A DNA stretch of 64,000 bases from NCBI GenBank assembly GCA_963702005.1, contig OY969696.1:608001-672000 (forward strand). Direction: 5' to 3'. The notes below the pieces were generated by a model. That model was not told where the DNA came from and made no database searches. It saw nothing but the letters and a program-made list of their open reading frames with translations. The stretch is from Candidatus Aminicenantes bacterium (GTDB lineage: Bacteria > Acidobacteriota > Aminicenantia > Aminicenantales > JAFGBC01). Each line of letters starts with the position of its first letter. Position 1 is the stretch's first letter. Position numbers and translations under genes: made by a program. Positions 1 through 64,000 of the stretch are shown in pieces.

Positions 1-27
1 CGGAGTTCATTATTATATAGGATAACT

Positions 28-249
28 ATGAAAAAAGGCACGAAATACGCCCTGATTCTCGGCGCCATCCCCTTCCTGACGCTCGTCCTGGCCCTCCCGT
101 TCGTGAACCGGGAACGGCCGGTCATCCTGGGCTTGCCATTCCTCTTATTCTGGATCCTGGCCTGGGTCGTTCTGACGCCCGTTTTTCTCTACGCAGCCTA
201 CCGACTGGAAAAGAAGCATAACCCGCCAGACGAAGGGGGCGAGCCGTGA
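28..249 (+). CDS. DUF3311-like small membrane protein, partner of SSS symporter
   Basis: 73 aa, two TM segments, 'P.ILGLPFLLFW' motif; overlaps the symporter start (GTGA). Confidence 0.8.
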   Translation: MKKGTKYALILGAIPFLTLVLALPFVNRERPVILGLPFLLFWILAWVVLTPVFLYAAYRLEKKHNPPDEGGEP

Positions 250-1673
250 ACGCGGCGCTGGCCATCATCGCCGCCGTAGTCCTCGGCTCTGCCGCGCTCG
301 GGATCATGGCCGGCCGCCGCGTCCGGATGAACCTCGAGAACTGGACCGTGGGCGGCCGCCGCTTCGGCGTCGTCATCATGTGGCTCCTGATGGCCGGCGA
401 GATCTATACGACCTTCACCTTTCTGGGCGCGAGCGGCTGGGCCTACTCGAAGGGCGCTCCGGCCTTCTATGTCATAATCTACGGGACGCTCGCCTATACG
501 CTGTCCTTCTTCATCCTGCCCGCCGTTTGGAAAGTCGGCAAGCGCTACGGCCTCCACACCCAGCCCGATTTCTTCATCAAGCGCTACGGAAGCCGGGCCC
601 TTGGCGTCCTCGTCGCCTTGATCGGGGTGGTGTCGATCGTGCCCTACCTCCAGCTCCAGCTGACCGGGCTCGGCTTCATCGTCGAGATCGCCAGCGGCCG
701 GGCCGTAAGTTCCGCCGCGGCCATGGTCATCGCCTTCGTTCTGACCTGCCTGTTTGTGTTCACCAGCGGCATCCGCGGCGCGGCCTGGGTCTCGATCGTC
801 AAGGACGTCTTGATGATCGCGGCCGTCGCCGTGGTCGGGATCGGCCTCCCCGTCGTCTACTTCGGGAGCATCGGGAACATGTTCAAGGCGCTCATGGAAA
901 GGATGCCCGGATTCCTGGCCTTCCCGGGCGGAACCGCGACTTTGGACGTTCCCTGGGTCATGTCGACCTGCCTCCTGACCGGGCTCGGCTTTTACATGTG
1001 GCCCCACGTCTTCGGCTCGGCCTTTTCGGCCCGCAGCGCGGAGACGATCAAGCGGAACGCCGTCATCATGCCCTTCTACCAAATTCCGATTCTCCTCGTC
1101 TTTTTTGTCGGGTTCACGGCCCTCCTCGTCCTCCCCGGGCTCAAGAACGGCGACACGGCCTTCCTGTCCCTCGTCCAGAAAGCCTACCCGCCCTGGTTCA
1201 TGGGGTTCGTGGGCGCGGCCGGCGCCTTGACGGCCATGGTCCCGGCCTCGGTCCTGGTGCTATTCGCCTCGACCCTGATCTCGAAGAACATCTATCAGGC
1301 CGCGTTCGCGCCCGGCGCGGGAGAGGCGAGGGTTATCCGCTTGTCCCGGATCATGGTCTTCGTCATCATGATTTTCGCCCTGGCCTCGACCTTCCTCTTC
1401 CGCAAGGAACTCGTCTACCTCCTGATCTTCGGCTATGACGGAGTCAGCCAATTCTTCCCCGGCGTCGTCCTGGGACTGTTCTGGCCGCGGGCGACCAAGC
1501 AGGGCGTCGCGGCCGGGCTCCTGACCGGGGTCGGGATCGTCGTCGGCCTGATCGTGGCCGGCCGGGATCCGTTCCTGGGCGTCAACGCCGGGTTCGTCGG
1601 ACTCTTAGCCAATGCCGTCGTGACCGTGCTCGTCAGCCTGTCGGCCAAATCCGCATCCGGAGGATGGAAATGA
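246..1673 (+). CDS. Sodium:solute symporter family protein (YhjB/YodF-like)
   Basis: Many TM helices, 'WTVGGRRFG', 'GEIYTTFTFLGASGWAY' SSS motifs. Confidence 0.9.
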   Translation: MNAALAIIAAVVLGSAALGIMAGRRVRMNLENWTVGGRRFGVVIMWLLMAGEIYTTFTFLGASGWAYSKGAPAFYVIIYGTLAYTLSFFILPAVWKVGKRYGLHTQPDFFIKRYGSRALGVLVALIGVVSIVPYLQLQLTGLGFIVEIASGRAVSSAAAMVIAFVLTCLFVFTSGIRGAAWVSIVKDVLMIAAVAVVGIGLPVVYFGSIGNMFKALMERMPGFLAFPGGTATLDVPWVMSTCLLTGLGFYMWPHVFGSAFSARSAETIKRNAVIMPFYQIPILLVFFVGFTALLVLPGLKNGDTAFLSLVQKAYPPWFMGFVGAAGALTAMVPASVLVLFASTLISKNIYQAAFAPGAGEARVIRLSRIMVFVIMIFALASTFLFRKELVYLLIFGYDGVSQFFPGVVLGLFWPRATKQGVAAGLLTGVGIVVGLIVAGRDPFLGVNAGFVGLLANAVVTVLVSLSAKSASGGWK

Positions 1674-2845
1674 GAGACGACCTGAAAATGGAAATCGAAG
1701 CCCTGACCGGCGAGATCGTCGGCTGGAGGCGCGAGTTCCACCGCCATCCCGAAATCGCCTTTAAGGAAGAATGGACGTCAGCCGCCGTCCGGGGCATCCT
1801 CGAAAGCTTGAAATTGCCGGTGGCCGCCTGCGCCAAGACCGGCTTGCGGGCGGTTCTCGATGGAGCGCCGGGCGGGCCGACCGTCGCGCTCCGAGCCGAC
1901 ATGGACGCGCTTCCGATCCTGGAGGAAGGAGACAAGCCGTATATCTCGCTGAACCCGGGAGCCGCCCACGCCTGCGCCCATGACGGCCACATGGCCATCC
2001 TGCTCGCGGTCGCCAAGGTCCTGTCGGCGCGCAAAGACCGGATCAAGGGCAGGGTCGTCTTTCTCTTTCAGCCTTCCGAGGAGAGGAACCCGGGCGGCGC
2101 CAAGCCCATGATCGAGGAGGGCGCGCTCGAAGGCGTCGACGCCGTTTTCGGCCTTCACCTCTGGCAGCAGCTCCCGACCGGGACGCTGGGTATCGTCAAG
2201 GGGCCGATGATGGCCCAGCCCGACGACTTCACCATCATCGTCAAAGGCAAGGGCGGCCACGGGTCCATGCCCCAGCTGACGGTGGACCCCATTCTGGTCG
2301 CGGCCCAGGTCGTCGTCGGCCTCCAGAGCGTCGTGAGCCGGAACGTGGACCCCTTGAAGCCGGCCGTCCTTTCGTTCGGATCCGTGAGCGGGGGCACCAT
2401 CTACAACGTCATCCCGGGCGAAGTGACAATGACGGGGACGGTCCGCACCTTCGACCCCTCGCTCCAGCGGATGATCGAAGGCCGGATGAGGACGTTCATC
2501 GAAGAGACCTGCCGGGCGTTCGGCGCTTCGGCCGAGTTCCGCTACCAGCAGGGCTATCCGGCCCTCGTCAACGATGAGCGGATGGCGGAGTTCGTCCTGG
2601 AGACGGCCCGCAAGACTCTGGGGGAGGAGCGGATCAAGGCCATCGATCCGGTCATGGGCGGGGAAGATTTCGCTTATTTTCTACAAAAGGTCCCCGGGGC
2701 GTTTTGGTTCTTCGGCATGGGCGATGGCCGTCCCCACCCGCACCACCATCCGGGCTTCGATATCGACGAGAAGGCGCTGCCCTTGGCGGTCTTCCACATG
2801 GCTTCCCTCGTCCTCGACTATTTCGAGCGCGGCGGAAAGGTCTGA
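1664..2845 (+). CDS. M20D family amidohydrolase
   Basis: RREFHRHPE, ALRADMDALP, HACAHDGH, FQPSEE, GGEDF, HHP motifs. Confidence 0.93.
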   Translation: MEMRDDLKMEIEALTGEIVGWRREFHRHPEIAFKEEWTSAAVRGILESLKLPVAACAKTGLRAVLDGAPGGPTVALRADMDALPILEEGDKPYISLNPGAAHACAHDGHMAILLAVAKVLSARKDRIKGRVVFLFQPSEERNPGGAKPMIEEGALEGVDAVFGLHLWQQLPTGTLGIVKGPMMAQPDDFTIIVKGKGGHGSMPQLTVDPILVAAQVVVGLQSVVSRNVDPLKPAVLSFGSVSGGTIYNVIPGEVTMTGTVRTFDPSLQRMIEGRMRTFIEETCRAFGASAEFRYQQGYPALVNDERMAEFVLETARKTLGEERIKAIDPVMGGEDFAYFLQKVPGAFWFFGMGDGRPHPHHHPGFDIDEKALPLAVFHMASLVLDYFERGGKV

Positions 2846-2849
2846 GGGA

Positions 2850-3413
2850 GTGAGCTTCCCGGTCGTCCTGGGCGTTGCCCTCGGCCTGGCCATGGACGCT
2901 TTCGCCGTGACGCTCGGCCTGGGCTGTTCGCTGCGCGGATTGACCCGGGGGCAATCGTTCCGGCTGGCCTTCCATTTCGGCCTGTTCCAGTTTTTCATGC
3001 CCATCCTCGGCTGGGCGGCCGGGACGAGAATCGAAGCCCACATCCGGGCCTTCGATCATTGGATCGCCTTCGGCCTCCTCGCCTTTGTCGGGGGAAAGAT
3101 GATCGTGGAATCGTTCCGGTCCGCGTCCGAGGACGGCCGCCGGGGCGGCGATCCCACCCGGGGCCACCGGCTTTTCCTCCTGTCGGTGGCGACGAGCATC
3201 GACGCCCTGGCCGTGGGGCTGAGCTTGGCCGTCCTCGAAGTCAAAATCCTCTATCCGGCGGCCGTCATCGGGGCCGTCGCCTTCGGCATGACCATCCTGG
3301 GCTCCAGGCTCGGGCCGGTCCTGGGCAAGGTCGTGGGACGGCGCGCCGAGCTCCTTGGCGGAATCGTCCTGATCCTAATCGGGATCAAGATCCTCGCCGA
3401 CCACCTAGCATAA
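2850..3413 (+). CDS. mntP: Manganese efflux pump MntP
   Basis: GLAMDAFAV, FGLFQFFMP, DHWIAF, ATSIDALAVG motifs; GTG start at 2850 inferred. Confidence 0.88.
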   Translation: MSFPVVLGVALGLAMDAFAVTLGLGCSLRGLTRGQSFRLAFHFGLFQFFMPILGWAAGTRIEAHIRAFDHWIAFGLLAFVGGKMIVESFRSASEDGRRGGDPTRGHRLFLLSVATSIDALAVGLSLAVLEVKILYPAAVIGAVAFGMTILGSRLGPVLGKVVGRRAELLGGIVLILIGIKILADHLA

Positions 3414-3469
3414 TTCTGGGGACACACGACTTAATTCTACGGAATTAAGTCGTGTGTCCCCAGAATTAT
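3410..3469. repeat. REP-like perfect palindrome (28-bp arms, TACG loop), family GGGGACACACGACTTAATTC
   Basis: ataattctggggacacacgacttaattc-tacg-gaattaagtcgtgtgtccccagaattat; second copy at 38125-38188. Confidence 0.9.
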
Positions 3470-3510
3470 TATGGTAAAATAAGTAACCTTTGGAGGACGG
3501 CGGGCGACTC

Positions 3511-5289
3511 ATGAAGATCAAGTATCTCAGCGGCAACCGGCTCTACTACGCCTTCCTGGCCGGCGGCCACGCCGTCATCCGCGACCAGGCCTATCTGAAC
3601 AAGATCAACGTCTTCCCCGTCCCGGACGCCGACACGGGCACCAACCTGGCTTCGACGATGCGTTTCATCGCCGCCCGGGCTAAGGCGTTCCATTCCCCCA
3701 AATCGACCCTGGACTCGATCGCCGACGCGGCCATTTCCGGCGCTCGGGGCAACTCGGGGCTCATCTTTGCCCAGTTCCTGTACGGGCTCGCCCAGGAGAT
3801 CAGGAACGACCTCCGCATCTCGACCAAGGCCTTCGGCGAATCCGTCCGGCGCTCCGTCACGTACGCCCGGACGGCCGTCGTCCACCCGGTTGAAGGGACC
3901 ATGATCACCCTCATCCACGACTGGGCCGAAGCCGTCTACCGCGAACGGCAGAAGATGAGCGACTTCTCCGAGCTCCTCTCCCATTCCCTCCATATCGCCC
4001 AGGCGTCCTTGAAGGAGACGCCCAAGAAGCTGGCCGTGCTCCGCAGGGCCGGAGTCGTGGACGCCGGGGCCAAGGGATTCGTCGATTTTCTGGAGGGGGT
4101 CGTCCATTTCATCAAGCGCGGGAACATCAAGCGCCTTCTGACGGAACGCGCCGCGACGGCCGAGACGCCGCCCGTCGTCCACGCCCACAGGAGCGACATC
4201 CGCCGACGCTACTGCTCCGAGGCCTTGATGACTGGGACACATCTTGACGTCGAAGGGATCCGGAAGGTCGTAGCCTCCTTCGGCGAATCCGCGATCGTGG
4301 CCGGCTCGGAGGAGAAGGCCCGGATCCATGTCCACACCGACGCTCCGGCCGACCTTTTCTACCGGCTCAAGGACTTCGGCGCGATCGCCGAGATCAAGGC
4401 CGACGACATGATCCGCCAGTACGAGGCCAGCCACCGTCCCAAGTCGAAAATCGCCCTCGTCGTCGACTCCGCCTGCGACCTGCCCCCGGCTTTCTTCGAC
4501 GAGCACCAGATCCACATCATCCCCTTCCAGCTGACCTTCGGCGACAGCCTTTTCCTCGACAAGGTCACCATCACGCCCGATCAATTCTACACGCTCCTCC
4601 AGACGTCGCCCCACCATCCCCAAAGCTCCCAGCCGTCCCCGGCCAGCGTCCAGAGCCTGTTCGCCTTTCTGGCCAGCCACTATGAGTCCGTCATCGCCGT
4701 GACGATTTCGAGCGGCCTCACCGGCATGTACGGCCTCTGCCTCAAGGCGGCCGAATCCCTGCCCGGTACCAAGATCAGCGTCATCGACTCCAAGCACCTG
4801 TCCGTCACCCATGGGCTCATCATGGAGCGTGTCGTCGAATCGCTCCGCAAGGGGATGAGCCACGACGAGATCGAGCGCTCCGCTCAGGGCTGGATCGCCA
4901 AGACGAAGCTCCTCGTCGACATCGCGACCCTCAAGTACCTGGTCCGGGGCGGCCGGGTTAGCCCTCTCAAAGGCCTGGTCGCCGGGCTCCTTAACCTGAA
5001 GCCCATCATCTCCCTGGATGCGGAAGGGAAGGCCGTGGCCGAGGGGAAGTCCTTCAGCCGCCGAAACAATATGAAGAAGATTCTGGGCATGGTCAGGGAA
5101 TTCGTGGCCGCGGGCAAGGTCCACAGCTTTGCGATCGTCCACGCCCTGAACCCGGAGCGGGCGGCCCGCTACGCCGAGGCGATGGCCGGAATCATCGGCA
5201 AGGGGCCCGATTTCGTCATGGACGTTTCTCCCGCCATCGGCGTCCATAACGGGATCGGGGTCGTCGGCATCGCCCTTATGCACGAATAA
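3511..5289 (+). CDS. DAK2 (FakA-like) plus DegV (FakB-like) fusion, fatty-acid kinase/binding protein
   Basis: LNKINVFPVPDADTGTN, GARGNSG, GVVDAGA (DAK2); DSACDLP, SSQPS, ISSGLTG, LVRGGR (DegV). Confidence 0.9.
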   Translation: MKIKYLSGNRLYYAFLAGGHAVIRDQAYLNKINVFPVPDADTGTNLASTMRFIAARAKAFHSPKSTLDSIADAAISGARGNSGLIFAQFLYGLAQEIRNDLRISTKAFGESVRRSVTYARTAVVHPVEGTMITLIHDWAEAVYRERQKMSDFSELLSHSLHIAQASLKETPKKLAVLRRAGVVDAGAKGFVDFLEGVVHFIKRGNIKRLLTERAATAETPPVVHAHRSDIRRRYCSEALMTGTHLDVEGIRKVVASFGESAIVAGSEEKARIHVHTDAPADLFYRLKDFGAIAEIKADDMIRQYEASHRPKSKIALVVDSACDLPPAFFDEHQIHIIPFQLTFGDSLFLDKVTITPDQFYTLLQTSPHHPQSSQPSPASVQSLFAFLASHYESVIAVTISSGLTGMYGLCLKAAESLPGTKISVIDSKHLSVTHGLIMERVVESLRKGMSHDEIERSAQGWIAKTKLLVDIATLKYLVRGGRVSPLKGLVAGLLNLKPIISLDAEGKAVAEGKSFSRRNNMKKILGMVREFVAAGKVHSFAIVHALNPERAARYAEAMAGIIGKGPDFVMDVSPAIGVHNGIGVVGIALMHE

Positions 5290-5304
5290 TTTTTAGGGGA
5301 GCCC

Positions 5305-6075
5305 ATGGGAGCGGACCTGACCGTCGCCGCGTCGGCCGTTCTAGCCTATATGGCGGTCCTCTTCGTCGTCGCTCTGTTCAAGAAGGACAACTCCATCGTC
5401 GACATCGGATGGGGACCCGGCTTCATCCTGGTCGCCGCCCTGACGTTTTTCTTCTGGCCGGGGATGACGGCCCGCCAGCTCCTGGCCGACGGCCTCGTTT
5501 GCGCCTGGGGGCTCCGGCTGGCCTTCTACGTCGCCGCTCGGAACCGGGGACGCGGCGAGGATTTCCGATACGCTCAGTGGCGGCGGAGCTGGGGGCGCTG
5601 GTTCGTCCTCAGGAGTTTCCTGCAGATTTTCATGCTCCAGGGGGTTCTCCTTCTCATTATCGCCATCCCTATCATCCTTATCAATCGTCCCGGGGAGGGG
5701 CATTTGCGGGCGCTCGATTTCGTCGGGGCGGCCGTCTGGGCGGTCGGATTCCTATTCGAGACGGCGGGCGATTTCCAGATGAGGAAATTCAAGGCCGACC
5801 CGGCCGCTAAGGGCCGGATCATGGACCGCGGGCTGTGGCGCTACAGCCGCCACCCCAACTACTTCGGCGAGGCCGTCATGTGGTGGGGGATATTTCTCAT
5901 CGCCCTGTCCGCGCCCGGGGGATGGGCGGCGATCGTGAGCCCGCTCGTCATCACGGGACTTCTCTTGCGCGTCTCGGGCGTCACCCTGCTCGAGAAGAAG
6001 TACGCGGGGAATCCGGCCTATGCCGATTATATCCGGCGGACGAGCGCTTTCGTTCCCTGGTTTCCAAAAAAGTAG
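5305..6075 (+). CDS. DUF1295 / steroid 5-alpha-reductase-like membrane protein
   Basis: DNSIVDIGWG, GEDFRY, GLWRYSRHPNYFGE motifs. Confidence 0.9.
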   Translation: MGADLTVAASAVLAYMAVLFVVALFKKDNSIVDIGWGPGFILVAALTFFFWPGMTARQLLADGLVCAWGLRLAFYVAARNRGRGEDFRYAQWRRSWGRWFVLRSFLQIFMLQGVLLLIIAIPIILINRPGEGHLRALDFVGAAVWAVGFLFETAGDFQMRKFKADPAAKGRIMDRGLWRYSRHPNYFGEAVMWWGIFLIALSAPGGWAAIVSPLVITGLLLRVSGVTLLEKKYAGNPAYADYIRRTSAFVPWFPKK

Positions 6076-6139
6076 CCGACCGGGAGCGCGCTTACGTCCG
6101 GGGAAGGGATCGATCTTCACCCGCTCCTCCCGCGTCCCC

Positions 6140-6811
6140 TCACTTGCCGAACGCGTAAGTAAAGCCGAGGCTGATGTGGAAGTAGCATCCCTCTTCTTCG
6201 GGGTCAAAAAGAATCCCGACCTCGGGCCGAACGGCCCAGCGGCGGAGATCTTGACCAATGCCTAATCCAATATTAATGGCGTAAAGCGTATTTTGTTCCT
6301 TGCGGAACGGGATAAGAACCTTGGCGGAGCCGTTGATTTCAAAGGCGTTGCTGACGGGAAAGGTGACCAGCGCGGTCGGATGAAACTCCCAGGTCTCCGC
6401 GACCTCAATGTCTTCTCCGAACGCGAATCCGACGGGAAGGAACAAGGCCAAACGGTTTTTAACCAAGCTGAACTTAGGGCCAAAACCGAGAACGTGGCCG
6501 GAAAAACTGCTGTCATACCTGCCTCCCGAATCCGGATGATAGAGGTATTCATACCGCAATCGGAGATCCATGAAGTTCGTTATCCCGAGCGCCGCCTGAA
6601 CGCCGAGATTGTCCTGGACATGATTGGTTTCCCCTTCTTGCGAGGACAGGATCAAAGAGCCGTGGGGCGTCAGTTCAACCCGCCCTTGGCCCGCCATCTT
6701 CGCGCTCTGCAGTTCAGAGAAGGGGGGAACCAGGCAGGCTGCGGCAGCGAAGGTGATCCCCAGAATCAGGATCGCCAGCCTCGTTTCGTGCCGTTTTCCC
6801 ATTTTCTTCAT
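6140..6811 (-). CDS. Hypothetical exported beta-barrel or lipoprotein
   Basis: Signal or lipobox-like N-terminus (FAAAAC), alternating beta strands, C-terminal aromatic strand; start at 6811 inferred. Confidence 0.6.
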   Translation of the reverse strand: MKKMGKRHETRLAILILGITFAAAACLVPPFSELQSAKMAGQGRVELTPHGSLILSSQEGETNHVQDNLGVQAALGITNFMDLRLRYEYLYHPDSGGRYDSSFSGHVLGFGPKFSLVKNRLALFLPVGFAFGEDIEVAETWEFHPTALVTFPVSNAFEINGSAKVLIPFRKEQNTLYAINIGLGIGQDLRRWAVRPEVGILFDPEEEGCYFHISLGFTYAFGK

Positions 6812-7047
6812 TTTCGCCTCCTTGCCGGATGGTTCTTGGGCGTCCATCCGGATTCAATATATGTTGGGGAGGTCGGGGAGTTGTCAGAGGATTGTCAAGA
6901 GGATGCCAAGAATTCGTTAAATATGGATGACCCAAGCCGCGCGGGGGAGTCCGAAATTCGAACTTCACCCGCACCTCCGTTTTCTAGTGACCAAGGGCGG
7001 AGCGTCTATCCTTCTAAGAGCCTGATTTCCGCTCTCTCCGGCCGGCC

Positions 7048-7282
7048 TTGACCCGTTCGCCGACGCTAGGCCCAGCCTTGCAGTGCTCATGGCTTTCATG
7101 AGTGTCGAGGGGTTGACCCGTTCGCCGAGGCTCAGGGTTAACCCCTATACAAGCCCCGGCGCTTCGCCTGTACTCATGAAGGCGCGCTAGCGGCCCATGA
7201 GTGCCGCCTGATGTCCGGGGTGCAGCCTTGCAGCACTCATACTAAGCCGAAAACGGCTTAGTATGGGTGTTGAGGGGTTGAC
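7048..7282 (+). repeat. Mosaic palindromic mini-element (PATE/REP-like), two tandem units
   Basis: TTGAC-CCGTTCGCCGA...GTCGAGGGGTTGAC units with nested hairpins (ACTCATACTAAGCCGAAAACGGCTTAGTATG); related copies at 18579, 37551, 44646. Confidence 0.85.
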
Positions 7283-7306
7283 AGCCTCTGAGCATCGGCT
7301 TATTTT
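7278..7306 (+). promoter_or_regulatory. Putative sigma70 promoter; -35 supplied by the end of the repeat element
   Basis: TTGACA-N17-TATTTT upstream of the 7348 ORF, which has a GGAGG RBS. Confidence 0.55.
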
Positions 7307-7347
7307 CAATAGGGAGCTAATCAATTAAAAGCCGGGAGGTAACAACA

Positions 7348-8073
7348 ATGAGAAGGAAGGTTTTGACCCTTGTCCTCCTGCTCGTATTCCCTCTGATCCT
7401 GTCATCGCAGGAGCGGCCGACGATCCCGACGGATGGGGCCGGCGCGCTCAGCTATGTGCCCGCGCTGGCGGTCCAGATGGTCGCGAGCGATGACACAGCC
7501 AGGAATACGGGAGTCATGGTTCTCGGCCTTTACCCCGCCCCCGGCGGATGGCCGTGGTCTTCGCAGCGGGGGATCGATCTTATCGCCCACTACGATATTA
7601 CCGTGGCCTTGAACGGAGTGCCCATCAGCACGGATTTGGTTGTGTTGGCCGTTTTAAAAAAAGATGAGGCACAACCGGTCAAAAAGAGCTTTCCCACAGA
7701 GAATTTGAAAACGACCCTCAAGGATGTCTCCGACAAATTCATCTGCATGGTTAGATGGTCGACATTGCCCGGGATTGGCGTCATGGACGTGTACTACATC
7801 GGTGAGCGCAAGAGAGAGTGGGTTGACGACTACCTCCTCGCCTTCTCTGCCGCCACAAAAGTCGGCGATAAATACGTGTGGGGCAGCAATACCCAAAAAC
7901 TCTGCGTCCTGGGCTGGTCCATGGGCACAAAAAACCTGTCGCTCAAATTGCCCGCCGGAGACCTTCTTTATACCTGGGAAGATCCCCTCGGGCCGTTCAA
8001 GAGTTCCGTCGAAGCGGTGCTGTGGCAAAGATTTTACCTGGGCTTGAAGATCCCTAATGCTTTCTTTCAATAG
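7348..8073 (+). CDS. Hypothetical secreted protein
   Basis: RBS GGAGGT, signal peptide, 241 aa; no family recognised. Confidence 0.7.
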   Translation: MRRKVLTLVLLLVFPLILSSQERPTIPTDGAGALSYVPALAVQMVASDDTARNTGVMVLGLYPAPGGWPWSSQRGIDLIAHYDITVALNGVPISTDLVVLAVLKKDEAQPVKKSFPTENLKTTLKDVSDKFICMVRWSTLPGIGVMDVYYIGERKREWVDDYLLAFSAATKVGDKYVWGSNTQKLCVLGWSMGTKNLSLKLPAGDLLYTWEDPLGPFKSSVEAVLWQRFYLGLKIPNAFFQ

Positions 8074-8110
8074 GGGCCGGGACGCGATCGAGGGCGGCCG
8101 CGTCGCCCGG

Positions 8111-9133
8111 TCAGAACAAGAAGGCCAATCCGATTCTCGCCTGGAGGCCTGAAAAGTTCAGGCCGAACTTCCGGACGCGGGACGCCGCGGAGCCTTCCGG
8201 CCAATAGTTGGTGGGGAATTCCGTTTCCAAATTCCCCCAGGGCGCGCTGATCGTTTCCTTCTTGAAGGCCCAGGCTCCCTCCCATCCGGTCTCCGCCTCT
8301 CCACGGACCTCCCGGCCCTTTCCTTTGATCGTCTTGACCGCCTGGGCGGTATAAGCGCCCTCCAAGAAAACCGCGAGCTTTTTTCCGACCGGGCACTGGA
8401 CCCGGGCGCCCAAGTCGGCGGCGAACCCCGTCCCTCGTCCCTTCTCCTCCAGGAGGCCCGTCAGGTGGCTGACGTCCCAGTCCATGCCATTCCCGCTCTT
8501 GTGCCAGGTGTATTCCCAGGAGGACGTATAATCGCAGTCGGCGAAGACGGGGCCAGCCGCCAGGAACGCTTCCAGAGTCAATCTCCGATAGACCGGCTTG
8601 GCGAAATGAACGCCGGCCAGAACGACCAGGGACTTGGACGACAGCAGGTAAGGACTATAAGCGACGGTCTCCCGGTCCTTGTATCCATCGGAATAGTCTC
8701 TTGTATAGACATATGTATAATCCGATTCCCGGCGGGCGTAGGACAATCGGACGCCGAGAGAGACCGCGAGCGGCTCGGAGAGCTTCAGGCGGACCCTCAG
8801 ACCCAGCGGGAAGGAGAGTCCGATCGTCCCGCGCGCCCCGGTCAGGCTCTTATCCCATCCGGCGATCAGCCCCGTCCGTCGTTGATAATCGAACAGGCGG
8901 TCGTAAAAGAATTCCTGTATGCCATTGTCGTAACCGGCCAGGCTGTTGAGGTCGGAAAGCCCGGCCTGGCCCAGTCCGCCGTAGAGCTCCAGCTGAAAGC
9001 GGGGCGACCGTCCGGCCTGTTGGCCGTCCGGTCGTCCGGTCGAGAACGCAGGCAGGACCGCCCCGAAGCCGAAGACAAGAAGACAAAGCGTCCGGACTCC
9101 CCAGTGCGCCGCCGATTTGCCGATTCCGCGCAT
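8111..9133 (-). CDS. Putative outer-membrane beta-barrel protein
   Basis: Signal peptide, amphipathic strands, C-terminal ...IGLAFLF. Confidence 0.65.
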   Translation of the reverse strand: MRGIGKSAAHWGVRTLCLLVFGFGAVLPAFSTGRPDGQQAGRSPRFQLELYGGLGQAGLSDLNSLAGYDNGIQEFFYDRLFDYQRRTGLIAGWDKSLTGARGTIGLSFPLGLRVRLKLSEPLAVSLGVRLSYARRESDYTYVYTRDYSDGYKDRETVAYSPYLLSSKSLVVLAGVHFAKPVYRRLTLEAFLAAGPVFADCDYTSSWEYTWHKSGNGMDWDVSHLTGLLEEKGRGTGFAADLGARVQCPVGKKLAVFLEGAYTAQAVKTIKGKGREVRGEAETGWEGAWAFKKETISAPWGNLETEFPTNYWPEGSAASRVRKFGLNFSGLQARIGLAFLF

Positions 9134-9152
9134 CGCGCTTCTCCTTTGCTGT

Positions 9153-10871
9153 TCAGTCGACGACGAAGCCCATCTGCTTCAGCCAGGCGGCGACGTCCTG
9201 GAAGAACTCCACCGGCTGGGTCAGGGACACGGCGTGACAGCTCTTGTTGTAATAGGGAAAGCGGATGGTGCGCGTCCCGACGGCGGAGAGGCCGGGGAAG
9301 GCGTCCGGCCGATAGGACAATATGATTCGGCCCGGCCGGCTTTCTCCGTTTGCCGCGTCTTGGCTGACGAGCGCCGAGCTGAGGATGTCCGTGTACAGGG
9401 CCAGGCTGGGGGCGAAGGCCTTGGCGTAGACGACAAGATCGTAGGCGGCGTCGGTGACGAGCGTCTCAACGTGGACGATGTTTTTGAGAAACATCCGGCC
9501 GTAGCGAAGGTCGCTGGGATGCGCCTCGAAGCCCCGCGTCATGGCCACGTTGAAGACGTGAAAGGCCCAGTTCGCGTTGCCGTTGCTGCCGACGAAATAG
9601 CGGTCCCAGGGCCGGAGAGTTCCGAAGATCGCCGTCATGTCGCCGGGCTCCGCAAGCGTCCGCCGGGCTTCCCGGACGGCCGGGTCGATGAACAGGGCCC
9701 GGACCGACGCCGGGACGACGACATTCAGGCCTGTTTGATTCGTGTTCATATTGCTGTCGGCGACGCGGTAGGCCTGGGCCCGGGCAGACGCGTAGAATTG
9801 CGAAATCGCCGGAATATCGGCCCCGGTGACATGGACGAGGGTCGCAACCGTTCGGAGCAGGCGCCCGCCGTTGTTGAAAAAGCCGTCCAGCCAGCCTTCG
9901 GGCTTCACGTAGATGTAAGGGTCGCGGCCGACGGCCTGGAGGAAGGCGTAGCGGTCGGCATAGACGTCGGGGTTGTAAGGAATCCCCGTCTCTTGTCCGA
10001 TCAGGTACAGCTCCGAGCCGGGCCGGCGCAGCATCTCCTCGGTCACGCGCTCGCGATAGCCCCAGGGCACGGAGGGCTGGATGAGGATTTCGTGACCGAA
10101 CTGCCGGGCGATGATCTCGGGCGGAACGGTCCGGCCCCGGTAATCGGGGAAGACGGCCTCGAAATGGTCCTGGATCTCGGCCGCCAAGGCGGGATCCTGA
10201 AGCATTTCCCGGCCGTTGCCGTAGTCGGCGTAGTTCAGGAGGAGGTGAAAAAGGCAGGCCGCCCGGTCCCCGCCGTAGCTTTCGCCGACGATGACCACGC
10301 GGTTGGCGCGGAGGTCCGGATGCCGGGCCAGGAAGCGGAGGATGACGCGGATAAAATCGGCGGCGTCGAAGATGGGGTTGAAGTTCTGGGCGTTGAACTC
10401 CTGCCAGCGGGCCAGCTCATCGTCGACCCGCGACATGATGTTGTAGGAAAAGCCCGCCTCCCGGGCGTCGATATAGAGCAGGTTGCCGAGGCGCGTCCAG
10501 GGGACGGGGTTGGCGATGTAAACGTCCCCGCCGCCGCTTTCGACCCGGTTGTCGATCGTGAAGCGCCCGGTGTACATGCTCATCAAGCCGTAGCTCGTGG
10601 CGCTGCCGGGTCCGCCGTTGAAGAAGACGAACAGGGGTTTGTGCTCGGCATCCCGATCGGCGGCCTGGAAGCCGTAAAAAATCCGGGCCTCGGAGGAGCG
10701 CAGATCCAGCCTATTGAAATAGCTGCCGTAATGGAAGTAGAAGGAGATGGGCTCGACGGTCATGAAGCCCGCCTCGTTTCGGACATCGGCTCCGGATAGA
10801 AGCGGACCGCCGGCCGTTGCCGCAACGAGCAGGGTTAGGACGCCGATCCATCGCTTGACGGGATGTTCCAT
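9153..10871 (-). CDS. Serine carboxypeptidase, S10-like
   Basis: FFNGGPGS, NLLYID, GFSY, GESYGG nucleophile elbow, C-terminal His; signal peptide. Confidence 0.85.
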   Translation of the reverse strand: MEHPVKRWIGVLTLLVAATAGGPLLSGADVRNEAGFMTVEPISFYFHYGSYFNRLDLRSSEARIFYGFQAADRDAEHKPLFVFFNGGPGSATSYGLMSMYTGRFTIDNRVESGGGDVYIANPVPWTRLGNLLYIDAREAGFSYNIMSRVDDELARWQEFNAQNFNPIFDAADFIRVILRFLARHPDLRANRVVIVGESYGGDRAACLFHLLLNYADYGNGREMLQDPALAAEIQDHFEAVFPDYRGRTVPPEIIARQFGHEILIQPSVPWGYRERVTEEMLRRPGSELYLIGQETGIPYNPDVYADRYAFLQAVGRDPYIYVKPEGWLDGFFNNGGRLLRTVATLVHVTGADIPAISQFYASARAQAYRVADSNMNTNQTGLNVVVPASVRALFIDPAVREARRTLAEPGDMTAIFGTLRPWDRYFVGSNGNANWAFHVFNVAMTRGFEAHPSDLRYGRMFLKNIVHVETLVTDAAYDLVVYAKAFAPSLALYTDILSSALVSQDAANGESRPGRIILSYRPDAFPGLSAVGTRTIRFPYYNKSCHAVSLTQPVEFFQDVAAWLKQMGFVVD

Positions 10872-10913
10872 TTGCCCTCCTAAAAAGATGAATCCGGTTC
10901 TTTTCTTTCAGCA

Positions 10914-10928
10914 GCAAGACGCATGCCA
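10914..10928 (-). promoter_or_regulatory. Putative sigma54 (-24/-12) promoter
   Basis: Minus strand TGGCAT-GCGTC-TTGC, about 40 bp upstream of the S10 peptidase start. Confidence 0.65.
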
Positions 10929-11071
10929 GGCGCGATCACAGCCCCCCCCCGTCCCCAGGGGAGTGCTCCCCTCCGCAGGAATGCCGCGGCTGGGACAAGC
11001 GCCGGAAATGTAAATATTCTTTCACGCCTGCGGCGCCCGCCGATTTATAATAATAATCCAGGAGGACGGGA

Positions 11072-11842
11072 ATGAGCTCATTAAAAGATAAGGTCGTCTT
11101 CATCACGGGCGCCAGCTCGGGAATCGGGCGGTCGTGCGCCCGGGCCTTCGCCGCCGCCAAAGCGAGGATCCTGGTCTGTGCCCGGCGGTCCGAGCGTCTG
11201 GACAAGCTGGCCGCCGAACTCGAGAAGGAATTCGGCGTACCCGTCAATCATTTTCCTCTGGATGTCCGGAGCCGGCCGGCCGTCGAGAAGGCCGTCGCCG
11301 CGCTTCCGGCGGAGTGGCAAAGAATCGAGGTCCTCGTCAACAATGCCGGCCTCAGCCGCGGCTTGGACAAACTCGATCAGGGCCTCCCGTCCGATTGGGA
11401 AGAGATGATCGATACCAACGTCAAGGGGCTCCTCTACGTCAGCCGGGCCGTCGTTCCCGGGATGGTCGAGCGAGGGCGCGGCCACGTCATCAACATTGGC
11501 TCGGTCGCGGGCTATGACGTCTATCCCGGCGGCAACGTCTACTGCGCGACCAAGTTCGCGGTCCGGGCGCTCAGCAGGGGACTCCGCCTGGACCTGAACG
11601 GCACGCCGATCCGGGTCAGCGAGGTCGCGCCGGGCATGGTCGAGACCGAGTTCAGCCTCGTCCGCTTTCACGGCGACGGGGAACGCGCGGACAAGGTCTA
11701 CCAGGGTCTGGAACCGCTGACGCCCGACGACGTCGCCGAGGCCGTCGTCTGGTGCGCGACGCGCCCGGCCCGCGTCAACGTCAGCGAGCTCATCATTATG
11801 CCGACGGCCCAGGCCTCGGCGACGCTCGTTCACCGGAAATAA
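11072..11842 (+). CDS. SDR oxidoreductase (YdfG-like)
   Basis: TGASSGIG, NNAG, YCATK, PGMVETEFS motifs. Confidence 0.92.
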   Translation: MSSLKDKVVFITGASSGIGRSCARAFAAAKARILVCARRSERLDKLAAELEKEFGVPVNHFPLDVRSRPAVEKAVAALPAEWQRIEVLVNNAGLSRGLDKLDQGLPSDWEEMIDTNVKGLLYVSRAVVPGMVERGRGHVINIGSVAGYDVYPGGNVYCATKFAVRALSRGLRLDLNGTPIRVSEVAPGMVETEFSLVRFHGDGERADKVYQGLEPLTPDDVAEAVVWCATRPARVNVSELIIMPTAQASATLVHRK

Positions 11843-11857
11843 GGGCGGAATATCGAA

Positions 11858-12586
11858 TTAGTGATTTTTAGCGGCATTCTTATGCGGGGGTGCGTCGAGG
11901 CGGCCACGTAGTTTGAGGTCATCGAAACATCCCGTGTCGTCGAACGATCCGACGCCGACCAGGCCGTGGCCAAGCGTTCGGTCGCGCGCGGTGAGGATCG
12001 GCGTCGCCATATCGTCCAGATAGGCGCGGATCTCCCCCGAGCGAGCGTCGCAGACGACCTTGAACTCGTGCCAAGCCGCGTCGGTCAGACGGAACGCGGA
12101 CAGCCCGGCGGGCTCGGCGTTGATCTTGATCCGGTCCGCGCCGTTGACGAGTCCGATGATGTTGTGGACGTCGTCGCTCGTCCCGGCGAAATGGACATAA
12201 CAAAAATGGGTTGGGTCCTGGAAGTGGAAGAAGATGCACATGTCCCGATATTTGTTGGCCGGGTCTGTGTAACAGCGCAGCCGCCCGCCGAATTCGAAAA
12301 ACGCTACATCGTGGCCGGACCACAGCGACCAGGACGTCGGGGCGCGAATCTTCCCCTGCTCACCGGGCGCGGTCAACTCATAAGCCGAATTTCCGCCCTT
12401 TTCGACGACGCGCCAGTGGGATGGGTCGCTCGGACGCCATTCCGCGGCCGTCCCGTTCTCGAAGTCGCAAGCCGAAAGGAGAGGAAGATCCGAGGCCTTT
12501 TGTTGGCGGGCGAAAATTCCCAAGACTGTTCCCAATAAACACGCCAGCCCGATAATAAGGAGGGCGCTTTTCTTTCCTATTTTCAT
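11858..12586 (-). CDS. Exported beta-sandwich (DUF1080/LamG-like) protein
   Basis: Signal peptide, DFENG, WH.F.V, G.VGVGSFDD.G.FDD pattern. Confidence 0.6.
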   Translation of the reverse strand: MKIGKKSALLIIGLACLLGTVLGIFARQQKASDLPLLSACDFENGTAAEWRPSDPSHWRVVEKGGNSAYELTAPGEQGKIRAPTSWSLWSGHDVAFFEFGGRLRCYTDPANKYRDMCIFFHFQDPTHFCYVHFAGTSDDVHNIIGLVNGADRIKINAEPAGLSAFRLTDAAWHEFKVVCDARSGEIRAYLDDMATPILTARDRTLGHGLVGVGSFDDTGCFDDLKLRGRLDAPPHKNAAKNH

Positions 12587-12650
12587 GGAATCCCCTTCCC
12601 GGCGCCTCGCGACCTTCGCCGCTGGGAGGGTGGCGCGCCTTTGCCGCCTC

Positions 12651-13643
12651 TCAACAGATTTCTCCGTCGCGATAGTCCGGACGCATCCAGGGCAGATGGC
12701 TCCCGGCGAAAACAGGCTCGAGCTTGACAGCGAGCTTCTTCATGTCCTCGGGAGCGAGCGGCCGGAAATTCCTGAGAAGCGCGGCATTTTTGCGGACGAC
12801 CTCGACGCTGTCCGTCCCGACGACGGCGGAATGGACGCGGGGAAGACTGAGGGCGTAGCGCAATAAGTCCTCGGCGGCGATGTCCTTCACGGTCTCGCGC
12901 GGCCGGATGGACTTGATGATCATGACCCCCATGGCGCGGTCCGCGGCCGCGGGGATGGCGCCTCCCTCGAAGTCGCCCTTGCGCTCCTGGTAATGGTTGA
13001 GGGCGATCAGCATCGTGTCGAGGTCGAAGCGGCGGGCGGCCTCGGCCATCGCCGCGGCATCGAGGTGGCCGCTGAAGCCTATGAACTTCGCGACTTTTTG
13101 CTCTCGGATCTTTCGCAGGGCTTCGAGGGCGCCGCCCGGCGCGCCGATCGTATCCAGATCCTTGAGGGATTCGATGGCATGGATCTGGTAAATATCAAGA
13201 TGATCGGTTTGCAGCCGCTTCAGGCTTTCCTCGAGCTGCCGCATGACCCCGTCGTAGGTCCGTTCCTCGAACTTCGTCGCCAGGAAAACTTCTTGGCGGC
13301 GGTCTTTCAGCACCATCCCCAGCCGCTCCTCGCTGACGATGTCCTTGTTGCGGTAATTGTTGGCCGTGTCCCAGTAATAGAATCCGTTGTCGAGCGCGGC
13401 GTGGAGGATTTCGAGGGCCCGGTCAAGGTTCTCGACGGCGCAGAAGCGGCTTCCCAATCCGATACCGATCCGGGGAACCACGGCGCCGGTCTTTCCCAGG
13501 ACCGCGGTCGGGAGACCCTTAGCGTCGTATCCCTGTTTCGGTCCGCTCCCGACAAGGTCTCCGGCGGAAACGGACTTCACGGCCGCAGCGGTCGCGGCGA
13601 TCGTTTTGAGAAAAGTGCGGCGCGGCATACGCGGACGGTTCAT
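12651..13643 (-). CDS. Tat-exported aldo/keto reductase
   Basis: RRTFLK Tat signal; DTA..Y, FLATK, SLKRLQTDHLDIYQIH, FIGFSGH. Confidence 0.9.
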   Translation of the reverse strand: MNRPRMPRRTFLKTIAATAAAVKSVSAGDLVGSGPKQGYDAKGLPTAVLGKTGAVVPRIGIGLGSRFCAVENLDRALEILHAALDNGFYYWDTANNYRNKDIVSEERLGMVLKDRRQEVFLATKFEERTYDGVMRQLEESLKRLQTDHLDIYQIHAIESLKDLDTIGAPGGALEALRKIREQKVAKFIGFSGHLDAAAMAEAARRFDLDTMLIALNHYQERKGDFEGGAIPAAADRAMGVMIIKSIRPRETVKDIAAEDLLRYALSLPRVHSAVVGTDSVEVVRKNAALLRNFRPLAPEDMKKLAVKLEPVFAGSHLPWMRPDYRDGEIC

Positions 13644-13748
13644 GGCTCTTCCCTCCTTGAATTCATGGACGCAGCAGGTTACAGATAAATCGATTTTAAA
13701 GTGAAACTGCTATGAAATCAATGTTTAGTCGCACCCTGTCGGCTCGAA

Positions 13749-13777
13749 TTGACATCCATCGCTTCCCGATCTATCAT
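13749..13777 (+). promoter_or_regulatory. Putative sigma70 promoter
   Basis: TTGACA-N17-TATCAT upstream of the 13864 gene. Confidence 0.65.
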
Positions 13778-13863
13778 CCATGCAGACCTTCATTTTCAAT
13801 CCCCTTCGCGGGATCCCACGGACGTAAGTCCGTGGAGCTTCAGTAAATGAACGGAGGAAAAGG

Positions 13864-15729
13864 ATGAGAGGGTCAATTTATTCCAACAGGGCTTTGTTCG
13901 GCTTCATCGCCGTTTTGGGCCTTGGCCAGTTGCTCGCGGCCGCGCCTTCGAAGATCACCGAGGTCAAAACCTACGGCAACTTCGAGACGGCGGGAATCAT
14001 CATCAAAGTCGTGGGAATGGACTTCGACGAGTCGGCCAAGATCGAGTACAGGAAGTCGGGAGAGACGACCTACCGGGGGGGGCACGACTTTGTCCGGTAC
14101 GACGGGAATCACATGGCGACGAGCCTATTCGGACTCGACTTGGCAAGCACTTATGAGCTCAAGGTAACCCTCGTCGATCCGGACGGCACGTCGGGCGCTA
14201 ATCCCGTGGTTTCGTCGGTCAAGACCAAGAAGGAATACGCCCTGCCGAAGCCTCTCAGGGTCGTTAAAGTGTCGAATCAAACTCAACTCGATGCCGCGCT
14301 CAACAAGGCGAAACCGGGCGATGAAATCAGGCTCGCCGCCGGCACCTACGCCAAGGGCATGCACATTTACGGCGCTAAGTCCGGGACGGCGGCGAACCCC
14401 ATCACGGTCACATCACAGGGCACCTCCAAGCCCCTGATCAAGGGAACAAACGACGGAGGGATCGAGCTCGAGGGCGTAAGCTACTACATTTTCAATAATC
14501 TGGAGGTCCACAACGAAGCGGGAAATGGAATCGGCATGAGAGGCTGCCATGACATGGTCGTGCGGAAATGCTACGTGCACGACAGCCAGCCCGGAGACTA
14601 TACATGCAACATCTTCATCCAGCACGGCGAGGAGGCGTCGCCCGCCTACGCCGGGAATTATCTGATCATCGACAACAAGATCGGGGATGACAAACACGAC
14701 ACGGTGGACGAGAACCAGGGGCCGGGGCCGAGCAACGTCAATGTCCCGGGCCAGTCCTATTTCGGGATTTGCGTGGCCTACCAGCCGGGAGCCTTCCTCA
14801 CGATTCGAGGGAACACGATTTACGGGACCGTGGATGGGATCCACTGCTGCGGGGATGAAGGGGGATCTCCCGTTCTGGGACCCGACGATGACAACTTGCT
14901 CGACACCTGGCGGGATCAGAACTTGGATCTCTACGACAACGTCATCTACGACTGCAAGGACGACGCGATCGAATGCGACGGGCACATGGTCAACGGCCGG
15001 ATCTTCCGGAACCGGCTCGGCAAGTGCGAGAACGCCTTCAGTACGGCGCCCTTCTATCCGGGCCCGCTCTTCGTGCTCAGGAATTTCGCCCACGGATTCC
15101 ATCAGGGCTGCTTCAAGCAGAACACGGGCGTCGAAGGCATCACCCGAAACGTCCTTATCTACCACAACACGTTCATGGAGAAAACGAGGGGCGCCACGGC
15201 GCATTGCGGCGACGAGTATTGCCTGTACCGGGGTGAGCCGGCGCTTCAGCAGAATTTCGTCTACAAGAACAATATTTTCTATGCCCGCGGCCGGGTCTAC
15301 AACGGGGACATGTATACGGAAGACAATTACCATAAGAACGATGCTTTCGACTACAACCTGATGTACAGCACGCGTCAAACGGATAAGACGGTAGCTTACA
15401 AGTGGGTTTGCTCCTATGGCGATCCGCTCAACAACACCCGATATAATAACTTGTCGGCCTTCCGAGCGGCCGTCAAGCAGGAGAAGAACGGAAAATGGGG
15501 CGATCCGAAGCTCCTCACCAGCCTGCTTAAGGGATATCCCAAGAATTCCAAGCTCCTGGATCTCAGGCTCCAGTCGGGCTCGCCCGCGATCGATTCGGGG
15601 GTCCCGATACCCGGGATTAACGACGATTACGCGGGAAAGGCGCCCGACATCGGCGCCTGGGAATGGGGGACGTCCGGGGCCAAGCGAGGCGCCGATCCGG
15701 GCCGGCGAGCCCGCCCCCAGAGGGATTGA
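13864..15729 (+). CDS. Secreted right-handed beta-helix protein (polysaccharide lyase-like)
   Basis: AKPGDEIRLAAGTY, GTAANPIT, Asn-ladder repeats, C-terminal SPAIDSG...APDIGAWE. Confidence 0.8.
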   Translation: MRGSIYSNRALFGFIAVLGLGQLLAAAPSKITEVKTYGNFETAGIIIKVVGMDFDESAKIEYRKSGETTYRGGHDFVRYDGNHMATSLFGLDLASTYELKVTLVDPDGTSGANPVVSSVKTKKEYALPKPLRVVKVSNQTQLDAALNKAKPGDEIRLAAGTYAKGMHIYGAKSGTAANPITVTSQGTSKPLIKGTNDGGIELEGVSYYIFNNLEVHNEAGNGIGMRGCHDMVVRKCYVHDSQPGDYTCNIFIQHGEEASPAYAGNYLIIDNKIGDDKHDTVDENQGPGPSNVNVPGQSYFGICVAYQPGAFLTIRGNTIYGTVDGIHCCGDEGGSPVLGPDDDNLLDTWRDQNLDLYDNVIYDCKDDAIECDGHMVNGRIFRNRLGKCENAFSTAPFYPGPLFVLRNFAHGFHQGCFKQNTGVEGITRNVLIYHNTFMEKTRGATAHCGDEYCLYRGEPALQQNFVYKNNIFYARGRVYNGDMYTEDNYHKNDAFDYNLMYSTRQTDKTVAYKWVCSYGDPLNNTRYNNLSAFRAAVKQEKNGKWGDPKLLTSLLKGYPKNSKLLDLRLQSGSPAIDSGVPIPGINDDYAGKAPDIGAWEWGTSGAKRGADPGRRARPQRD

Positions 15730-15784
15730 GGCCTAGTTCGGCCCCGGTCATCATCCAGGGCGGAAATATCGTCAAGGGAAAAAT

Positions 15785-17008
15785 CTAACGGCGGCCGGAA
15801 GCGAGGCGGGCGGCCTCGGGGAGGCGGCGGAGGCGGGCCATGGCCCAGACGCCGACGGCCGGCCCGAGCGCCAGAAACGCGAAAGCATATCGCCAACCGA
15901 TACGATTAACGAGCGCGGGGATCAGCCTAATCGTGACCATCGTCAGAAGGAATCCGAGGCTTGTCTGAATCGCCAGAGCCGTCCCCGTGTACTCGGGGCG
16001 GCAGAGCTCGCTAAGCCCCGCGGAAAACTGGGCTGAGTCGGCGACCACGGCGAAGCCCCAAACGAGACAAACGGCCGTCAGTACGGCCGGGCTTGCGCCG
16101 AATAGAAACCCGACCGCGATCGAGCAGGCGCCGCTCGTGATCAATGCCGCGATCGTCACGGCCGGGCGTCCGATCCTGTCGGCGAGTTTGCCCGCGATGA
16201 TGCTGCCCAAACCTCCGGCTGCGATTACTGCAAACGCGGCGATGGCTGCGGCTTTGGCACCGACACCCGCCGCGGCGTAGCTTGCCGCGAGAAACGCGGG
16301 AACCCAGGTCCACATGGCGTAAAGCTCCCACATATGGCCGAGGTAGCCGAGGTTGACAAGGGCGGTGGCCCTCTCGCGCCAGATCCGTCCGGCGTATCTC
16401 CAGTTCAGGCGCGGAGACGGGCTTTTATAAGGACCCTCTTTGATCAGAAATTCCGCGATCAAGCTCGAGACGGCCGCCAGGCCGGCAGAAACCAAGAGAA
16501 CGAGCCTCCAGTCCGAAGCGGAACCAAAGACGCGTATGAGATGAGGCGAGGCCGAGCCGATCGTCAGCGCGCCCACTAAGAGGCCGATTCCAAATCCGCG
16601 GTCATCCTTCGTCCAGGTCGCCATGATCTTCATGCCGACCGGATAGACTCCTGCCATGAAGACGCCGGTCAGGAACCTGAGAACCAGGGCGGGTGCAAGT
16701 CCCTCGACAAAGGCCGGCAGGGCGGCCGTGGCCAGCGCCCCCATCAGGGCCGAGACCGCGAACAAGCTGTGGGCCGGCATTCTATCGGGCAAGTTCAGGA
16801 TGGAAGCGGCCAGGGTTCCGGCCACGAACCCGAGTTGGACGGACATGGTCAGCCAGGCACGTCCCGCTTCCGATAAACCCCAGGCGGCCGACAAGCTTGA
16901 GACGACCGCCGACGCTGAAAACCAGACCGCCATGGCCAGGAGCTCGGCCAGACAGAGCATGAATATCATGCGCGTTTTTCGTGCGCCGGCATCCCCGAAC
17001 CGCGGCAT
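15785..17008 (-). CDS. MFS transporter
   Basis: About 12 TM, VQLGFVAG, GHMWELYAMW, GKLADRIGR, ADSAQFS. Confidence 0.9.
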   Translation of the reverse strand: MPRFGDAGARKTRMIFMLCLAELLAMAVWFSASAVVSSLSAAWGLSEAGRAWLTMSVQLGFVAGTLAASILNLPDRMPAHSLFAVSALMGALATAALPAFVEGLAPALVLRFLTGVFMAGVYPVGMKIMATWTKDDRGFGIGLLVGALTIGSASPHLIRVFGSASDWRLVLLVSAGLAAVSSLIAEFLIKEGPYKSPSPRLNWRYAGRIWRERATALVNLGYLGHMWELYAMWTWVPAFLAASYAAAGVGAKAAAIAAFAVIAAGGLGSIIAGKLADRIGRPAVTIAALITSGACSIAVGFLFGASPAVLTAVCLVWGFAVVADSAQFSAGLSELCRPEYTGTALAIQTSLGFLLTMVTIRLIPALVNRIGWRYAFAFLALGPAVGVWAMARLRRLPEAARLASGRR

Positions 17009-17188
17009 TATTTGATAATCTTAACACGGATCTGGATCATTTTCCCGGTCGTCCCGCGCGGGGCACCGCGGATCCGGGCCCAGATCAGCGGCGTCCACAC
17101 GACCGGGCCGATCGAGTTCGCCCTGGACAAGTTCAAAAAGGTCGGGCGGAAGCTGGGCGCAATCTGATACAATGAGCCCAAGACATCC

Positions 17189-18556
17189 ATGGGCCAGCCG
17201 CGAACCGGGTTTTTCAAGAAATTCCTGACCTTTGTCCTCAACATCGGCGCCGACCCGTGGGACTCCGAGTATACGCGCCTCATCAAGCGGATCTGGTATG
17301 CGGCCTCGGCCGTGTCCCTGCCCGTGAGCCTCTTCTTCGCCGTCACCGACTTTGGGGCGGGGCGTGCGCTCGGAGGCGCCGGGTTCCTCTTTTCCTTTAT
17401 TCTCTTCCTCGCGGTCCTCGTCGACGGCGCGAGATTCCCGGCCCATTTCGAGCGCAACGCCTTCTTCATCCTCGTCTATTTCGTCATCAGTCCGGCCGTC
17501 CTGACGGTCGTTTACGGCGGGGTCTGGCGCTCCCAGGGGGCCATCATGATCGGGCTTCTGGGCCCGCTCTTCGCCCTGATGTTCCCCAACCGGCGCCGGG
17601 CCCTCTTCCTCTTCGCGCTCTACGCCGCGCTGGTCATGGCTCTCGGGGCTTTCTTGATTTTCCCGGGAGACCGCGGGCTCAAACTGTTCGGGGTCGACCC
17701 CTTCGAGTTCTGGTTCGGATTCCTGATTCTGGTCGCCTTCGTCTTCGGGGCGATTTACTTCTTCGTCGTCCAGCGCGAAAGGGCTCACGTCCTGCTCGGG
17801 AAGGAGAAGGAGAAATCGGAGCGGCTCCTCCGAAGGATCGAGAGCGACCTGGCCCAGGCGGCCGAGATCCAGAAACGCCTACTTCCCTCCGACAATCCGC
17901 GCTTCGAGGGATATGAGGTCGCCGGGGCGAACGTCTCCTGCTACGAGGTGGGGGGCGATTATTACGATTTCGTTCCCATCGACGGCGAGCGGCTGGGTGT
18001 CGTCATCGCCGATGTCTCGGGGAAGGGAATCAGCGCCGCGCTCCTGATGGCCTCTCTCCGGGCGGCCCTCCTGGCCGAGGTGCAGCCGGGATTTGACATC
18101 GCGGCGATGGCCGGCCGGCTCAACGCGTTCGTCCATCGAAGCACGGACTCCAGGAGCTTCATCACCTTCTTCTTCGGCGAGCTCGACCGCCGGACGGGCG
18201 ACCTGCGCTATATCAACGCCGGCCACAACCCTCCCTTCGTCGTCCGGACGTCCGGCGAAACGGCAACGCTGGGCGCGTCCGGATTTGCGCTGGGGATGTT
18301 TCCCGCCGCGAGCTACGTTCCGGGCTCGGTCCGGCTGGGCGCGGGCGACGTCGCCGTCCTGTTCACGGACGGCATCCCGGAGGCGCGGAACGCGGAGGGG
18401 CTCGAATACACGGACGAGAGGTTTCGGAGCCTAGTCGCCGGCCGGCGGGACCTCGCGGCCGCCGACCTGTGCCGGGTCGTCCTCGATGACGTCCGCGCCT
18501 TCGCCGCGTCCGGCCAGCCCTGCGACGATATGACCCTCGTCGTCGTCAAGAAGTAG
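17189..18556 (+). CDS. Membrane-anchored PP2C/SpoIIE (RsbU-like) phosphatase
   Basis: N-terminal TM region; VGGDYYD, IADVSGKG, NAGH, FTDGI, DDMT motifs. Confidence 0.92.
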   Translation: MGQPRTGFFKKFLTFVLNIGADPWDSEYTRLIKRIWYAASAVSLPVSLFFAVTDFGAGRALGGAGFLFSFILFLAVLVDGARFPAHFERNAFFILVYFVISPAVLTVVYGGVWRSQGAIMIGLLGPLFALMFPNRRRALFLFALYAALVMALGAFLIFPGDRGLKLFGVDPFEFWFGFLILVAFVFGAIYFFVVQRERAHVLLGKEKEKSERLLRRIESDLAQAAEIQKRLLPSDNPRFEGYEVAGANVSCYEVGGDYYDFVPIDGERLGVVIADVSGKGISAALLMASLRAALLAEVQPGFDIAAMAGRLNAFVHRSTDSRSFITFFFGELDRRTGDLRYINAGHNPPFVVRTSGETATLGASGFALGMFPAASYVPGSVRLGAGDVAVLFTDGIPEARNAEGLEYTDERFRSLVAGRRDLAAADLCRVVLDDVRAFAASGQPCDDMTLVVVKK

Positions 18557-18578
18557 AAGGCATTATTTCCGACTCGTA

Positions 18579-18617
18579 CAAGCCCAGGCATTCATGCCGG
18601 GGAGTCGGGGGATTGAC
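18579..18617 (+). repeat. Partial copy (right end) of the mosaic palindromic mini-element
   Basis: caagcccaggcattcatgccggggagtcgggggattgac closely matches 37620-37658. Confidence 0.75.
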
Positions 18618-18642
18618 AATATTATCAGAATTCTGATAATCT
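18613..18642 (+). promoter_or_regulatory. TA promoter with perfect 20-bp palindromic operator
   Basis: TTGACA at 18613, then ATTATCAGAATTCTGATAAT (18621-18640) overlapping the -10 region, upstream of the AbrB-type antitoxin. Confidence 0.7.
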
Positions 18643-18655
18643 GAAATTAGAAATC

Positions 18656-18962
18656 ATGACAGAAGATAAGAAACCGAAAGAACTCAAGCCCTATCAAGCC
18701 GAGATCCGCCCGCGCGGTCAGCTCACGATCCCCAAGCAGGTTCGCGAAAAGGGAGCCCTTGACGCGGGCGATTCCGTGTCCATCCTGCCGGTCGGCGACT
18801 CGATTCTGGTCACTCCGCGGCGTCTGGAGCTGGAGGAGGCGCGCCGGGAGATCCGCAAGATCATGAAATCCTCGGGCGCGAGCCTTCGAGAAGCTGCTCG
18901 ACGGGCTTGCTGTGGAACGAGAGGCGCTGGCCAGGGAAACCTATGGATCCAAAAAGACATAG
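18656..18962 (+). pseudogene. AbrB/MazE-type antitoxin with apparent +1 frameshift near 18886
   Basis: IRPRGQLTIPKQVRE swapped-hairpin motif; removing one base restores ...EKLLDGLAVEREALARETYGSKKT* overlapping the PIN start. Confidence 0.7.
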
Positions 18963-19410
18963 GGTTTTCCTCGATTCGAACGTCATCCTGTCCGGCCTGT
19001 TTTTAGCGGTGGGGGCGCCCCGTCTGATTCTCGACCTATTGAGCCTGGACCTGCCCGTCCTGGCCGGACTGACGGGCCGCTTCAACCTGGTCGAAATCGA
19101 ACGGAATATTCGGAAAAAAATGCCAAGCGCGCTTCCGGCCTACCGCCGGGTCCTGCCCAAGCTCAAACTCGAGATCGTTCCCCTGCCATCCCCGGCGGAC
19201 CTTCGGCCTCTTTCCGGCGCCACCGATGACAAGGACCTCCCCGTCCTGGCCTCGGTTATTAACGGGAAGGCGAACCACTTCGTGACCGGCGATAAAAAGC
19301 TCGCTGCTTTGATCGGACGGAAAGGCGGATTTTCGTTTAAGACCTCCGGGCCGGCCGAATTCCTGGATAAGGTAATGCCCGAAATCCTGGGCGGAAAGCG
19401 GCGCGGATAG
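18943..19410 (+). CDS. PIN-domain toxin (PIN_3/VapC-like)
   Basis: VFLDSNVILS, DDKDLPVLASV, FVTGDKKL. Confidence 0.88.
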   Translation: MDPKRHRVFLDSNVILSGLFLAVGAPRLILDLLSLDLPVLAGLTGRFNLVEIERNIRKKMPSALPAYRRVLPKLKLEIVPLPSPADLRPLSGATDDKDLPVLASVINGKANHFVTGDKKLAALIGRKGGFSFKTSGPAEFLDKVMPEILGGKRRG

Positions 19411-19452
19411 GAGTTCAGTTTTCGGCCTTCCGGTTTGATTTTTTATCTCATT

Positions 19453-19637
19453 AGCTCCTCACCAGCCTGCTCAAAGGCTATCCCAAGAATTCCAAGCTCC
19501 TGGACCTCAGGCTCCAATCGGGTTCGCCCGCGATCGATTCGGGCGTCCCGATACCCGGGATTAACGACTCCTACTCCGGCAAGGCCCCCGACATAGGCGC
19601 TTATGAATGGAGCTCGGCCGGAGCCCGCCGACACTGA
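19453..19637 (+). pseudogene. 3' remnant of a paralogue of the beta-helix gene 13864-15729
   Basis: Aligns by eye to 15509-15666 with mostly synonymous changes ([30 protein letters not shown]...APDIGAYEW). Confidence 0.85.
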
Positions 19638-19715
19638 TCGATCGGGGCGTCGATCCTGGTCAGCAACGCCGCACCCGGCATGATTGAGACCGAGCTCAGG
19701 GTCCGATTTTAACGC

Positions 19716-20846
19716 TTATTCTAGAACGAAGATGTTGTGCTTGGCGGAGATCTCCTTGAGCTCCTTGGGCCAGACAGAAACGGTCACCTCACCCAAATGG
19801 GCTGTGCGCAGCAGGTACATGAAGGTCCGAGACTGCCCTATCCCGCCGCCGATGCTCAGGGGAATCTTGTCGTTCATGATCGCTTGGTGATAGGGAAGCT
19901 TGAGGTTTTCCATCAGATTCGACATCTTCAGCTGCTTCACCAGCGTCTCCTTGGTCACTCGAATTCCCATGGACGTCAGCTCGTGCCGCCGGCGGGTGAC
20001 CGGGTTCCAAACCAGGATGTCACCGTTGAGCCCGTGCGTTGGCTTTCCGCTCATGCTCGACGTATCGGTGATCCAGTCGTCGTAGTCGGCGGCTCTCATC
20101 TCGTGCGGGTAGCCGTCCTCGAGCGGCATGCCGACTCCGATGATGAAGATGGCAGGATATTTCTGGACGACCAGAGTCTCGCGCTGTTTACGCGGCAAAT
20201 CTGGATACATGCTCAGAATATCCTCCGCGTGCAGGAAGGTCAGTTCTTCAGGAAAGTCAGGATATTTCTTCGTTTTGAGCTTCGGGTGGAGTTCCTGAAC
20301 GTACTTCCCGGCGCCCAGGATGACTTTCCAGATCTTATTGACGACGTCCTTGAGGAAATCCAGGTTACGCTCCTCCATGGTCATCACCCGCTCCCAGTCC
20401 CACTGGTCCACATAGGCGCTGTGATCGTGGTCGAGAAAGTAGTCCTTGCGCACTGCCCGCATATCCGTGCAGATGCCCTCGCCCGCCTTGCAGCCAAACT
20501 GGGCCAGGGCTGGCCTTTTCCATTTCGTCGCCGCCTGCACGATCTGGGCGTTAAGCCGTTTTTTAAGCCCGAGCCCGCAGGGAAATTCGATCGGCGTCCG
20601 CGAGCCGTCCCGGTCCAGCATGTCATTGATCCCGCTCTCTCGCTCGACGATCAGAGGGACTTGAACCATTGTCAGGTTCAGCTCCTTGCACAGGCTCTTT
20701 TCGATGTATTCTTTGACCGAAAAAAGGGCTTCCATGCGCTCGAGCGGCGGAAGAACCGCTTGATAGTCGTTGGGCAGGATTTTATCCACTTCCGGGTAGG
20801 TGCTGATCCCCGGGCCTGCCAAGTCTGCTTTCTTGTCTCCGGGCAT
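19716..20846 (-). CDS. asnA: Aspartate-ammonia ligase (asparagine synthetase A)
   Basis: KWKR, GEGICTDMRAVR, HSAYVDQWDWE, RAADYDDW, LNGDIL, SIGGGIGQSR, HLGEV. Confidence 0.93.
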   Translation of the reverse strand: MPGDKKADLAGPGISTYPEVDKILPNDYQAVLPPLERMEALFSVKEYIEKSLCKELNLTMVQVPLIVERESGINDMLDRDGSRTPIEFPCGLGLKKRLNAQIVQAATKWKRPALAQFGCKAGEGICTDMRAVRKDYFLDHDHSAYVDQWDWERVMTMEERNLDFLKDVVNKIWKVILGAGKYVQELHPKLKTKKYPDFPEELTFLHAEDILSMYPDLPRKQRETLVVQKYPAIFIIGVGMPLEDGYPHEMRAADYDDWITDTSSMSGKPTHGLNGDILVWNPVTRRRHELTSMGIRVTKETLVKQLKMSNLMENLKLPYHQAIMNDKIPLSIGGGIGQSRTFMYLLRTAHLGEVTVSVWPKELKEISAKHNIFVLE

Positions 20847-20947
20847 TCTTTTACTCCTTATTCAAAAATTTATAATCCTAAGACTATTTTAAAAACTCGA
20901 AAAATGATCGCTATTATAAAAAACTTAAGCTTGGTCTGTCAACCTGC

Positions 20948-22297
20948 CGCATTGAATCACGTAAAATGTTACCGAAGGAAAGCCCGTTGAATCATATAAA
21001 ATGTTACCCAAATCTCCTAAAGGATAGGGTGACATGGATAGGATGGACATGCGATCACGAGAACAGTATCTGAAAGCTCTCTTGGGACGGTATCTCAGGG
21101 CCCGAAAAAGGGGGAAGAGCGCGCTTTTAGACGAATACTGCCGCAATACGGGCCTGGCGCGCAAGTCTGTTCTGCGGAAGATGGCCAGCCTCCTTAAGGG
21201 GGACTCGCGGCCCCGGAAGGCGAGACGGCGGGTGTACGGAAGGCCTGTGCGGGTGGCCCTAGAGACGCTCTGGGAGATCTTCGATCGGCCTTGCGGCCAG
21301 AGGCTGAAGCCCTTGGTCGAGGAGGAGTTGGGTAGGCTTCGCGCTTTGGGTGAGCTTGAGGTCGATGAGAAGACCGCCCGGCAACTTCGGCGGGTCTCGC
21401 CGGCCACGATCGACCGCCTCCTGAAGTCGAGGAAGACCGAATGGATCGCCCAACGGCGCTACGGGCGGGTCGGGGGGAATCTCATCGCCAAGAAGATCCC
21501 GCTGAAAATGACCGATTGGGACCTCCACCAAGTCGGGTTCCTGGAGATGGACTTGGTTCTCCACTGCGGGGCTTCGACGGCCGGCGAGTATGCCCACAGC
21601 CTCTCCGCCCTGGAGATCGGCTCGACCTGGTGGGAGGGCGAGGCGGTAATGGGCCGCGCCCAGGGCCGGATTTTCGATGCTATCAAGAAGATCCGGGCCA
21701 GGACCCCCTTCACCTGGCGGGGGATCGACTCGGACAACGACAACGCCTTCATCAACGATCAGCTCTACCGGTACACCCAGGAGGAGGGACTGGCCTTCAC
21801 CCGGTCCCGGCCCTATCGCAAGAACGACAACGCCTATATCGAACAGAAGAACTTCACCCATGTCCGCCGGCCGCTGGGCTACCTGCGCTATGACACCCCC
21901 GAAGAGCTGAACCTGATAAACGATCTATACAGAAACGAGCTGCGGCTCTTCAAGAACTTCTTCCAGCCGGTAATGAGACTCGAGCGCAAGGAACGGGTCG
22001 ATGGGAAGACCCGCAGGCGCTATGCGAAGCCCCAGACGCCCTATCGGATCCTCCGGGAGTTGGGGCAACTCCCCCCGGAGGCCCTCAAAACCCTGGACGA
22101 CCTCTATCGCAGTCTCAATCCCGCCGACTTGAAGCGTCGGATCGACCAGAAGCTGAAGAGACTTTTTACCCTGTATGAGAAGAAACGCAAGGGGCTTGTC
22201 CAGGTCGATCCTTACAAAAAACTCGATCCTTCTTCGGTATCATTTTCGGTGATGCAATGACTACCGTTTCGGTAACATGGTTATATGAGTTGACACG
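20948..22297 (+). mobile_element. ISNCY-type insertion sequence with 5-bp target duplication CCTGC
   Basis: CCTGC at 20943-20947 and 22298-22302; CG...CG termini; repeated subterminal ATGTTACCGAA / TTCGGTAACAT inverted motifs. Confidence 0.85.
21034..22260 (+). CDS. DDE (integrase-core) transposase
   Basis: GFLEMDLVLHCG, GIDSDND, RSRPYRKNDNAYIEQKN. Confidence 0.92.
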   Translation: MDRMDMRSREQYLKALLGRYLRARKRGKSALLDEYCRNTGLARKSVLRKMASLLKGDSRPRKARRRVYGRPVRVALETLWEIFDRPCGQRLKPLVEEELGRLRALGELEVDEKTARQLRRVSPATIDRLLKSRKTEWIAQRRYGRVGGNLIAKKIPLKMTDWDLHQVGFLEMDLVLHCGASTAGEYAHSLSALEIGSTWWEGEAVMGRAQGRIFDAIKKIRARTPFTWRGIDSDNDNAFINDQLYRYTQEEGLAFTRSRPYRKNDNAYIEQKNFTHVRRPLGYLRYDTPEELNLINDLYRNELRLFKNFFQPVMRLERKERVDGKTRRRYAKPQTPYRILRELGQLPPEALKTLDDLYRSLNPADLKRRIDQKLKRLFTLYEKKRKGLVQVDPYKKLDPSSVSFSVMQ

Positions 22298-22504
22298 CCT
22301 GCGGGTGGCAACTACAGCTTGGAGCTCCATTTTGACATCTTAATTAATTTATTTATTGTAATTTATCTCGACCGGCGGCGCCAGTGGCGATCGTCTTCAA
22401 GAAATCCCGGCGCGGCATATTCGTTCGGCTCATGGCTTGTTCCTCCCGGAATTAACTCCCTCCGCGGGATTCCACTCCTTCTTCTCCGTTGCTCCCCGGG
22501 GCGG

Positions 22505-22635
22505 AATCTGCTAAAAGGTGCCTAAGACGTCAATGGGCCAGCCGAGATCCGGGCTTTCCCGGAGACTCCTGAACTCCGTCCTCAACATCGGCGCCGACCC
22601 GCAAGACTCCGAATACACCCGCCTCATCAAGCGGA
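22505..22635 (+). pseudogene. 5' remnant (upstream region plus about 34 codons) of a paralogue of the SpoIIE gene at 17189
   Basis: atgggccagccg...gtcctcaacatcggcgccgacccg...cgcctcatcaagcgga matches ~17161-17291, including upstream DNA. Confidence 0.8.
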
Positions 22636-22707
22636 CCGAGGCGGCATCAACTTAGGATGAAACTATCAGCTGCCGGAAGGCGGTAATCTGCTGAGAAGCC
22701 GGATTCT

Positions 22708-24966
22708 TCAGAGCTCAAAATGCTCCCACTCGTACTTCACACGCTCCATGAGCTTCTTGAAGCGCGCCTCGCCGCGGATGTTGGCCAGGAAGGGGTCCTT
22801 TTCGGCGAGCAGGGGGTAATTGGACATACCGAGGTTCACATCCTGCTCCAGCCAGTCGATCGCCCGCTCCTTTTCGTCGATCAGGGCAAGACACTCGGTC
22901 TTCCAATAGGCGCTCTGAAAATCCCACGGTTTCCGGAGGCTGGGATTCGAGTCCAGCATGGCCAACGTCTCGGACCTTTTTCCTTCTAAGGCAAATTTAA
23001 AAGCCATGCCCAGGCTTGCGAAGAGGGTCCCCGGCTGTTCTCGAGCGACTTGTTCGAAGATCAAGCCGGCTTCCTCCTTCTTGTCCAGATAAGCAAGGCT
23101 CAGGCCATAGCTCCATTTCGTCAGCACATCTTCGGGGAACGAACGATGGAGCCGGCCCAGGACCTCAAGGGCCAAGGCGTACTCTCCTTCCCAGAGCCTG
23201 TTGAATCCGGAGTGAAAATGGGCCGCGGCATTGAGAGGATCGATCTTGATGGTCCTTTCCTCGAGCGGCATGACGTCGCGCTTTCGGCCCAGCGTTCCGA
23301 GGAGACAGCTGAAAAAGAACAGAGCATCGAAATCGTTGGGGGCCTTATCCAGGACGCGCTTGAAGCATCGGATCCCCTCTTTCGGCTGATGCCAGGCGAT
23401 GAGCACGGCCCGGACAAAGCTGGCATTTGGGCAGTCCGGATCCAGGGCAAAGGCCTTTTGGACATACTCCTCGGCCTGCTTCCGGCAGGATTCCTCCTCC
23501 CTGATGCCGAGGTTGAAATATTGGAAATGGACATAGGCCATGCCCGCATAGAGAAGCGCGTTCTCCCCGACGATTTCGAGGCCGTTCCGGAGGTATCTCA
23601 GCGCGTTTTCCAGCCCCGCCTCCGTCCACTTGAGTATTTCCTGCCTGGCTTTGAGATAGAATTCGTAGGCCAGGGGGCTCGGGATCGGCCGCTCGATGAG
23701 GCGCTCGGCTTCTTCCGGCGTCAGCTTGAGTTTCAGGGCATCGACGATGGAGCGCGACACCTTCTCCTGGATATCGAACACGTCGTCCAGTGTGCCAGTG
23801 TATTTGTCTGCCCAAAGATGGGCGTCGTTGGCGGCATCGATGAGCTGGGCGGTGATGCGCAGGCTGTTGCCGGCTTTTCGGACGCTTCCCTCCAGAACGT
23901 ATCGGACATGAACCTCCCGGGCTATGGCCGGGATATCCTTTTTCGTTCCCTTGAACATCATGGACGAGGTCCGGGAGATCACTCGAAGGGAATGGATCTT
24001 GGACAGGTCCGAGATGAGCTCCTCGGTCATGCCGTCGCAGAAGTAATCCTGCTCCGGGTCCGGGCTGATATTCCCGAACGGCAGGACGATGATCGATATC
24101 TCCGGCTGGGGAACGCTCCTGCCCGAAGTCCGGGCGGCCTTGAGGTCGGCGAGGATCTTGGCCATGTTCTGGTAGCGGAGGGATTTGTCCTTCTCGAGAG
24201 CCTTTTGCACGATCCGCTCGAGCAGAACGGGGATGTCCGGGCGGAGACGGGTCAAAGGCTCGGGCGCCTCGTGCAATATGGAATAAATCAGAGCCTGGTC
24301 GCTTCTCCTGCCGAACGGCATCCGGCCGGACAGCATCTCGTAGAGCGTCGCCCCGAACGACCAGATGTCCGTGCGCTGGTCTACCGCCTCGGCTCTGGCC
24401 TGCTCCGGAGACATGTAGGCGACCGTTCCCATGACCGCCATGCTTCTGGTGATGTCGGCGGCGCCCGTGAGCTTGGCCAGTCCGAAGTCCATGATCTTCG
24501 CCTGGCCCTTGTCCGTCAGCATGATGTTCGCCGGCTTGATGTCCCGGTGAATGATGCCTCGCTCGTGAGCTTCCTTGAGCCCCTCGGCAACCTGGCCTGC
24601 GATCTCCAGAGCTTCCTCTATGGCCAAAGGCTCGGCCGCGATCCTGTCCTTGAGGCTGCGGCCCCTGATGTAAGGCATGGCGATATACGTCTTGCCTTCG
24701 GCCTCGCCGATTTCGAAGACGGGACAGATATTCGGGTGATCCAGGGCCGCGGCAGCCTGGGCTTCCTGGATAAAACGAGTCTTGGCTTGGACGTCTTTGG
24801 TCAGTTCGGGCGGCAGGAACTTGAGGGCGACGGTCCGCTTGAGCTTGGTATCCTCGGCCTCGTAGACGACGCCCATGCCGCCCTCCCCGAGTTTGCCGAG
24901 AATCCGGTAATGAGAAATCGTGGCAATCATAGCCTTGGGAGCTTTCCTCCCGTCGGCGGCATTCAT
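22708..24966 (-). CDS. Ser/Thr protein kinase with TolB-like and TPR domains
   Basis: LGEGGMGVVY, VALK, HRDIKPAN, DFG, YMSPEQ; VLPF..SPDPEQDYFCDGMTEELI; TPR-like C-terminus. Confidence 0.93.
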   Translation of the reverse strand: MNAADGRKAPKAMIATISHYRILGKLGEGGMGVVYEAEDTKLKRTVALKFLPPELTKDVQAKTRFIQEAQAAAALDHPNICPVFEIGEAEGKTYIAMPYIRGRSLKDRIAAEPLAIEEALEIAGQVAEGLKEAHERGIIHRDIKPANIMLTDKGQAKIMDFGLAKLTGAADITRSMAVMGTVAYMSPEQARAEAVDQRTDIWSFGATLYEMLSGRMPFGRRSDQALIYSILHEAPEPLTRLRPDIPVLLERIVQKALEKDKSLRYQNMAKILADLKAARTSGRSVPQPEISIIVLPFGNISPDPEQDYFCDGMTEELISDLSKIHSLRVISRTSSMMFKGTKKDIPAIAREVHVRYVLEGSVRKAGNSLRITAQLIDAANDAHLWADKYTGTLDDVFDIQEKVSRSIVDALKLKLTPEEAERLIERPIPSPLAYEFYLKARQEILKWTEAGLENALRYLRNGLEIVGENALLYAGMAYVHFQYFNLGIREEESCRKQAEEYVQKAFALDPDCPNASFVRAVLIAWHQPKEGIRCFKRVLDKAPNDFDALFFFSCLLGTLGRKRDVMPLEERTIKIDPLNAAAHFHSGFNRLWEGEYALALEVLGRLHRSFPEDVLTKWSYGLSLAYLDKKEEAGLIFEQVAREQPGTLFASLGMAFKFALEGKRSETLAMLDSNPSLRKPWDFQSAYWKTECLALIDEKERAIDWLEQDVNLGMSNYPLLAEKDPFLANIRGEARFKKLMERVKYEWEHFEL

Positions 24967-25087
24967 GGTTTCCCCTGCTTGGAAATTTGGCTTACTCGGG
25001 CCTAGGGTAACAACATTAGGGCGTCTCCGTCAATGGGGCGTTAGGAAGAAACCTCCCAATCTCCCTCGCCTCCCGGCAGCCCGGTCT

Positions 25088-25115
25088 TTGACATTTCGCG
25101 GCGCTTATTTATAAT
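25088..25115 (+). promoter_or_regulatory. Putative sigma70 promoter of the acpS operon
   Basis: TTGACA-N16-TATAAT. Confidence 0.65.
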
Positions 25116-25119
25116 AAAG

Positions 25120-25169
25120 GTCCTAAGTCGGACCCTAATTTAATTTTTATTAAGCGTCCGACTTAGGAC
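25120..25169. repeat. Inverted repeat (14-bp perfect arms) in the acpS leader
   Basis: gtcctaagtcggac ... gtccgacttaggac with an AT-rich loop. Confidence 0.75.
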
Positions 25170-25186
25170 GAAAGGCATGTAAGTCG

Positions 25187-25594
25187 TTGATCTTCGGGAT
25201 GGGTACGGACATCATCGAGGTCCAGCGGGTGGAGGAGAAGCTGGCCCGCACCCGGGGCCTCCGCGAGAAGGTTTTCAGCCCGCGCGAGATCGAATACTGC
25301 GAGTCCAAGCACCGGCCCGGCCTCCACTTCGCGGCCCGCTTCGCGGCCAAGGAGGCGTTCCTGAAGGCCATGGGCACGGGATGGAGCGGAGGGCACGCCT
25401 TCACCGAGATCGAGATCGTCGACAACGCCCTGGGCAAGCCGGAGCTGTTCGTCTACGGCAAGGTCAAGGACTTCTGCGAGGCTAACGGGATCGCCGGGAT
25501 GGAGGTCTCGCTGTCCCATATCAAGGACCTGGCCCAGGCCGTCGTCGTCCTGGAACGGGGCCCGGCTCCTGAGCCGGACTCTTTTCAAAGGTAG
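25187..25594 (+). CDS. acpS: Holo-ACP synthase (phosphopantetheinyl transferase)
   Basis: G.GTDIIEV, ARFAAKEAFLKAMGTG, GKP, SLSH. Confidence 0.93.
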   Translation: MIFGMGTDIIEVQRVEEKLARTRGLREKVFSPREIEYCESKHRPGLHFAARFAAKEAFLKAMGTGWSGGHAFTEIEIVDNALGKPELFVYGKVKDFCEANGIAGMEVSLSHIKDLAQAVVVLERGPAPEPDSFQR

Positions 25595-25617
25595 AAATTC
25601 CGTCGAAAGAGGCTTTC

Positions 25618-27321
25618 ATGTCGCACATCGGCTCCTATGACGATCGCCTGAAGAACTTCTCCTGGGACATCTCCGAGAAGGAGCTCGGCTACAAGCCGGG
25701 CGACGTCATCAACATCGCCTGGTACTGCACCGACCGCATCTGCCGGATGGGGAAAGGCAACAAGCTGGCCCTGATCTGGGAGGGGAGCACCGGGACGGAA
25801 AAGCGCTACACCTACAACGACATCCGCCTGGCCTCGAACACGATCGGGACGTACCTCCGCGGGCTCGGCCTCAAGCCGGGCGATCGGGTCTGCTTATTCA
25901 TGGACAAGATCCCCGAGCTCTACCTGGGCTTCCTGGGCATCCTCAAGATGGGCGCGATCGCCCAGCCCCTCTTCTCGGCCTTCGGCGACGAGTCCCTGTT
26001 CGTCCGCCTCTCGAACGCCGAGACCTCGGCCGTCATCACCCAGAAGAAACACGCCCCCAAGGTCCGCAAGATCCTGGACAAGCTTCCCTACCTCAAGCAC
26101 ATCATCATCGTCGATCACGACGGCGCCGCCCCCCTTAAAGAACGCGAGGCCGTTTTTAGCCTCGAGAAGGCTAAGCCGGTCGACGTCTTCGAGATCCATC
26201 CGACCAAGGCCGAGTCGCCCTCCGTCCTCCACTACACGTCGGGCACGACCGGAATGCCCAAGGGCGTCCAGCATGTCCACTACTCGCTCATCGCCCAGTA
26301 CCTGACCGGGAAGTGGGCCCTTGACCTCCGGGACGACGACATCTACTGGTGCACGGCCGACCCGGGCTGGGTGACCGGAACCTCCTACGGGATCATCGCG
26401 CCCTTCAGCCTGGGCGTCACCCAGTGCGTCCTCGACGCCGGGTTCCAAGCCGAGAGCTGGTACAAGTTCATCGAGAAGCGGCGGGTGTCGATGTGGTACT
26501 CGGCCCCGACCGCCATCCGCTCGCTCATGAAAGCGGGCGACGAAATCGTCAAGAAGCACGACCTGTCCTCCCTCCGCCACCTGGCCAGTGTCGGCGAGCC
26601 CCTCAACTCCGAGGCCGTCGTCTGGTCCCAGAAGGTCTTCGGCAAGCCCTTCTACGACACCTACTGGCAGACTGAAACGGGCTGCATCGTCATCAGCAAT
26701 TACCCGGGCATGGAGGTCCGGCCCGGCTCGATGGGCAAGCCCTTCCCGGGGATCACAGGCGTCGTCCTCGACCCGGTCAAGAACGAGCCCTACCCGGCGC
26801 CGGGCAAGATCGGGCTGGTCGCCCTCAAGTTCGACTGGCCCTCCCGGATGCGGACCTACTGGAATAACGAGGAAGCCTTCCGCAAGAAATTCAGGGGCGG
26901 CTGGTACATCACCGGCGACCGGTCGCGCCTCGACAACGACGGCTACTTCTGGTTCGCGGGCCGGGACGACGACATCATCAACACGGCCGGACACCTGGTC
27001 AGCCCATTCGAGGTTGAGTCGGCCCTGCTCGAGCATCCGGCCGTGGCCGAGTCGGCCGTCGTCAGCAAGCCCGACCCGATCAACCTCGAGGTCGTCAAGG
27101 CCTTCGTCACCCTCAAGCCCGGCTTCGCGGCCAGCAAGGACCTCGACCTCGAGATCATGAACTTCATCCGCAAGAAGCTCTCGCCGCTGGCCATGCCCCA
27201 GGAGATCGAGTTCGTGGAGGGCCTGCCCAAGACGCGGAGCGGTAAAATCATGCGCCGGATCCTCCACGCCAAGGAGTGGGGCGAGGAAATCGGCGACACC
27301 TCGACCCTCGAGAACGACTGA
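25618..27321 (+). CDS. Acetate/short-chain acyl-CoA (or acyl-ACP) ligase, AcsA-like
   Basis: YTSGTTGMPKG, WCTADPGWVTG, VGEPLN, DTYWQTETG, PKTRSGKIMRR. Confidence 0.9.
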   Translation: MSHIGSYDDRLKNFSWDISEKELGYKPGDVINIAWYCTDRICRMGKGNKLALIWEGSTGTEKRYTYNDIRLASNTIGTYLRGLGLKPGDRVCLFMDKIPELYLGFLGILKMGAIAQPLFSAFGDESLFVRLSNAETSAVITQKKHAPKVRKILDKLPYLKHIIIVDHDGAAPLKEREAVFSLEKAKPVDVFEIHPTKAESPSVLHYTSGTTGMPKGVQHVHYSLIAQYLTGKWALDLRDDDIYWCTADPGWVTGTSYGIIAPFSLGVTQCVLDAGFQAESWYKFIEKRRVSMWYSAPTAIRSLMKAGDEIVKKHDLSSLRHLASVGEPLNSEAVVWSQKVFGKPFYDTYWQTETGCIVISNYPGMEVRPGSMGKPFPGITGVVLDPVKNEPYPAPGKIGLVALKFDWPSRMRTYWNNEEAFRKKFRGGWYITGDRSRLDNDGYFWFAGRDDDIINTAGHLVSPFEVESALLEHPAVAESAVVSKPDPINLEVVKAFVTLKPGFAASKDLDLEIMNFIRKKLSPLAMPQEIEFVEGLPKTRSGKIMRRILHAKEWGEEIGDTSTLEND

Positions 27322-27351
27322 AATATTAATTCGCCGATAAGGAGCTTTGCC

Positions 27352-27606
27352 ATGGCCGATGCACTCAAGGACATCATTCTCGCCTACGTGACCAAGGAAT
27401 ACCTCGAGGACGACAGCGAGCCCCTCAACTACGAGACGCCCCTCATCTCGGGCGGGATCGTGGACTCGTTCTCGATGGTCTCCCTGAAGCGGTTCCTGGA
27501 GAACAAGTACAACATTTCGATCCCCGACGACAAGGCGACCCCGGAGGCCTTCGACTCGGTCGACAAGATCGCCGTCCTCGTCCGGGAATTCGTCAAGGAG
27601 TCTTAA
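27352..27606 (+). CDS. Acyl carrier protein
   Basis: 84 aa, acidic, GIVDSFSMV phosphopantetheine site. Confidence 0.88.
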   Translation: MADALKDIILAYVTKEYLEDDSEPLNYETPLISGGIVDSFSMVSLKRFLENKYNISIPDDKATPEAFDSVDKIAVLVREFVKES

Positions 27607-27608
27607 GG

Positions 27609-28856
27609 ATGGCATTCAGCGCTAAAATTCGCGAGAACTACCAGGCCCAGATCAAGGGCATCCGGGACGCCGGGATCTTCAAGCAGGAGCGGTTCATCCA
27701 TTCCCCCCAGGCGGCCGACATCGAGGTCGAGTTTCCGGCCGGCGCGCCCCTCAAGAAGGTCATCAACATGTGCGCCAACAACTACCTCGGGCTGTCCAGC
27801 CACCCCGAGGTCCTCAAGGCCGCCCATGAGGGGCTGGACACGCGCGGCTACGGCATGTCCTCGGTCCGCTTTATCTGCGGGACCCAGGACATCCACCGCG
27901 AGCTCGAGAAGCGCCTGACCGAGTTCCTGGGGACCGAGGACACCCTCCTCTTCCCCTCCTGCATGGACGCCAACGCCGGCGTCTTCGAGGCGATCCTGAC
28001 CAAGGACGACGTCATCATCTCGGACCGGCTCGTCCACGCCTCGCTCATCGACGGCATCCGGCTGTGCAGCGCGATGCAGGACTCGATCAAGCACTCCGAC
28101 ATGGCCCACCTCGAGGAGAAGCTCCAGCTCCACAAGGACAAGCGCTTCAAGCTCGTCGTCAGCGACGGCGTCTTCTCGATGGACGGCGACACGGCCAAGC
28201 TCGACGAGATGGTCGCCCTCTGCGAAAAATACGACGCCATGCTCCTCGTCGACGACTCGCACTCCTCGGGCTTCATCGGAAAAACGGGCCGCGGGACGCA
28301 CGAGAAATGCGGCGTCGTGGGCAAGATCGACGTCATCACCACGACCTTCGGCAAGGCGCTCGGGGGCGCTTCGGGCGGCTGCGTCAGCGGGCGCCGCGAG
28401 CTCGTCGAGATGTGCCGTCAGCGGGCTCGGCCGTACCTCTTCTCGAACACGATCGCCCCGGTCGTCGTCGCCGGCGTCCTCAAGGTCATGGACATCATCT
28501 CCCGGTCGACCGAGCGGCGCGACAAGCTCGAGCGGAACGCGGCCTACTGGCGCAAGGGCCTGACCGAGGCCGGCTTCGTCCTCAAAGAAGGCGACACGCC
28601 GATCGTCCCGGTCATGCTCTTCAACGCCAAGCTGGCCCAGGACGTCTCGCGGGCGCTCTACGAGGAAGGGATCTACGCCATCGGGTTCTTCTTCCCGGTC
28701 GTGCCCCAGAGCCAGGCCCGGATCCGGACCCAGATCTCGGCCGGCCACGAAATCCACCATCTCGACAAGGCCCTGGACGCTTTCCGCAAGGTCGGAAAAA
28801 ACTTCGACATCCTGGGCAAGACCAAGCAAGAGATCATCGCCAAGTACGGTATGTAA
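27609..28856 (+). CDS. kbl: Glycine C-acetyltransferase (2-amino-3-ketobutyrate CoA ligase), alpha-oxoamine synthase family
   Basis: CANNYLGL, SVRFICGT, DGVFSMDG, DDSH, FGKALGGASGG, RPYLFSN, ARIRTQISA. Confidence 0.88.
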   Translation: MAFSAKIRENYQAQIKGIRDAGIFKQERFIHSPQAADIEVEFPAGAPLKKVINMCANNYLGLSSHPEVLKAAHEGLDTRGYGMSSVRFICGTQDIHRELEKRLTEFLGTEDTLLFPSCMDANAGVFEAILTKDDVIISDRLVHASLIDGIRLCSAMQDSIKHSDMAHLEEKLQLHKDKRFKLVVSDGVFSMDGDTAKLDEMVALCEKYDAMLLVDDSHSSGFIGKTGRGTHEKCGVVGKIDVITTTFGKALGGASGGCVSGRRELVEMCRQRARPYLFSNTIAPVVVAGVLKVMDIISRSTERRDKLERNAAYWRKGLTEAGFVLKEGDTPIVPVMLFNAKLAQDVSRALYEEGIYAIGFFFPVVPQSQARIRTQISAGHEIHHLDKALDAFRKVGKNFDILGKTKQEIIAKYGM

Positions 28857-28892
28857 GGAATAAGGCTAAGGTCTTTCGAGGATAGATCCAAG

Positions 28893-30824
28893 GTGTCCGA
28901 GTACGATTTCGTCTACAAATCCTTCGAGGTCATGGCCCCTGAGGACTACGCCCGGGTCGGGTTCAAATCTGGCCTGGAGATCCACCAGCAGCTCCTGACC
29001 GCCAAGAAGCTTTTCTGCCGCTGCCCGGCCGGACGCTACTCCTCCAAATACGACGCCGAGATCCTCCGCCACATGAGGCCGACCCTGTCCGAATTGGGGG
29101 AGTACGACGGCACCGCCCTGATGGAGTTCAAGACCAAGAAGGAGATCATCTACCGGATCAACCGGGAAACGGTCTGCACCTACGAAATGGACGACACGCC
29201 GCCCTTCATGATCGATGAGGATGCCCTCGACATCGCGCTGGGGATCGGCCTCCTCTACAACTGCGTCATGGTCGATGAGCTCCACATCGCCCGCAAACAG
29301 TACCTGGACGGGTCGATCCCGACCGGCTTCCAGCGGACAACCATCGTCGGCGTCGACGGACATATCCCCTACGAAGGCCGCCAAATCCGGATCATCCAGC
29401 TCGGCCTCGAGGAGGACGCCTGCCGCGAGGTCAGTGACGTCGGCCACCGCCGGACCTACCTGACCGACCGGCTGGGAATGCCGCTGATCGAAACGGTGAC
29501 CGCCCCCGACATGAAAACGCCCCACGAGGTGGCCGAGGTCGGGCAAATCCTGCGCCGGATCGTCCGGAGCACGGGCCGGGTCAGGACCGGGATGGGGGCC
29601 GCCCGCGAGGACGTCAATGTCAGCGTCACGGGAGGCACACGGGTCGAGATCAAGGGCGTCCCGCGCCTCCCCCGCATTCCTCTCCTGACTTACAACGAGG
29701 GCATGAGGCAATGGAACCTCCTCCGCCTTCGCGAGGAGCTCGGCCGGCGCGGCATCACGACCGAGAGCTTCGGGTCCGAGTACCAGGAGATCACCAGGGT
29801 TCTGCGCCGGACGGCCTATCTTCCGATCCGGTCCGCCCTCGACTCCGGACTCAGCGTTTACGGGGTGCGTCTGCGCGGATTCCGGGGGATTCTCCTCTGG
29901 CAAACCCAGACCAACACGGTCTTTTCCCAGGAGATCTCGGACCGCGTCCGGGTCATCGCCTGCCTGACGACCCTCCCCAACATCATCCATTCCGACAGCC
30001 CGGGCGAGACGCTGGCGAGCTCCGAGTGGCTGAGCGTCAAGAAAGCCCTCAACGCCCGCGACGAAGATACGCTCGTCCTGGTCTGGGGCCCGGCCGAGGA
30101 CGCGCTGACCGGGGCCAAGGAGATCGTCATCCGGGCCAAGGAGGCGACGATCGGGATTCCATCCGAGACGCGCCAGGCCCTGGCCGACGGGACGAACGGG
30201 TTCGAGCGGATTCTGCCCGGACCGAACCGGATGTATCCGGACACGGACCTTCCGCCCAAGCCGGTGCCCGCCGAGCGGCTGGAGCGGATCCGGGCGGGGC
30301 TCCCGCCCCGAATCGTGGATCGGGAAATCCGCTATAAAGAGATTGGAGTCCCGGCCGACCTGCGCTCCGCGCTGGCCGTGTCGCCGTGGGCGGAGCTTTT
30401 CGAAAAGCTCATCGGCGAAAATAAGCTGCCGGCTTCGCTCGCGGCCGTCGTCCTCGTCCAGTATCCGAAGAGACTCAGGACGAAAGGGCTTCCGGCGGAG
30501 GGGCTGAGCGGGGACATGTTCCAATCCGCCTTCGCGGCGTTCAAGGACAGCCGCGTTTCCCGGGATGGCATTCTCGCGCTTCTGGAGGGCGCCCTCAGCG
30601 ACGGAAAGAATATCGGCGAGCTCGTTCCTCCGCCTTTCGACAAAGCCGACTTCGAAAAACGTCTGGCCGGGATCCCCGGCGACGTCAAAGGACGCTGTTT
30701 CGCCGATGCCGAGAGCCGTTGGCGCTATGTCATGGGGCTGGTCATGAAGGACTGGCGCGGACGGCTCGAGGGACGGACGGCGGCCGAGGAAGTCCGGCGG
30801 CGCTTGGAGAGGGTCAAGGCATGA
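28893..30824 (+). CDS. gatE: Glu-tRNA(Gln) amidotransferase subunit E (archaeal type)
   Basis: GLEIHQQL..KKLFCRCP, RPTLSELGEYD, DGSIPTGFQRT, LEEDACR, DRLGMPLIE, DVNVS, RVEIKGV, ETRQAL, RMYPDTDLP. Confidence 0.92.
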   Translation: MSEYDFVYKSFEVMAPEDYARVGFKSGLEIHQQLLTAKKLFCRCPAGRYSSKYDAEILRHMRPTLSELGEYDGTALMEFKTKKEIIYRINRETVCTYEMDDTPPFMIDEDALDIALGIGLLYNCVMVDELHIARKQYLDGSIPTGFQRTTIVGVDGHIPYEGRQIRIIQLGLEEDACREVSDVGHRRTYLTDRLGMPLIETVTAPDMKTPHEVAEVGQILRRIVRSTGRVRTGMGAAREDVNVSVTGGTRVEIKGVPRLPRIPLLTYNEGMRQWNLLRLREELGRRGITTESFGSEYQEITRVLRRTAYLPIRSALDSGLSVYGVRLRGFRGILLWQTQTNTVFSQEISDRVRVIACLTTLPNIIHSDSPGETLASSEWLSVKKALNARDEDTLVLVWGPAEDALTGAKEIVIRAKEATIGIPSETRQALADGTNGFERILPGPNRMYPDTDLPPKPVPAERLERIRAGLPPRIVDREIRYKEIGVPADLRSALAVSPWAELFEKLIGENKLPASLAAVVLVQYPKRLRTKGLPAEGLSGDMFQSAFAAFKDSRVSRDGILALLEGALSDGKNIGELVPPPFDKADFEKRLAGIPGDVKGRCFADAESRWRYVMGLVMKDWRGRLEGRTAAEEVRRRLERVKA

Positions 30825-32210
30825 ACGACGCCAACCTCTATAAAGGATACAAGGGCCGGGCCCTGGAGGTCCTCCAGAGCTTCCAGGCCCAGGTCTGGAG
30901 CGACGTCGTGATCAAGACCGATCGGGGCGAATACGTCGGCATCGTCCTGCCGCGCTCCGAGACGGCCGACCCCTTGCACGTCGTGCTCAAGCTCCGTTCG
31001 GGCTACAACATCGGAATCCTGGCCGAGAGCGTCCGCGAGGTCGAGATCCGGGGCCGCAAGGAAGCCCACTATAAGATCCCCGAGAAGGAATTTCCCTACG
31101 ACCCGGCCAAGCCGAGGGTGAAGCTTCTGGGAACGGGCGGCACGATCGCCAGCCGGCTCGACTACCGGACGGGCGCCGTCATCCCGGCCTTCTCGCCGGG
31201 CGAGCTCTACGGCTCGGTCCCCGAGCTGGCCGACATCTGCAACCTCGAAACCGAGAAACTCTTCGGCGTCTTCAGCGAGAACATGGGACCCGAACAGTAC
31301 ATCGGGACGGCCGAGGCCATCGGCCGCGAGATCAAGAAGGGGGTCGACGGGATCGTCATCGGCCACGGCACCGACACCATGCACCACACCGTCGGCCATC
31401 CTGTCCTTCATGGTTCAGAATTCGCCGGTGCCGATCGTCATGGTCGGCTCCCAGCGTTCGAGCGACCGGCCTTCATCGGACGCCGCCCTCAACCTCATGC
31501 ACAGCGTCAAGACGGCGGCCGAGAGCAACATCGCCGAGGTCATGGTCTGCATGTTCGGGCCGACCTCGGCCATCTACGGCCTCCTCCACCGCGGGACGCG
31601 CGTCCGCAAGATGCACTCGAGCTACCGCTCGACCTTCCGGACGATCGGGGATATTCCGCTGGCCATGGTCAGCCGGGAGAAGATCACGCCGCTGCGCCGC
31701 GACTACAAGCGTCGCCGGAACGACAAGAACGTCGTCATCAACACGGCCTTCGAGGAGAAGGTCGCCATCGTCTACTATTACCCCAACATGAAGCCGGACA
31801 TCATCGACTCCCTGATCGACAACGGCTACCTGGGGATCATCATCGCCGGGACGGGGCTGGGGCATGTCAACAAGCCGCTCTACCCGTCGCTCAAGCGGGC
31901 CCAGGACAAGAAGATCGCGGTGTACATGACCGTCCAGACGCTTTGGGGCTACGTCCAGATGTACGTCTACGACACGGGGCGGGACATGATGGAGCTGGGC
32001 GTCGTGCCGGCGGCCAACATGTTGCCCGAAGTCGCCTACGTCAAGCTGGCCTGGGCGCTGGGCCAGACGACCGACCTGGACGAAGTCAAGCGGATCATGC
32101 TGACGCCGATCGCCGGCGAGACGACCGAGCGCGAGCCCTCGAACGGGTATTTGATTTTTCAGGGCGGCATCCCCGAAGTCGAAGAATTCATCTCAAAATA
32201 TAGAAAATAA
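30821..32210 (+). pseudogene. gatD: Glu-tRNA(Gln) amidotransferase subunit D (archaeal type), split by a +1 frameshift near 31389 (possible sequencing error)
   Basis: LKLRSGYNIG, GTGGTIASRLDYRTGAV, HGTDTM, then in the other frame GSQRSSDRPSSDA, RKMHSSYRSTF, GTGLGH, VYDTGRD, MLPEVAYVKL. Confidence 0.88.
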
Positions 32211-32409
32211 AATCGGGGATAAAATCGGGGTCGGACCAAGCTATCTGATTGATAATTCAGTATATAGAACTGTTTCTCGGGTAAAAATATGCCTTAGATT
32301 GTGTTTTTAGACCCCATAAATCAATTATTCGACGATTTGGCGGGATCCGGATCGATTTTCCATTTTAAGATCGGGGGCGCGAATGAAACAACGGCAGAGC
32401 AAACCGTAT

Positions 32410-34800
32410 TCATTCCGCGAGATTGAACAACAGTCGGGCGGCGAATTTTCCATCCTCGTATTCTTTTGAATAAAATGCGGCGTGGAGGGCGCCCAGGGGC
32501 CGCACGGCGATCCCCAGCGTCCGGCCGTCAATCAAACGCTGGAGGACCGGTCTCGAAATCGTCAAGTAGGTTTTCGCGCCGTCGCCCTCGCTGACCGGCC
32601 AGTCGATGATCATCTGGGGGCAGACGGCGAGGTCGGGAAGCGCTCCCCGCAGTAAGTTATTCCAGGTAACGGCCTGCCGCCTCCAGCCGGGCTCCCCGCC
32701 CAGGATTTCTACGACGCGGATCAGCCCGAAATCCGGAATATCTTTCGAAGTTCGCTCGACCGAACGCGTCGTCAGCTCGAGCAGCCCGGAACCAGCCGCT
32801 TTCTTTCCGGCGAACGCGCTGAAGTCCCAGCGCAGGATGGCGGACAGGGTCCCGCCCACACTCACGAGAGCGATCTCCTTATCCCCCTCGAGGACTCGCC
32901 ACCGGCCGAGGCAGACGTCCGGATTGCCGATGTCGACAATTCCGTCCTGGGCGACCGCGACTCCATGGGCGAACGTCTTCGGGTCCGCAACCGGAGGATG
33001 GTAGGGAATCGGCTCTCCCAGGTCGGGCCCGGCGACGGCGGGATCGACGACGTCGACCTTGAAATAATCCAAATCCACCCGATACTTACCCAGTCCCCAA
33101 TCCATGAGGGCGAGCTGGCCGTTGACGGTGTCCCCCGGCTCAGCCGGGAAATTATGCGTCGTCATGCTTATAACCCGCCACTCGTTCGGCTCCGGGATAT
33201 CGAATTCCATGAGATGAGTATGGAAATCGACGGTCCTCTGGGTGTTGAGATGAAGGTTGACCCGTCGCGGGGCGTGGCTCACTCTGATCCGGGCTTCAAT
33301 GCGAAGCTCGTGGCCGAAATCCCTGAGCCGCGCCAGATCCATCCCATCCGAGACCTTGTGCTTGATCAGCGCCCACCAGACGCCGCGCCGGTCCTTGGTC
33401 GCGTCGACATAAATCGAGGCGAAGCCGTCCCCCTGCCGGAAGTCCATGACCGCATTTCCCTCTCCCGAGAAATAGGCCCAGCCCTTGATCCCGTCCGGAT
33501 CCTTGGGAAGCTCCGGCCCGTTAAAATCGTCAAAGAAACCTGAGCCGGCGGGGCGAGACGGCCGGCGCATCCAATCCAGCAGTTCCCTGTGGTTGATGAC
33601 CCTGACCTCGGGCTTCGACAGCGCATAGTCGAGGAAATCCCGCACGGCCGCGCGGCGTTCGAGGATGAGCGCGGCTTGGGCTGCCGTCATCCCCGCCCGC
33701 ACCGTGTACAATTCGCTGTGGAGACCCACGGTCATCGGACAGCGGTTTCCCGAAAGATGCCGGTCCAGGGAGTATTTGAAGACGGACAGGAATTCGGTCG
33801 GCGTCAAATAGAACTCGTTCCAGAGATTCCAGTCCATGCCGGTGATCTCGCCGTTCTCCGGGATGAAGTAATCCTTGACCTTCTTGAGCCTGCCTCGCAA
33901 CCCCGCCGTCACACCGTAGCGCGGGCAATCTCGGTCGGGCGGCACGATATAATCGTAGATGGGAATTTCCCACAGCCCGGGATGGGGTCCGATCGGAGGA
34001 TTGTAGTCCGGAAGACCCTGGGACAGAAGGTAAGGCCAGCGGAAAATATCCCCATCCGCCCCCGCTCCCCGTCCCGGCCTAACAATCTCCTCGATGCTGG
34101 AGTCGTAAAGCAGCCCCTTCCGTTGGACGGCCGTCATTCCGTTGTCGGCGGGCTCGATGAAGGGCGCGCGGAAGCCGAGAAGGTCGGCCCGGGCGACGCC
34201 CAGCCCGGAGGCCGGATTGGGGAGATCGGGCGTTTCGGCGGCGTCCCAGGGCCGGGTCAAGATCTCGATGGATCGCTCGATCTCCGCTTCCCACTCGGCG
34301 ACCCCGAAGTCCCGGCCGTGCGGATGGGAATGGGTATGGACGCCGATCTCATGTCCGCGTTCGATCGCCTCATGCCAAGCGCGTTTGATGTAGACTGGAT
34401 TTTCCTTGGGGGCGGGGTCCCGGCCGGTCCCGGCCGAGCCGGATGTCTCGACGTTAAAAGTATTGACAAAGAAGGTGTAGTGAAGAGGCGTGCCATCGAA
34501 AGTTTGGGCGTCGCCGTTCCCCGCCGGATTTCGCCGGGCCGCGAACAACTCGGTCAGGAAATGGAGTCCGCCTTCGCTTCCCGACCCGGAGAGGCCAGAG
34601 AACCCGTTGTCGTCCGAGCTGAAGCAGACGAATTGAGGCATTGGCCTCGACGCCGGCCACTCCTCCACTCGCCCGCCGGGAGCGGAAAGGGCGGCTTCAT
34701 GACGAGTTCGCGCGCAGGAGACTATAACAAAGATCAAACCAAGAAAAAGCGCGGCCCGTCCCGGCCCTCGAAGCGCAAGGCCGACCGGTTTCTTTTTCAT
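32410..34800 (-). CDS. Lipoprotein with polysaccharide deacetylase (NodB-like) domain plus uncharacterised C-terminal domain
   Basis: Lipobox IVSC; FSSDDN, HEIGVHTHSH, GFRAPF, YDSS, LWEIP, GNRCPMTVGLH. Confidence 0.75.
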   Translation of the reverse strand: MKKKPVGLALRGPGRAALFLGLIFVIVSCARTRHEAALSAPGGRVEEWPASRPMPQFVCFSSDDNGFSGLSGSGSEGGLHFLTELFAARRNPAGNGDAQTFDGTPLHYTFFVNTFNVETSGSAGTGRDPAPKENPVYIKRAWHEAIERGHEIGVHTHSHPHGRDFGVAEWEAEIERSIEILTRPWDAAETPDLPNPASGLGVARADLLGFRAPFIEPADNGMTAVQRKGLLYDSSIEEIVRPGRGAGADGDIFRWPYLLSQGLPDYNPPIGPHPGLWEIPIYDYIVPPDRDCPRYGVTAGLRGRLKKVKDYFIPENGEITGMDWNLWNEFYLTPTEFLSVFKYSLDRHLSGNRCPMTVGLHSELYTVRAGMTAAQAALILERRAAVRDFLDYALSKPEVRVINHRELLDWMRRPSRPAGSGFFDDFNGPELPKDPDGIKGWAYFSGEGNAVMDFRQGDGFASIYVDATKDRRGVWWALIKHKVSDGMDLARLRDFGHELRIEARIRVSHAPRRVNLHLNTQRTVDFHTHLMEFDIPEPNEWRVISMTTHNFPAEPGDTVNGQLALMDWGLGKYRVDLDYFKVDVVDPAVAGPDLGEPIPYHPPVADPKTFAHGVAVAQDGIVDIGNPDVCLGRWRVLEGDKEIALVSVGGTLSAILRWDFSAFAGKKAAGSGLLELTTRSVERTSKDIPDFGLIRVVEILGGEPGWRRQAVTWNNLLRGALPDLAVCPQMIIDWPVSEGDGAKTYLTISRPVLQRLIDGRTLGIAVRPLGALHAAFYSKEYEDGKFAARLLFNLAE

Positions 34801-34817
34801 TGAGCCCTCGTTTTCAG

Positions 34818-36086
34818 TCAGAGCTTGAGGATGACTTTATTGCGGGTCGCCAGCCAGGTCAGGAATAGGACAAAGGCTGTCATGAGCGCGGCGTTCGCCA
34901 TGCCGGCGAGACCGCCCCGCTCGGCCAGCGGCCAGAAGACACGGCGGACATCCGTTTTTAGAAAGGACGAAGCGATATTCGTCAGGGCGTCGAGGATGCC
35001 AGGCAGGATGTAAGCCAGAAGCGGATTGCGGCCGATCGGCTGAAGGAATCCCGCCCAGCGCCGCAGCTTCAGGACGTCCATGACGACATAGAACCCGGCA
35101 AGGAGCAGGGCGCAGATGCCGGCCGTCGCCAAAGCCCAGGATTCGGTCGCCAGGATTTTACTGAACCCGTGGAGCGGGCGCAAAAGATACGCGGCCAGGA
35201 CGAGACCCGCTCCGAATAAGACCATAGCCCGGATTCTTCGCGGATGCTCCCCTTCCGTATTTCCGGGATTCCCTGGCAGGAAGAGCGTCCCGATGAAAGC
35301 GCCGGCAAGGATGATGGCCGTGTGAGAACCGAAATTGGCACCGGCGTCTATGAAACCATTCCTTAGCCCGAGGACGATTAAAGCGCCATGGCGGGTGGCG
35401 ATGAAGAAACCAACGGCGAGGCTCGTCATGCCCAGGAGCGCGGTCCTGTCCCCGCGGCTGAGGAGATAGAGAAGGCTGGCGGCCAGGTAGGTCCAGCCGA
35501 TGATTCCCAGGATCCCCCACCAGGAATGCTGGAGCCAAACGACCGCGCCGGCCTCGGTCTGACCGCGGAAAACGACGAGGAGGATGGCGAGAACGACGGC
35601 CGAAGCCGCCTTGATCCCCAATTGCGCCGTCCGCCGCCGCTCGGAGGCGTCCTTGGGCGTCATCATCCACAGGCCGATGACGGCCATGTAGGCTAACAGG
35701 AACCAGGCGTCGCGGCTCAGTCCCGAGGCGGCGGCTGAAAAAGACTCCTCATTGACCTGGATGACGCCCAGGAAGATGAGGGCGGCCGCCCGGACGGCGA
35801 TATGCTTGAGGAGGCGCCAGGTCGAGTCGCCCTCGGCCTTCCTCTTGGCGAGGGCGAGCGGGATCGAAACCCCGACGATGAACAGGAAGCCGGGGAAGAC
35901 AACGTCGGTCAGAGTGAAGGCGTCCATCTCGGCTTTGGCGTGCCGGAAGATGAACGGGATCGCCGCCATGCCGGCGATGTAATTTACGAAGATCATGGTC
36001 AGGATGTCGAACCCGCGGAAGGCGTCCAGGCAAGCCAGACGCGAAGAGGCTTTCCCTTTCGAAGCGGCGGTCCCCGCGGCGTCCAT
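34818..36086 (-). CDS. DUF5009 / heparan-alpha-glucosaminide N-acetyltransferase-like membrane protein
   Basis: LDAFRG, MIFVN, TLTDVVFPGFLFIVGVSIP, WWGILGIIGW, SKI.AT.SW. Confidence 0.8.
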   Translation of the reverse strand: MDAAGTAASKGKASSRLACLDAFRGFDILTMIFVNYIAGMAAIPFIFRHAKAEMDAFTLTDVVFPGFLFIVGVSIPLALAKRKAEGDSTWRLLKHIAVRAAALIFLGVIQVNEESFSAAASGLSRDAWFLLAYMAVIGLWMMTPKDASERRRTAQLGIKAASAVVLAILLVVFRGQTEAGAVVWLQHSWWGILGIIGWTYLAASLLYLLSRGDRTALLGMTSLAVGFFIATRHGALIVLGLRNGFIDAGANFGSHTAIILAGAFIGTLFLPGNPGNTEGEHPRRIRAMVLFGAGLVLAAYLLRPLHGFSKILATESWALATAGICALLLAGFYVVMDVLKLRRWAGFLQPIGRNPLLAYILPGILDALTNIASSFLKTDVRRVFWPLAERGGLAGMANAALMTAFVLFLTWLATRNKVILKL

Positions 36087-36174
36087 AACGTGCTCCTGTC
36101 TTTACCCCGCAAATTATCAGCCGGGGTTCAATTTGTCAATCGGATTCCCACTTCTGGGTGAATGGCGACATAAA

Positions 36175-36296
36175 GGCGGCGAGGAGGCCGTCCTCTGCCC
36201 CCGACCCCCGGGAACCAGTCCCGTCGGTTCCCCCATCGGCTTGCGCCGCTGGGTCCCCCTCCGCTACGGGGGCTAAAGGACGGCCTCCTCTCCGCC
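36175..36296 (-). ncRNA. Candidate structured RNA (multi-branch), unclassified
   Basis: 14-bp perfect closing stem 36181-36194 / 36277-36290 enclosing three hairpins, one with a GCAA tetraloop on the minus strand. Confidence 0.35.
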
Positions 36297-36351
36297 CAAC
36301 GGAGATTTGGCGGGATTCCCTCCCGGCCGGCAAATGCTGTACAATCCCGGC

Positions 36352-36942
36352 ATGAACAGAATCTGCGTCTTCTGCGGGTCGAGTCCGGGAGCTAAGCCTG
36401 CGTACGCGGCGGCGGCCCGCGCCCTGGCCGAGGCGTTTCTCGCCCGCAAGCTTGGCCTCGTCTACGGCGGCGGCCGGGTCGGCCTCATGTACGAGGTCGC
36501 CCGGACCGTGTTCGAAGCGGGCGGTGAGGTCGTCGGCGTTATCCCGGCCGGCATGGTCGAGCGCGAGCTCGCCTACCGGGAGCTCCGCGACCTCAGGGTC
36601 GTCGCCTCCATGCACGAGCGGAAAGCCCTCATGGCCGACCTGGCCGACGGCTTCATCGCGCTTCCGGGCGGGCTGGGGACGATCGAGGAATTCTTCGAGG
36701 TCCTGACCTGGGCCCAGCTCGGGATCCACCGGAAGCCCTGCGGCATCCTCAACCCGGGCGGGTATTTCGGCCCGCTCGTCGCGTTCCTGGACAGCGCCGT
36801 CGAGGAGAAATTCGTCCAGCCCGAGCACCGGCGGATGATCATCGTCGAGGAGGATCCCAACCACCTCCTCGACCGGTTCGAGACCTATCGGCCGCCGGAC
36901 GCGGACATGGCCCGCTGGGCCCTGGACATGACCAACCGATAG
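36352..36942 (+). CDS. LOG family protein (TIGR00730-like nucleotide phosphoribohydrolase)
   Basis: ICVFCGS, LVYGGG..GLM, MHERK, PGGLGTIEE. Confidence 0.93.
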   Translation: MNRICVFCGSSPGAKPAYAAAARALAEAFLARKLGLVYGGGRVGLMYEVARTVFEAGGEVVGVIPAGMVERELAYRELRDLRVVASMHERKALMADLADGFIALPGGLGTIEEFFEVLTWAQLGIHRKPCGILNPGGYFGPLVAFLDSAVEEKFVQPEHRRMIIVEEDPNHLLDRFETYRPPDADMARWALDMTNR

Positions 36943-36969
36943 GCGGGAATTGTCTGCGGAAAAACGTCG

Positions 36970-38118
36970 TTGGCTAAGAAGCGGATCGGACTCATCGTCG
37001 CGGCCGGATGGGCCGCCCTGTGTCTCTCGGCCCAAGAGAAACCCAAACCTTCAGGAATCTTCAGCCTCTACGTCGAGAACGACGTCTTCGCCGGGACCGA
37101 CCGCGGCTACACGAACGGCTTTCGCTTCGTGTGGGTCTCCCTCGACCTCAACGTTGAGCGGGACCAGGTCCGCCCGCCGCGCTGGCTGGACCGGCTCAGC
37201 CGGATGTTCCCCCTGGTCCAGCCGCCGGATGCGCGCCGCTTCATGTCGCTCTCCTTCGGGCAGAACATCTACACTCCGGACGACATCACTCGGAGCGACC
37301 TCATTCCCGATGACCGGCCCTATGCCGGGATCAGCTACGCCGCGCTCGGCTTCCACGCCCAGGACCGCTCCTCCATGGACACGGTCGAGCTCTACGCCGG
37401 GATTGTCGGGCCCAGCTCTTTGGCCGGATGGACCCAGCGCACTCTCCACAAGTTTTTCGGATGGACTTATCCCCAGGGCTGGGCCCGCCAGCTCCACGAC
37501 GAGCCCGTCCTCGGACTCGTCTACGACCACAAGTGGAAGCTCGACATGACCCGTTCGCCGACGCCAAACCCCGCCTTTCAAGGCGGGGATGAGAAGCGAG
37601 GCTCAGGGTTAACCCCGAACAAGCCCCGGCATTCATGCCGGGGTGTCGAGGGGTTGACCCGAGAATCGCGCAGCCTCGGCTGGGACCTGATCGGCCACGG
37701 CGGCGCCGAGCTCTCCAACATGTGGACGGGACTCCGCAGCGGTATTGAGCTCCGAAGCGGCTGGAACCTTCCCAGGGATTTCGGGACATCCTTCATTCAG
37801 CCCGGGAGCGACAGCGCCTCGCTCTTCGAGGAGCGGGATATCCGTCTCAAGGGACGGGAACTCTTCGGCTTTCACCTGTTTCTGGCCTTGGAGGGGCAGT
37901 GGGTCGCCCGCAACCTGTTCCTCGACGGAAACACCTTTCGGTCCAGCCATCACGTCGAGAAGGAGCCGTTCCTGGCCGGCGCCGCGGCCGGGTTCGCCCT
38001 CCGCTATAAGCGCTTGAGGTTCAGCTTTTCCTATGTCGCCAAAACGAAGGAATTTACCACCCAGCGGAAAAAAAGCCTGTTCGGCTCGCTCAATATCTCA
38101 TTCACGCTCAGGCATTGA
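36970..38118 (+). CDS. Lipid A deacylase LpxR family outer-membrane protein, carrying an in-frame 36-aa repeat insertion
   Basis: YVENDVF.GTDRGYTNG, GQNIYTP, DDRPYAG, GIVGP, GW..QL, NLFLDGN. Confidence 0.85.
   Translation: MAKKRIGLIVAAGWAALCLSAQEKPKPSGIFSLYVENDVFAGTDRGYTNGFRFVWVSLDLNVERDQVRPPRWLDRLSRMFPLVQPPDARRFMSLSFGQNIYTPDDITRSDLIPDDRPYAGISYAALGFHAQDRSSMDTVELYAGIVGPSSLAGWTQRTLHKFFGWTYPQGWARQLHDEPVLGLVYDHKWKLDMTRSPTPNPAFQGGDEKRGSGLTPNKPRHSCRGVEGLTRESRSLGWDLIGHGGAELSNMWTGLRSGIELRSGWNLPRDFGTSFIQPGSDSASLFEERDIRLKGRELFGFHLFLALEGQWVARNLFLDGNTFRSSHHVEKEPFLAGAAAGFALRYKRLRFSFSYVAKTKEFTTQRKKSLFGSLNISFTLRH
37551..37658 (+). repeat. In-frame copy of the palindromic mini-element (108 bp)
   Basis: TGAC|CCGTTCGCCGACG...CCCCGCCTTTCAAGGCGGGG...AAGCCCCGGCATTCATGCCGGGG...GGGGTTGAC; homologous to the 7048 and 44646 copies. 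Confidence 0.9.
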
Positions 38119-38124
38119 CGGAAT

Positions 38125-38188
38125 AATTCTGGGGACACACGACTTAATTCCTGATCTTTCTTGAATTAAGTCGTGTGTCCCCAGAATT
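38125..38188. repeat. REP-like palindrome, second copy of the 3410 family, between convergent genes
   Basis: aattctggggacacacgacttaattc-N12-gaattaagtcgtgtgtccccagaatt. Confidence 0.9.
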
Positions 38189-38944
38189 CTAACAGGACTT
38201 GAGATCGCGGACGACCTGGGCGGCCGCGCGCGAAAAGAGCGTGATGTCGGTCGCGACGCAGACCAAGTTGAATCCGGCGCGCAAGGCGCTCTCGGCGGAG
38301 GCCGTGTCCCCGGCGAAGATTCCGGCCGGGACTCCCTGCTCGCCGCAGGCTTTTCTGACCTTGGCGATCGCTTCCTGGACTTCGGGGTCGGCGACTTGGC
38401 CCGGCTTCTTGAGGCTGGCCGAGAGGTCGTAGGGCCCGACGAGGACGGCGTCGATGCCGGCGACGGCGATAATGTCCCCGATATTGCGGACGGCATCGAT
38501 GTGCTCGACCTGGGCGATGAAGGAGGTATTTCTGTTCGCCTCGACCAGGTACTCTTCGATCTTCATCCCGAACCGCGAGGCCCGGGCGATGCTGATGCTG
38601 CGTTCGCCCTCGGGCGGGAACAGGCTCAGCCGGACGGCCCTCTCCGCCTCGGCGCGGGTATTGATGTGGGGAAAGATGAGTCCGGCGACGCCGGCGTCGA
38701 GGGCCTTCTTGATCCAGGTTTCTTCGTTGGCCGGAACCCGGACGACGCAGGGGCAGCGGTCGCCCACGGCCTGGGCGATTCGCTGGACGGCCAGCGAGTC
38801 GAGGAGGCCGTGCTCCATGTCCAGGAACAGCCAGTCGAACCCCGCGTCCGCGGCGATCTCGGCCAGCTCGGGTGCCGCCAGCGTCAGGAGCGTTCCGACG
38901 AGCCTTTCGCGGTCCAGGAGCTGCTGCTTGAAAAGAATGTGCAT
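38189..38944 (-). CDS. HpcH/HpaI aldolase family protein
   Basis: GFDWLFLDMEHG, VRVP, ALDAG, QVEH, VGPYDLSAS; ATG at 38944 inferred. Confidence 0.9.
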   Translation of the reverse strand: MHILFKQQLLDRERLVGTLLTLAAPELAEIAADAGFDWLFLDMEHGLLDSLAVQRIAQAVGDRCPCVVRVPANEETWIKKALDAGVAGLIFPHINTRAEAERAVRLSLFPPEGERSISIARASRFGMKIEEYLVEANRNTSFIAQVEHIDAVRNIGDIIAVAGIDAVLVGPYDLSASLKKPGQVADPEVQEAIAKVRKACGEQGVPAGIFAGDTASAESALRAGFNLVCVATDITLFSRAAAQVVRDLKSC

Positions 38945-39273
38945 GCCGCCACCTCGCCGCTTCTTTATACCAAGACCCGCCGTAAAAGTAAAACGCTTAA
39001 GGGCTCGGGGCAGGCTTAGCCGATGGGGTTCGAAGGACGCGACGGCTCGGACCAGGCCATTCGAGGGCACGCGGCGATTTCCCCAGCGAGGAAATCTTGC
39101 TCGCTTCGAGCCTCCGCTCCCGCCTTCGCTTCGTTTGGCGGACCATGCCCGCTCCGGCTCTCAGACGACCCTCTTCATGGCCTGGTTCCGAGCCCTCCTC
39201 TGGAAATCATATAATTGGAAATGGCAAGTCCGGCTGTGGTATATAGGAATTCATGCCTAACGGAGGTGATGCC

Positions 39274-40599
39274 ATGAGAAGAAAATTCGCGCTTGTGCTC
39301 TTGCTGACGGCCGCCTTAGCCCTCTCGCTGTCGGCGGCCTTCAAAAAAGAAGACGTCCAGGTCCACAATCTCGGCAACGGCCTCAAGATCCTCTTGGTCG
39401 AGGACCACAACGTCCCCAATATCGCGCTCTACACCTTCTTTCGGGTCGGCTCCCGGAACGAGCGTCCCGGGCTGACCGGCGTCTCCCATTTCATCGAGCA
39501 CATGATGTTTAACGGCACCCCCAAGGTCGGGCCGGGCGAGTTCGACCGCCGCATGGAGTTCCGGGGCGGCTCGAACAACGCCTATACTGCCGACGATATG
39601 ACGGCGTATACGGACTGGTTCCCGGCCGCCGCCCTGGAAGCGATGATCGAGATGGAGGCGGACCGGATCCAGGGCCTGGCCTTCGCGCCCGACGTCCTCG
39701 AATCCGAGCGCGGCGTCGTCGCCTCCGAGCGCCGGATGGGCGTCGAGAACAACAACGACGCGATCCTGGGCGAGAACGTCCGGGCCACGGCCATCATGGC
39801 CCATCCCTACCATTGGGACGTCATCGGCTGGATGAGCGACATCCTGAGCTGGCGGCGCGACGAGATCATGGCCTACTACCGGACCTTCTACGCGCCGAAC
39901 AACGCCATCTTGATCGCCGTGGGCGATTTCGATCCGGTCCGTGCCCTCGCCCTCATCAAGAAATACTACGAGCCGATCCCGGCTTCGCCGCCGCCCCCTC
40001 CCGTCAGCACGGTCGAGCCGCCGCAGCAGGGTCTCAAGACCGTCGTCATCCGCAAGGAAGCCCAGACCCCTTCGTTCCAGGCCGTCTGGCACGCGCCGAG
40101 CGCCAAGGACCCCGATTTTCTCCCGCTGGCGATCCTGGCCAAGCCTCTCCTGGAGGGAAAGAGCAGCCGGCTCTATCGGCGTCTCGTCCGCGAAGAGCAG
40201 CTCGCCATCAACGTTAACGGAGGCATCGGGGAGACGATCGATCCCCTTCTGTTCATGATCGACGTCAAGCCCCGCCCCGGCGCCGACCTCGATAGAATCA
40301 ACGGTGTCATCGAGGAGGAGCTGGCCAAGGTCAAGACGGAGGGGATCACCAAGGCGGAATACGACAAGGCCCTGAACATCATCCGGAACGACTTCTACAT
40401 GGGGCTTCAAACGATCGCCGGCAAGGCCAACCAGCTCGGCACGGCCGAGGTCTTCTACGGCGATTTCGGCAAGCTCTTCACCGTCATGGATGACTACGCG
40501 GCCGTCAAGATCGAGAGGATCAAGGAGGTGGCCCTGAAGTATTTCAGCGAGAACAACAAAACGATCGGGAAGCTCATTCCCGAGGGAGGTGCCAAGTGA
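39274..40599 (+). CDS. M16B zinc peptidase, catalytic subunit
   Basis: HFIEH inverted zinc motif, NAYT, ERGVVASER, YAPNNA. Confidence 0.93.
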   Translation: MRRKFALVLLLTAALALSLSAAFKKEDVQVHNLGNGLKILLVEDHNVPNIALYTFFRVGSRNERPGLTGVSHFIEHMMFNGTPKVGPGEFDRRMEFRGGSNNAYTADDMTAYTDWFPAAALEAMIEMEADRIQGLAFAPDVLESERGVVASERRMGVENNNDAILGENVRATAIMAHPYHWDVIGWMSDILSWRRDEIMAYYRTFYAPNNAILIAVGDFDPVRALALIKKYYEPIPASPPPPPVSTVEPPQQGLKTVVIRKEAQTPSFQAVWHAPSAKDPDFLPLAILAKPLLEGKSSRLYRRLVREEQLAINVNGGIGETIDPLLFMIDVKPRPGADLDRINGVIEEELAKVKTEGITKAEYDKALNIIRNDFYMGLQTIAGKANQLGTAEVFYGDFGKLFTVMDDYAAVKIERIKEVALKYFSENNKTIGKLIPEGGAK

Positions 40600-41996
40600 G
40601 AACGCTCCGGCCGAGAACGCTCGCGGCTGTCCTGATCGTCGCGCTGGTCGTTCCTTCCCTCCTGGCCGCGGCCGAGAAGCTGCCGTCGCCGGAAAAAATC
40701 GTCCTCAAAAACGGGCTTACGGTCTACTATCTCAAGAATGCCGACCTCCCCGTCGTCAGCTTCCGGATGTTTATCGTGGGCGCCGGGTCGGCCTATGAAC
40801 CGGCCGCGCTCGAGGGCGGCGCCGGCCTCACGGCCGCCATGATGATGAAGGGCGCGGCGGACATGGACGCCGACGCGGTCGCCGAGGCCGTCGAATTCAT
40901 GGGCGCGAGCCTCGATATCAGCGCGGCCGAGGAATACGCGCAGGTCAGCGGCGACAGCCTGGCCGAGCATTTCCCGCGGCTCATCGGGATCGCCGCCGAC
41001 TGCCTGACGCGGCCGGCCTTCAAGGAGGGCGAATTCGCCAAGGAGCGGTCCAACCGGATCGACCGTCTCAAAGCGGCCAAGGACAATCCCGGGCAGGCCG
41101 TCCGCCTCTATTTCCAGAAGGCCTACTTCGGGTCCCACCCGATGGGCCGGCTCGCCTTGGGGACCGAAACGTCCCTCAAGGCGATGTCCGTCCAGGCCGT
41201 GAAGGACTTCTACGCCGCGCATATCCGTCCCGATCGCGCGGTCGCGGCGGTTGTCGGCGACATCGAAAAAGCCAAGCTCGCGGAGCTTCTGGAATCGACG
41301 CTCGGCCGCTGGACGAACCCGGCCGGGGCGGCTTCGTCCCTCGCCGTTCCCGCCCTCCCCAAGCCGAAGGGCGTCAAGCTCCTGCTCGTCGACAAGCCCG
41401 ACGCCACCCAAGCCTATTTCGCGCTCGGCGCGCCGGGCTATCCGATGGGCGACGCCATAACGCCCCGGGCCGCGGTCATGAACACCCTGTGGGGAGGCCG
41501 GTTCACGTCCTGGCTCAACACCGAGCTGCGGATCAAGCGCGGCCTGACCTACGGCGCCTCGAGTTCTTTCCGGACCTGGCGGGCGGGAGGACTGTTCACG
41601 GCGACGTCCTACACGAAGAACGATAAGATCGGCGAAATGCTCGATATCACCTTCGACCTGCTCAAAAAGGGAGCGGCACAGGGGTTCGGCCCCGAGGAAA
41701 TCGAGAGCAGCCGGAACTACATCCAAGGGCAGTTTCCGCCGACCCTGGAGACCAACGCCAGCAAGGCGACCGCCTACGTCCGTCTTGCTTTTTACGGACT
41801 CGGTTTCGATTACTACGATAAATATATCGAAGAGATCGGCAAGGTCTCGGCCGATGGGGCGAAGGCCGCGGCGGCCCGCCTCCTGCCGCGGTCGGATTAC
41901 GTGCTCGTGGTGGTGGGCAAGGCGGACGACATCAGGCCCCTTTTGAAGAAATTCGGAACCTGGCAGGAGAAGAAGATCACCGATCTGGACTTTTAA
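40596..41996 (+). CDS. M16B peptidase, non-catalytic subunit
   Basis: M16-type sequence without HxxEH; GG.FTSWLNTELRIKRGLTYGA. Confidence 0.88.
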   Translation: MRTLRPRTLAAVLIVALVVPSLLAAAEKLPSPEKIVLKNGLTVYYLKNADLPVVSFRMFIVGAGSAYEPAALEGGAGLTAAMMMKGAADMDADAVAEAVEFMGASLDISAAEEYAQVSGDSLAEHFPRLIGIAADCLTRPAFKEGEFAKERSNRIDRLKAAKDNPGQAVRLYFQKAYFGSHPMGRLALGTETSLKAMSVQAVKDFYAAHIRPDRAVAAVVGDIEKAKLAELLESTLGRWTNPAGAASSLAVPALPKPKGVKLLLVDKPDATQAYFALGAPGYPMGDAITPRAAVMNTLWGGRFTSWLNTELRIKRGLTYGASSSFRTWRAGGLFTATSYTKNDKIGEMLDITFDLLKKGAAQGFGPEEIESSRNYIQGQFPPTLETNASKATAYVRLAFYGLGFDYYDKYIEEIGKVSADGAKAAAARLLPRSDYVLVVVGKADDIRPLLKKFGTWQEKKITDLDF

Positions 41997-42001
41997 ATAT
42001 T

Positions 42002-42054
42002 CGGGGTCAAACCTACACTTTGTCACAAAGTGCAATAGTGTAGGTTTGACCCCG
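42002..42054. repeat. REP-like palindrome or terminator (18-bp arms, GGGGTC ends)
   Basis: cggggtcaaacctacact ... agtgtaggtttgaccccg. Confidence 0.8.
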
Positions 42055-42116
42055 TTTTGCGCTGTGATAGAATCAGGCCTGAATCGCGTCTGCGCGTTGA
42101 ATTGGGGAGGTCTAGA

Positions 42117-43238
42117 ATGAAAAACTCGATGTTCGGTATCGCAATCCTGGGCTTCGTTTTTATCGCGGCATTCTTCGGCCCGGCCGCGGCCCAGAAAATC
42201 GAGACGGTCAACGGCGTGACGGTCGTCTCGAACGGGATAAATCCGACGCCGCCCAAAGGACAATCGGCGGCGCTCAAGCTCGTCGAAGAGCAAACCTTCG
42301 GCCTCGGCCAGAATCCGGATGAATCCTTCTCCGAGGCGGACAATTTCGCGGTGGACGCCGCCGGGACGGTTTTCGGCCTGGACGGCAAGGACCACGGGAT
42401 CAAAGTCTTCGACCGCTCGGGAAAATTCCTGCGCCGGATCAGCCGGCTCGGGCAGGGGCCCGGCGAGCTTCAATGGCCGGGCAATATCCTGCTCACGGAC
42501 GACGACAAGTTGTTGATCAACGACCCCATCTACGGAAGGCTTTCGATCTTCAAGACCACGGGCGAGCACGTCGAGGATGTCCCGACCATCGGAAAACTGC
42601 GCTTCAACATCAGGTCGCTGGACGCCCGGGGGAACGTTTTGGGGACGGAAAATCGTGTCCTTCCCGACGATAAAACCATCCGTTACGAAATTAAAAAGTA
42701 CGACTCCCGCCTCAAGCCCTTGTTCGCGATCGACGAGATCGAGTTCGACACGCCCAAAATCAACCTCTTGGCGCTTGGGGTCAGCTGCCGGTTCGGCCGG
42801 TCCGGCAATATCTTCTACGGCCGCAACAGCGCTTATGAAATCAAGGTCCTCACTCCCGAGGGCAGGCATTTCAAGACGATCCGCAAGGATTATCGCCCGG
42901 AAAAACTCACCCCGCAGGATATCAACGAGATGCTGGAGAAGATGTCGGGCGGCCCCGGCGGGAAACCGGACAAAGACCAGTTCAGTTTCCCCGAGACCTA
43001 TCCTCCCCTTCAAGATTTCATCCTCGACGACCAGGACCGGCTCTACGTCCGCACCTACGCCAAGGGGGAGGCCAAGGGCGAGTGGGTGGTGGATGTCTTC
43101 GATCCCGAGGGTCGGTTCGTCGCGCAATTCGTTACTAAGGCGGAGCTCAAGTTCGTCAGGGACGGAAAAGCCTACGGGATCGAGGAAACGGACGACGGCT
43201 TCACCGTCATCAAGAGATACGCCCTCGTCTCAAAATAG
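42117..43238 (+). CDS. Secreted 6-bladed beta-propeller (NHL-like) protein
   Basis: Signal peptide; IKVFDRSGKFL, GQGPGEL, DVFDPEGRF repeats. Confidence 0.8.
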   Translation: MKNSMFGIAILGFVFIAAFFGPAAAQKIETVNGVTVVSNGINPTPPKGQSAALKLVEEQTFGLGQNPDESFSEADNFAVDAAGTVFGLDGKDHGIKVFDRSGKFLRRISRLGQGPGELQWPGNILLTDDDKLLINDPIYGRLSIFKTTGEHVEDVPTIGKLRFNIRSLDARGNVLGTENRVLPDDKTIRYEIKKYDSRLKPLFAIDEIEFDTPKINLLALGVSCRFGRSGNIFYGRNSAYEIKVLTPEGRHFKTIRKDYRPEKLTPQDINEMLEKMSGGPGGKPDKDQFSFPETYPPLQDFILDDQDRLYVRTYAKGEAKGEWVVDVFDPEGRFVAQFVTKAELKFVRDGKAYGIEETDDGFTVIKRYALVSK

Positions 43239-43262
43239 ACGACATCGGCCCCGAGTCTCCGG

Positions 43263-44576
43263 TCAAGTCCGCGGCAGTTTAAGGTTCAGCCACCGCTCTA
43301 ACGTCGCGTAGCACAACTCCCGCTGCTCGGGCGTGAAGTCGCGGATGCCCGCTCCGTGGTGGCCGCCCTTGACGACGATCTTGACCGCGTTCGTCCGCCC
43401 TATCAAAGGCACCGAGGTCGCGGCCCAGGTGTCGAGCTCGCCGTAGATATAGAGGACGTTCGCCGCCTCGTACTGCAGGAAGCGATAGACGAAATCCATC
43501 GTGGCGGGATTGAAAACGATTTCGACGCCCTTGGGGCAGAGGACGCGGTTGGTCGGGTTTTTCAGGGTTTTCATGACGTCCTTGAAATCGGCGATGTCGT
43601 AGTTGTAATAGCCGATTTCCGTGAACGCCTGGTACATAAAAGGCTCGAAAGCCTGTTGTCCCAGATCCGTGTAGTAGAAAAACGTATTGGCCTTTTTATA
43701 GTGCTCGAACAGCGTCGCGGCCGGCGCGTCGGGCGGAGGGATCTCGGAAGATTTAAGGGAACCTGTCTGCCAGAAGCCGAAGGAGTATTCGAGGATTCCG
43801 TATTCGTAGGCCTCCGATAATCCCAGGCCGATCGTCCACTTCATTTTTTCTGCCCATTCCTTGACCAGGGGCAGCAACTCGTCTTCCCGCTTGAACAGGG
43901 CCCTCTGGTAATCCCTGATGCGCGCCCGGGTCGCCTCGTCGCCCGCCGTCTCGAGAAACCGATAAAGCCGCGGGTCCTCCTGGGCGATATTGATGGGGGC
44001 GGAGTTAGGGACGGTCGCGTCGACGTCGTCGGGGTAGAAACACTTATAGAACAGGGCCGTCTGCCCGCCTTTGCTGACGCCCGTGCTGACCCATTTTCCG
44101 GAATACAGAGTCTTCAAGGCCGAGACGATCGCGTGGAGATCGTCGGCGGACTGCTTGACGGTCAGGAAGGCCCACTTTTTTTCGGGAGGGACGGACTTCC
44201 CGAAAAACCGGTGCTCGACGTTGATCTGGTTGGCGCCGAGGAGGCGGGTTAGCTCCCCGGCCCTGTTTCCGTAGGCCGCGTAGCCCTCCGTCACGAGGAC
44301 GACGGGCTTGTCGTAGCCGGCGTGGGAGACGAACAAGCGCTGACGGAATTTATCGGCCCCCGGATTTTGATGATCAAGCGGCTGCTCGACCATGACTTCA
44401 TAGGCTTCCTTGAACTGCTTGCCGTCGAAACGCGCCTCCTGGGCCTCGACGACTCCGGGGAGAGATCGGATTTTTCGCAGGAGCTCCGAATCCGGCTTGA
44501 CGTCCTGGGAGCGAGCCGGGACGAGGAGCAGAAGAATGCCGACGAGGACGGGAACGATGGATCTGATAACGCGCAT
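43263..44576 (-). CDS. S28/S37 family serine peptidase (tripeptidyl aminopeptidase-like)
   Basis: QPLDH, F.QR, TEGY, VEHRFFGKS, GVSKGG, YGELDTW, C-terminal His. Confidence 0.85.
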   Translation of the reverse strand: MRVIRSIVPVLVGILLLLVPARSQDVKPDSELLRKIRSLPGVVEAQEARFDGKQFKEAYEVMVEQPLDHQNPGADKFRQRLFVSHAGYDKPVVLVTEGYAAYGNRAGELTRLLGANQINVEHRFFGKSVPPEKKWAFLTVKQSADDLHAIVSALKTLYSGKWVSTGVSKGGQTALFYKCFYPDDVDATVPNSAPINIAQEDPRLYRFLETAGDEATRARIRDYQRALFKREDELLPLVKEWAEKMKWTIGLGLSEAYEYGILEYSFGFWQTGSLKSSEIPPPDAPAATLFEHYKKANTFFYYTDLGQQAFEPFMYQAFTEIGYYNYDIADFKDVMKTLKNPTNRVLCPKGVEIVFNPATMDFVYRFLQYEAANVLYIYGELDTWAATSVPLIGRTNAVKIVVKGGHHGAGIRDFTPEQRELCYATLERWLNLKLPRT

Positions 44577-44645
44577 AATGCACCTCTCATGCCTGGAGCG
44601 AATCGAGCCGACAATGAAAGAAAATAGCGCCTTCTCGGGAGCCGT

Positions 44646-44958
44646 GTCAACCCTTCGACACCCATACTAAGCCGTTTTCGGCTTAGTATGAGTGCTGCAA
44701 GACTGCTCCCCGGCCGAAGCTCCAGGGACTACTGCTCATTGGAGCGCCAGTACTCATGAACCGTTTCCGGTTCGTGAGTACATGAATGCCGGCACTCATA
44801 CTAAGCCTGAAACGTCTTAGTGTGAGTACTGCAAGGCTGGGCTTGTTCGGGATTAACCCTGAGCCGCGCTTCTCGTCCCCGCCTTTCAGGGCGGCACACA
44901 CGAACCGTTCCCGGTTCGTGAGTACTGCAAGGCTGGGTAGCGTCGGCGAACGGGTCAA
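44646..44958 (-). repeat. Expanded mosaic copy of the palindromic mini-element with several nested hairpin modules
   Basis: Reverse complement of the TTGACCCGTTCGCCGACG...GTCGAAGGGTTGAC frame, with inserted CAGCCTTGCAGTACTCA and ACTCATACTAAG modules. Confidence 0.85.
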
Positions 44959-45044
44959 ATTCCTTTCCCCCGATATTGGCATCTTCGTCATAATGAGTCA
45001 ATATATGAATAATAATGATGTATTGAGTGAATCAAGAGAGCGAC

Positions 45045-45305
45045 ATGAAATCGATCAGCGTTCACGGCATCGACCGAGAAACGGAAAAAGCGATCAGGGA
45101 GCGAGCTAAAGCCCGGGGCACGAGCGTCAATAAAGCCGTGAAGGAATTGATCGCGGCGTCCCTCGGCATCGGCGACCGGAGAAAGGACAAGGACAACCGG
45201 GACGAGTTCGCCGACCTTTGCGGCGTATGGACGGTCGAGGAGGCGGAACTCTTCCTCGGGGGCATCGCCGACCTCGAAACCGCCGATCCGAAGGACTGGC
45301 GGTGA
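45045..45305 (+). CDS. Ribbon-helix-helix antitoxin (FitA/VapB-like)
   Basis: MKSISVHGID...IRERAKARGTSVNK; acidic C-terminus; GTGA overlap with the PIN gene. Confidence 0.8.
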   Translation: MKSISVHGIDRETEKAIRERAKARGTSVNKAVKELIAASLGIGDRRKDKDNRDEFADLCGVWTVEEAELFLGGIADLETADPKDWR

Positions 45306-45712
45306 AGAAAGTCCTTCTCGACACGAGCGCCTATGCCCGTTTTCTCGCGGGCGACCAGAAGGTCCTGGACCGGCTCGCCAAGGCCGATCGCGTCTATATG
45401 TCGGTCTTTGTCCTGGGCGAGCTATTGGCCGGATTCCGCGCCGGCGCCAAGGAGCGGCATAACCGGCGGATCCTCGAGCGTTTCCTTTCGAAGCCCAGCG
45501 TCTCCGTGCTCGAGGCGACGACGGAAACAGCCGAATATTTCGGGATGATCAAGGCCGTCCTCCGCCATGCCGGCCGGCCGCTTCCCATCAACGCTGTTTG
45601 GATCGCGGCCCACGCGCTTGATGCCGGAGCCGTCCTCGTGACCTACGATTCCCACTTCCGCGCCGTCCCGGGTCTCCGGATTTGGGAAGAGTTCGGCGAG
45701 CCCGCGCCCTAG
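45302..45712 (+). CDS. vapC: VapC PIN-domain toxin
   Basis: VLLDTSAY, VLGELLAGF, PLPINAVWIAA, LVTYDSHF. Confidence 0.88.
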   Translation: MKKVLLDTSAYARFLAGDQKVLDRLAKADRVYMSVFVLGELLAGFRAGAKERHNRRILERFLSKPSVSVLEATTETAEYFGMIKAVLRHAGRPLPINAVWIAAHALDAGAVLVTYDSHFRAVPGLRIWEEFGEPAP

Positions 45713-46155
45713 CGCCGAGCGGAAGAAGCCCGGCGGCCGGGTCGCGGCTTGGATGATTTGGACGCCCTGCGCGCCTCGTTCTCCGTGATCCGCGCTTTGA
45801 CGATCTTCGTCACGAGCGCCGCGGGAAGGGGCCGGTCGGCCGGGAATCGGATCGTGCCCTTCGACGTGTCATAGGGCTTGAGCTCTTTCCTGTGCGCGTT
45901 CATGACGGACACGCTCATGGGGAAGAAACTGCAATGGTTCTTGAAGGCGGCGAAACCCACGAGCAACCCCCCCAGCTTGAAGGACGGCATCCCCCAGCTG
46001 ATACCCTCGGTGGCTTTGGGCGCGGCGGCCCGGATCTGTTTTCGGAGCCGCTCGAGCGCGGCCCGCATGTCCGCCGGCAGCGCCGCGAGGTATCCGTCCA
46101 TGTCCTTGGCGGGACCGCTTCTCGTCGCGCTTTGTTTCGACGTCGTTTGCTTCAT
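45709..46155 (-). CDS. DUF1801 (YdhG-like) protein
   Basis: DGYLAALP, AAP.A.E.ISWGMP, FAAFKNHCSF, SKGTIRF. Confidence 0.85.
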   Translation of the reverse strand: MKQTTSKQSATRSGPAKDMDGYLAALPADMRAALERLRKQIRAAAPKATEGISWGMPSFKLGGLLVGFAAFKNHCSFFPMSVSVMNAHRKELKPYDTSKGTIRFPADRPLPAALVTKIVKARITENEARRASKSSKPRPGRRASSARR

Positions 46156-46212
46156 CGTTTCCTCATTCCGAAACGAGGATAATCGCGTGCGCACGCCGCG
46201 TCAAGAGTGCTT

Positions 46213-49200
46213 TCAGTTGAGCGCTTCGATCGCCTTGAGTTTGCCGGCCAGGCGCTTGGCGCTGACCGGGACGGCCGTCTTGAGCTCCGGCGCGAAAAGC
46301 GCCACTTTGAATTCTTCGACCAGCCAGCGGAATTCCTCGACGGCCGTTTTCTTCTCCGGCGGATCGCCGGGCTTGAGTTCTTTGAGGAGTTTGTCCAGCG
46401 CCGCCAGGAAGGGAGCGGCCTGGTCGGCTTTGCTCCGGTCCTTCTCGGGGCCGTGGACGGCCCTCTCGGCCCGGACGGCAAGGGCTTCGAGGTAGCGCGG
46501 CAGGTGCTCGAGGCGGTCGAGATCGTATAGGTCGAGGAAGTGCGGCGGCAGGAGGGCATCCGCTTCGGCTCGGATCCCGGCCAGGATGGATTTAAGGACG
46601 GGGCCGGGGCGGCCCGAAGCTTCGGCCTTGGTCAGGGCGCGGCGGACTTTCTGGCGCGCCTCGAGTATCTCGAGCGTACGCTCACGGAGAATATGGCCTT
46701 TTTCGAATAATCCTTTGACCACGGTCCCGGCGTAGGCCTTGAGCTCGTCCCCGCTCCGGATGTTCTTCCGGAAAACCTCGGCGCTCAATCTCTCGGCCAT
46801 CCTCCTCTCGATGGCCGCCTTGCCCTCGAAGGGAAGATAGGCGGTCTTGGGCTCTTCGGGAAGGACGAGCGTGCGCTTGACGAACTCTAGGTCCTTTACG
46901 AACTTGGGCAGAAGCAGGGCTTCGATTCCCTTGAGGTGCGAATCGAGCGCCTCCTGCCGCGATCGGAACAGGCGGACGTTGACACCGGCGCTAACAATCT
47001 CGAGCCCCGGATAGGCGGTCGTGAAATGACCGGCCATGACGGTCTCGGGAAGCTCGCCGATGTCCAAAGTTGTGATCCCCCTCTTCTCCCACGTCGCCTT
47101 CGCACGCTTCCAATCCTCCGAGTCCTCGGGAAGCACGACGCCCCGTCCCGCTTTACGCAGCGCCTCGATGTCGCGCGAGGCCGCGATCTCCTTTCCCTCA
47201 TGATCGGTCACGGCGACCCGGACCCTGAGATGGTCGGGAACTTCGGCCTTGGCCCATTCGGCGGCCGGGATATCGACTCTGAATTTCTCCTTGACGAACT
47301 TGGCGAGAGTATCATAAAGCGAGGGGCCCGTGACCGTCATCTCCCGGACGATGACCTCGGCCTTCTCGGGCGCGGGTACGAGGAGCTTCCTGTAGCGCTT
47401 GGGAAGCCCCTTGATGAGGGCCGTGACCCTCTCCTTGTACTGGCCGGGGACTCCCCAGCTGAGTTGTTCGGCCGGGAGGCCGGCGATGAGTCCGGCCGGG
47501 ATCTTGAGCGTGACGCCGTCGTCCTTCTCGCCGGGCGCGAACCGGTAGCTCGCCTTGAGCCGCTTCCCCTCGAGCGTCAGCTCGTCCGGGAACTGCCGCA
47601 GCTCCCCTTCGTCGGGGCGGGCGCGGATGAGGTCCTTCTCGCTCATCCTGAGAAATGCGTCGCCGCCCGACTTCCTGACGCGCTGGATCAATCCGCACAG
47701 ATCGAAGACGCCGGCCAGCCGGTTCTCGTAGAACGCGGCCTGATCCTCCTCGTCGGCCAGGATGTCCCGGCGCCGCATCTTCTCCTCCATGTCGGCGACC
47801 TTGCGGACAAGCTCCAGGTTGTGGCGGAGGAAGGCGGGCGGCTCCTTGACCCGTCCCGCGACGAGCGCCTCCCGGACGAAAATAGTCTGGGCCTCGTCGG
47901 GATTGACGGGTCCGTAAGCGACGTCGCGGCCCGAAACGATTTCCAGCCCGAAGAGCGAGACCTTCTCGGTCGCCCGGACCTCGCCCCGCTCCTCGTCCCA
48001 GCGCGGGTCGAGGTGCGCATAGCGGCAGAGGTCTCCACCCAGCCTCTCGAGCCAATCCGGGTCGATCTTGGCGCACATCCGGGCGAACAGGCGTGAGGTC
48101 CGGACGATCTCCGCGGCCACGATCCAGGGCTTGGCCTTGCCGAAGAGCGCCGACCCGGGAAAGACCATGATCTCCCGGTTCTTGGCCGCCGTGTAAAAGC
48201 TCTTTTCCTTGTGGACGCCGAATTGGGAGAGAAATCCGCTCAGGATGGAGCGGTGGATCCGTCCGTAGAGGTCGGGCGTCAGCTCGGCCCGCCGGCGCCG
48301 TCCGGCCGGGATGCGCAGCTCCTCGACGATGGCCAGGATCTGGTCGTGGACGAAGATCCACTCCCGCATCCGGGTGAAGGACAGAAAATGCTCATGACAG
48401 AATTTTTTGAGCTTGGCCCAAGACGGCCGCTTCTCGGAGCCTTCGTGGAAGCGGTCCCAGATCGCAAGGAGCGTCAGGAAATCGGAATCGGGATGGCGGA
48501 AGACGAGCTGGGCGGCATCGGCGGCATCAACCTGGTCGGGCGGACGCTCGCGCGGGTCGCGAATGCTGAGGGCGGCGGCGATGACGGCCGTCTCGGCGAG
48601 GCACCCTTCCTCGGACGCCTCGAGGAGCATCCGGCTGATCCGGGGGTCGAGGGGCATCCGGGCCATGCGGCGTCCGAGGTCGGTCAGGCGGACTTCGCGC
48701 GCCTCCCCGGTCGTGGCGCCCAGCTCGGCCAGCTCCTCGTAGCCGTCCTTGACGGCCTTGGCCTGGGGCCGGTCCACGAAGGGAAAGTCCAGGGGGTGGC
48801 CGAGCCGGAGGTCGATCATGCGCAGGATGACCTCGGCCAGGTTGGAGCGGAGGATTTCGGGCGGCGTGAAGCGGGGCCGCGCCTCGTAGTCGTCCAGGGA
48901 ATAGAGCCGGATGCAGTGCCCGGCCGCGACCCGGCCGCAGCGGCCCTTGCGCTGGTCGGCGCTCGAGCGCGAGACGGGGCTGATCGGGAGGCTGTTGATC
49001 CGGGTCCCTGGTTGGTATTGGGCGATCCGGGCCAGGCCGGTGTCGATGACGAAGCGGATGCCCGGGATGGTCAGCGATGTCTCGGCGACGTTAGTGGCGA
49101 CGACGATCTTGGGCCCGGTCACGGAATAGACGCGTCCCTGTTGGGCGGCCGGGAGTCGCGCATAGAGGGGGAGGACGGTCATGCCCGGGGTGCGCTTTCC

Positions 49201-49950
49201 CTCCAGCCGTTCGCATGTCTCGAGAATGTCCTGCTCGGTCGGCATGAAGATGAGGATATCGCCTGCAAGGCGTCGCGACTTGAGCCGCTCGACGGCTTTG
49301 ACGGCTAGGTCAACGTAATCGCTCTCGTCGATGCCGGGCAAGGCCTCGGCCGGCAGATACTCGACCTCGACCGGGTAGAGGCGGCCGCCGATCTCGATGA
49401 CCGGCGCCCCGGGGAAAGCGCGGCTGAAGGTCTCGACGTCGAGGGTGGCCGAGGTGATGATGAGACGGAGGTCGCGACGGCGCGGGAGGAGCGTTCGGGC
49501 GATGCCGAGCAGGAAGTCGATGTTGAGGCTCCGCTCGTGGGCCTCGTCGATGATGAGCGTTCCGTAGGCCGCGAGGCTCGGGTCGGACTGCGTTTCGGCC
49601 AGGAGCATCCCGTCCGTCATGATCTTGATCAGGGTTCGGGGCGAGGTCTTGTCCTGGAAGCGGATCTTGTAGCCGACCGTTGAGCCTAAGGACTCGCCCA
49701 TCTCCTCTGCTATCCGGTAAGCGATCGTGACGGCCGCGATACGGCGCGGCTGGGTGCAGCCGACGAGCCCGACCTCTGCGCGCCCGGCCTCGATACACAT
49801 TTTCGGGATCTGCGTGCTCTTCCCGCAACCCGTCTCCCCGCAGATAATGACGACGCGGTTGTGTTTGATGGCCCGGACGATCTCCCCCCGATGAGCCGTG
49901 ATCGGCAGCTCCTTCGGGTAGCGGAGGACTGGCGTCCGCGTCGTTTCCAT
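46213..49950 (-). CDS. hrpA: ATP-dependent RNA helicase HrpA
   Basis: GETGCGKSTQ, TQPRR, DEAH, SAT, ATNVAETS, QRKGRCGR; C-terminal EEF.V.LFAPEL. Confidence 0.95.
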   Translation of the reverse strand: METTRTPVLRYPKELPITAHRGEIVRAIKHNRVVIICGETGCGKSTQIPKMCIEAGRAEVGLVGCTQPRRIAAVTIAYRIAEEMGESLGSTVGYKIRFQDKTSPRTLIKIMTDGMLLAETQSDPSLAAYGTLIIDEAHERSLNIDFLLGIARTLLPRRRDLRLIITSATLDVETFSRAFPGAPVIEIGGRLYPVEVEYLPAEALPGIDESDYVDLAVKAVERLKSRRLAGDILIFMPTEQDILETCERLEGKRTPGMTVLPLYARLPAAQQGRVYSVTGPKIVVATNVAETSLTIPGIRFVIDTGLARIAQYQPGTRINSLPISPVSRSSADQRKGRCGRVAAGHCIRLYSLDDYEARPRFTPPEILRSNLAEVILRMIDLRLGHPLDFPFVDRPQAKAVKDGYEELAELGATTGEAREVRLTDLGRRMARMPLDPRISRMLLEASEEGCLAETAVIAAALSIRDPRERPPDQVDAADAAQLVFRHPDSDFLTLLAIWDRFHEGSEKRPSWAKLKKFCHEHFLSFTRMREWIFVHDQILAIVEELRIPAGRRRRAELTPDLYGRIHRSILSGFLSQFGVHKEKSFYTAAKNREIMVFPGSALFGKAKPWIVAAEIVRTSRLFARMCAKIDPDWLERLGGDLCRYAHLDPRWDEERGEVRATEKVSLFGLEIVSGRDVAYGPVNPDEAQTIFVREALVAGRVKEPPAFLRHNLELVRKVADMEEKMRRRDILADEEDQAAFYENRLAGVFDLCGLIQRVRKSGGDAFLRMSEKDLIRARPDEGELRQFPDELTLEGKRLKASYRFAPGEKDDGVTLKIPAGLIAGLPAEQLSWGVPGQYKERVTALIKGLPKRYRKLLVPAPEKAEVIVREMTVTGPSLYDTLAKFVKEKFRVDIPAAEWAKAEVPDHLRVRVAVTDHEGKEIAASRDIEALRKAGRGVVLPEDSEDWKRAKATWEKRGITTLDIGELPETVMAGHFTTAYPGLEIVSAGVNVRLFRSRQEALDSHLKGIEALLLPKFVKDLEFVKRTLVLPEEPKTAYLPFEGKAAIERRMAERLSAEVFRKNIRSGDELKAYAGTVVKGLFEKGHILRERTLEILEARQKVRRALTKAEASGRPGPVLKSILAGIRAEADALLPPHFLDLYDLDRLEHLPRYLEALAVRAERAVHGPEKDRSKADQAAPFLAALDKLLKELKPGDPPEKKTAVEEFRWLVEEFKVALFAPELKTAVPVSAKRLAGKLKAIEALN

Positions 49951-50033
49951 GCTCTATATTTTATCAAATTACTTGAGCATTTTATTTATAAACTCCGTCT
50001 CCGCCTCAATTCAGGTTCTTGACAATCGCTGCT

Positions 50034-50128
50034 GCCTAACGAGCGCTTGCCGTAGATCTGCCTTTGCTTCGCTTTGGTGGGCCGCGAAAGCGCGACGCTG
50101 GGCGCTAACCTGCAAGTGCTTGTAAGGA
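50034..50128 (-). other. Degenerate attC-like palindrome
   Basis: Minus strand CCTTAC-AAGCACTTGC...GCAAGCGCTC-GTTAGGC; canonical GTTRRRY end, degenerate inverse core. Confidence 0.3.
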
Positions 50129-50209
50129 AGCCAAGTTAGACAATTCCTTGGACATGACTCTCCCGCTGCCTCCGGGATATAATAACAAGACGATTTCCAG
50201 AGAGGTCGA

Positions 50210-52819
50210 ATGAAAGTCTTCGCCAACCTCTTTTCCCGCGCATCGCCACAAGCGGGACAAAATAACACCCAGGCCACTCCGGATGCTTATTGGAGCCTTG
50301 CAACAGAGCAACTCCTTTCCGCGCTGAAGACTACCGATAACGGCCTCCAGCCAACGGATATTGAGCAGCGTCTGAAGCAATACGGGCTGAATTTAATTAA
50401 AGCAAAGCCGAAGACGGCCGCGTTGTGGCTTTTCCTGAACCAGTTTAGAAGCCCGCTCGTTCTCATCCTCATCTTCGCCGCGGCTATCTCTATCATTCTA
50501 GGCGAATGGGTGGATGCTAGCATCGTGCTGGCCGTGGTGTTCGGCAGCACCGTGCTCGGCTTCGTACAGGAATACCATGCCAGCAACGCCGTCGAGAAAC
50601 TGAGGTCACAGGTCACGATCAAATCCAGTGTCCTCCGTGGAGGTCAGCCGCAGCTGCTGCCCTCCGAACAAGTCGTGCCGGGCGATGTCGTGCTGCTCTC
50701 CGCGGGCAGCCTGATCCCCGCCGACGGCGTCGTACTGGCGGCCAATGACTTCTTTGTCAACCAGGCCGTGCTGACCGGCGAAACCTTCCCGACGGAAAAG
50801 CTTCCGGGGACCGTCGCTGCCAAGGCCGGCCTGGCGGAACGTACCAACTGCGTCTTCATGGGCACCAGCGCCAGCAGCGGAACCGCCCGGGTGTTGATTG
50901 TGCACACCGGCAAGGCCACGGTGTTCGGCCAGATCGCGCAGCGGCTGAACCTGCGGCCGTCCGAGACCGAGTTCGAACGCGGCATTCGTCGCTTCGGCAA
51001 CCTGCTCACGCAAGTCATGCTGGTGATGGTGATCATCGTCCTGACGGCCAACCTCTTCCTCGCCAAGCCGCTAATGGACTCGCTCCTCTTCGCCCTCGCG
51101 CTGGCGGTGGGCCTGACGCCCGAACTCTTGCCCGCCATCATCAGCATCACGCTCTCCCACGGCGCCCAGCGAATGGCCAAACGCGGCGTGATCGTGCGCC
51201 GCCTGAACTCCATCGAGAACTTCGGCAGCATGGACGTGCTGTGCACCGATAAGACCGGCACGCTCACCGAAGGCGTCGTCCGGCTCGACGGCGCGCTCGA
51301 TCCGCAGGGGCAGCCCTCCCAGCCCGTTCTGCGCTACGCCTATCTCAACGCGCACTTCCAGACCGGATTGAATAATCCCCTGGATGAGGCGATTCAAGCT
51401 AGCGCGCAGCAGGCGAAGCTGGATATCAGCGCCGAACACAAGGTGGACGAGATACCCTATGATTTTGTACGGAAATGCTTGAGTGTCGTCACCGCCGATC
51501 CCCGGGGCGAGAGGACCCTCATCACCAAGGGCGCTTTGGACAACGTTCTGAGCATCTGTAACAGCGTACAATCCGGGGAGGGCGCGCATCCGCTGGACGC
51601 GGCCAGACGGGCGGAAATTGAGCGGCGGTACAGCGAATGGAGCGCCCAAGGCTTCCGCGTGCTCGGGCTGGCGACGAAGGCGGTAGGCGAGCGGCCTGGA
51701 GCTTATACGCGCGCCGATGAAAACGCACTCGCCTTCGCCGGCTTTCTGCTCTTTTTCGATCCGCCCAAGGCCGATGTACGGCAAGTCATCGTCGACCTGG
51801 CGAAGCGCGGCGTGCAACTGAAGATCATCACCGGCGACAACCGGAAGGTGGCGCGCCACATCGCGGAGGCGGTGAACTTGCCGGTCCTGGGTGTGCTGAC
51901 CGGCGGCGAGCTGGCCGACCTGCGCGACGAGGCTCTGTGGCATCTGGCCGAACGCACCACGTTCTTCGCGGAAGTGGATCCCAACCAGAAGGAGCGCATC
52001 ATCCTTGCGCTGCGCAAGACCGGGCACGTGGTTGGCTATATGGGCGACGGCATCAACGATGCGCCGGCCTTGCACGCCGCGGACGTAGGCCTTTCGGTGG
52101 ACAGCGCGGTGGATGTCGCCAAGGATGCCGCCGACTTTGTCCTGCTTAAAACGGATTTGGGCATCCTGCGCGAGGGCATCGATGAAGGCCGCCGGACGTT
52201 CGCCAACACGCTCAAGTACATCCTCACGACCATCAGCGCCAACTTCGGCAACATGTTCAGCATGGGCGGGGCTTCGCTGCTCCTGCCATTTCTGCCCCTG
52301 CTCGCCCCGCAAATCCTGCTCAACAACTTCCTTTCCGATATTCCGGCCACAACCATCGCCCGCGATAATGTGGACCCGGAATGGGTCGAGAAGCCGCGCC
52401 GCTGGAATACCAGGTTCATCCGCGACTATATGGTGATCTTCGGCCTGGTCAGTTCGATCTTCGACTTCCTGGCTTTCGGGACGCTGTTGTTTCTATTCCG
52501 CGCCGCGCCTGCGGAGTTCCGCACGGGCTGGTTCATCGAGTCGCTGTTGACGGAGCTGGTCATCGCGCTCGTCGTGCGAACGCGCCATCCCTTCTTCCGC
52601 AGTCGGCCGGCGACACTCTTGCTGGCGAGTACGTTGGTCATCATCGGCATTACACTCGTGCTCCCGTATCTGCCGTACATTTCGGTGTTCGGATTCATCC
52701 CCTTGCCCGCACCGGTCATGGCGACGATGATCGGATTAACGGCGCTCTATGTCCTGGCCGCTGAGTTGACCAAGAAGGTTTTCTACTCTCGGGCGCGGAA
52801 AGCTAGTTGGCAGCCGTAA
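50210..52819 (+). CDS. mgtA: Mg2+-translocating P-type ATPase (last codons supplied by the IS)
   Basis: TGE, AVGLTPELLP, DKTGTLT, DEIPYDF.RK, TGDN, MGDGINDAPAL, ANFGNMFS, FRTGWFIESL. Confidence 0.93.
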   Translation: MKVFANLFSRASPQAGQNNTQATPDAYWSLATEQLLSALKTTDNGLQPTDIEQRLKQYGLNLIKAKPKTAALWLFLNQFRSPLVLILIFAAAISIILGEWVDASIVLAVVFGSTVLGFVQEYHASNAVEKLRSQVTIKSSVLRGGQPQLLPSEQVVPGDVVLLSAGSLIPADGVVLAANDFFVNQAVLTGETFPTEKLPGTVAAKAGLAERTNCVFMGTSASSGTARVLIVHTGKATVFGQIAQRLNLRPSETEFERGIRRFGNLLTQVMLVMVIIVLTANLFLAKPLMDSLLFALALAVGLTPELLPAIISITLSHGAQRMAKRGVIVRRLNSIENFGSMDVLCTDKTGTLTEGVVRLDGALDPQGQPSQPVLRYAYLNAHFQTGLNNPLDEAIQASAQQAKLDISAEHKVDEIPYDFVRKCLSVVTADPRGERTLITKGALDNVLSICNSVQSGEGAHPLDAARRAEIERRYSEWSAQGFRVLGLATKAVGERPGAYTRADENALAFAGFLLFFDPPKADVRQVIVDLAKRGVQLKIITGDNRKVARHIAEAVNLPVLGVLTGGELADLRDEALWHLAERTTFFAEVDPNQKERIILALRKTGHVVGYMGDGINDAPALHAADVGLSVDSAVDVAKDAADFVLLKTDLGILREGIDEGRRTFANTLKYILTTISANFGNMFSMGGASLLLPFLPLLAPQILLNNFLSDIPATTIARDNVDPEWVEKPRRWNTRFIRDYMVIFGLVSSIFDFLAFGTLLFLFRAAPAEFRTGWFIESLLTELVIALVVRTRHPFFRSRPATLLLASTLVIIGITLVLPYLPYISVFGFIPLPAPVMATMIGLTALYVLAAELTKKVFYSRARKASWQP

Positions 52820-54244
52820 GGACATCGATAAGCGTTTCTTAATGAGTGAAACCGTAAGGACATCGATAACTGATCGGCCTTCAAGCGATCGGATCGACGA
52901 CTTTACCGACGAACGGAAAAGGAAACGTCTTGATAACCTTCCCCTCGTACTTGACGAAGACTCTGCGATGGTACGTCGAGAGTGTGGCCACGACGTACTG
53001 TCGTTCCAGTCTACGGAGGATGAAATACGCGGCGCCGTTGAATTCGATGCAACCGTGGGCATCCACCTTGCGGACGAACGAGACGCAGCCCTTGGCGATC
53101 GGCAGATCGAGGTGTCCCCGGGAATCGAGATGCTGATCGAGATTGAAGGCGGATGGGAGATGACGAAGTGCGGACCAGAGCCGGTCGCGGAGTTGGCCGG
53201 GAAAGCGGGTGCCGTGATCGGTTGCCCGGAGGCTTCGATTCGGCTTCTCGAAGTGGTAGTAGCGGAGGAATCGTTCGCTCGTGCGGCGCAAGGACCGAAG
53301 ATCCGGACAGGGATGACGGAGCACCCGCGCCTGCCAGACCGCATTGAAGCTTTCGATAGCGGCGTTGCGGCCGGGTTCTTTCGGGGGAATGAAGCGAAGC
53401 TGGATGCCCAACAAAAGATGGAGCCGGATGAGCTGAGAGAGACTGTAGCGATACCGTCCCCCTCCCGTCGCGGCCATCTCGTTGTCCATCTGGGAGATTC
53501 GGGGAAGCCCCATAACTTGCCAGGAATCAACCAGATGACGGCAGAGCGAGATCGTTCTCTTGTCGCGGACCTGGCTGGCCGCAGTGGTCTGTCCGGCGGC
53601 GTCGATGGTGTGGATGGAGTAGAAGCGGGTGACTCCCGCAGGACCGCGGAGATGACGGGGCCCGACCAGGTCGGTTTGCTGAAGGTCGCCCATCTTACGG
53701 GCCGGGACGTAGGGATAGGGAGGCCCGTTGGAGGAGCGTTTGGCCTTGGCCTTTTTCGTTCGTCCGGCGCGGGCCAGGATCTTCTCGATGGTCGAGATGG
53801 CGGGAAGCTGGCGGACGCCCCGTCGCTGAAGCTCGAAATGGATCGTTTCGGCGCCGATGCCGGCAAAAGCGGCGCGACGGGTCTTGTGGGCCGCCAGTTC
53901 GTCGCGCAGGACCAGGATTTTCCGGACCAAGGGCTCCCGCGTTTGATGGGGGATATGTCTCGGTACCCGACTTTGGTCGCGAAGCCCATCAAGCCCGAAT
54001 TTTCGATGGCGATTGAGCCATTTGGAGAGCCAAAAGCCGCTCCGATGGACGGTGCGGAGGATTTCGTTAAACCCAATCCCATCATAGTAATTTTCAATGG
54101 CTTTCTTCCGAGTCTCATATTCGCTCTTGATGCTCACCGCAAAGATCTCCTTCCCACTGGAATGGGAAAGAGTTTAAGCGATGAGCAAATCGCTTATCGA
54201 TGTCCTTACGGTTATTCACTTAGCGATGTCCTTACGGGAACCCC
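52808..54244 (-). mobile_element. IS481-like insertion sequence, copy 1, target duplication CTAGT
   Basis: CTAGT at 52803-52807 and 54245-54249; doubled subterminal IR CCGTAAGGACATCG / CGATGTCCTTACGG. Confidence 0.9.
52881..54137 (-). CDS. IS481-like DDE transposase
   Basis: HTH KWLNR...GLRDQSR.P; QTDLVG, QMDNE, NAAIESFN. Confidence 0.9.
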   Translation of the reverse strand: MSIKSEYETRKKAIENYYDGIGFNEILRTVHRSGFWLSKWLNRHRKFGLDGLRDQSRVPRHIPHQTREPLVRKILVLRDELAAHKTRRAAFAGIGAETIHFELQRRGVRQLPAISTIEKILARAGRTKKAKAKRSSNGPPYPYVPARKMGDLQQTDLVGPRHLRGPAGVTRFYSIHTIDAAGQTTAASQVRDKRTISLCRHLVDSWQVMGLPRISQMDNEMAATGGGRYRYSLSQLIRLHLLLGIQLRFIPPKEPGRNAAIESFNAVWQARVLRHPCPDLRSLRRTSERFLRYYHFEKPNRSLRATDHGTRFPGQLRDRLWSALRHLPSAFNLDQHLDSRGHLDLPIAKGCVSFVRKVDAHGCIEFNGAAYFILRRLERQYVVATLSTYHRRVFVKYEGKVIKTFPFPFVGKVVDPIA

Positions 54245-54371
54245 CTAGTGCTTAGGTCAGGTCCAGGCAGAGCGCGATCAAGCGCTGTTGGTAAGGTCCA
54301 AGCGGCGTGGGAGATCAGCCCCACGACCATGGCTCTGAGGTTAGCAAGCGCGGGGGCCACGGCACCGATGG

Positions 54372-54644
54372 CTATCGGATCCTGGATAGCCGAAAAGTCA
54401 CGGCTCCGTGGGGACAGGTGATATCGAGGCCTTCTTGATTCTCTCCCCCAAGTTTTTCGGTGACCATCATGGCCGTCTTCGTCGCGCTCAGGGCGGTAAA
54501 GGCCTGGCAGCAGATCCCTTTTGGTCCGGGCGTCCTGGCGTCGAGAACATAGACTTCTCCTTGCTCGGTTTTAGCCAGTCCCGGGCATACCTTGGTTTCT
54601 GTATTGACGGCGACGGCCCGGCAGCGGATTTGATGCGGAATCAT
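54372..54644 (-). CDS. Small Cys-containing protein (TIGR04076-like), downstream of ArsR
   Basis: VCPG, GICCQAF, TCPHGAVTFRL. Confidence 0.65.
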   Translation of the reverse strand: MIPHQIRCRAVAVNTETKVCPGLAKTEQGEVYVLDARTPGPKGICCQAFTALSATKTAMMVTEKLGGENQEGLDITCPHGAVTFRLSRIR

Positions 54645-54657
54645 GAGGCAGCTCCTT

Positions 54658-55029
54658 TTATCTTGTTTTTCTCTTGGGCGCAGGCTTCTTTTGGCACTCT
54701 TTCAGCAACTTGGTGGGACAATTGAGAGTCCCATCCGCGGCCCTGGGAGACTTGCCCTCTCCCTCGAAAATACCGGCTAGGGTTATTCCCTGGCGCTTCA
54801 TGGCTTCGGCGGAAAACCCGTAGTGCATCCAGACGCCGCGCTTCTCGGCCTTGACCAAGCCTGCCTCCTTGAGCAGGCGGAGGTGCTGGGAAACCGTCGG
54901 CTGCGTCATCTTGAGCCTGGCGGCGATGGTGTTGACGCATTGGGGGTGTTCCTTGAGAAGGCGCAGGACTTTGAGTCGGGACTCAGAGGCGAGGGCCTTG
55001 AAGATTTTGACTTGCTCTCGTTCTTCCAC
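54658..55029 (-). CDS. ArsR/SmtB family transcriptional regulator
   Basis: IFKALASESRLKVL, CV, TVSQHLRLLKEAGLV, C-terminal Cys pair. Confidence 0.9.
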   Translation of the reverse strand: MEEREQVKIFKALASESRLKVLRLLKEHPQCVNTIAARLKMTQPTVSQHLRLLKEAGLVKAEKRGVWMHYGFSAEAMKRQGITLAGIFEGEGKSPRAADGTLNCPTKLLKECQKKPAPKRKTR

Positions 55030-55157
55030 TTGTCCTCCTTTGGAAAAGGCGTTTCCTTGGATTGGTAATTAAGCGTATTAATATATAGCAATATTCTTAT
55101 ATATTGTCAAGCCTATTCTGAATTTTAGGATTGATGGAAACAGAACGGTCCGTCGCC

Positions 55158-56720
55158 TCAGAGGACGACGGCCCCGGACAAGACGTCCTTGGCGCCGCTG
55201 AGAATGTCAACGGCCTCGATGATGACGAAGTGATCGCCGGCTTGCAGCTTCTGGAGGTTGAGCGAGATGTGGATCTTCTCCTGGACAAGCTCTAAGGTCT
55301 TCATCTCTTCGAAAACCTTAGTCGATTTATCGTCGAAAATCGTGATCTTAACCGCGGCTCGGCCCAGGTCCTTCCCGTTCTTGGAGATCCGGATATAGTT
55401 CCCGATAGTAAAGGCGATGGTCTTGGGCCGGTATTCGAGGCCGGAGATCGCGATGGCCGGAGGCTTAACGCCGACGAATTTCTTCAGGGAGACGACGTCG
55501 ACCCCCTCCCGGCGGACCCGGACCTCGATCGTCCGTTCTTTCTCTCCCCCTTTATCTTGGGGCTGGTAGACAAGCAGATAGTACTTGTCTTCCTTGACGG
55601 CCGCCTCCTTCAGCGTCTCCAGGACCATGTTGGAAAACGCGGTCAGGCCGCCCGTCGACCGGCTGATCCGGCGCAGGACATCTTCATAGTCCCCGTTGAC
55701 GTCCCGGAGTTCCAAATCCTGAGACCAGTTGGACGCCGGTCGAGACAGAGACTTCATGAGGAGGAGGTGGAAGGTGATGTTGGCCTCGGCGAAGAGCGCG
55801 CGGATTTGATCAGCGGGAAGGAGGGTCGTTATGTCGAACGAGCGTTGAAGTTCATCCAGCTGGGTCTGGGCAATTCTGGCCCGGGTTTGAGGAAGGGGCT
55901 CGACCTGGAGGCCGAGAAAGTTCCTGATTTCCGTGTCCAGCCGGCCCTGAGACCTGAGCCTTGGGAAAAGGTCGCGCTGCTGGAAACAGATGGCCCATTT
56001 CTCGCCGTCCCAGCGTTCAAGCTTTCGAATGACGGCCCGGTACAGATCCAGGTTGACGTCCAGGAGTCGCCTCCTGTAATCTCCCCAGGTTCTTTTATAC
56101 TCTTCGCAGAATTGACTGATGGCTTGGAATAAGTCTTGCGTCGGGTAATCGGTCACTTCGTTTCCCGACAGGGCGGCCACCAGATTTTCCGCTCTCCCCT
56201 CCAGAGAATGGAACGACCTCGAGATTTCAAACCCCGAAATCTTCTTATACTTGATTAGGGAGTCCTTGATCCTGGAAACGAGGGCGTCGATGTTCTGACC
56301 CGGTTGGGTGTCGAAAACTTTGTCTTCGACCAAGACGATCATCCGGTCGTTGGGCGTAAAAATGGTTTTAAAAAAGTAATCGATCGCCTCCCCGACTTGA
56401 TCCGTGTAATCGAAGACGTTGAAGATGAGGACAAAGTTTCTGGGCCGGGGCGTCCCGGGGAGCAGTCCGGGGAACGCGACCGCGGCCGGAGCAATCGTCC
56501 TCGAGACGGCCTCGAATCCCGTGATTTCCTGTTTGAGGCCGTTTTCATAGACTTCAAAATCCTCCTTGGTCAGGCCGGCGATAAAGCCTTTGCTGTCAAA
56601 CACCCGGACCGGGACTTCGACCGCGGTGACCACGACCGATTCCCTGGGTTTGTTTTGAGGACTGAGGACACCGACGGAAACAAGGAGGACGATCAATGCC
56701 GACAGGCGAATCTTTTTCAT
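55158..56720 (-). CDS. Secreted VWA-like hypothetical protein
   Basis: Signal peptide; V.V.AVEVPVRV.D..G.FI.GLTKEDFEVYENG..QEI..F; ISRSTGG, YYLLVYQP. Confidence 0.75.
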   Translation of the reverse strand: MKKIRLSALIVLLVSVGVLSPQNKPRESVVVTAVEVPVRVFDSKGFIAGLTKEDFEVYENGLKQEITGFEAVSRTIAPAAVAFPGLLPGTPRPRNFVLIFNVFDYTDQVGEAIDYFFKTIFTPNDRMIVLVEDKVFDTQPGQNIDALVSRIKDSLIKYKKISGFEISRSFHSLEGRAENLVAALSGNEVTDYPTQDLFQAISQFCEEYKRTWGDYRRRLLDVNLDLYRAVIRKLERWDGEKWAICFQQRDLFPRLRSQGRLDTEIRNFLGLQVEPLPQTRARIAQTQLDELQRSFDITTLLPADQIRALFAEANITFHLLLMKSLSRPASNWSQDLELRDVNGDYEDVLRRISRSTGGLTAFSNMVLETLKEAAVKEDKYYLLVYQPQDKGGEKERTIEVRVRREGVDVVSLKKFVGVKPPAIAISGLEYRPKTIAFTIGNYIRISKNGKDLGRAAVKITIFDDKSTKVFEEMKTLELVQEKIHISLNLQKLQAGDHFVIIEAVDILSGAKDVLSGAVVL

Positions 56721-56756
56721 GCGACCCCCTGGGCGTTGCCATCCCTTTCTTCCATC

Positions 56757-56772
56757 TGCATATTTTATGCCA
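56757..56772 (-). promoter_or_regulatory. Possible sigma54 promoter
   Basis: Minus strand TGGCAT-AAAAT-ATGCA upstream of the 56720 start. Confidence 0.45.
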
Positions 56773-56984
56773 GATATGCGCCCTGATGATAATCTTACAA
56801 GGGCGGAACTCTGTCACTGAGTATAGACACCCGTCCACTTTTCATCCTCTCGTGCCGTCTGGCGATTTCTTCCGATGGGCTCCCGCGTCGATTCCATACG
56901 CTCCATTTTATCAAATTAATGAGTCCTTTTATTCTTAAACTACATTGACGCTGCTTATTTGCGAAACTGGCTATCTTTAAGATG

Positions 56985-57013
56985 TTGACTTTTCTATGTT
57001 ACGGCCTTAATCT
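56985..57013 (+). promoter_or_regulatory. Putative sigma70 promoter of the RT locus
   Basis: TTGACT-N17-TAATCT, implying a ~175-nt 5' leader before the RT ATG. Confidence 0.65.
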
Positions 57014-57196
57014 TCAATGGAAAGGGTTGGTTTTGTTTAGTTACTTTGTTTTTCAATCGGATCGTGATGCTTTTGGAGTCTCTAAAAACTCCCATTCAAG
57101 ATCTCCCGATGATTGAAAGGTCATGATTTATAATAAAAATGTCGTTTGCGTGGAAATGAAAGGCATTGACGATAATAGAAACCTAAAAGGAAATAA

Positions 57197-58711
57197 ATGG
57201 GTAGGATACCATTAGATCATTTTAGAGATACTGAAAAGCTAGCTAAAGCGCTAAATAAGCCAGATATCTATGAGTGGCTTGTTACAACTGGCTACTTCCC
57301 AGAGTCATATGTATTGCCTCCATGCTTTCAAGTGATAGACCATCCTGCATATGGGAAGAGATATTTCTCTCATTCAATGAGAAATTTTAAGCCTAAATTA
57401 GCTGAGTATCATCAAGTTAGTTTCCCGAAAACAGAGTTAATTGATAGAACTTTTGCATTGATTGATCCAGAGCTTCATTTGGATATCGCATATGCGATAA
57501 CGAAAAACTGGAATAAAATTATCGATTGTATTTTCCACAAAAACAACAAAGTGTGTTCATACAGTTTTCCTATTCCGCTTAATTCGGCGACTCCAGGGAA
57601 GATCGGAGGCTTACGGAGTGGCCGGATGATCTATGAATATATTGAAATGGCTGAAAACGATATTGCTAAAATAGCATATAATTATAAATACCTAATAAAG
57701 ACAGACATTACCAACTTTTACCCCTCAATTTACACTCACAGTATTTCTTGGGCTATACATGGGAAGGCTACTATACGTAAACTCTCCAACCGATATAATT
57801 ACTCATATATTGGAAACCGCCTGGATAAATTGTTCCAAAACTCTAATGATGGGTGCACCATTGGAATCCCGATTGGTCCCGCAGTTTCAGATCTAATAGC
57901 AGAAGTAATATTAGCCGGAGTAGATAGACAATTATCAAAATTAATTGATGATGATGCAGTCGTTGTTAGATTCAAAGACGACTATCGTATTCTCGTAAAA
58001 AGTGAATCTAAAGGCAAGGATTTAATTAAATCCCTCCAGGCTAATCTAAAAGAGTTTAAGCTTGATCTTAACAACGAAAAAACAAAGTACTATGAGTTGC
58101 CAGATGGGTTGTTTCGTAATTGGGTATCTCAGTATCATGCTGCGAATCCGAGACCGAAAGCCTATTATAGTTTCAGAAGATTTAAAGAAGTCTATTTATC
58201 AGTAATAAACATAGACAGACAGAATCCATCTACTGGTGTGATAGACAGGTTTCTAGCGGACATAGTGACAAAAGAATACCTGCTTCGTTTTAATTTGAAC
58301 TCGAGGACTTTGCCTAAAATTATTAGTCTCCTTCTGATGTTGGCTGACTTAAGAATCAAAGCATTTCCAAAAGTGTTAGCAATTATTGAATCTATACTAA
58401 AGTCACCTTTTGGTAAAGCGCATTCTGATAATATCGTTAGATACCTCGATAATTTACTGCAAACACTTTCCGAGCATGAATTGAATAATAGATACCTTAT
58501 CAGTTGGATATGTTATTTCTTTAAGGCCAATAAATTAGATAAGAAAATGGCCCACAAGTATAAGTTCAAAGATCCTATCATCCGTTCTATTTACACCAGT
58601 CGCTCAGCAATTTTCAAAGATAGTATTGATTTTAAGCTCTTTTTGGGGGCTAAATCAGTGGCGAAAAAAGTAAATTTATTGGCACATCTCGATGCATTTA
58701 AGCCGCAATAG
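57197..58711 (+). CDS. Reverse transcriptase of the Abi/UG (defence-associated) class, FKDD active site
   Basis: GYFPE..LPPCF N-terminus; KTDITNFYPSIYTHSISWA; GIPIGP..SDLIAE; RFKDDYRI; L.LN.EKT; ~200-aa probably helical C-terminus; AT-rich DNA; AAGGA RBS. Confidence 0.9.
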   Translation: MGRIPLDHFRDTEKLAKALNKPDIYEWLVTTGYFPESYVLPPCFQVIDHPAYGKRYFSHSMRNFKPKLAEYHQVSFPKTELIDRTFALIDPELHLDIAYAITKNWNKIIDCIFHKNNKVCSYSFPIPLNSATPGKIGGLRSGRMIYEYIEMAENDIAKIAYNYKYLIKTDITNFYPSIYTHSISWAIHGKATIRKLSNRYNYSYIGNRLDKLFQNSNDGCTIGIPIGPAVSDLIAEVILAGVDRQLSKLIDDDAVVVRFKDDYRILVKSESKGKDLIKSLQANLKEFKLDLNNEKTKYYELPDGLFRNWVSQYHAANPRPKAYYSFRRFKEVYLSVINIDRQNPSTGVIDRFLADIVTKEYLLRFNLNSRTLPKIISLLLMLADLRIKAFPKVLAIIESILKSPFGKAHSDNIVRYLDNLLQTLSEHELNNRYLISWICYFFKANKLDKKMAHKYKFKDPIIRSIYTSRSAIFKDSIDFKLFLGAKSVAKKVNLLAHLDAFKPQ

Positions 58712-58765
58712 GGTGTTTATCAAATTCATAGGCTCGGGAAACAGAAGGCGTCGCTATTTATTAGC

Positions 58766-60202
58766 TGGCAGCCGTAAGGACATCGATAAGCGTTTCTTAA
58801 TGAGTGAAACCGTAAGGACATCGATAACTGATCGGCCTTCAAGCGATCGGATCGACGACTTTACCGACGAACGGAAAAGGAAACGTCTTGATAACCTTCC
58901 CCTCGTACTTGACGAAGACTCTGCGATGGTACGTCGAGAGTGTGGCCACGACGTACTGTCGTTCCAGTCTACGGAGGATGAAATACGCGGCGCCGTTGAA
59001 TTCGATGCAACCGTGGGCATCCACCTTGCGGACGAACGAGACGCAGCCCTTGGCGATCGGCAGATCGAGGTGTCCCCGGGAATCGAGATGCTGATCGAGA
59101 TTGAAGGCGGATGGGAGATGACGAAGTGCGGACCAGAGCCGGTCGCGGAGTTGGCCGGGAAAGCGGGTGCCGTGATCGGTTGCCCGGAGGCTTCGATTCG
59201 GCTTCTCGAAGTGGTAGTAGCGGAGGAATCGTTCGCTCGTGCGGCGCAAGGACCGAAGATCCGGACAGGGATGACGGAGCACCCGCGCCTGCCAGACCGC
59301 ATTGAAGCTTTCGATAGCGGCGTTGCGGCCGGGTTCTTTCGGGGGAATGAAGCGAAGCTGGATGCCCAACAAAAGATGGAGCCGGATGAGCTGAGAGAGA
59401 CTGTAGCGATACCGTCCCCCTCCCGTCGCGGCCATCTCGTTGTCCATCTGGGAGATTCGGGGAAGCCCCATAACTTGCCAGGAATCAACCAGATGACGGC
59501 AGAGCGAGATCGTTCTCTTGTCGCGGACCTGGCTGGCCGCAGTGGTCTGTCCGGCGGCGTCGATGGTGTGGATGGAGTAGAAGCGGGTGACTCCCGCAGG
59601 ACCGCGGAGATGACGGGGCCCGACCAGGTCGGTTTGCTGAAGGTCGCCCATCTTACGGGCCGGGACGTAGGGATAGGGAGGCCCGTTGGAGGAGCGTTTG
59701 GCCTTGGCCTTTTTCGTTCGTCCGGCGCGGGCCAGGATCTTCTCGATGGTCGAGATGGCGGGAAGCTGGCGGACGCCCCGTCGCTGAAGCTCGAAATGGA
59801 TCGTTTCGGCGCCGATGCCGGCAAAAGCGGCGCGACGGGTCTTGTGGGCCGCCAGTTCGTCGCGCAGGACCAGGATTTTCCGGACCAAGGGCTCCCGCGT
59901 TTGATGGGGGATATGTCTCGGTACCCGACTTTGGTCGCGAAGCCCATCAAGCCCGAATTTTCGATGGCGATTGAGCCATTTGGAGAGCCAAAAGCCGCTC
60001 CGATGGACGGTGCGGAGGATTTCGTTAAACCCAATCCCATCATAGTAATTTTCAATGGCTTTCTTCCGAGTCTCATATTCGCTCTTGATGCTCACCGCAA
60101 AGATCTCCTTCCCACTGGAATGGGAAAGAGTTTAAGCGATGAGCAAATCGCTTATCGATGTCCTTACGGTTATTCACTTAGCGATGTCCTTACGGGAACC
60201 CA
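58766..60202 (-). mobile_element. IS481-like insertion sequence, copy 2, target duplication TTAGC
   Basis: TTAGC at 58761-58765 and 60203-60207; matches copy 1 at offset 5958, terminal base differs. Confidence 0.9.
58839..60095 (-). CDS. IS481-like DDE transposase (same protein as copy 1)
   Basis: Same 418-aa translation as 52881-54137. Confidence 0.9.
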   Translation of the reverse strand: MSIKSEYETRKKAIENYYDGIGFNEILRTVHRSGFWLSKWLNRHRKFGLDGLRDQSRVPRHIPHQTREPLVRKILVLRDELAAHKTRRAAFAGIGAETIHFELQRRGVRQLPAISTIEKILARAGRTKKAKAKRSSNGPPYPYVPARKMGDLQQTDLVGPRHLRGPAGVTRFYSIHTIDAAGQTTAASQVRDKRTISLCRHLVDSWQVMGLPRISQMDNEMAATGGGRYRYSLSQLIRLHLLLGIQLRFIPPKEPGRNAAIESFNAVWQARVLRHPCPDLRSLRRTSERFLRYYHFEKPNRSLRATDHGTRFPGQLRDRLWSALRHLPSAFNLDQHLDSRGHLDLPIAKGCVSFVRKVDAHGCIEFNGAAYFILRRLERQYVVATLSTYHRRVFVKYEGKVIKTFPFPFVGKVVDPIA

Positions 60203-60277
60203 TTAGCTCTATTTCTTGAGTACGTTTATGAATTCTGCTTGCGCTACCCTGTTTATGTCCTTACTTAATAAGAGAGG

Positions 60278-61231
60278 ATGAAAATGCAAGAAAGTCATTC
60301 AAAATATTCATCGATCGATCTATGTATTCCTATATACCTCAATTCAAACATAGTACTTGATCTCTTGGCCATATTCGAGGACGGTTTCTCAAATGTCACA
60401 GAAATTAAAACGTCGATAACAGATGTAAAAGAGAAGAGAAGCGGACTTGAGGCTAAGGTCGGGGCTACCAACTTATTTGCTCTACTTGGAATTTCAGGTG
60501 GTGGGAATCTGAGTACCAGAAGCGCAGATAGTGGAGGGCTTACGGCGAGGACTGAGAAGATCCATACGCCAACTTCATTATTCAACAAATTGAGATCATT
60601 GTTAATTCAGGGCGGTTTGCTTAAAACTCTTGCCGAAAATGGTTCGAACCTATCAAGCATTAAAAGTGGAGACTTTTTGGAAACTAATACGATTCTCAAT
60701 AAAAACCCGATAATAGACACGTTCCAAGGATTATTGCAGTTCATGACATTCTCTTTGCCATTTTTAGATGATAACAAGGCCAATAATTCTGATATCGGTG
60801 GGAGGAAATCTTTAAAACAATCCCTCCAACCTAAAATTGATAACCAAAAAATAATCACTCAGATGAAAGGATTAGTAGAAGCTCTTTCAAGCGGAGCCAC
60901 CATTGATCTTATTGGGAAAACCGTTCCATTATCAGATACGACATTGGTACTTTCTTCACAAATTAGATTCTTCTTAAATGAATCCTATGATGAAATTCTT
61001 GATGGAGAATACAGAGTGCTTGCTAAAGTTGTGAGGACAATGCTAAGAGATACGTCGGAATCCATAAACTTACTTCGAAAAACAACCTTTAGTAGAATTC
61101 AAGATAGCCTATTTCATAAGATGATGTCAGGTCTCAATGAAATTGAACAAAAGGGATTGAAACCAGTTCAGCTAGTGACTGAGATAAATGGACCCGCTAT
61201 TCATCTGCTGCCCATTGCTATATATGTATGA
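60278..61231 (+). CDS. DUF6414-like hypothetical protein in the AT-rich island
   Basis: IPIYLN..IVLDLLAIFEDGFS, EKIHTPTSLF.KLR, DGEY.VL.KV, INLLRKT, C-terminal PIAIYV; GAGG RBS; family recognised from memory. Confidence 0.65.
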   Translation: MKMQESHSKYSSIDLCIPIYLNSNIVLDLLAIFEDGFSNVTEIKTSITDVKEKRSGLEAKVGATNLFALLGISGGGNLSTRSADSGGLTARTEKIHTPTSLFNKLRSLLIQGGLLKTLAENGSNLSSIKSGDFLETNTILNKNPIIDTFQGLLQFMTFSLPFLDDNKANNSDIGGRKSLKQSLQPKIDNQKIITQMKGLVEALSSGATIDLIGKTVPLSDTTLVLSSQIRFFLNESYDEILDGEYRVLAKVVRTMLRDTSESINLLRKTTFSRIQDSLFHKMMSGLNEIEQKGLKPVQLVTEINGPAIHLLPIAIYV

Positions 61232-61287
61232 TCCAAGGTGCAAACATATTTATCTTAGATTATCGGTGCAGCTGGGCGGTGAAGGTT

Positions 61288-62079
61288 CTATCGCTTCCGG
61301 AGGCGGGTTAAAATGACCGGGCGGCCGTTGCCCTCAAGAATTTCGGCATCGACGCCGTAGGTCGTTTTAATGTTGGCAGCGTTAAGGGTATCCCGAACGG
61401 AACCGGCGGCTACGACTTTTCCTTTACGGAGAAGAACGATGGAATCGGCCGAGGCCGAAGCGACATTGGGATCGTGGGTGGTGAAGACGATGGTCTTTCC
61501 TTTGTCCCGAAGGGATTCGATCGTCCAGCATATCCTCTGAGTGTTGGCCAAATCGAGGTGGGACATGGGCTCGTCGAGGAGGAAGATCAGCGGATCCTGT
61601 GCTAGTACCCGGGCCAGCGAGGCGAGTTGTTTCTCTCCAGCACTAAGCGTCGGAAGCGCCCGGCTCCGGAGCTTCCGGATTCCCGCGGCTTCCATGGCCG
61701 CCTCGGCGGCGCGCCTGTCCTCGGCGCCCGGCGTCTCCAGAAATCCGAGATAGGGCGCGCGTCCAAGAAGGACATACTCTAGGACGCTGAGCTCGAACCC
61801 GGCCGGCTCCTCCTGTGGGACGAAGCCGATGACGCGGCTCATCTCGCGCCTGGAGAGGTCTGTTCCGGCCCGGCCGTCGAGCTCGATCCGGCCAACCCTC
61901 GGTCGGAGCCAACCTAGAATCAGATTGAGGAGTGTCGTCTTTCCAGACCCGTTGGGGCCGAGCAGGGCGCAGATGGTCCCGGCGCCGATGTCGAGCGAGA
62001 GGTCGCGGAGGACCTCGGGCCCGGACTCCGAATAGGCGAAGGACAAATCCCGGATCGAGATCATAGCTCCGCCGCTCAT
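61288..62079 (-). CDS. Iron-siderophore/cobalamin ABC transporter ATP-binding protein
   Basis: GPNGSGKT, LSAGEKQ, LLDEP.SHLD, TTHD. Confidence 0.9.
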   Translation of the reverse strand: MSGGAMISIRDLSFAYSESGPEVLRDLSLDIGAGTICALLGPNGSGKTTLLNLILGWLRPRVGRIELDGRAGTDLSRREMSRVIGFVPQEEPAGFELSVLEYVLLGRAPYLGFLETPGAEDRRAAEAAMEAAGIRKLRSRALPTLSAGEKQLASLARVLAQDPLIFLLDEPMSHLDLANTQRICWTIESLRDKGKTIVFTTHDPNVASASADSIVLLRKGKVVAAGSVRDTLNAANIKTTYGVDAEILEGNGRPVILTRLRKR

Positions 62080-63086
62080 GACTTGAGCCTCAGCTTGCGC
62101 GCCGAGAGAAGCGCGATGAAGACGGCCGTCCCGAAGAACGAGGTCAGGATGCCGAGCGGGATCTCGCCGGACAGGGCGGCCCGGGCCAGGTCGTCGCAGA
62201 CGAGGACGAATATCCCCCCGATGAGCATCGAGGCCGGGAGCATCCTTTGGGCGTCCGATCCGACCAGCCGCCGGGCGATGTGGGGGACGATGAGGCCGAC
62301 CCAACTCACTTGGCCGGCTTTGGAGACGAGGACGGCCGTCGCGGCGACGGCTGCCGCCAGCAGGACGAGCCGTTCGCGACCCGGCGCCAGGCCCAGCGAA
62401 AAAGCCGTCTCGTCTCGCATCGAAAGAAGGTTCAAGCGCCAGCGCATAAGAATCATGATCGCGAGCGCCAGCGCCGCGACCGGGAGAACCTGCCAGAGGT
62501 CGGGCCAGGTGACGGACCACAGCCCGCCCAGCATCCAGAAGGTGATGTCGGGGAGTTGTTTGTGGGGATCGGCCAGGTACTTAAGGACGCCGGTGCCCGC
62601 CGAGTAGAGAGCGGCGATCGAGATTCCGGCCAGGACGAGGCGGAAAACCCAGTCCCCCCAACGGATGCGCCGGGCGATGAAATAGCTTGCGGCCAGGCCG
62701 AGGAAGGCGAATGCGGCAGCAGATGCTTGGACACCCAGGGCCGTCCCGCCAAAGTAGACGAATCCCAACGCCGCTCCGAAGGCGGCGCCCTGCGAGACGC
62801 CCAGGAAGCCCGAATCGACCAAGGGATTCCGGAAGATCATCTGAAAGACGGCTCCCGCGGCCGAGAGCACGGCGCCGAGGAGAAAAGCCATCAGGATCCG
62901 GGGCAGCCGGAGATGAACGACCAGGCTCCGGGCCAGCTCGTTATCGGTCAGGGCCGAGAGGGGAGTCAGGAAGGGCTTGGGATAGCGGCCGATGAGAGCA
63001 GAAAGGATGAGACAGACGAGGACGGCCGCGGCGATCGTCCACAGGCGCCGGCCGGTGCGCTTTTCGTTTATGCTCTCTCCGTCCAT
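62076..63086 (-). CDS. FecCD/BtuC family ABC permease
   Basis: RLPRI, FQ.IFRNPLVD, GVSQGA, FWMLG, WVGLIVPHIAR, EIPLGILT. Confidence 0.92.
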   Translation of the reverse strand: MDGESINEKRTGRRLWTIAAAVLVCLILSALIGRYPKPFLTPLSALTDNELARSLVVHLRLPRILMAFLLGAVLSAAGAVFQMIFRNPLVDSGFLGVSQGAAFGAALGFVYFGGTALGVQASAAAFAFLGLAASYFIARRIRWGDWVFRLVLAGISIAALYSAGTGVLKYLADPHKQLPDITFWMLGGLWSVTWPDLWQVLPVAALALAIMILMRWRLNLLSMRDETAFSLGLAPGRERLVLLAAAVAATAVLVSKAGQVSWVGLIVPHIARRLVGSDAQRMLPASMLIGGIFVLVCDDLARAALSGEIPLGILTSFFGTAVFIALLSARKLRLKS

Positions 63087-63090
63087 GTCC

Positions 63091-64000
63091 TCAGCGGAAA
63101 TCGGTCTTGACCATCGGAAGGATTTTTGTCTTGATCGTATCGCGGCTAAGGCCGTAGAGCCCTTCGTAGAAACGATAAACCTCATCCTCGATGCTGTAAT
63201 CCTTGAGCCGGTCGGGATGAAGGGTCGCCGCCATCCAGGTCAGGCCCAGGATCCAGCGGACGTCGGGGACGTCCCAGCCGTAGAAGTCTTGGGGGAAGTA
63301 GATGACCTTGCCCTCCTTGACCGCGCGGATGTTCTTCCACTGAGGGTCGGCGGAGAGCCAGTTCATGAAGTCCGTGGCGCTCGTCGAGTACCAAACGATG
63401 ATGATCAGGCGGTCGGGGTCCCAGGCCGCGATCTGCTCGAGGTTGACGACGGCCCAGCCGCCCGCCTGCTCGGCGGCGCTGAGCCAGACCGGGCGGCCGC
63501 CGCCGGCCTCGACCTGGTAGGTCTGCATCCAGGCGCGGGCCGGGACGCGGACGGCGTACTTGCCGCTCCGGATATTTCCCATGACCACGAGGACGGAGGG
63601 TTTCTCCTCGTCGCGGAGGCCGGAGAGGGCCTTTTCGACGCGGGCGACATCCTGCTTGTAGAAGGCGATGATCTGGTCGGCGCGCTTCGGATTTCCCAGG
63701 ATTGCGCCCAGGTTAGCGATGTCCCGGTAATACTCGTCGGGGGTCTCAAGGCTCAGGAAGGCCGCCTGGATTCCGACCTTGAATAGGGCCTCGGCGAGCG
63801 GTTCGGGGTGGGAGCCCTTCATCAGCACGAGGTCCGGGTGGAGGGTCGCGATGGATTCGGGGCCGGGGTTGGGGAGGAGCGGGATCTTCTTGTCGATGTC
63901 GGGCGCGACCGCGGACAGGAAGTCGCTGGAGGTGCGGCCGCGCTGTTCCATGCCGACCAAGCGGCCGGGCCCTTCAGGGAACATGTAAAGGAGGTGAAGG
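63091..64000 (-). CDS. ABC transporter substrate-binding protein (Fe/B12 type), 5' end beyond the window
   Basis: E.IATLHPDLV, VNLEQIAAWDPD, WKNIRAVKEGKV, WMAATLHPD. Confidence 0.88.
   Translation of the reverse strand, partial: LHLLYMFPEGPGRLVGMEQRGRTSSDFLSAVAPDIDKKIPLLPNPGPESIATLHPDLVLMKGSHPEPLAEALFKVGIQAAFLSLETPDEYYRDIANLGAILGNPKRADQIIAFYKQDVARVEKALSGLRDEEKPSVLVVMGNIRSGKYAVRVPARAWMQTYQVEAGGGRPVWLSAAEQAGGWAVVNLEQIAAWDPDRLIIIVWYSTSATDFMNWLSADPQWKNIRAVKEGKVIYFPQDFYGWDVPDVRWILGLTWMAATLHPDRLKDYSIEDEVYRFYEGLYGLSRDTIKTKILPMVKTDFR

Follow-up and report, generated by a model that had tools for sequence, protein, structure and literature searches.

A gatE-gatD operon of the bacterial GatDE branch in an Aminicenantes genome that also encodes GlnRS

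The window (the whole stretch of 64,000 nucleotides that was analysed) sits within one single contig of 4,309,361 bp, a complete 4.3 Mb Aminicenantes genome, and carries two overlapping genes, gatE and gatD, on its forward strand (Table 1). The size of gatE and its ATGA overlap with gatD are as the initial annotation described them. Two GatE models matched gatE above their cut-offs (NF003107, 511.2 bits against 456, profile positions 5–627 of 630; TIGR00134, 441 bits against 319.55), while the GatB models reached merely 47–127 bits, with TIGR00133 at 91–110 bits. Both solved archaeal GatE chains aligned end to end, with gatE residues 18–641 matched to 1zq1_C of Pyrococcus abyssi (E = 7.8e-101) and residues 18–638 to 2d6f_C of Methanothermobacter thermautotrophicus (E = 2.5e-91). 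The GatE-type insertion that is absent in GatB is present, with residues ~290–400 aligned to both chains without large gaps, and the C-terminal tail aligns with residues 430–630 of 1zq1_C. The Pfam GatB_N match (277 positions, 155.8 bits) is stretched across residues 26–460, and Pfam GatB_Yqey alone gave 24 bits, under its cut-off of 27. On these alignments, gatE has a catalytic cradle of the GatB/GatE type, a GatE-type insertion and a C-terminal tail.

The domain order of GatD, GatD_N followed by the asparaginase N and asparaginase C domains, was recovered for gatD across two halves. PF18195 (GatD_N, 51.1 bits) and the stronger of two PF00710 matches (83.9 and 74.7 bits) belong to the N-terminal half and PF17763 (112.9 bits) to the C-terminal half. 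NF003217 (cut-off 310) gave 169.1 bits on the N-terminal half (profile positions 4–168) and 310.6 bits on the C-terminal half (175–415), and TIGR02153 gave 310.7 bits on the C-terminal half (162–403). Both genes therefore resemble the archaeal GatDE of P. abyssi (1ZQ1) and M. thermautotrophicus (2D6F, with tRNA(Gln)) in having two subunits with an equal domain order, and they score as GatE and GatD equivalogs. A terminator-like hairpin 3' of gatD matches the consensus weakly and gives no sign of function, as the scan of the region gave 9 such sites, where shuffled sequence leads one to expect 6.0.

Table 1. Features of the gatE-gatD locus and its surroundings, in window coordinates
Feature	Position	Strand	Description
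gatE	28893..30824	+	643 aa; GTG start, TGA stop; open frame
ATGA overlap	30821..30824	+	gatD ATG 30821–30823 over gatE TGA 30822–30824, read from the sequence
gatD, whole	30821..32210	+	1390 nt (3n+1)
gatD N-terminal half	30821..31390	+	190 codons; GatD_N and first half of the asparaginase fold
Extra base	31391 (or 31392 by alignment)	+	Shifts the gatD frame
gatD C-terminal half	31392..32210	+	272 codons (to 32207) and stop; second half of the asparaginase N domain and Asparaginase_C
Terminator-like hairpin	32333..32354	+	~120 nt 3' of gatD
HrpA	46213..49950		DUF3418 (494.5 bits) and helicase domains

Phylogenetically, a GatB-rooted tree (quick search, SH-aLRT support only, some rows named) parted 62 GatE rows from 5 GatB rows by a branch with support of 100, and placed the GatE of the window with GatE, away from GatB, inside a 27-row bacterial clade (100). 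This clade is nested in archaeal GatE beside rows from Heimdallarchaeota, Thorarchaeota and Odinarchaeota MAGs, its closest archaeal neighbours; the Heimdallarchaeota cluster P0159 is its sister (98), and together with the Thor- and Odinarchaeota rows they form a 33-row clade (100). The bacterial sequences are nonetheless a separate, supported clade, set apart from archaeal GatE by a branch of length 0.36, and the GatE of the window is 32–39% identical to representatives of the archaeal clade (39% to P0159), all from archaeal hosts. This position supports the proposal in the initial annotation of an archaeal-type GatDE acquired by a bacterium in an old transfer. The same annotation held that earlier documentation of GatDE in this lineage would lower its novelty, and this is partly the case: Aminicenantes MAGs at NCBI have proteins annotated as GatE, and the genome collection contains 583 stretches with relatives. 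Among the titles listed for papers with 'GatDE' since 2013, none concerned bacterial GatDE. The locus is an unexceptional member of a bacterial GatDE branch that is large and has been annotated before.

Bacterial GatCAB, which carries out an equal overall reaction on Glu-tRNA(Gln) and whose GatB is a paralog of GatE, differs in having three subunits, with the amidase-family GatA replacing the asparaginase-type GatD, and is missing from this genome. The sole GatB signal was gatE itself (91.2 bits, where the cut-off is 314.8) and no true GatA was found (best 224.7 bits against 481.1). The genome encodes GlnRS (722.8 bits, directly 3' of gltX), AsnRS (457.7 bits), one GluRS and two AsnB, with two glutamine synthetase hits. 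The suggestion that GatDE may have replaced GatCAB thus stands as far as the absence of GatB and GatA goes, but with GlnRS present the genome does not depend on GatDE alone for Gln-tRNA(Gln). The two tRNA(Gln) genes (UUG and CUG anticodons) carry the bacterial U1-A72 pair and G73, contrary to the expectation of tRNA(Gln) identity elements compatible with archaeal GatDE, which is reported to read A1-U72 (PMC9499178). A need for tRNA-dependent Asn or Gln biosynthesis was rejected as a reason for GatDE here, since the genome encodes AsnB and glutamine synthetase as well as AsnRS and GlnRS.

Across 151 genomes of the class (GatE called at E <= 1e-40, counts made by hand), GatE was present in 94, accompanied by GlnRS in 88 of these and by GatB in only three, a rarity in line with the reading of GatCAB replacement. 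The six GatE genomes with no GlnRS match are merely 83–93% complete. GatB occurred in 42 genomes, all of them with two GluRS matches, of which four had GlnRS and 38 did not; AsnRS occurred in 142 of the 151. The class is therefore divided between GatCAB with two GluRS and GlnRS with GatDE. There are also relatives with GlnRS in which no amidotransferase was found, including two single-contig genomes (G089 and G143) whose GluRS is the ortholog of the one in this genome (64–65% identical, clade support 100/100). Genomes of this background can thus lose GatDE, and the GluRS of this genome may already discriminate against tRNA(Gln). Outside of the class, a complete genome (G152) has GatE and GatB with GlnRS missing, which is the archaeal arrangement, and there GatDE would be the Gln route.

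The initial annotation read gatD as one gene throughout and missed a frame break at about position 31391, where one added base splits the two halves between different frames, leaving a gene that is not a single intact reading frame. The base falls between 'cac cac acc' and 'tcg gcc atc' (giving 'acc g tcg gcc') and not within a homopolymer. Twelve relatives read 'acc' or 'acg' here, then 'gcg', 'gcc', 'tcg' or 'tcc', then 'gcc' or 'gcg', such that the codon at the break site varies among GCG, GCC, TCG and TCC. Of the 76 relatives that encode both halves, 75 have them directly adjoining in a single frame (gap of 0 nt), and the conservation is strong, with 70–93% identity over 75 loci that span several phyla. 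Near-invariant GatD columns are almost all kept (274 of 276; 102 of 102 in the N-terminal half and 172 of 174 in the C-terminal half), where relatives left out in turn miss a median of 0–1. Contigs of close relatives in three public runs (X1, X2 and X3) have one base fewer at the break, accounting for 7 of 7 of contig depth in X1 and all of it in X2 (16 + 27.9 of 43.9), and one 148-nt contig without the extra base differs by merely 2 mismatches. The best public run contains a fraction of 0.22 of the sampled words; the contigs of the four runs compared come from relatives, and so show only that relatives are without the base. Two further conserved genes in the same genome are split between frames, among 35 and 69 places tested.

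Given the single frame in relatives, the retained columns and the relatives' contigs without the base, the extra base is most likely an assembly consensus error and, failing that, a mutation of very recent date. It reflects neither decay of long standing nor programmed frameshifting. A less favoured reading, which we consider unlikely, is that gatD is a real recent pseudogene and that GatDE, dispensable beside GlnRS, is beginning the decay that ended in outright loss in some sisters. The break is present in the assembled sequence, outside of any homopolymer, and the relatives that have GlnRS and an orthologous GluRS but no amidotransferase found also speak for this reading. Set against this are an intact gatE, a C-terminal half that has no decay past the break and whose column losses are within the range of intact relatives, the near-identical contigs elsewhere without the base, and the other conserved genes that are split in this assembly.

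The two genes probably make up an operon native to this genome that belongs to the bacterial GatDE branch and encodes an auxiliary Gln-tRNA amidotransferase. Judging from homology, the asparaginase-type amidase GatD would free ammonia from Gln or Asn, and GatE with ATP would phosphorylate the glutamate on Glu-tRNA(Gln) and then amidate it to Gln-tRNA(Gln). With GatCAB gone, GlnRS and AsnRS would charge the amide tRNAs directly, and for this reason GatDE is placed in an auxiliary route, unlike in archaea, where the host lacks the GlnRS of this bacterium and GatDE is the sole route to Gln-tRNA. GatDE would most likely convert Glu-tRNA(Gln) still made by the single GluRS, or supply Gln-tRNA at low free glutamine. 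Weighing against this reading are the lack of a demonstrated need for GatDE where GlnRS is present, the U1-A72 pair of tRNA(Gln) and the relatives with GlnRS in which no amidotransferase was found. Elsewhere, the GatCAB of Deinococcus, Thermus and Bdellovibrio serves tRNA-dependent asparagine synthesis where asparagine synthetase is missing; archaeal GatDE, for its part, is described as Gln-specific. Those bacteria offer a likeness in having an apparently redundant amidotransferase beside GlnRS and AsnRS (PMC4206432). They differ in that this genome has two AsnB and glutamine synthetase, and, with archaeal GatDE being Gln-specific, their explanation does not transfer.

It is improbable that bacterial GatDE has a task other than making Gln-tRNA(Gln) for translation, whether its substrate were a different misacylated tRNA or a tRNA-like molecule, or whether it served as a second route under regulation. 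Such a job would explain why GatDE is kept alongside GlnRS in so many genomes of the class, and would be compatible with the very strong conservation of GatD, the unarchaeal first pair of tRNA(Gln) and the long branch between the bacterial clade and archaeal GatE. The full-length architecture and close alignment to archaeal GatE and GatD argue against it, as do the GatE genomes without GlnRS, namely the complete G152 and the six less complete members of the class; with AsnRS and AsnB present, an Asn role for GatDE is not needed.

A programmed +1 ribosomal frameshift, for which the openness of the upstream frame to 32203 with no stop after the shift site might speak, and an archaeal contamination or chimeric join, which the initial annotation named as a possible refutation, can both be dismissed with near certainty, the former because GatD lies in one frame in 75 of 76 relatives and the shift is not conserved, the latter from its base composition, its surroundings and the taxa in which the nearest relatives occur. 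As the initial annotation stated, the G+C is host-like (0.636–0.648 over positions 28001–32000, matching the remainder of the window) and the surroundings are bacterial, with the operon 28 kb inside the 64-kb window, on a contig of 4.3 Mb that carries HrpA among other genes of bacterial type. The nearest GatE sequences (60–86% identical) belong to records of Aminicenantes and Ignavibacteria. The flanking genes of the window were shared by none of 51 related loci (best hits of ORFs of at least 200 aa), and the gatE-gatD pair travels as a unit. Within the flanks examined, tRNA-Gln was near gatED in none of 60 related loci and tRNA-Leu in three.

The window itself adds little, being one more member of the branch, and one whose assembled gatD is broken. 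Of more use are the class-wide division between GatCAB with two GluRS and GlnRS with GatDE, and the existence of relatives that have GlnRS only. GatDE is described as archaea-only in two reviews, from 2022 (PMC9499178) and 2021 (PMC8007984), a statement that the large multi-phylum bacterial GatE clade contradicts and on which arguments about LUCA and about archaea never adopting GlnRS depend. More tentatively, GatDE with GlnRS in the Aminicenantia, and probably in other phyla, could be a deliberate two-route system that followed a single acquisition, long ago, of GatDE of the Asgard type, re-tuned to U1-A72 tRNA(Gln) and strongly selected for a role that GlnRS cannot fill. Candidates for that role are the clearing of Glu-tRNA(Gln) from a relaxed GluRS, the supply of Gln-tRNA at scarce glutamine, and a novel substrate. 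The questions posed are what purpose a Gln-specific amidotransferase has in a GlnRS-bearing cell and how U1-A72 is read. In this genome the D-loops, as read from drawings, are 9 and 11 nt in tRNA(Glu) against 7 nt in tRNA(Gln), a difference that fits discrimination by D-loop size.

The initial annotation read positions 28893-32210 as an archaeal-type GatDE amidotransferase pair in a bacterium, and its gatE frame, ATGA overlap and host-like G+C are retained here, while its single gatD frame proved to be split between two. In profile searches gatE scores 511.2 bits against the NCBI GatE equivalog NF003107 (cut-off 456) and 441 bits against TIGR00134, compared with 47-127 bits for GatB models. 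Of the GatE chains with solved structures, 1zq1_C aligns to its residues 18-641 (E 7.8e-101) and 2d6f_C to residues 18-638 (E 2.5e-91). As read in the sequence, the gatD ATG (30821) and the gatE stop overlap within an ATGA, and G+C at 28-32 kb (0.636-0.648) is similar to the surroundings. By homology, GatD would free ammonia from Gln or Asn and GatE would activate and then amidate the glutamate on Glu-tRNA(Gln). Taking identity and chemistry as a whole, the pair is probably an auxiliary Glu-tRNA(Gln) amidotransferase acting beside GlnRS.

Upstream, a Kbl-like class I/II aminotransferase gene (PF00155, 198.2 bits) has its stop 36 nt before the gatE start, an interval with no promoter-like site, and gatED may be co-transcribed with this gene and a gene for an AMP-binding enzyme. 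None of 51 related loci shares this neighbourhood.

Features of the window, and of the genome's single contig (prefix C1)
Feature	Position	Strand	Description
AMP-binding enzyme gene	25618-27321		
Aminotransferase gene	27609-28892 region		
gatE	28893-30824	+	GTG start, 643 aa, open frame
gatD, N half	30821-31390	+	190 codons; GatD_N and first half of asparaginase fold
gatD, C half	31392 to stop at 32210	+	272 codons; other frame than N half
Reverse transcriptase, defence-type	57197-58711		PADLOC RT_UG14 683.7 bits; Pfam RVT_1 57.5 bits
504-aa ORF	58692-60206		overlaps reverse transcriptase ORF
AAA-ATPase	61288-62520	-	like mad3/AriA, 119.5 bits
gltX-glnS	C1:2363331-2366277		outside window
tRNA-Asn(GTT)	C1:2776675-2777011 (301-564 of own-genome locus L119)		outside window
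Split gene 1	C1 ~3377006-3377040		outside window; relatives' proteins 909-1272 aa
Split gene 2	C1 ~4046470-4046485		outside window; relatives' protein 1607 aa

The proposal that GatDE had replaced GatCAB agrees with the genome inventory, in which GatB is absent (only gatE itself responds, at 91.2 bits against a cut-off of 314.8), as is GatA (best amidase 224.7 bits, cut-off 481.1). The genome also possesses GlnRS (722.8 bits, directly after gltX), AsnRS (457.7 bits), one GluRS, two copies of AsnB and two glutamine synthetase matches, so that GatDE cannot be the only route to Gln-tRNA here, nor be needed for making Asn or Gln; yet across phyla it shows strong purifying selection. GatDE had been expected to need compatible tRNA(Gln) identity elements; both tRNA(Gln) genes, one with a UUG and one with a CUG anticodon, are of the bacterial type, with U1-A72 and G73. 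Their D-loops measure 7 nt, whereas those of the two tRNA(Glu) genes are 9 and 11 nt long. Default ARAGORN returned no tRNA-Asn at all for this genome; a group I intron (Rfam RF00028, 99.5 bits, E 2.1e-26) interrupts the anticodon loop of the sole tRNA-Asn(GTT) gene found by ARAGORN.

One set of 151 genomes from the class was searched with five families, and the genome tables were counted by hand. GatE was assigned at a best E <= 1e-40 in 94 genomes (86 exceed the family cut-off), of which 88 possess GlnRS and three GatB (G041, G113 and G136); completeness is 83-93% in the six that lack a GlnRS match. GatB occurs in 42 genomes, four with GlnRS, and all 42 have at least two GluRS matches (E <= 1e-80), a threshold at which the GatE genomes have one match (65), two (23) or none (6). 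Neither GatE nor GatB was assigned in 18 genomes, 13 with GlnRS and three with partial GatE-like matches; two of the 18, G089 and G143, each consist of a single contig and have GlnRS alone. AsnRS occurs in 142 of the 151, GatB genomes included. The class thus has two Gln-tRNA solutions: one pairs GatCAB with two GluRS, the other combines GlnRS, GatDE and, in most cases, one GluRS. A few lineages have just GlnRS. These genomes are kin, a handful of transitions could give the pattern and the counts are no statistical test. Five further genomes were reached through related loci: two from Aminicenantes (G153, G154) repeat the GatE and GlnRS pattern, a Kapabacteria chromosome possesses GatE, GlnRS and GatB together, an Ignavibacteriales genome GatE and GlnRS without GatB, and the complete genome G152 GatE and GatB without GlnRS.

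In a careful tree built from 22 of the class's GluRS sequences, those of GatCAB genomes fall in two paralog clades, and the single GluRS of GatDE and GlnRS genomes groups with that of the GlnRS-only G089 and G143 (support 96/93) as sister to one paralog. The GluRS studied here is 70% identical to that of G003 (GatDE and GlnRS) and 64-65% to those of G089 and G143. Because these four form one clade (100/100), GatDE was lost from genomes that share this GluRS ortholog, which argues that it would be dispensable there; this GluRS may charge little tRNA(Gln). The gltX upstream of glnS encodes a short 432-aa form in which ~40 residues of the connective region are absent relative to most PDB GluRS chains, and the adjacency recurs in several class genomes (e.g., G014, G086 and G130). 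Some GlnRS genomes of family f4 (G091, G137; 87-92% complete) keep both GluRS paralogs, with no GatE or GatB found.

The gatD stretch 30821-32210 is 1390 nt long and not a single frame. Among 80 related loci fetched with GatE, 76 contain both GatD halves (four are cut short), and in 75 of the 76 the N half runs straight into the C half in the same frame (gap 0 nt). Twelve relatives have '...cac cac acc|acg' at the junction and then a GCG, GCC, TCG or TCC codon (Ala or Ser), where the window has 'acc G TCG', implying one extra base at a codon variable among relatives. In public runs, contigs from close relatives lack one base at 31391 or 31392, in 7 of 7 of the junction depth in run X1 and all of it in X2 (16 + 27.9 of 43.9), one of these contigs being 148 nt long with only two mismatches; no public run corresponds to the assembly's own reads (best share of sampled words, 0.22). 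The remaining locus, L054:7914-9411 from a Bacteroidetes MAG, has halves in different frames ~250 nt apart, the N half matching only to residue 144, another broken or interrupted copy.

We read the gatD break as either an error in the consensus or a mutation that arose very recently. That gatD is a real nascent pseudogene is unlikely: it would fit the loss of GatDE in the GlnRS-only relatives, but the base is absent from close relatives' contigs and there is no decay downstream of the break, near-invariant columns being kept at 102/102 in the N half and 172/174 in the C half (leave-one-out relatives miss a median of 0-1, maximum 3-5). When relatives' flanking proteins were used as probes of this genome, two further large conserved genes, among 35 and 69 places tested, were also found split between frames, either by indel errors or as real pseudogenes, and split gatE or glnS occur likewise in several few-contig genomes of the class. 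Quite unlikely is a different substrate or role for GatDE, suggested by the GlnRS of most GatE genomes and by the strong conservation of GatD, against which stand the full-length alignments to solved GatE chains and the GlnRS-less G152. A programmed frameshift is ruled out because the shift is not conserved, and together with an artefactual origin, opposed by host-like G+C, bacterial operon neighbours (HrpA and others) and a single contig of 4,309,361 bp (94% complete, 1.95% contaminated), it has next to no probability.

The nearest GatE proteins (60-86% identical) belong to Candidatus Aminicenantes records, followed by Ignavibacteria, Kapabacteria and Chlorobiota. Searching exhaustively without a profile yielded 674 representatives (E <= 1e-30), and the tree of 120 full-length GatE rows divides into two clades (support 99 on either side): 45 rows that include the window, every one of the 11 named bacterial loci, a Deltaproteobacteria MAG and candidate division CSSED10-310, and 75 whose named rows are Heimdallarchaeota, Thorarchaeota, Thermoprotei, Thermoplasmatota and Odinarchaeota. 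A second tree, of 67 rows, took a subset rooted with five bacterial GatB, one of them on a long branch; it was a quick search under the PMSF model, with support by SH-aLRT only. There the 27 rows of the bacterial clade are monophyletic (100) and sister to a Heimdallarchaeota cluster (98), and both fall within a 33-row clade (100) also containing Thor and Odin rows; seven of the 27 'bacterial' and five of 35 'archaeal' rows are named or have genome context, the other labels coming from the first tree. This nesting supports the old transfer proposed initially, and the most economical reading would be a single one from an Asgard-like archaeon, then spread among bacterial phyla.

GatDE is stated to be archaea-only in passages of two reviews, PMC9499178 and PMC8007984, and a literature search, part of it poorly framed, found no paper on bacterial GatDE. 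Prior documentation of this lineage's GatDE does exist in databases: in Aminicenantes MAGs the NCBI pipeline already gives these proteins the name GatE, and relatives are encoded in 583 stretches of a species-level genome collection. The gap lies with the literature, not with the databases. New here are the break in gatD, the pattern across the class in which GatDE goes with GlnRS and GatCAB with two GluRS, and the relatives that have GlnRS alone.

Elsewhere in the window, G+C falls to 0.44-0.51 between 56000 and 62600, compared with ~0.62. This island contains the reverse transcriptase and AAA-ATPase genes and the 504-aa ORF, which has no Pfam or PADLOC match.
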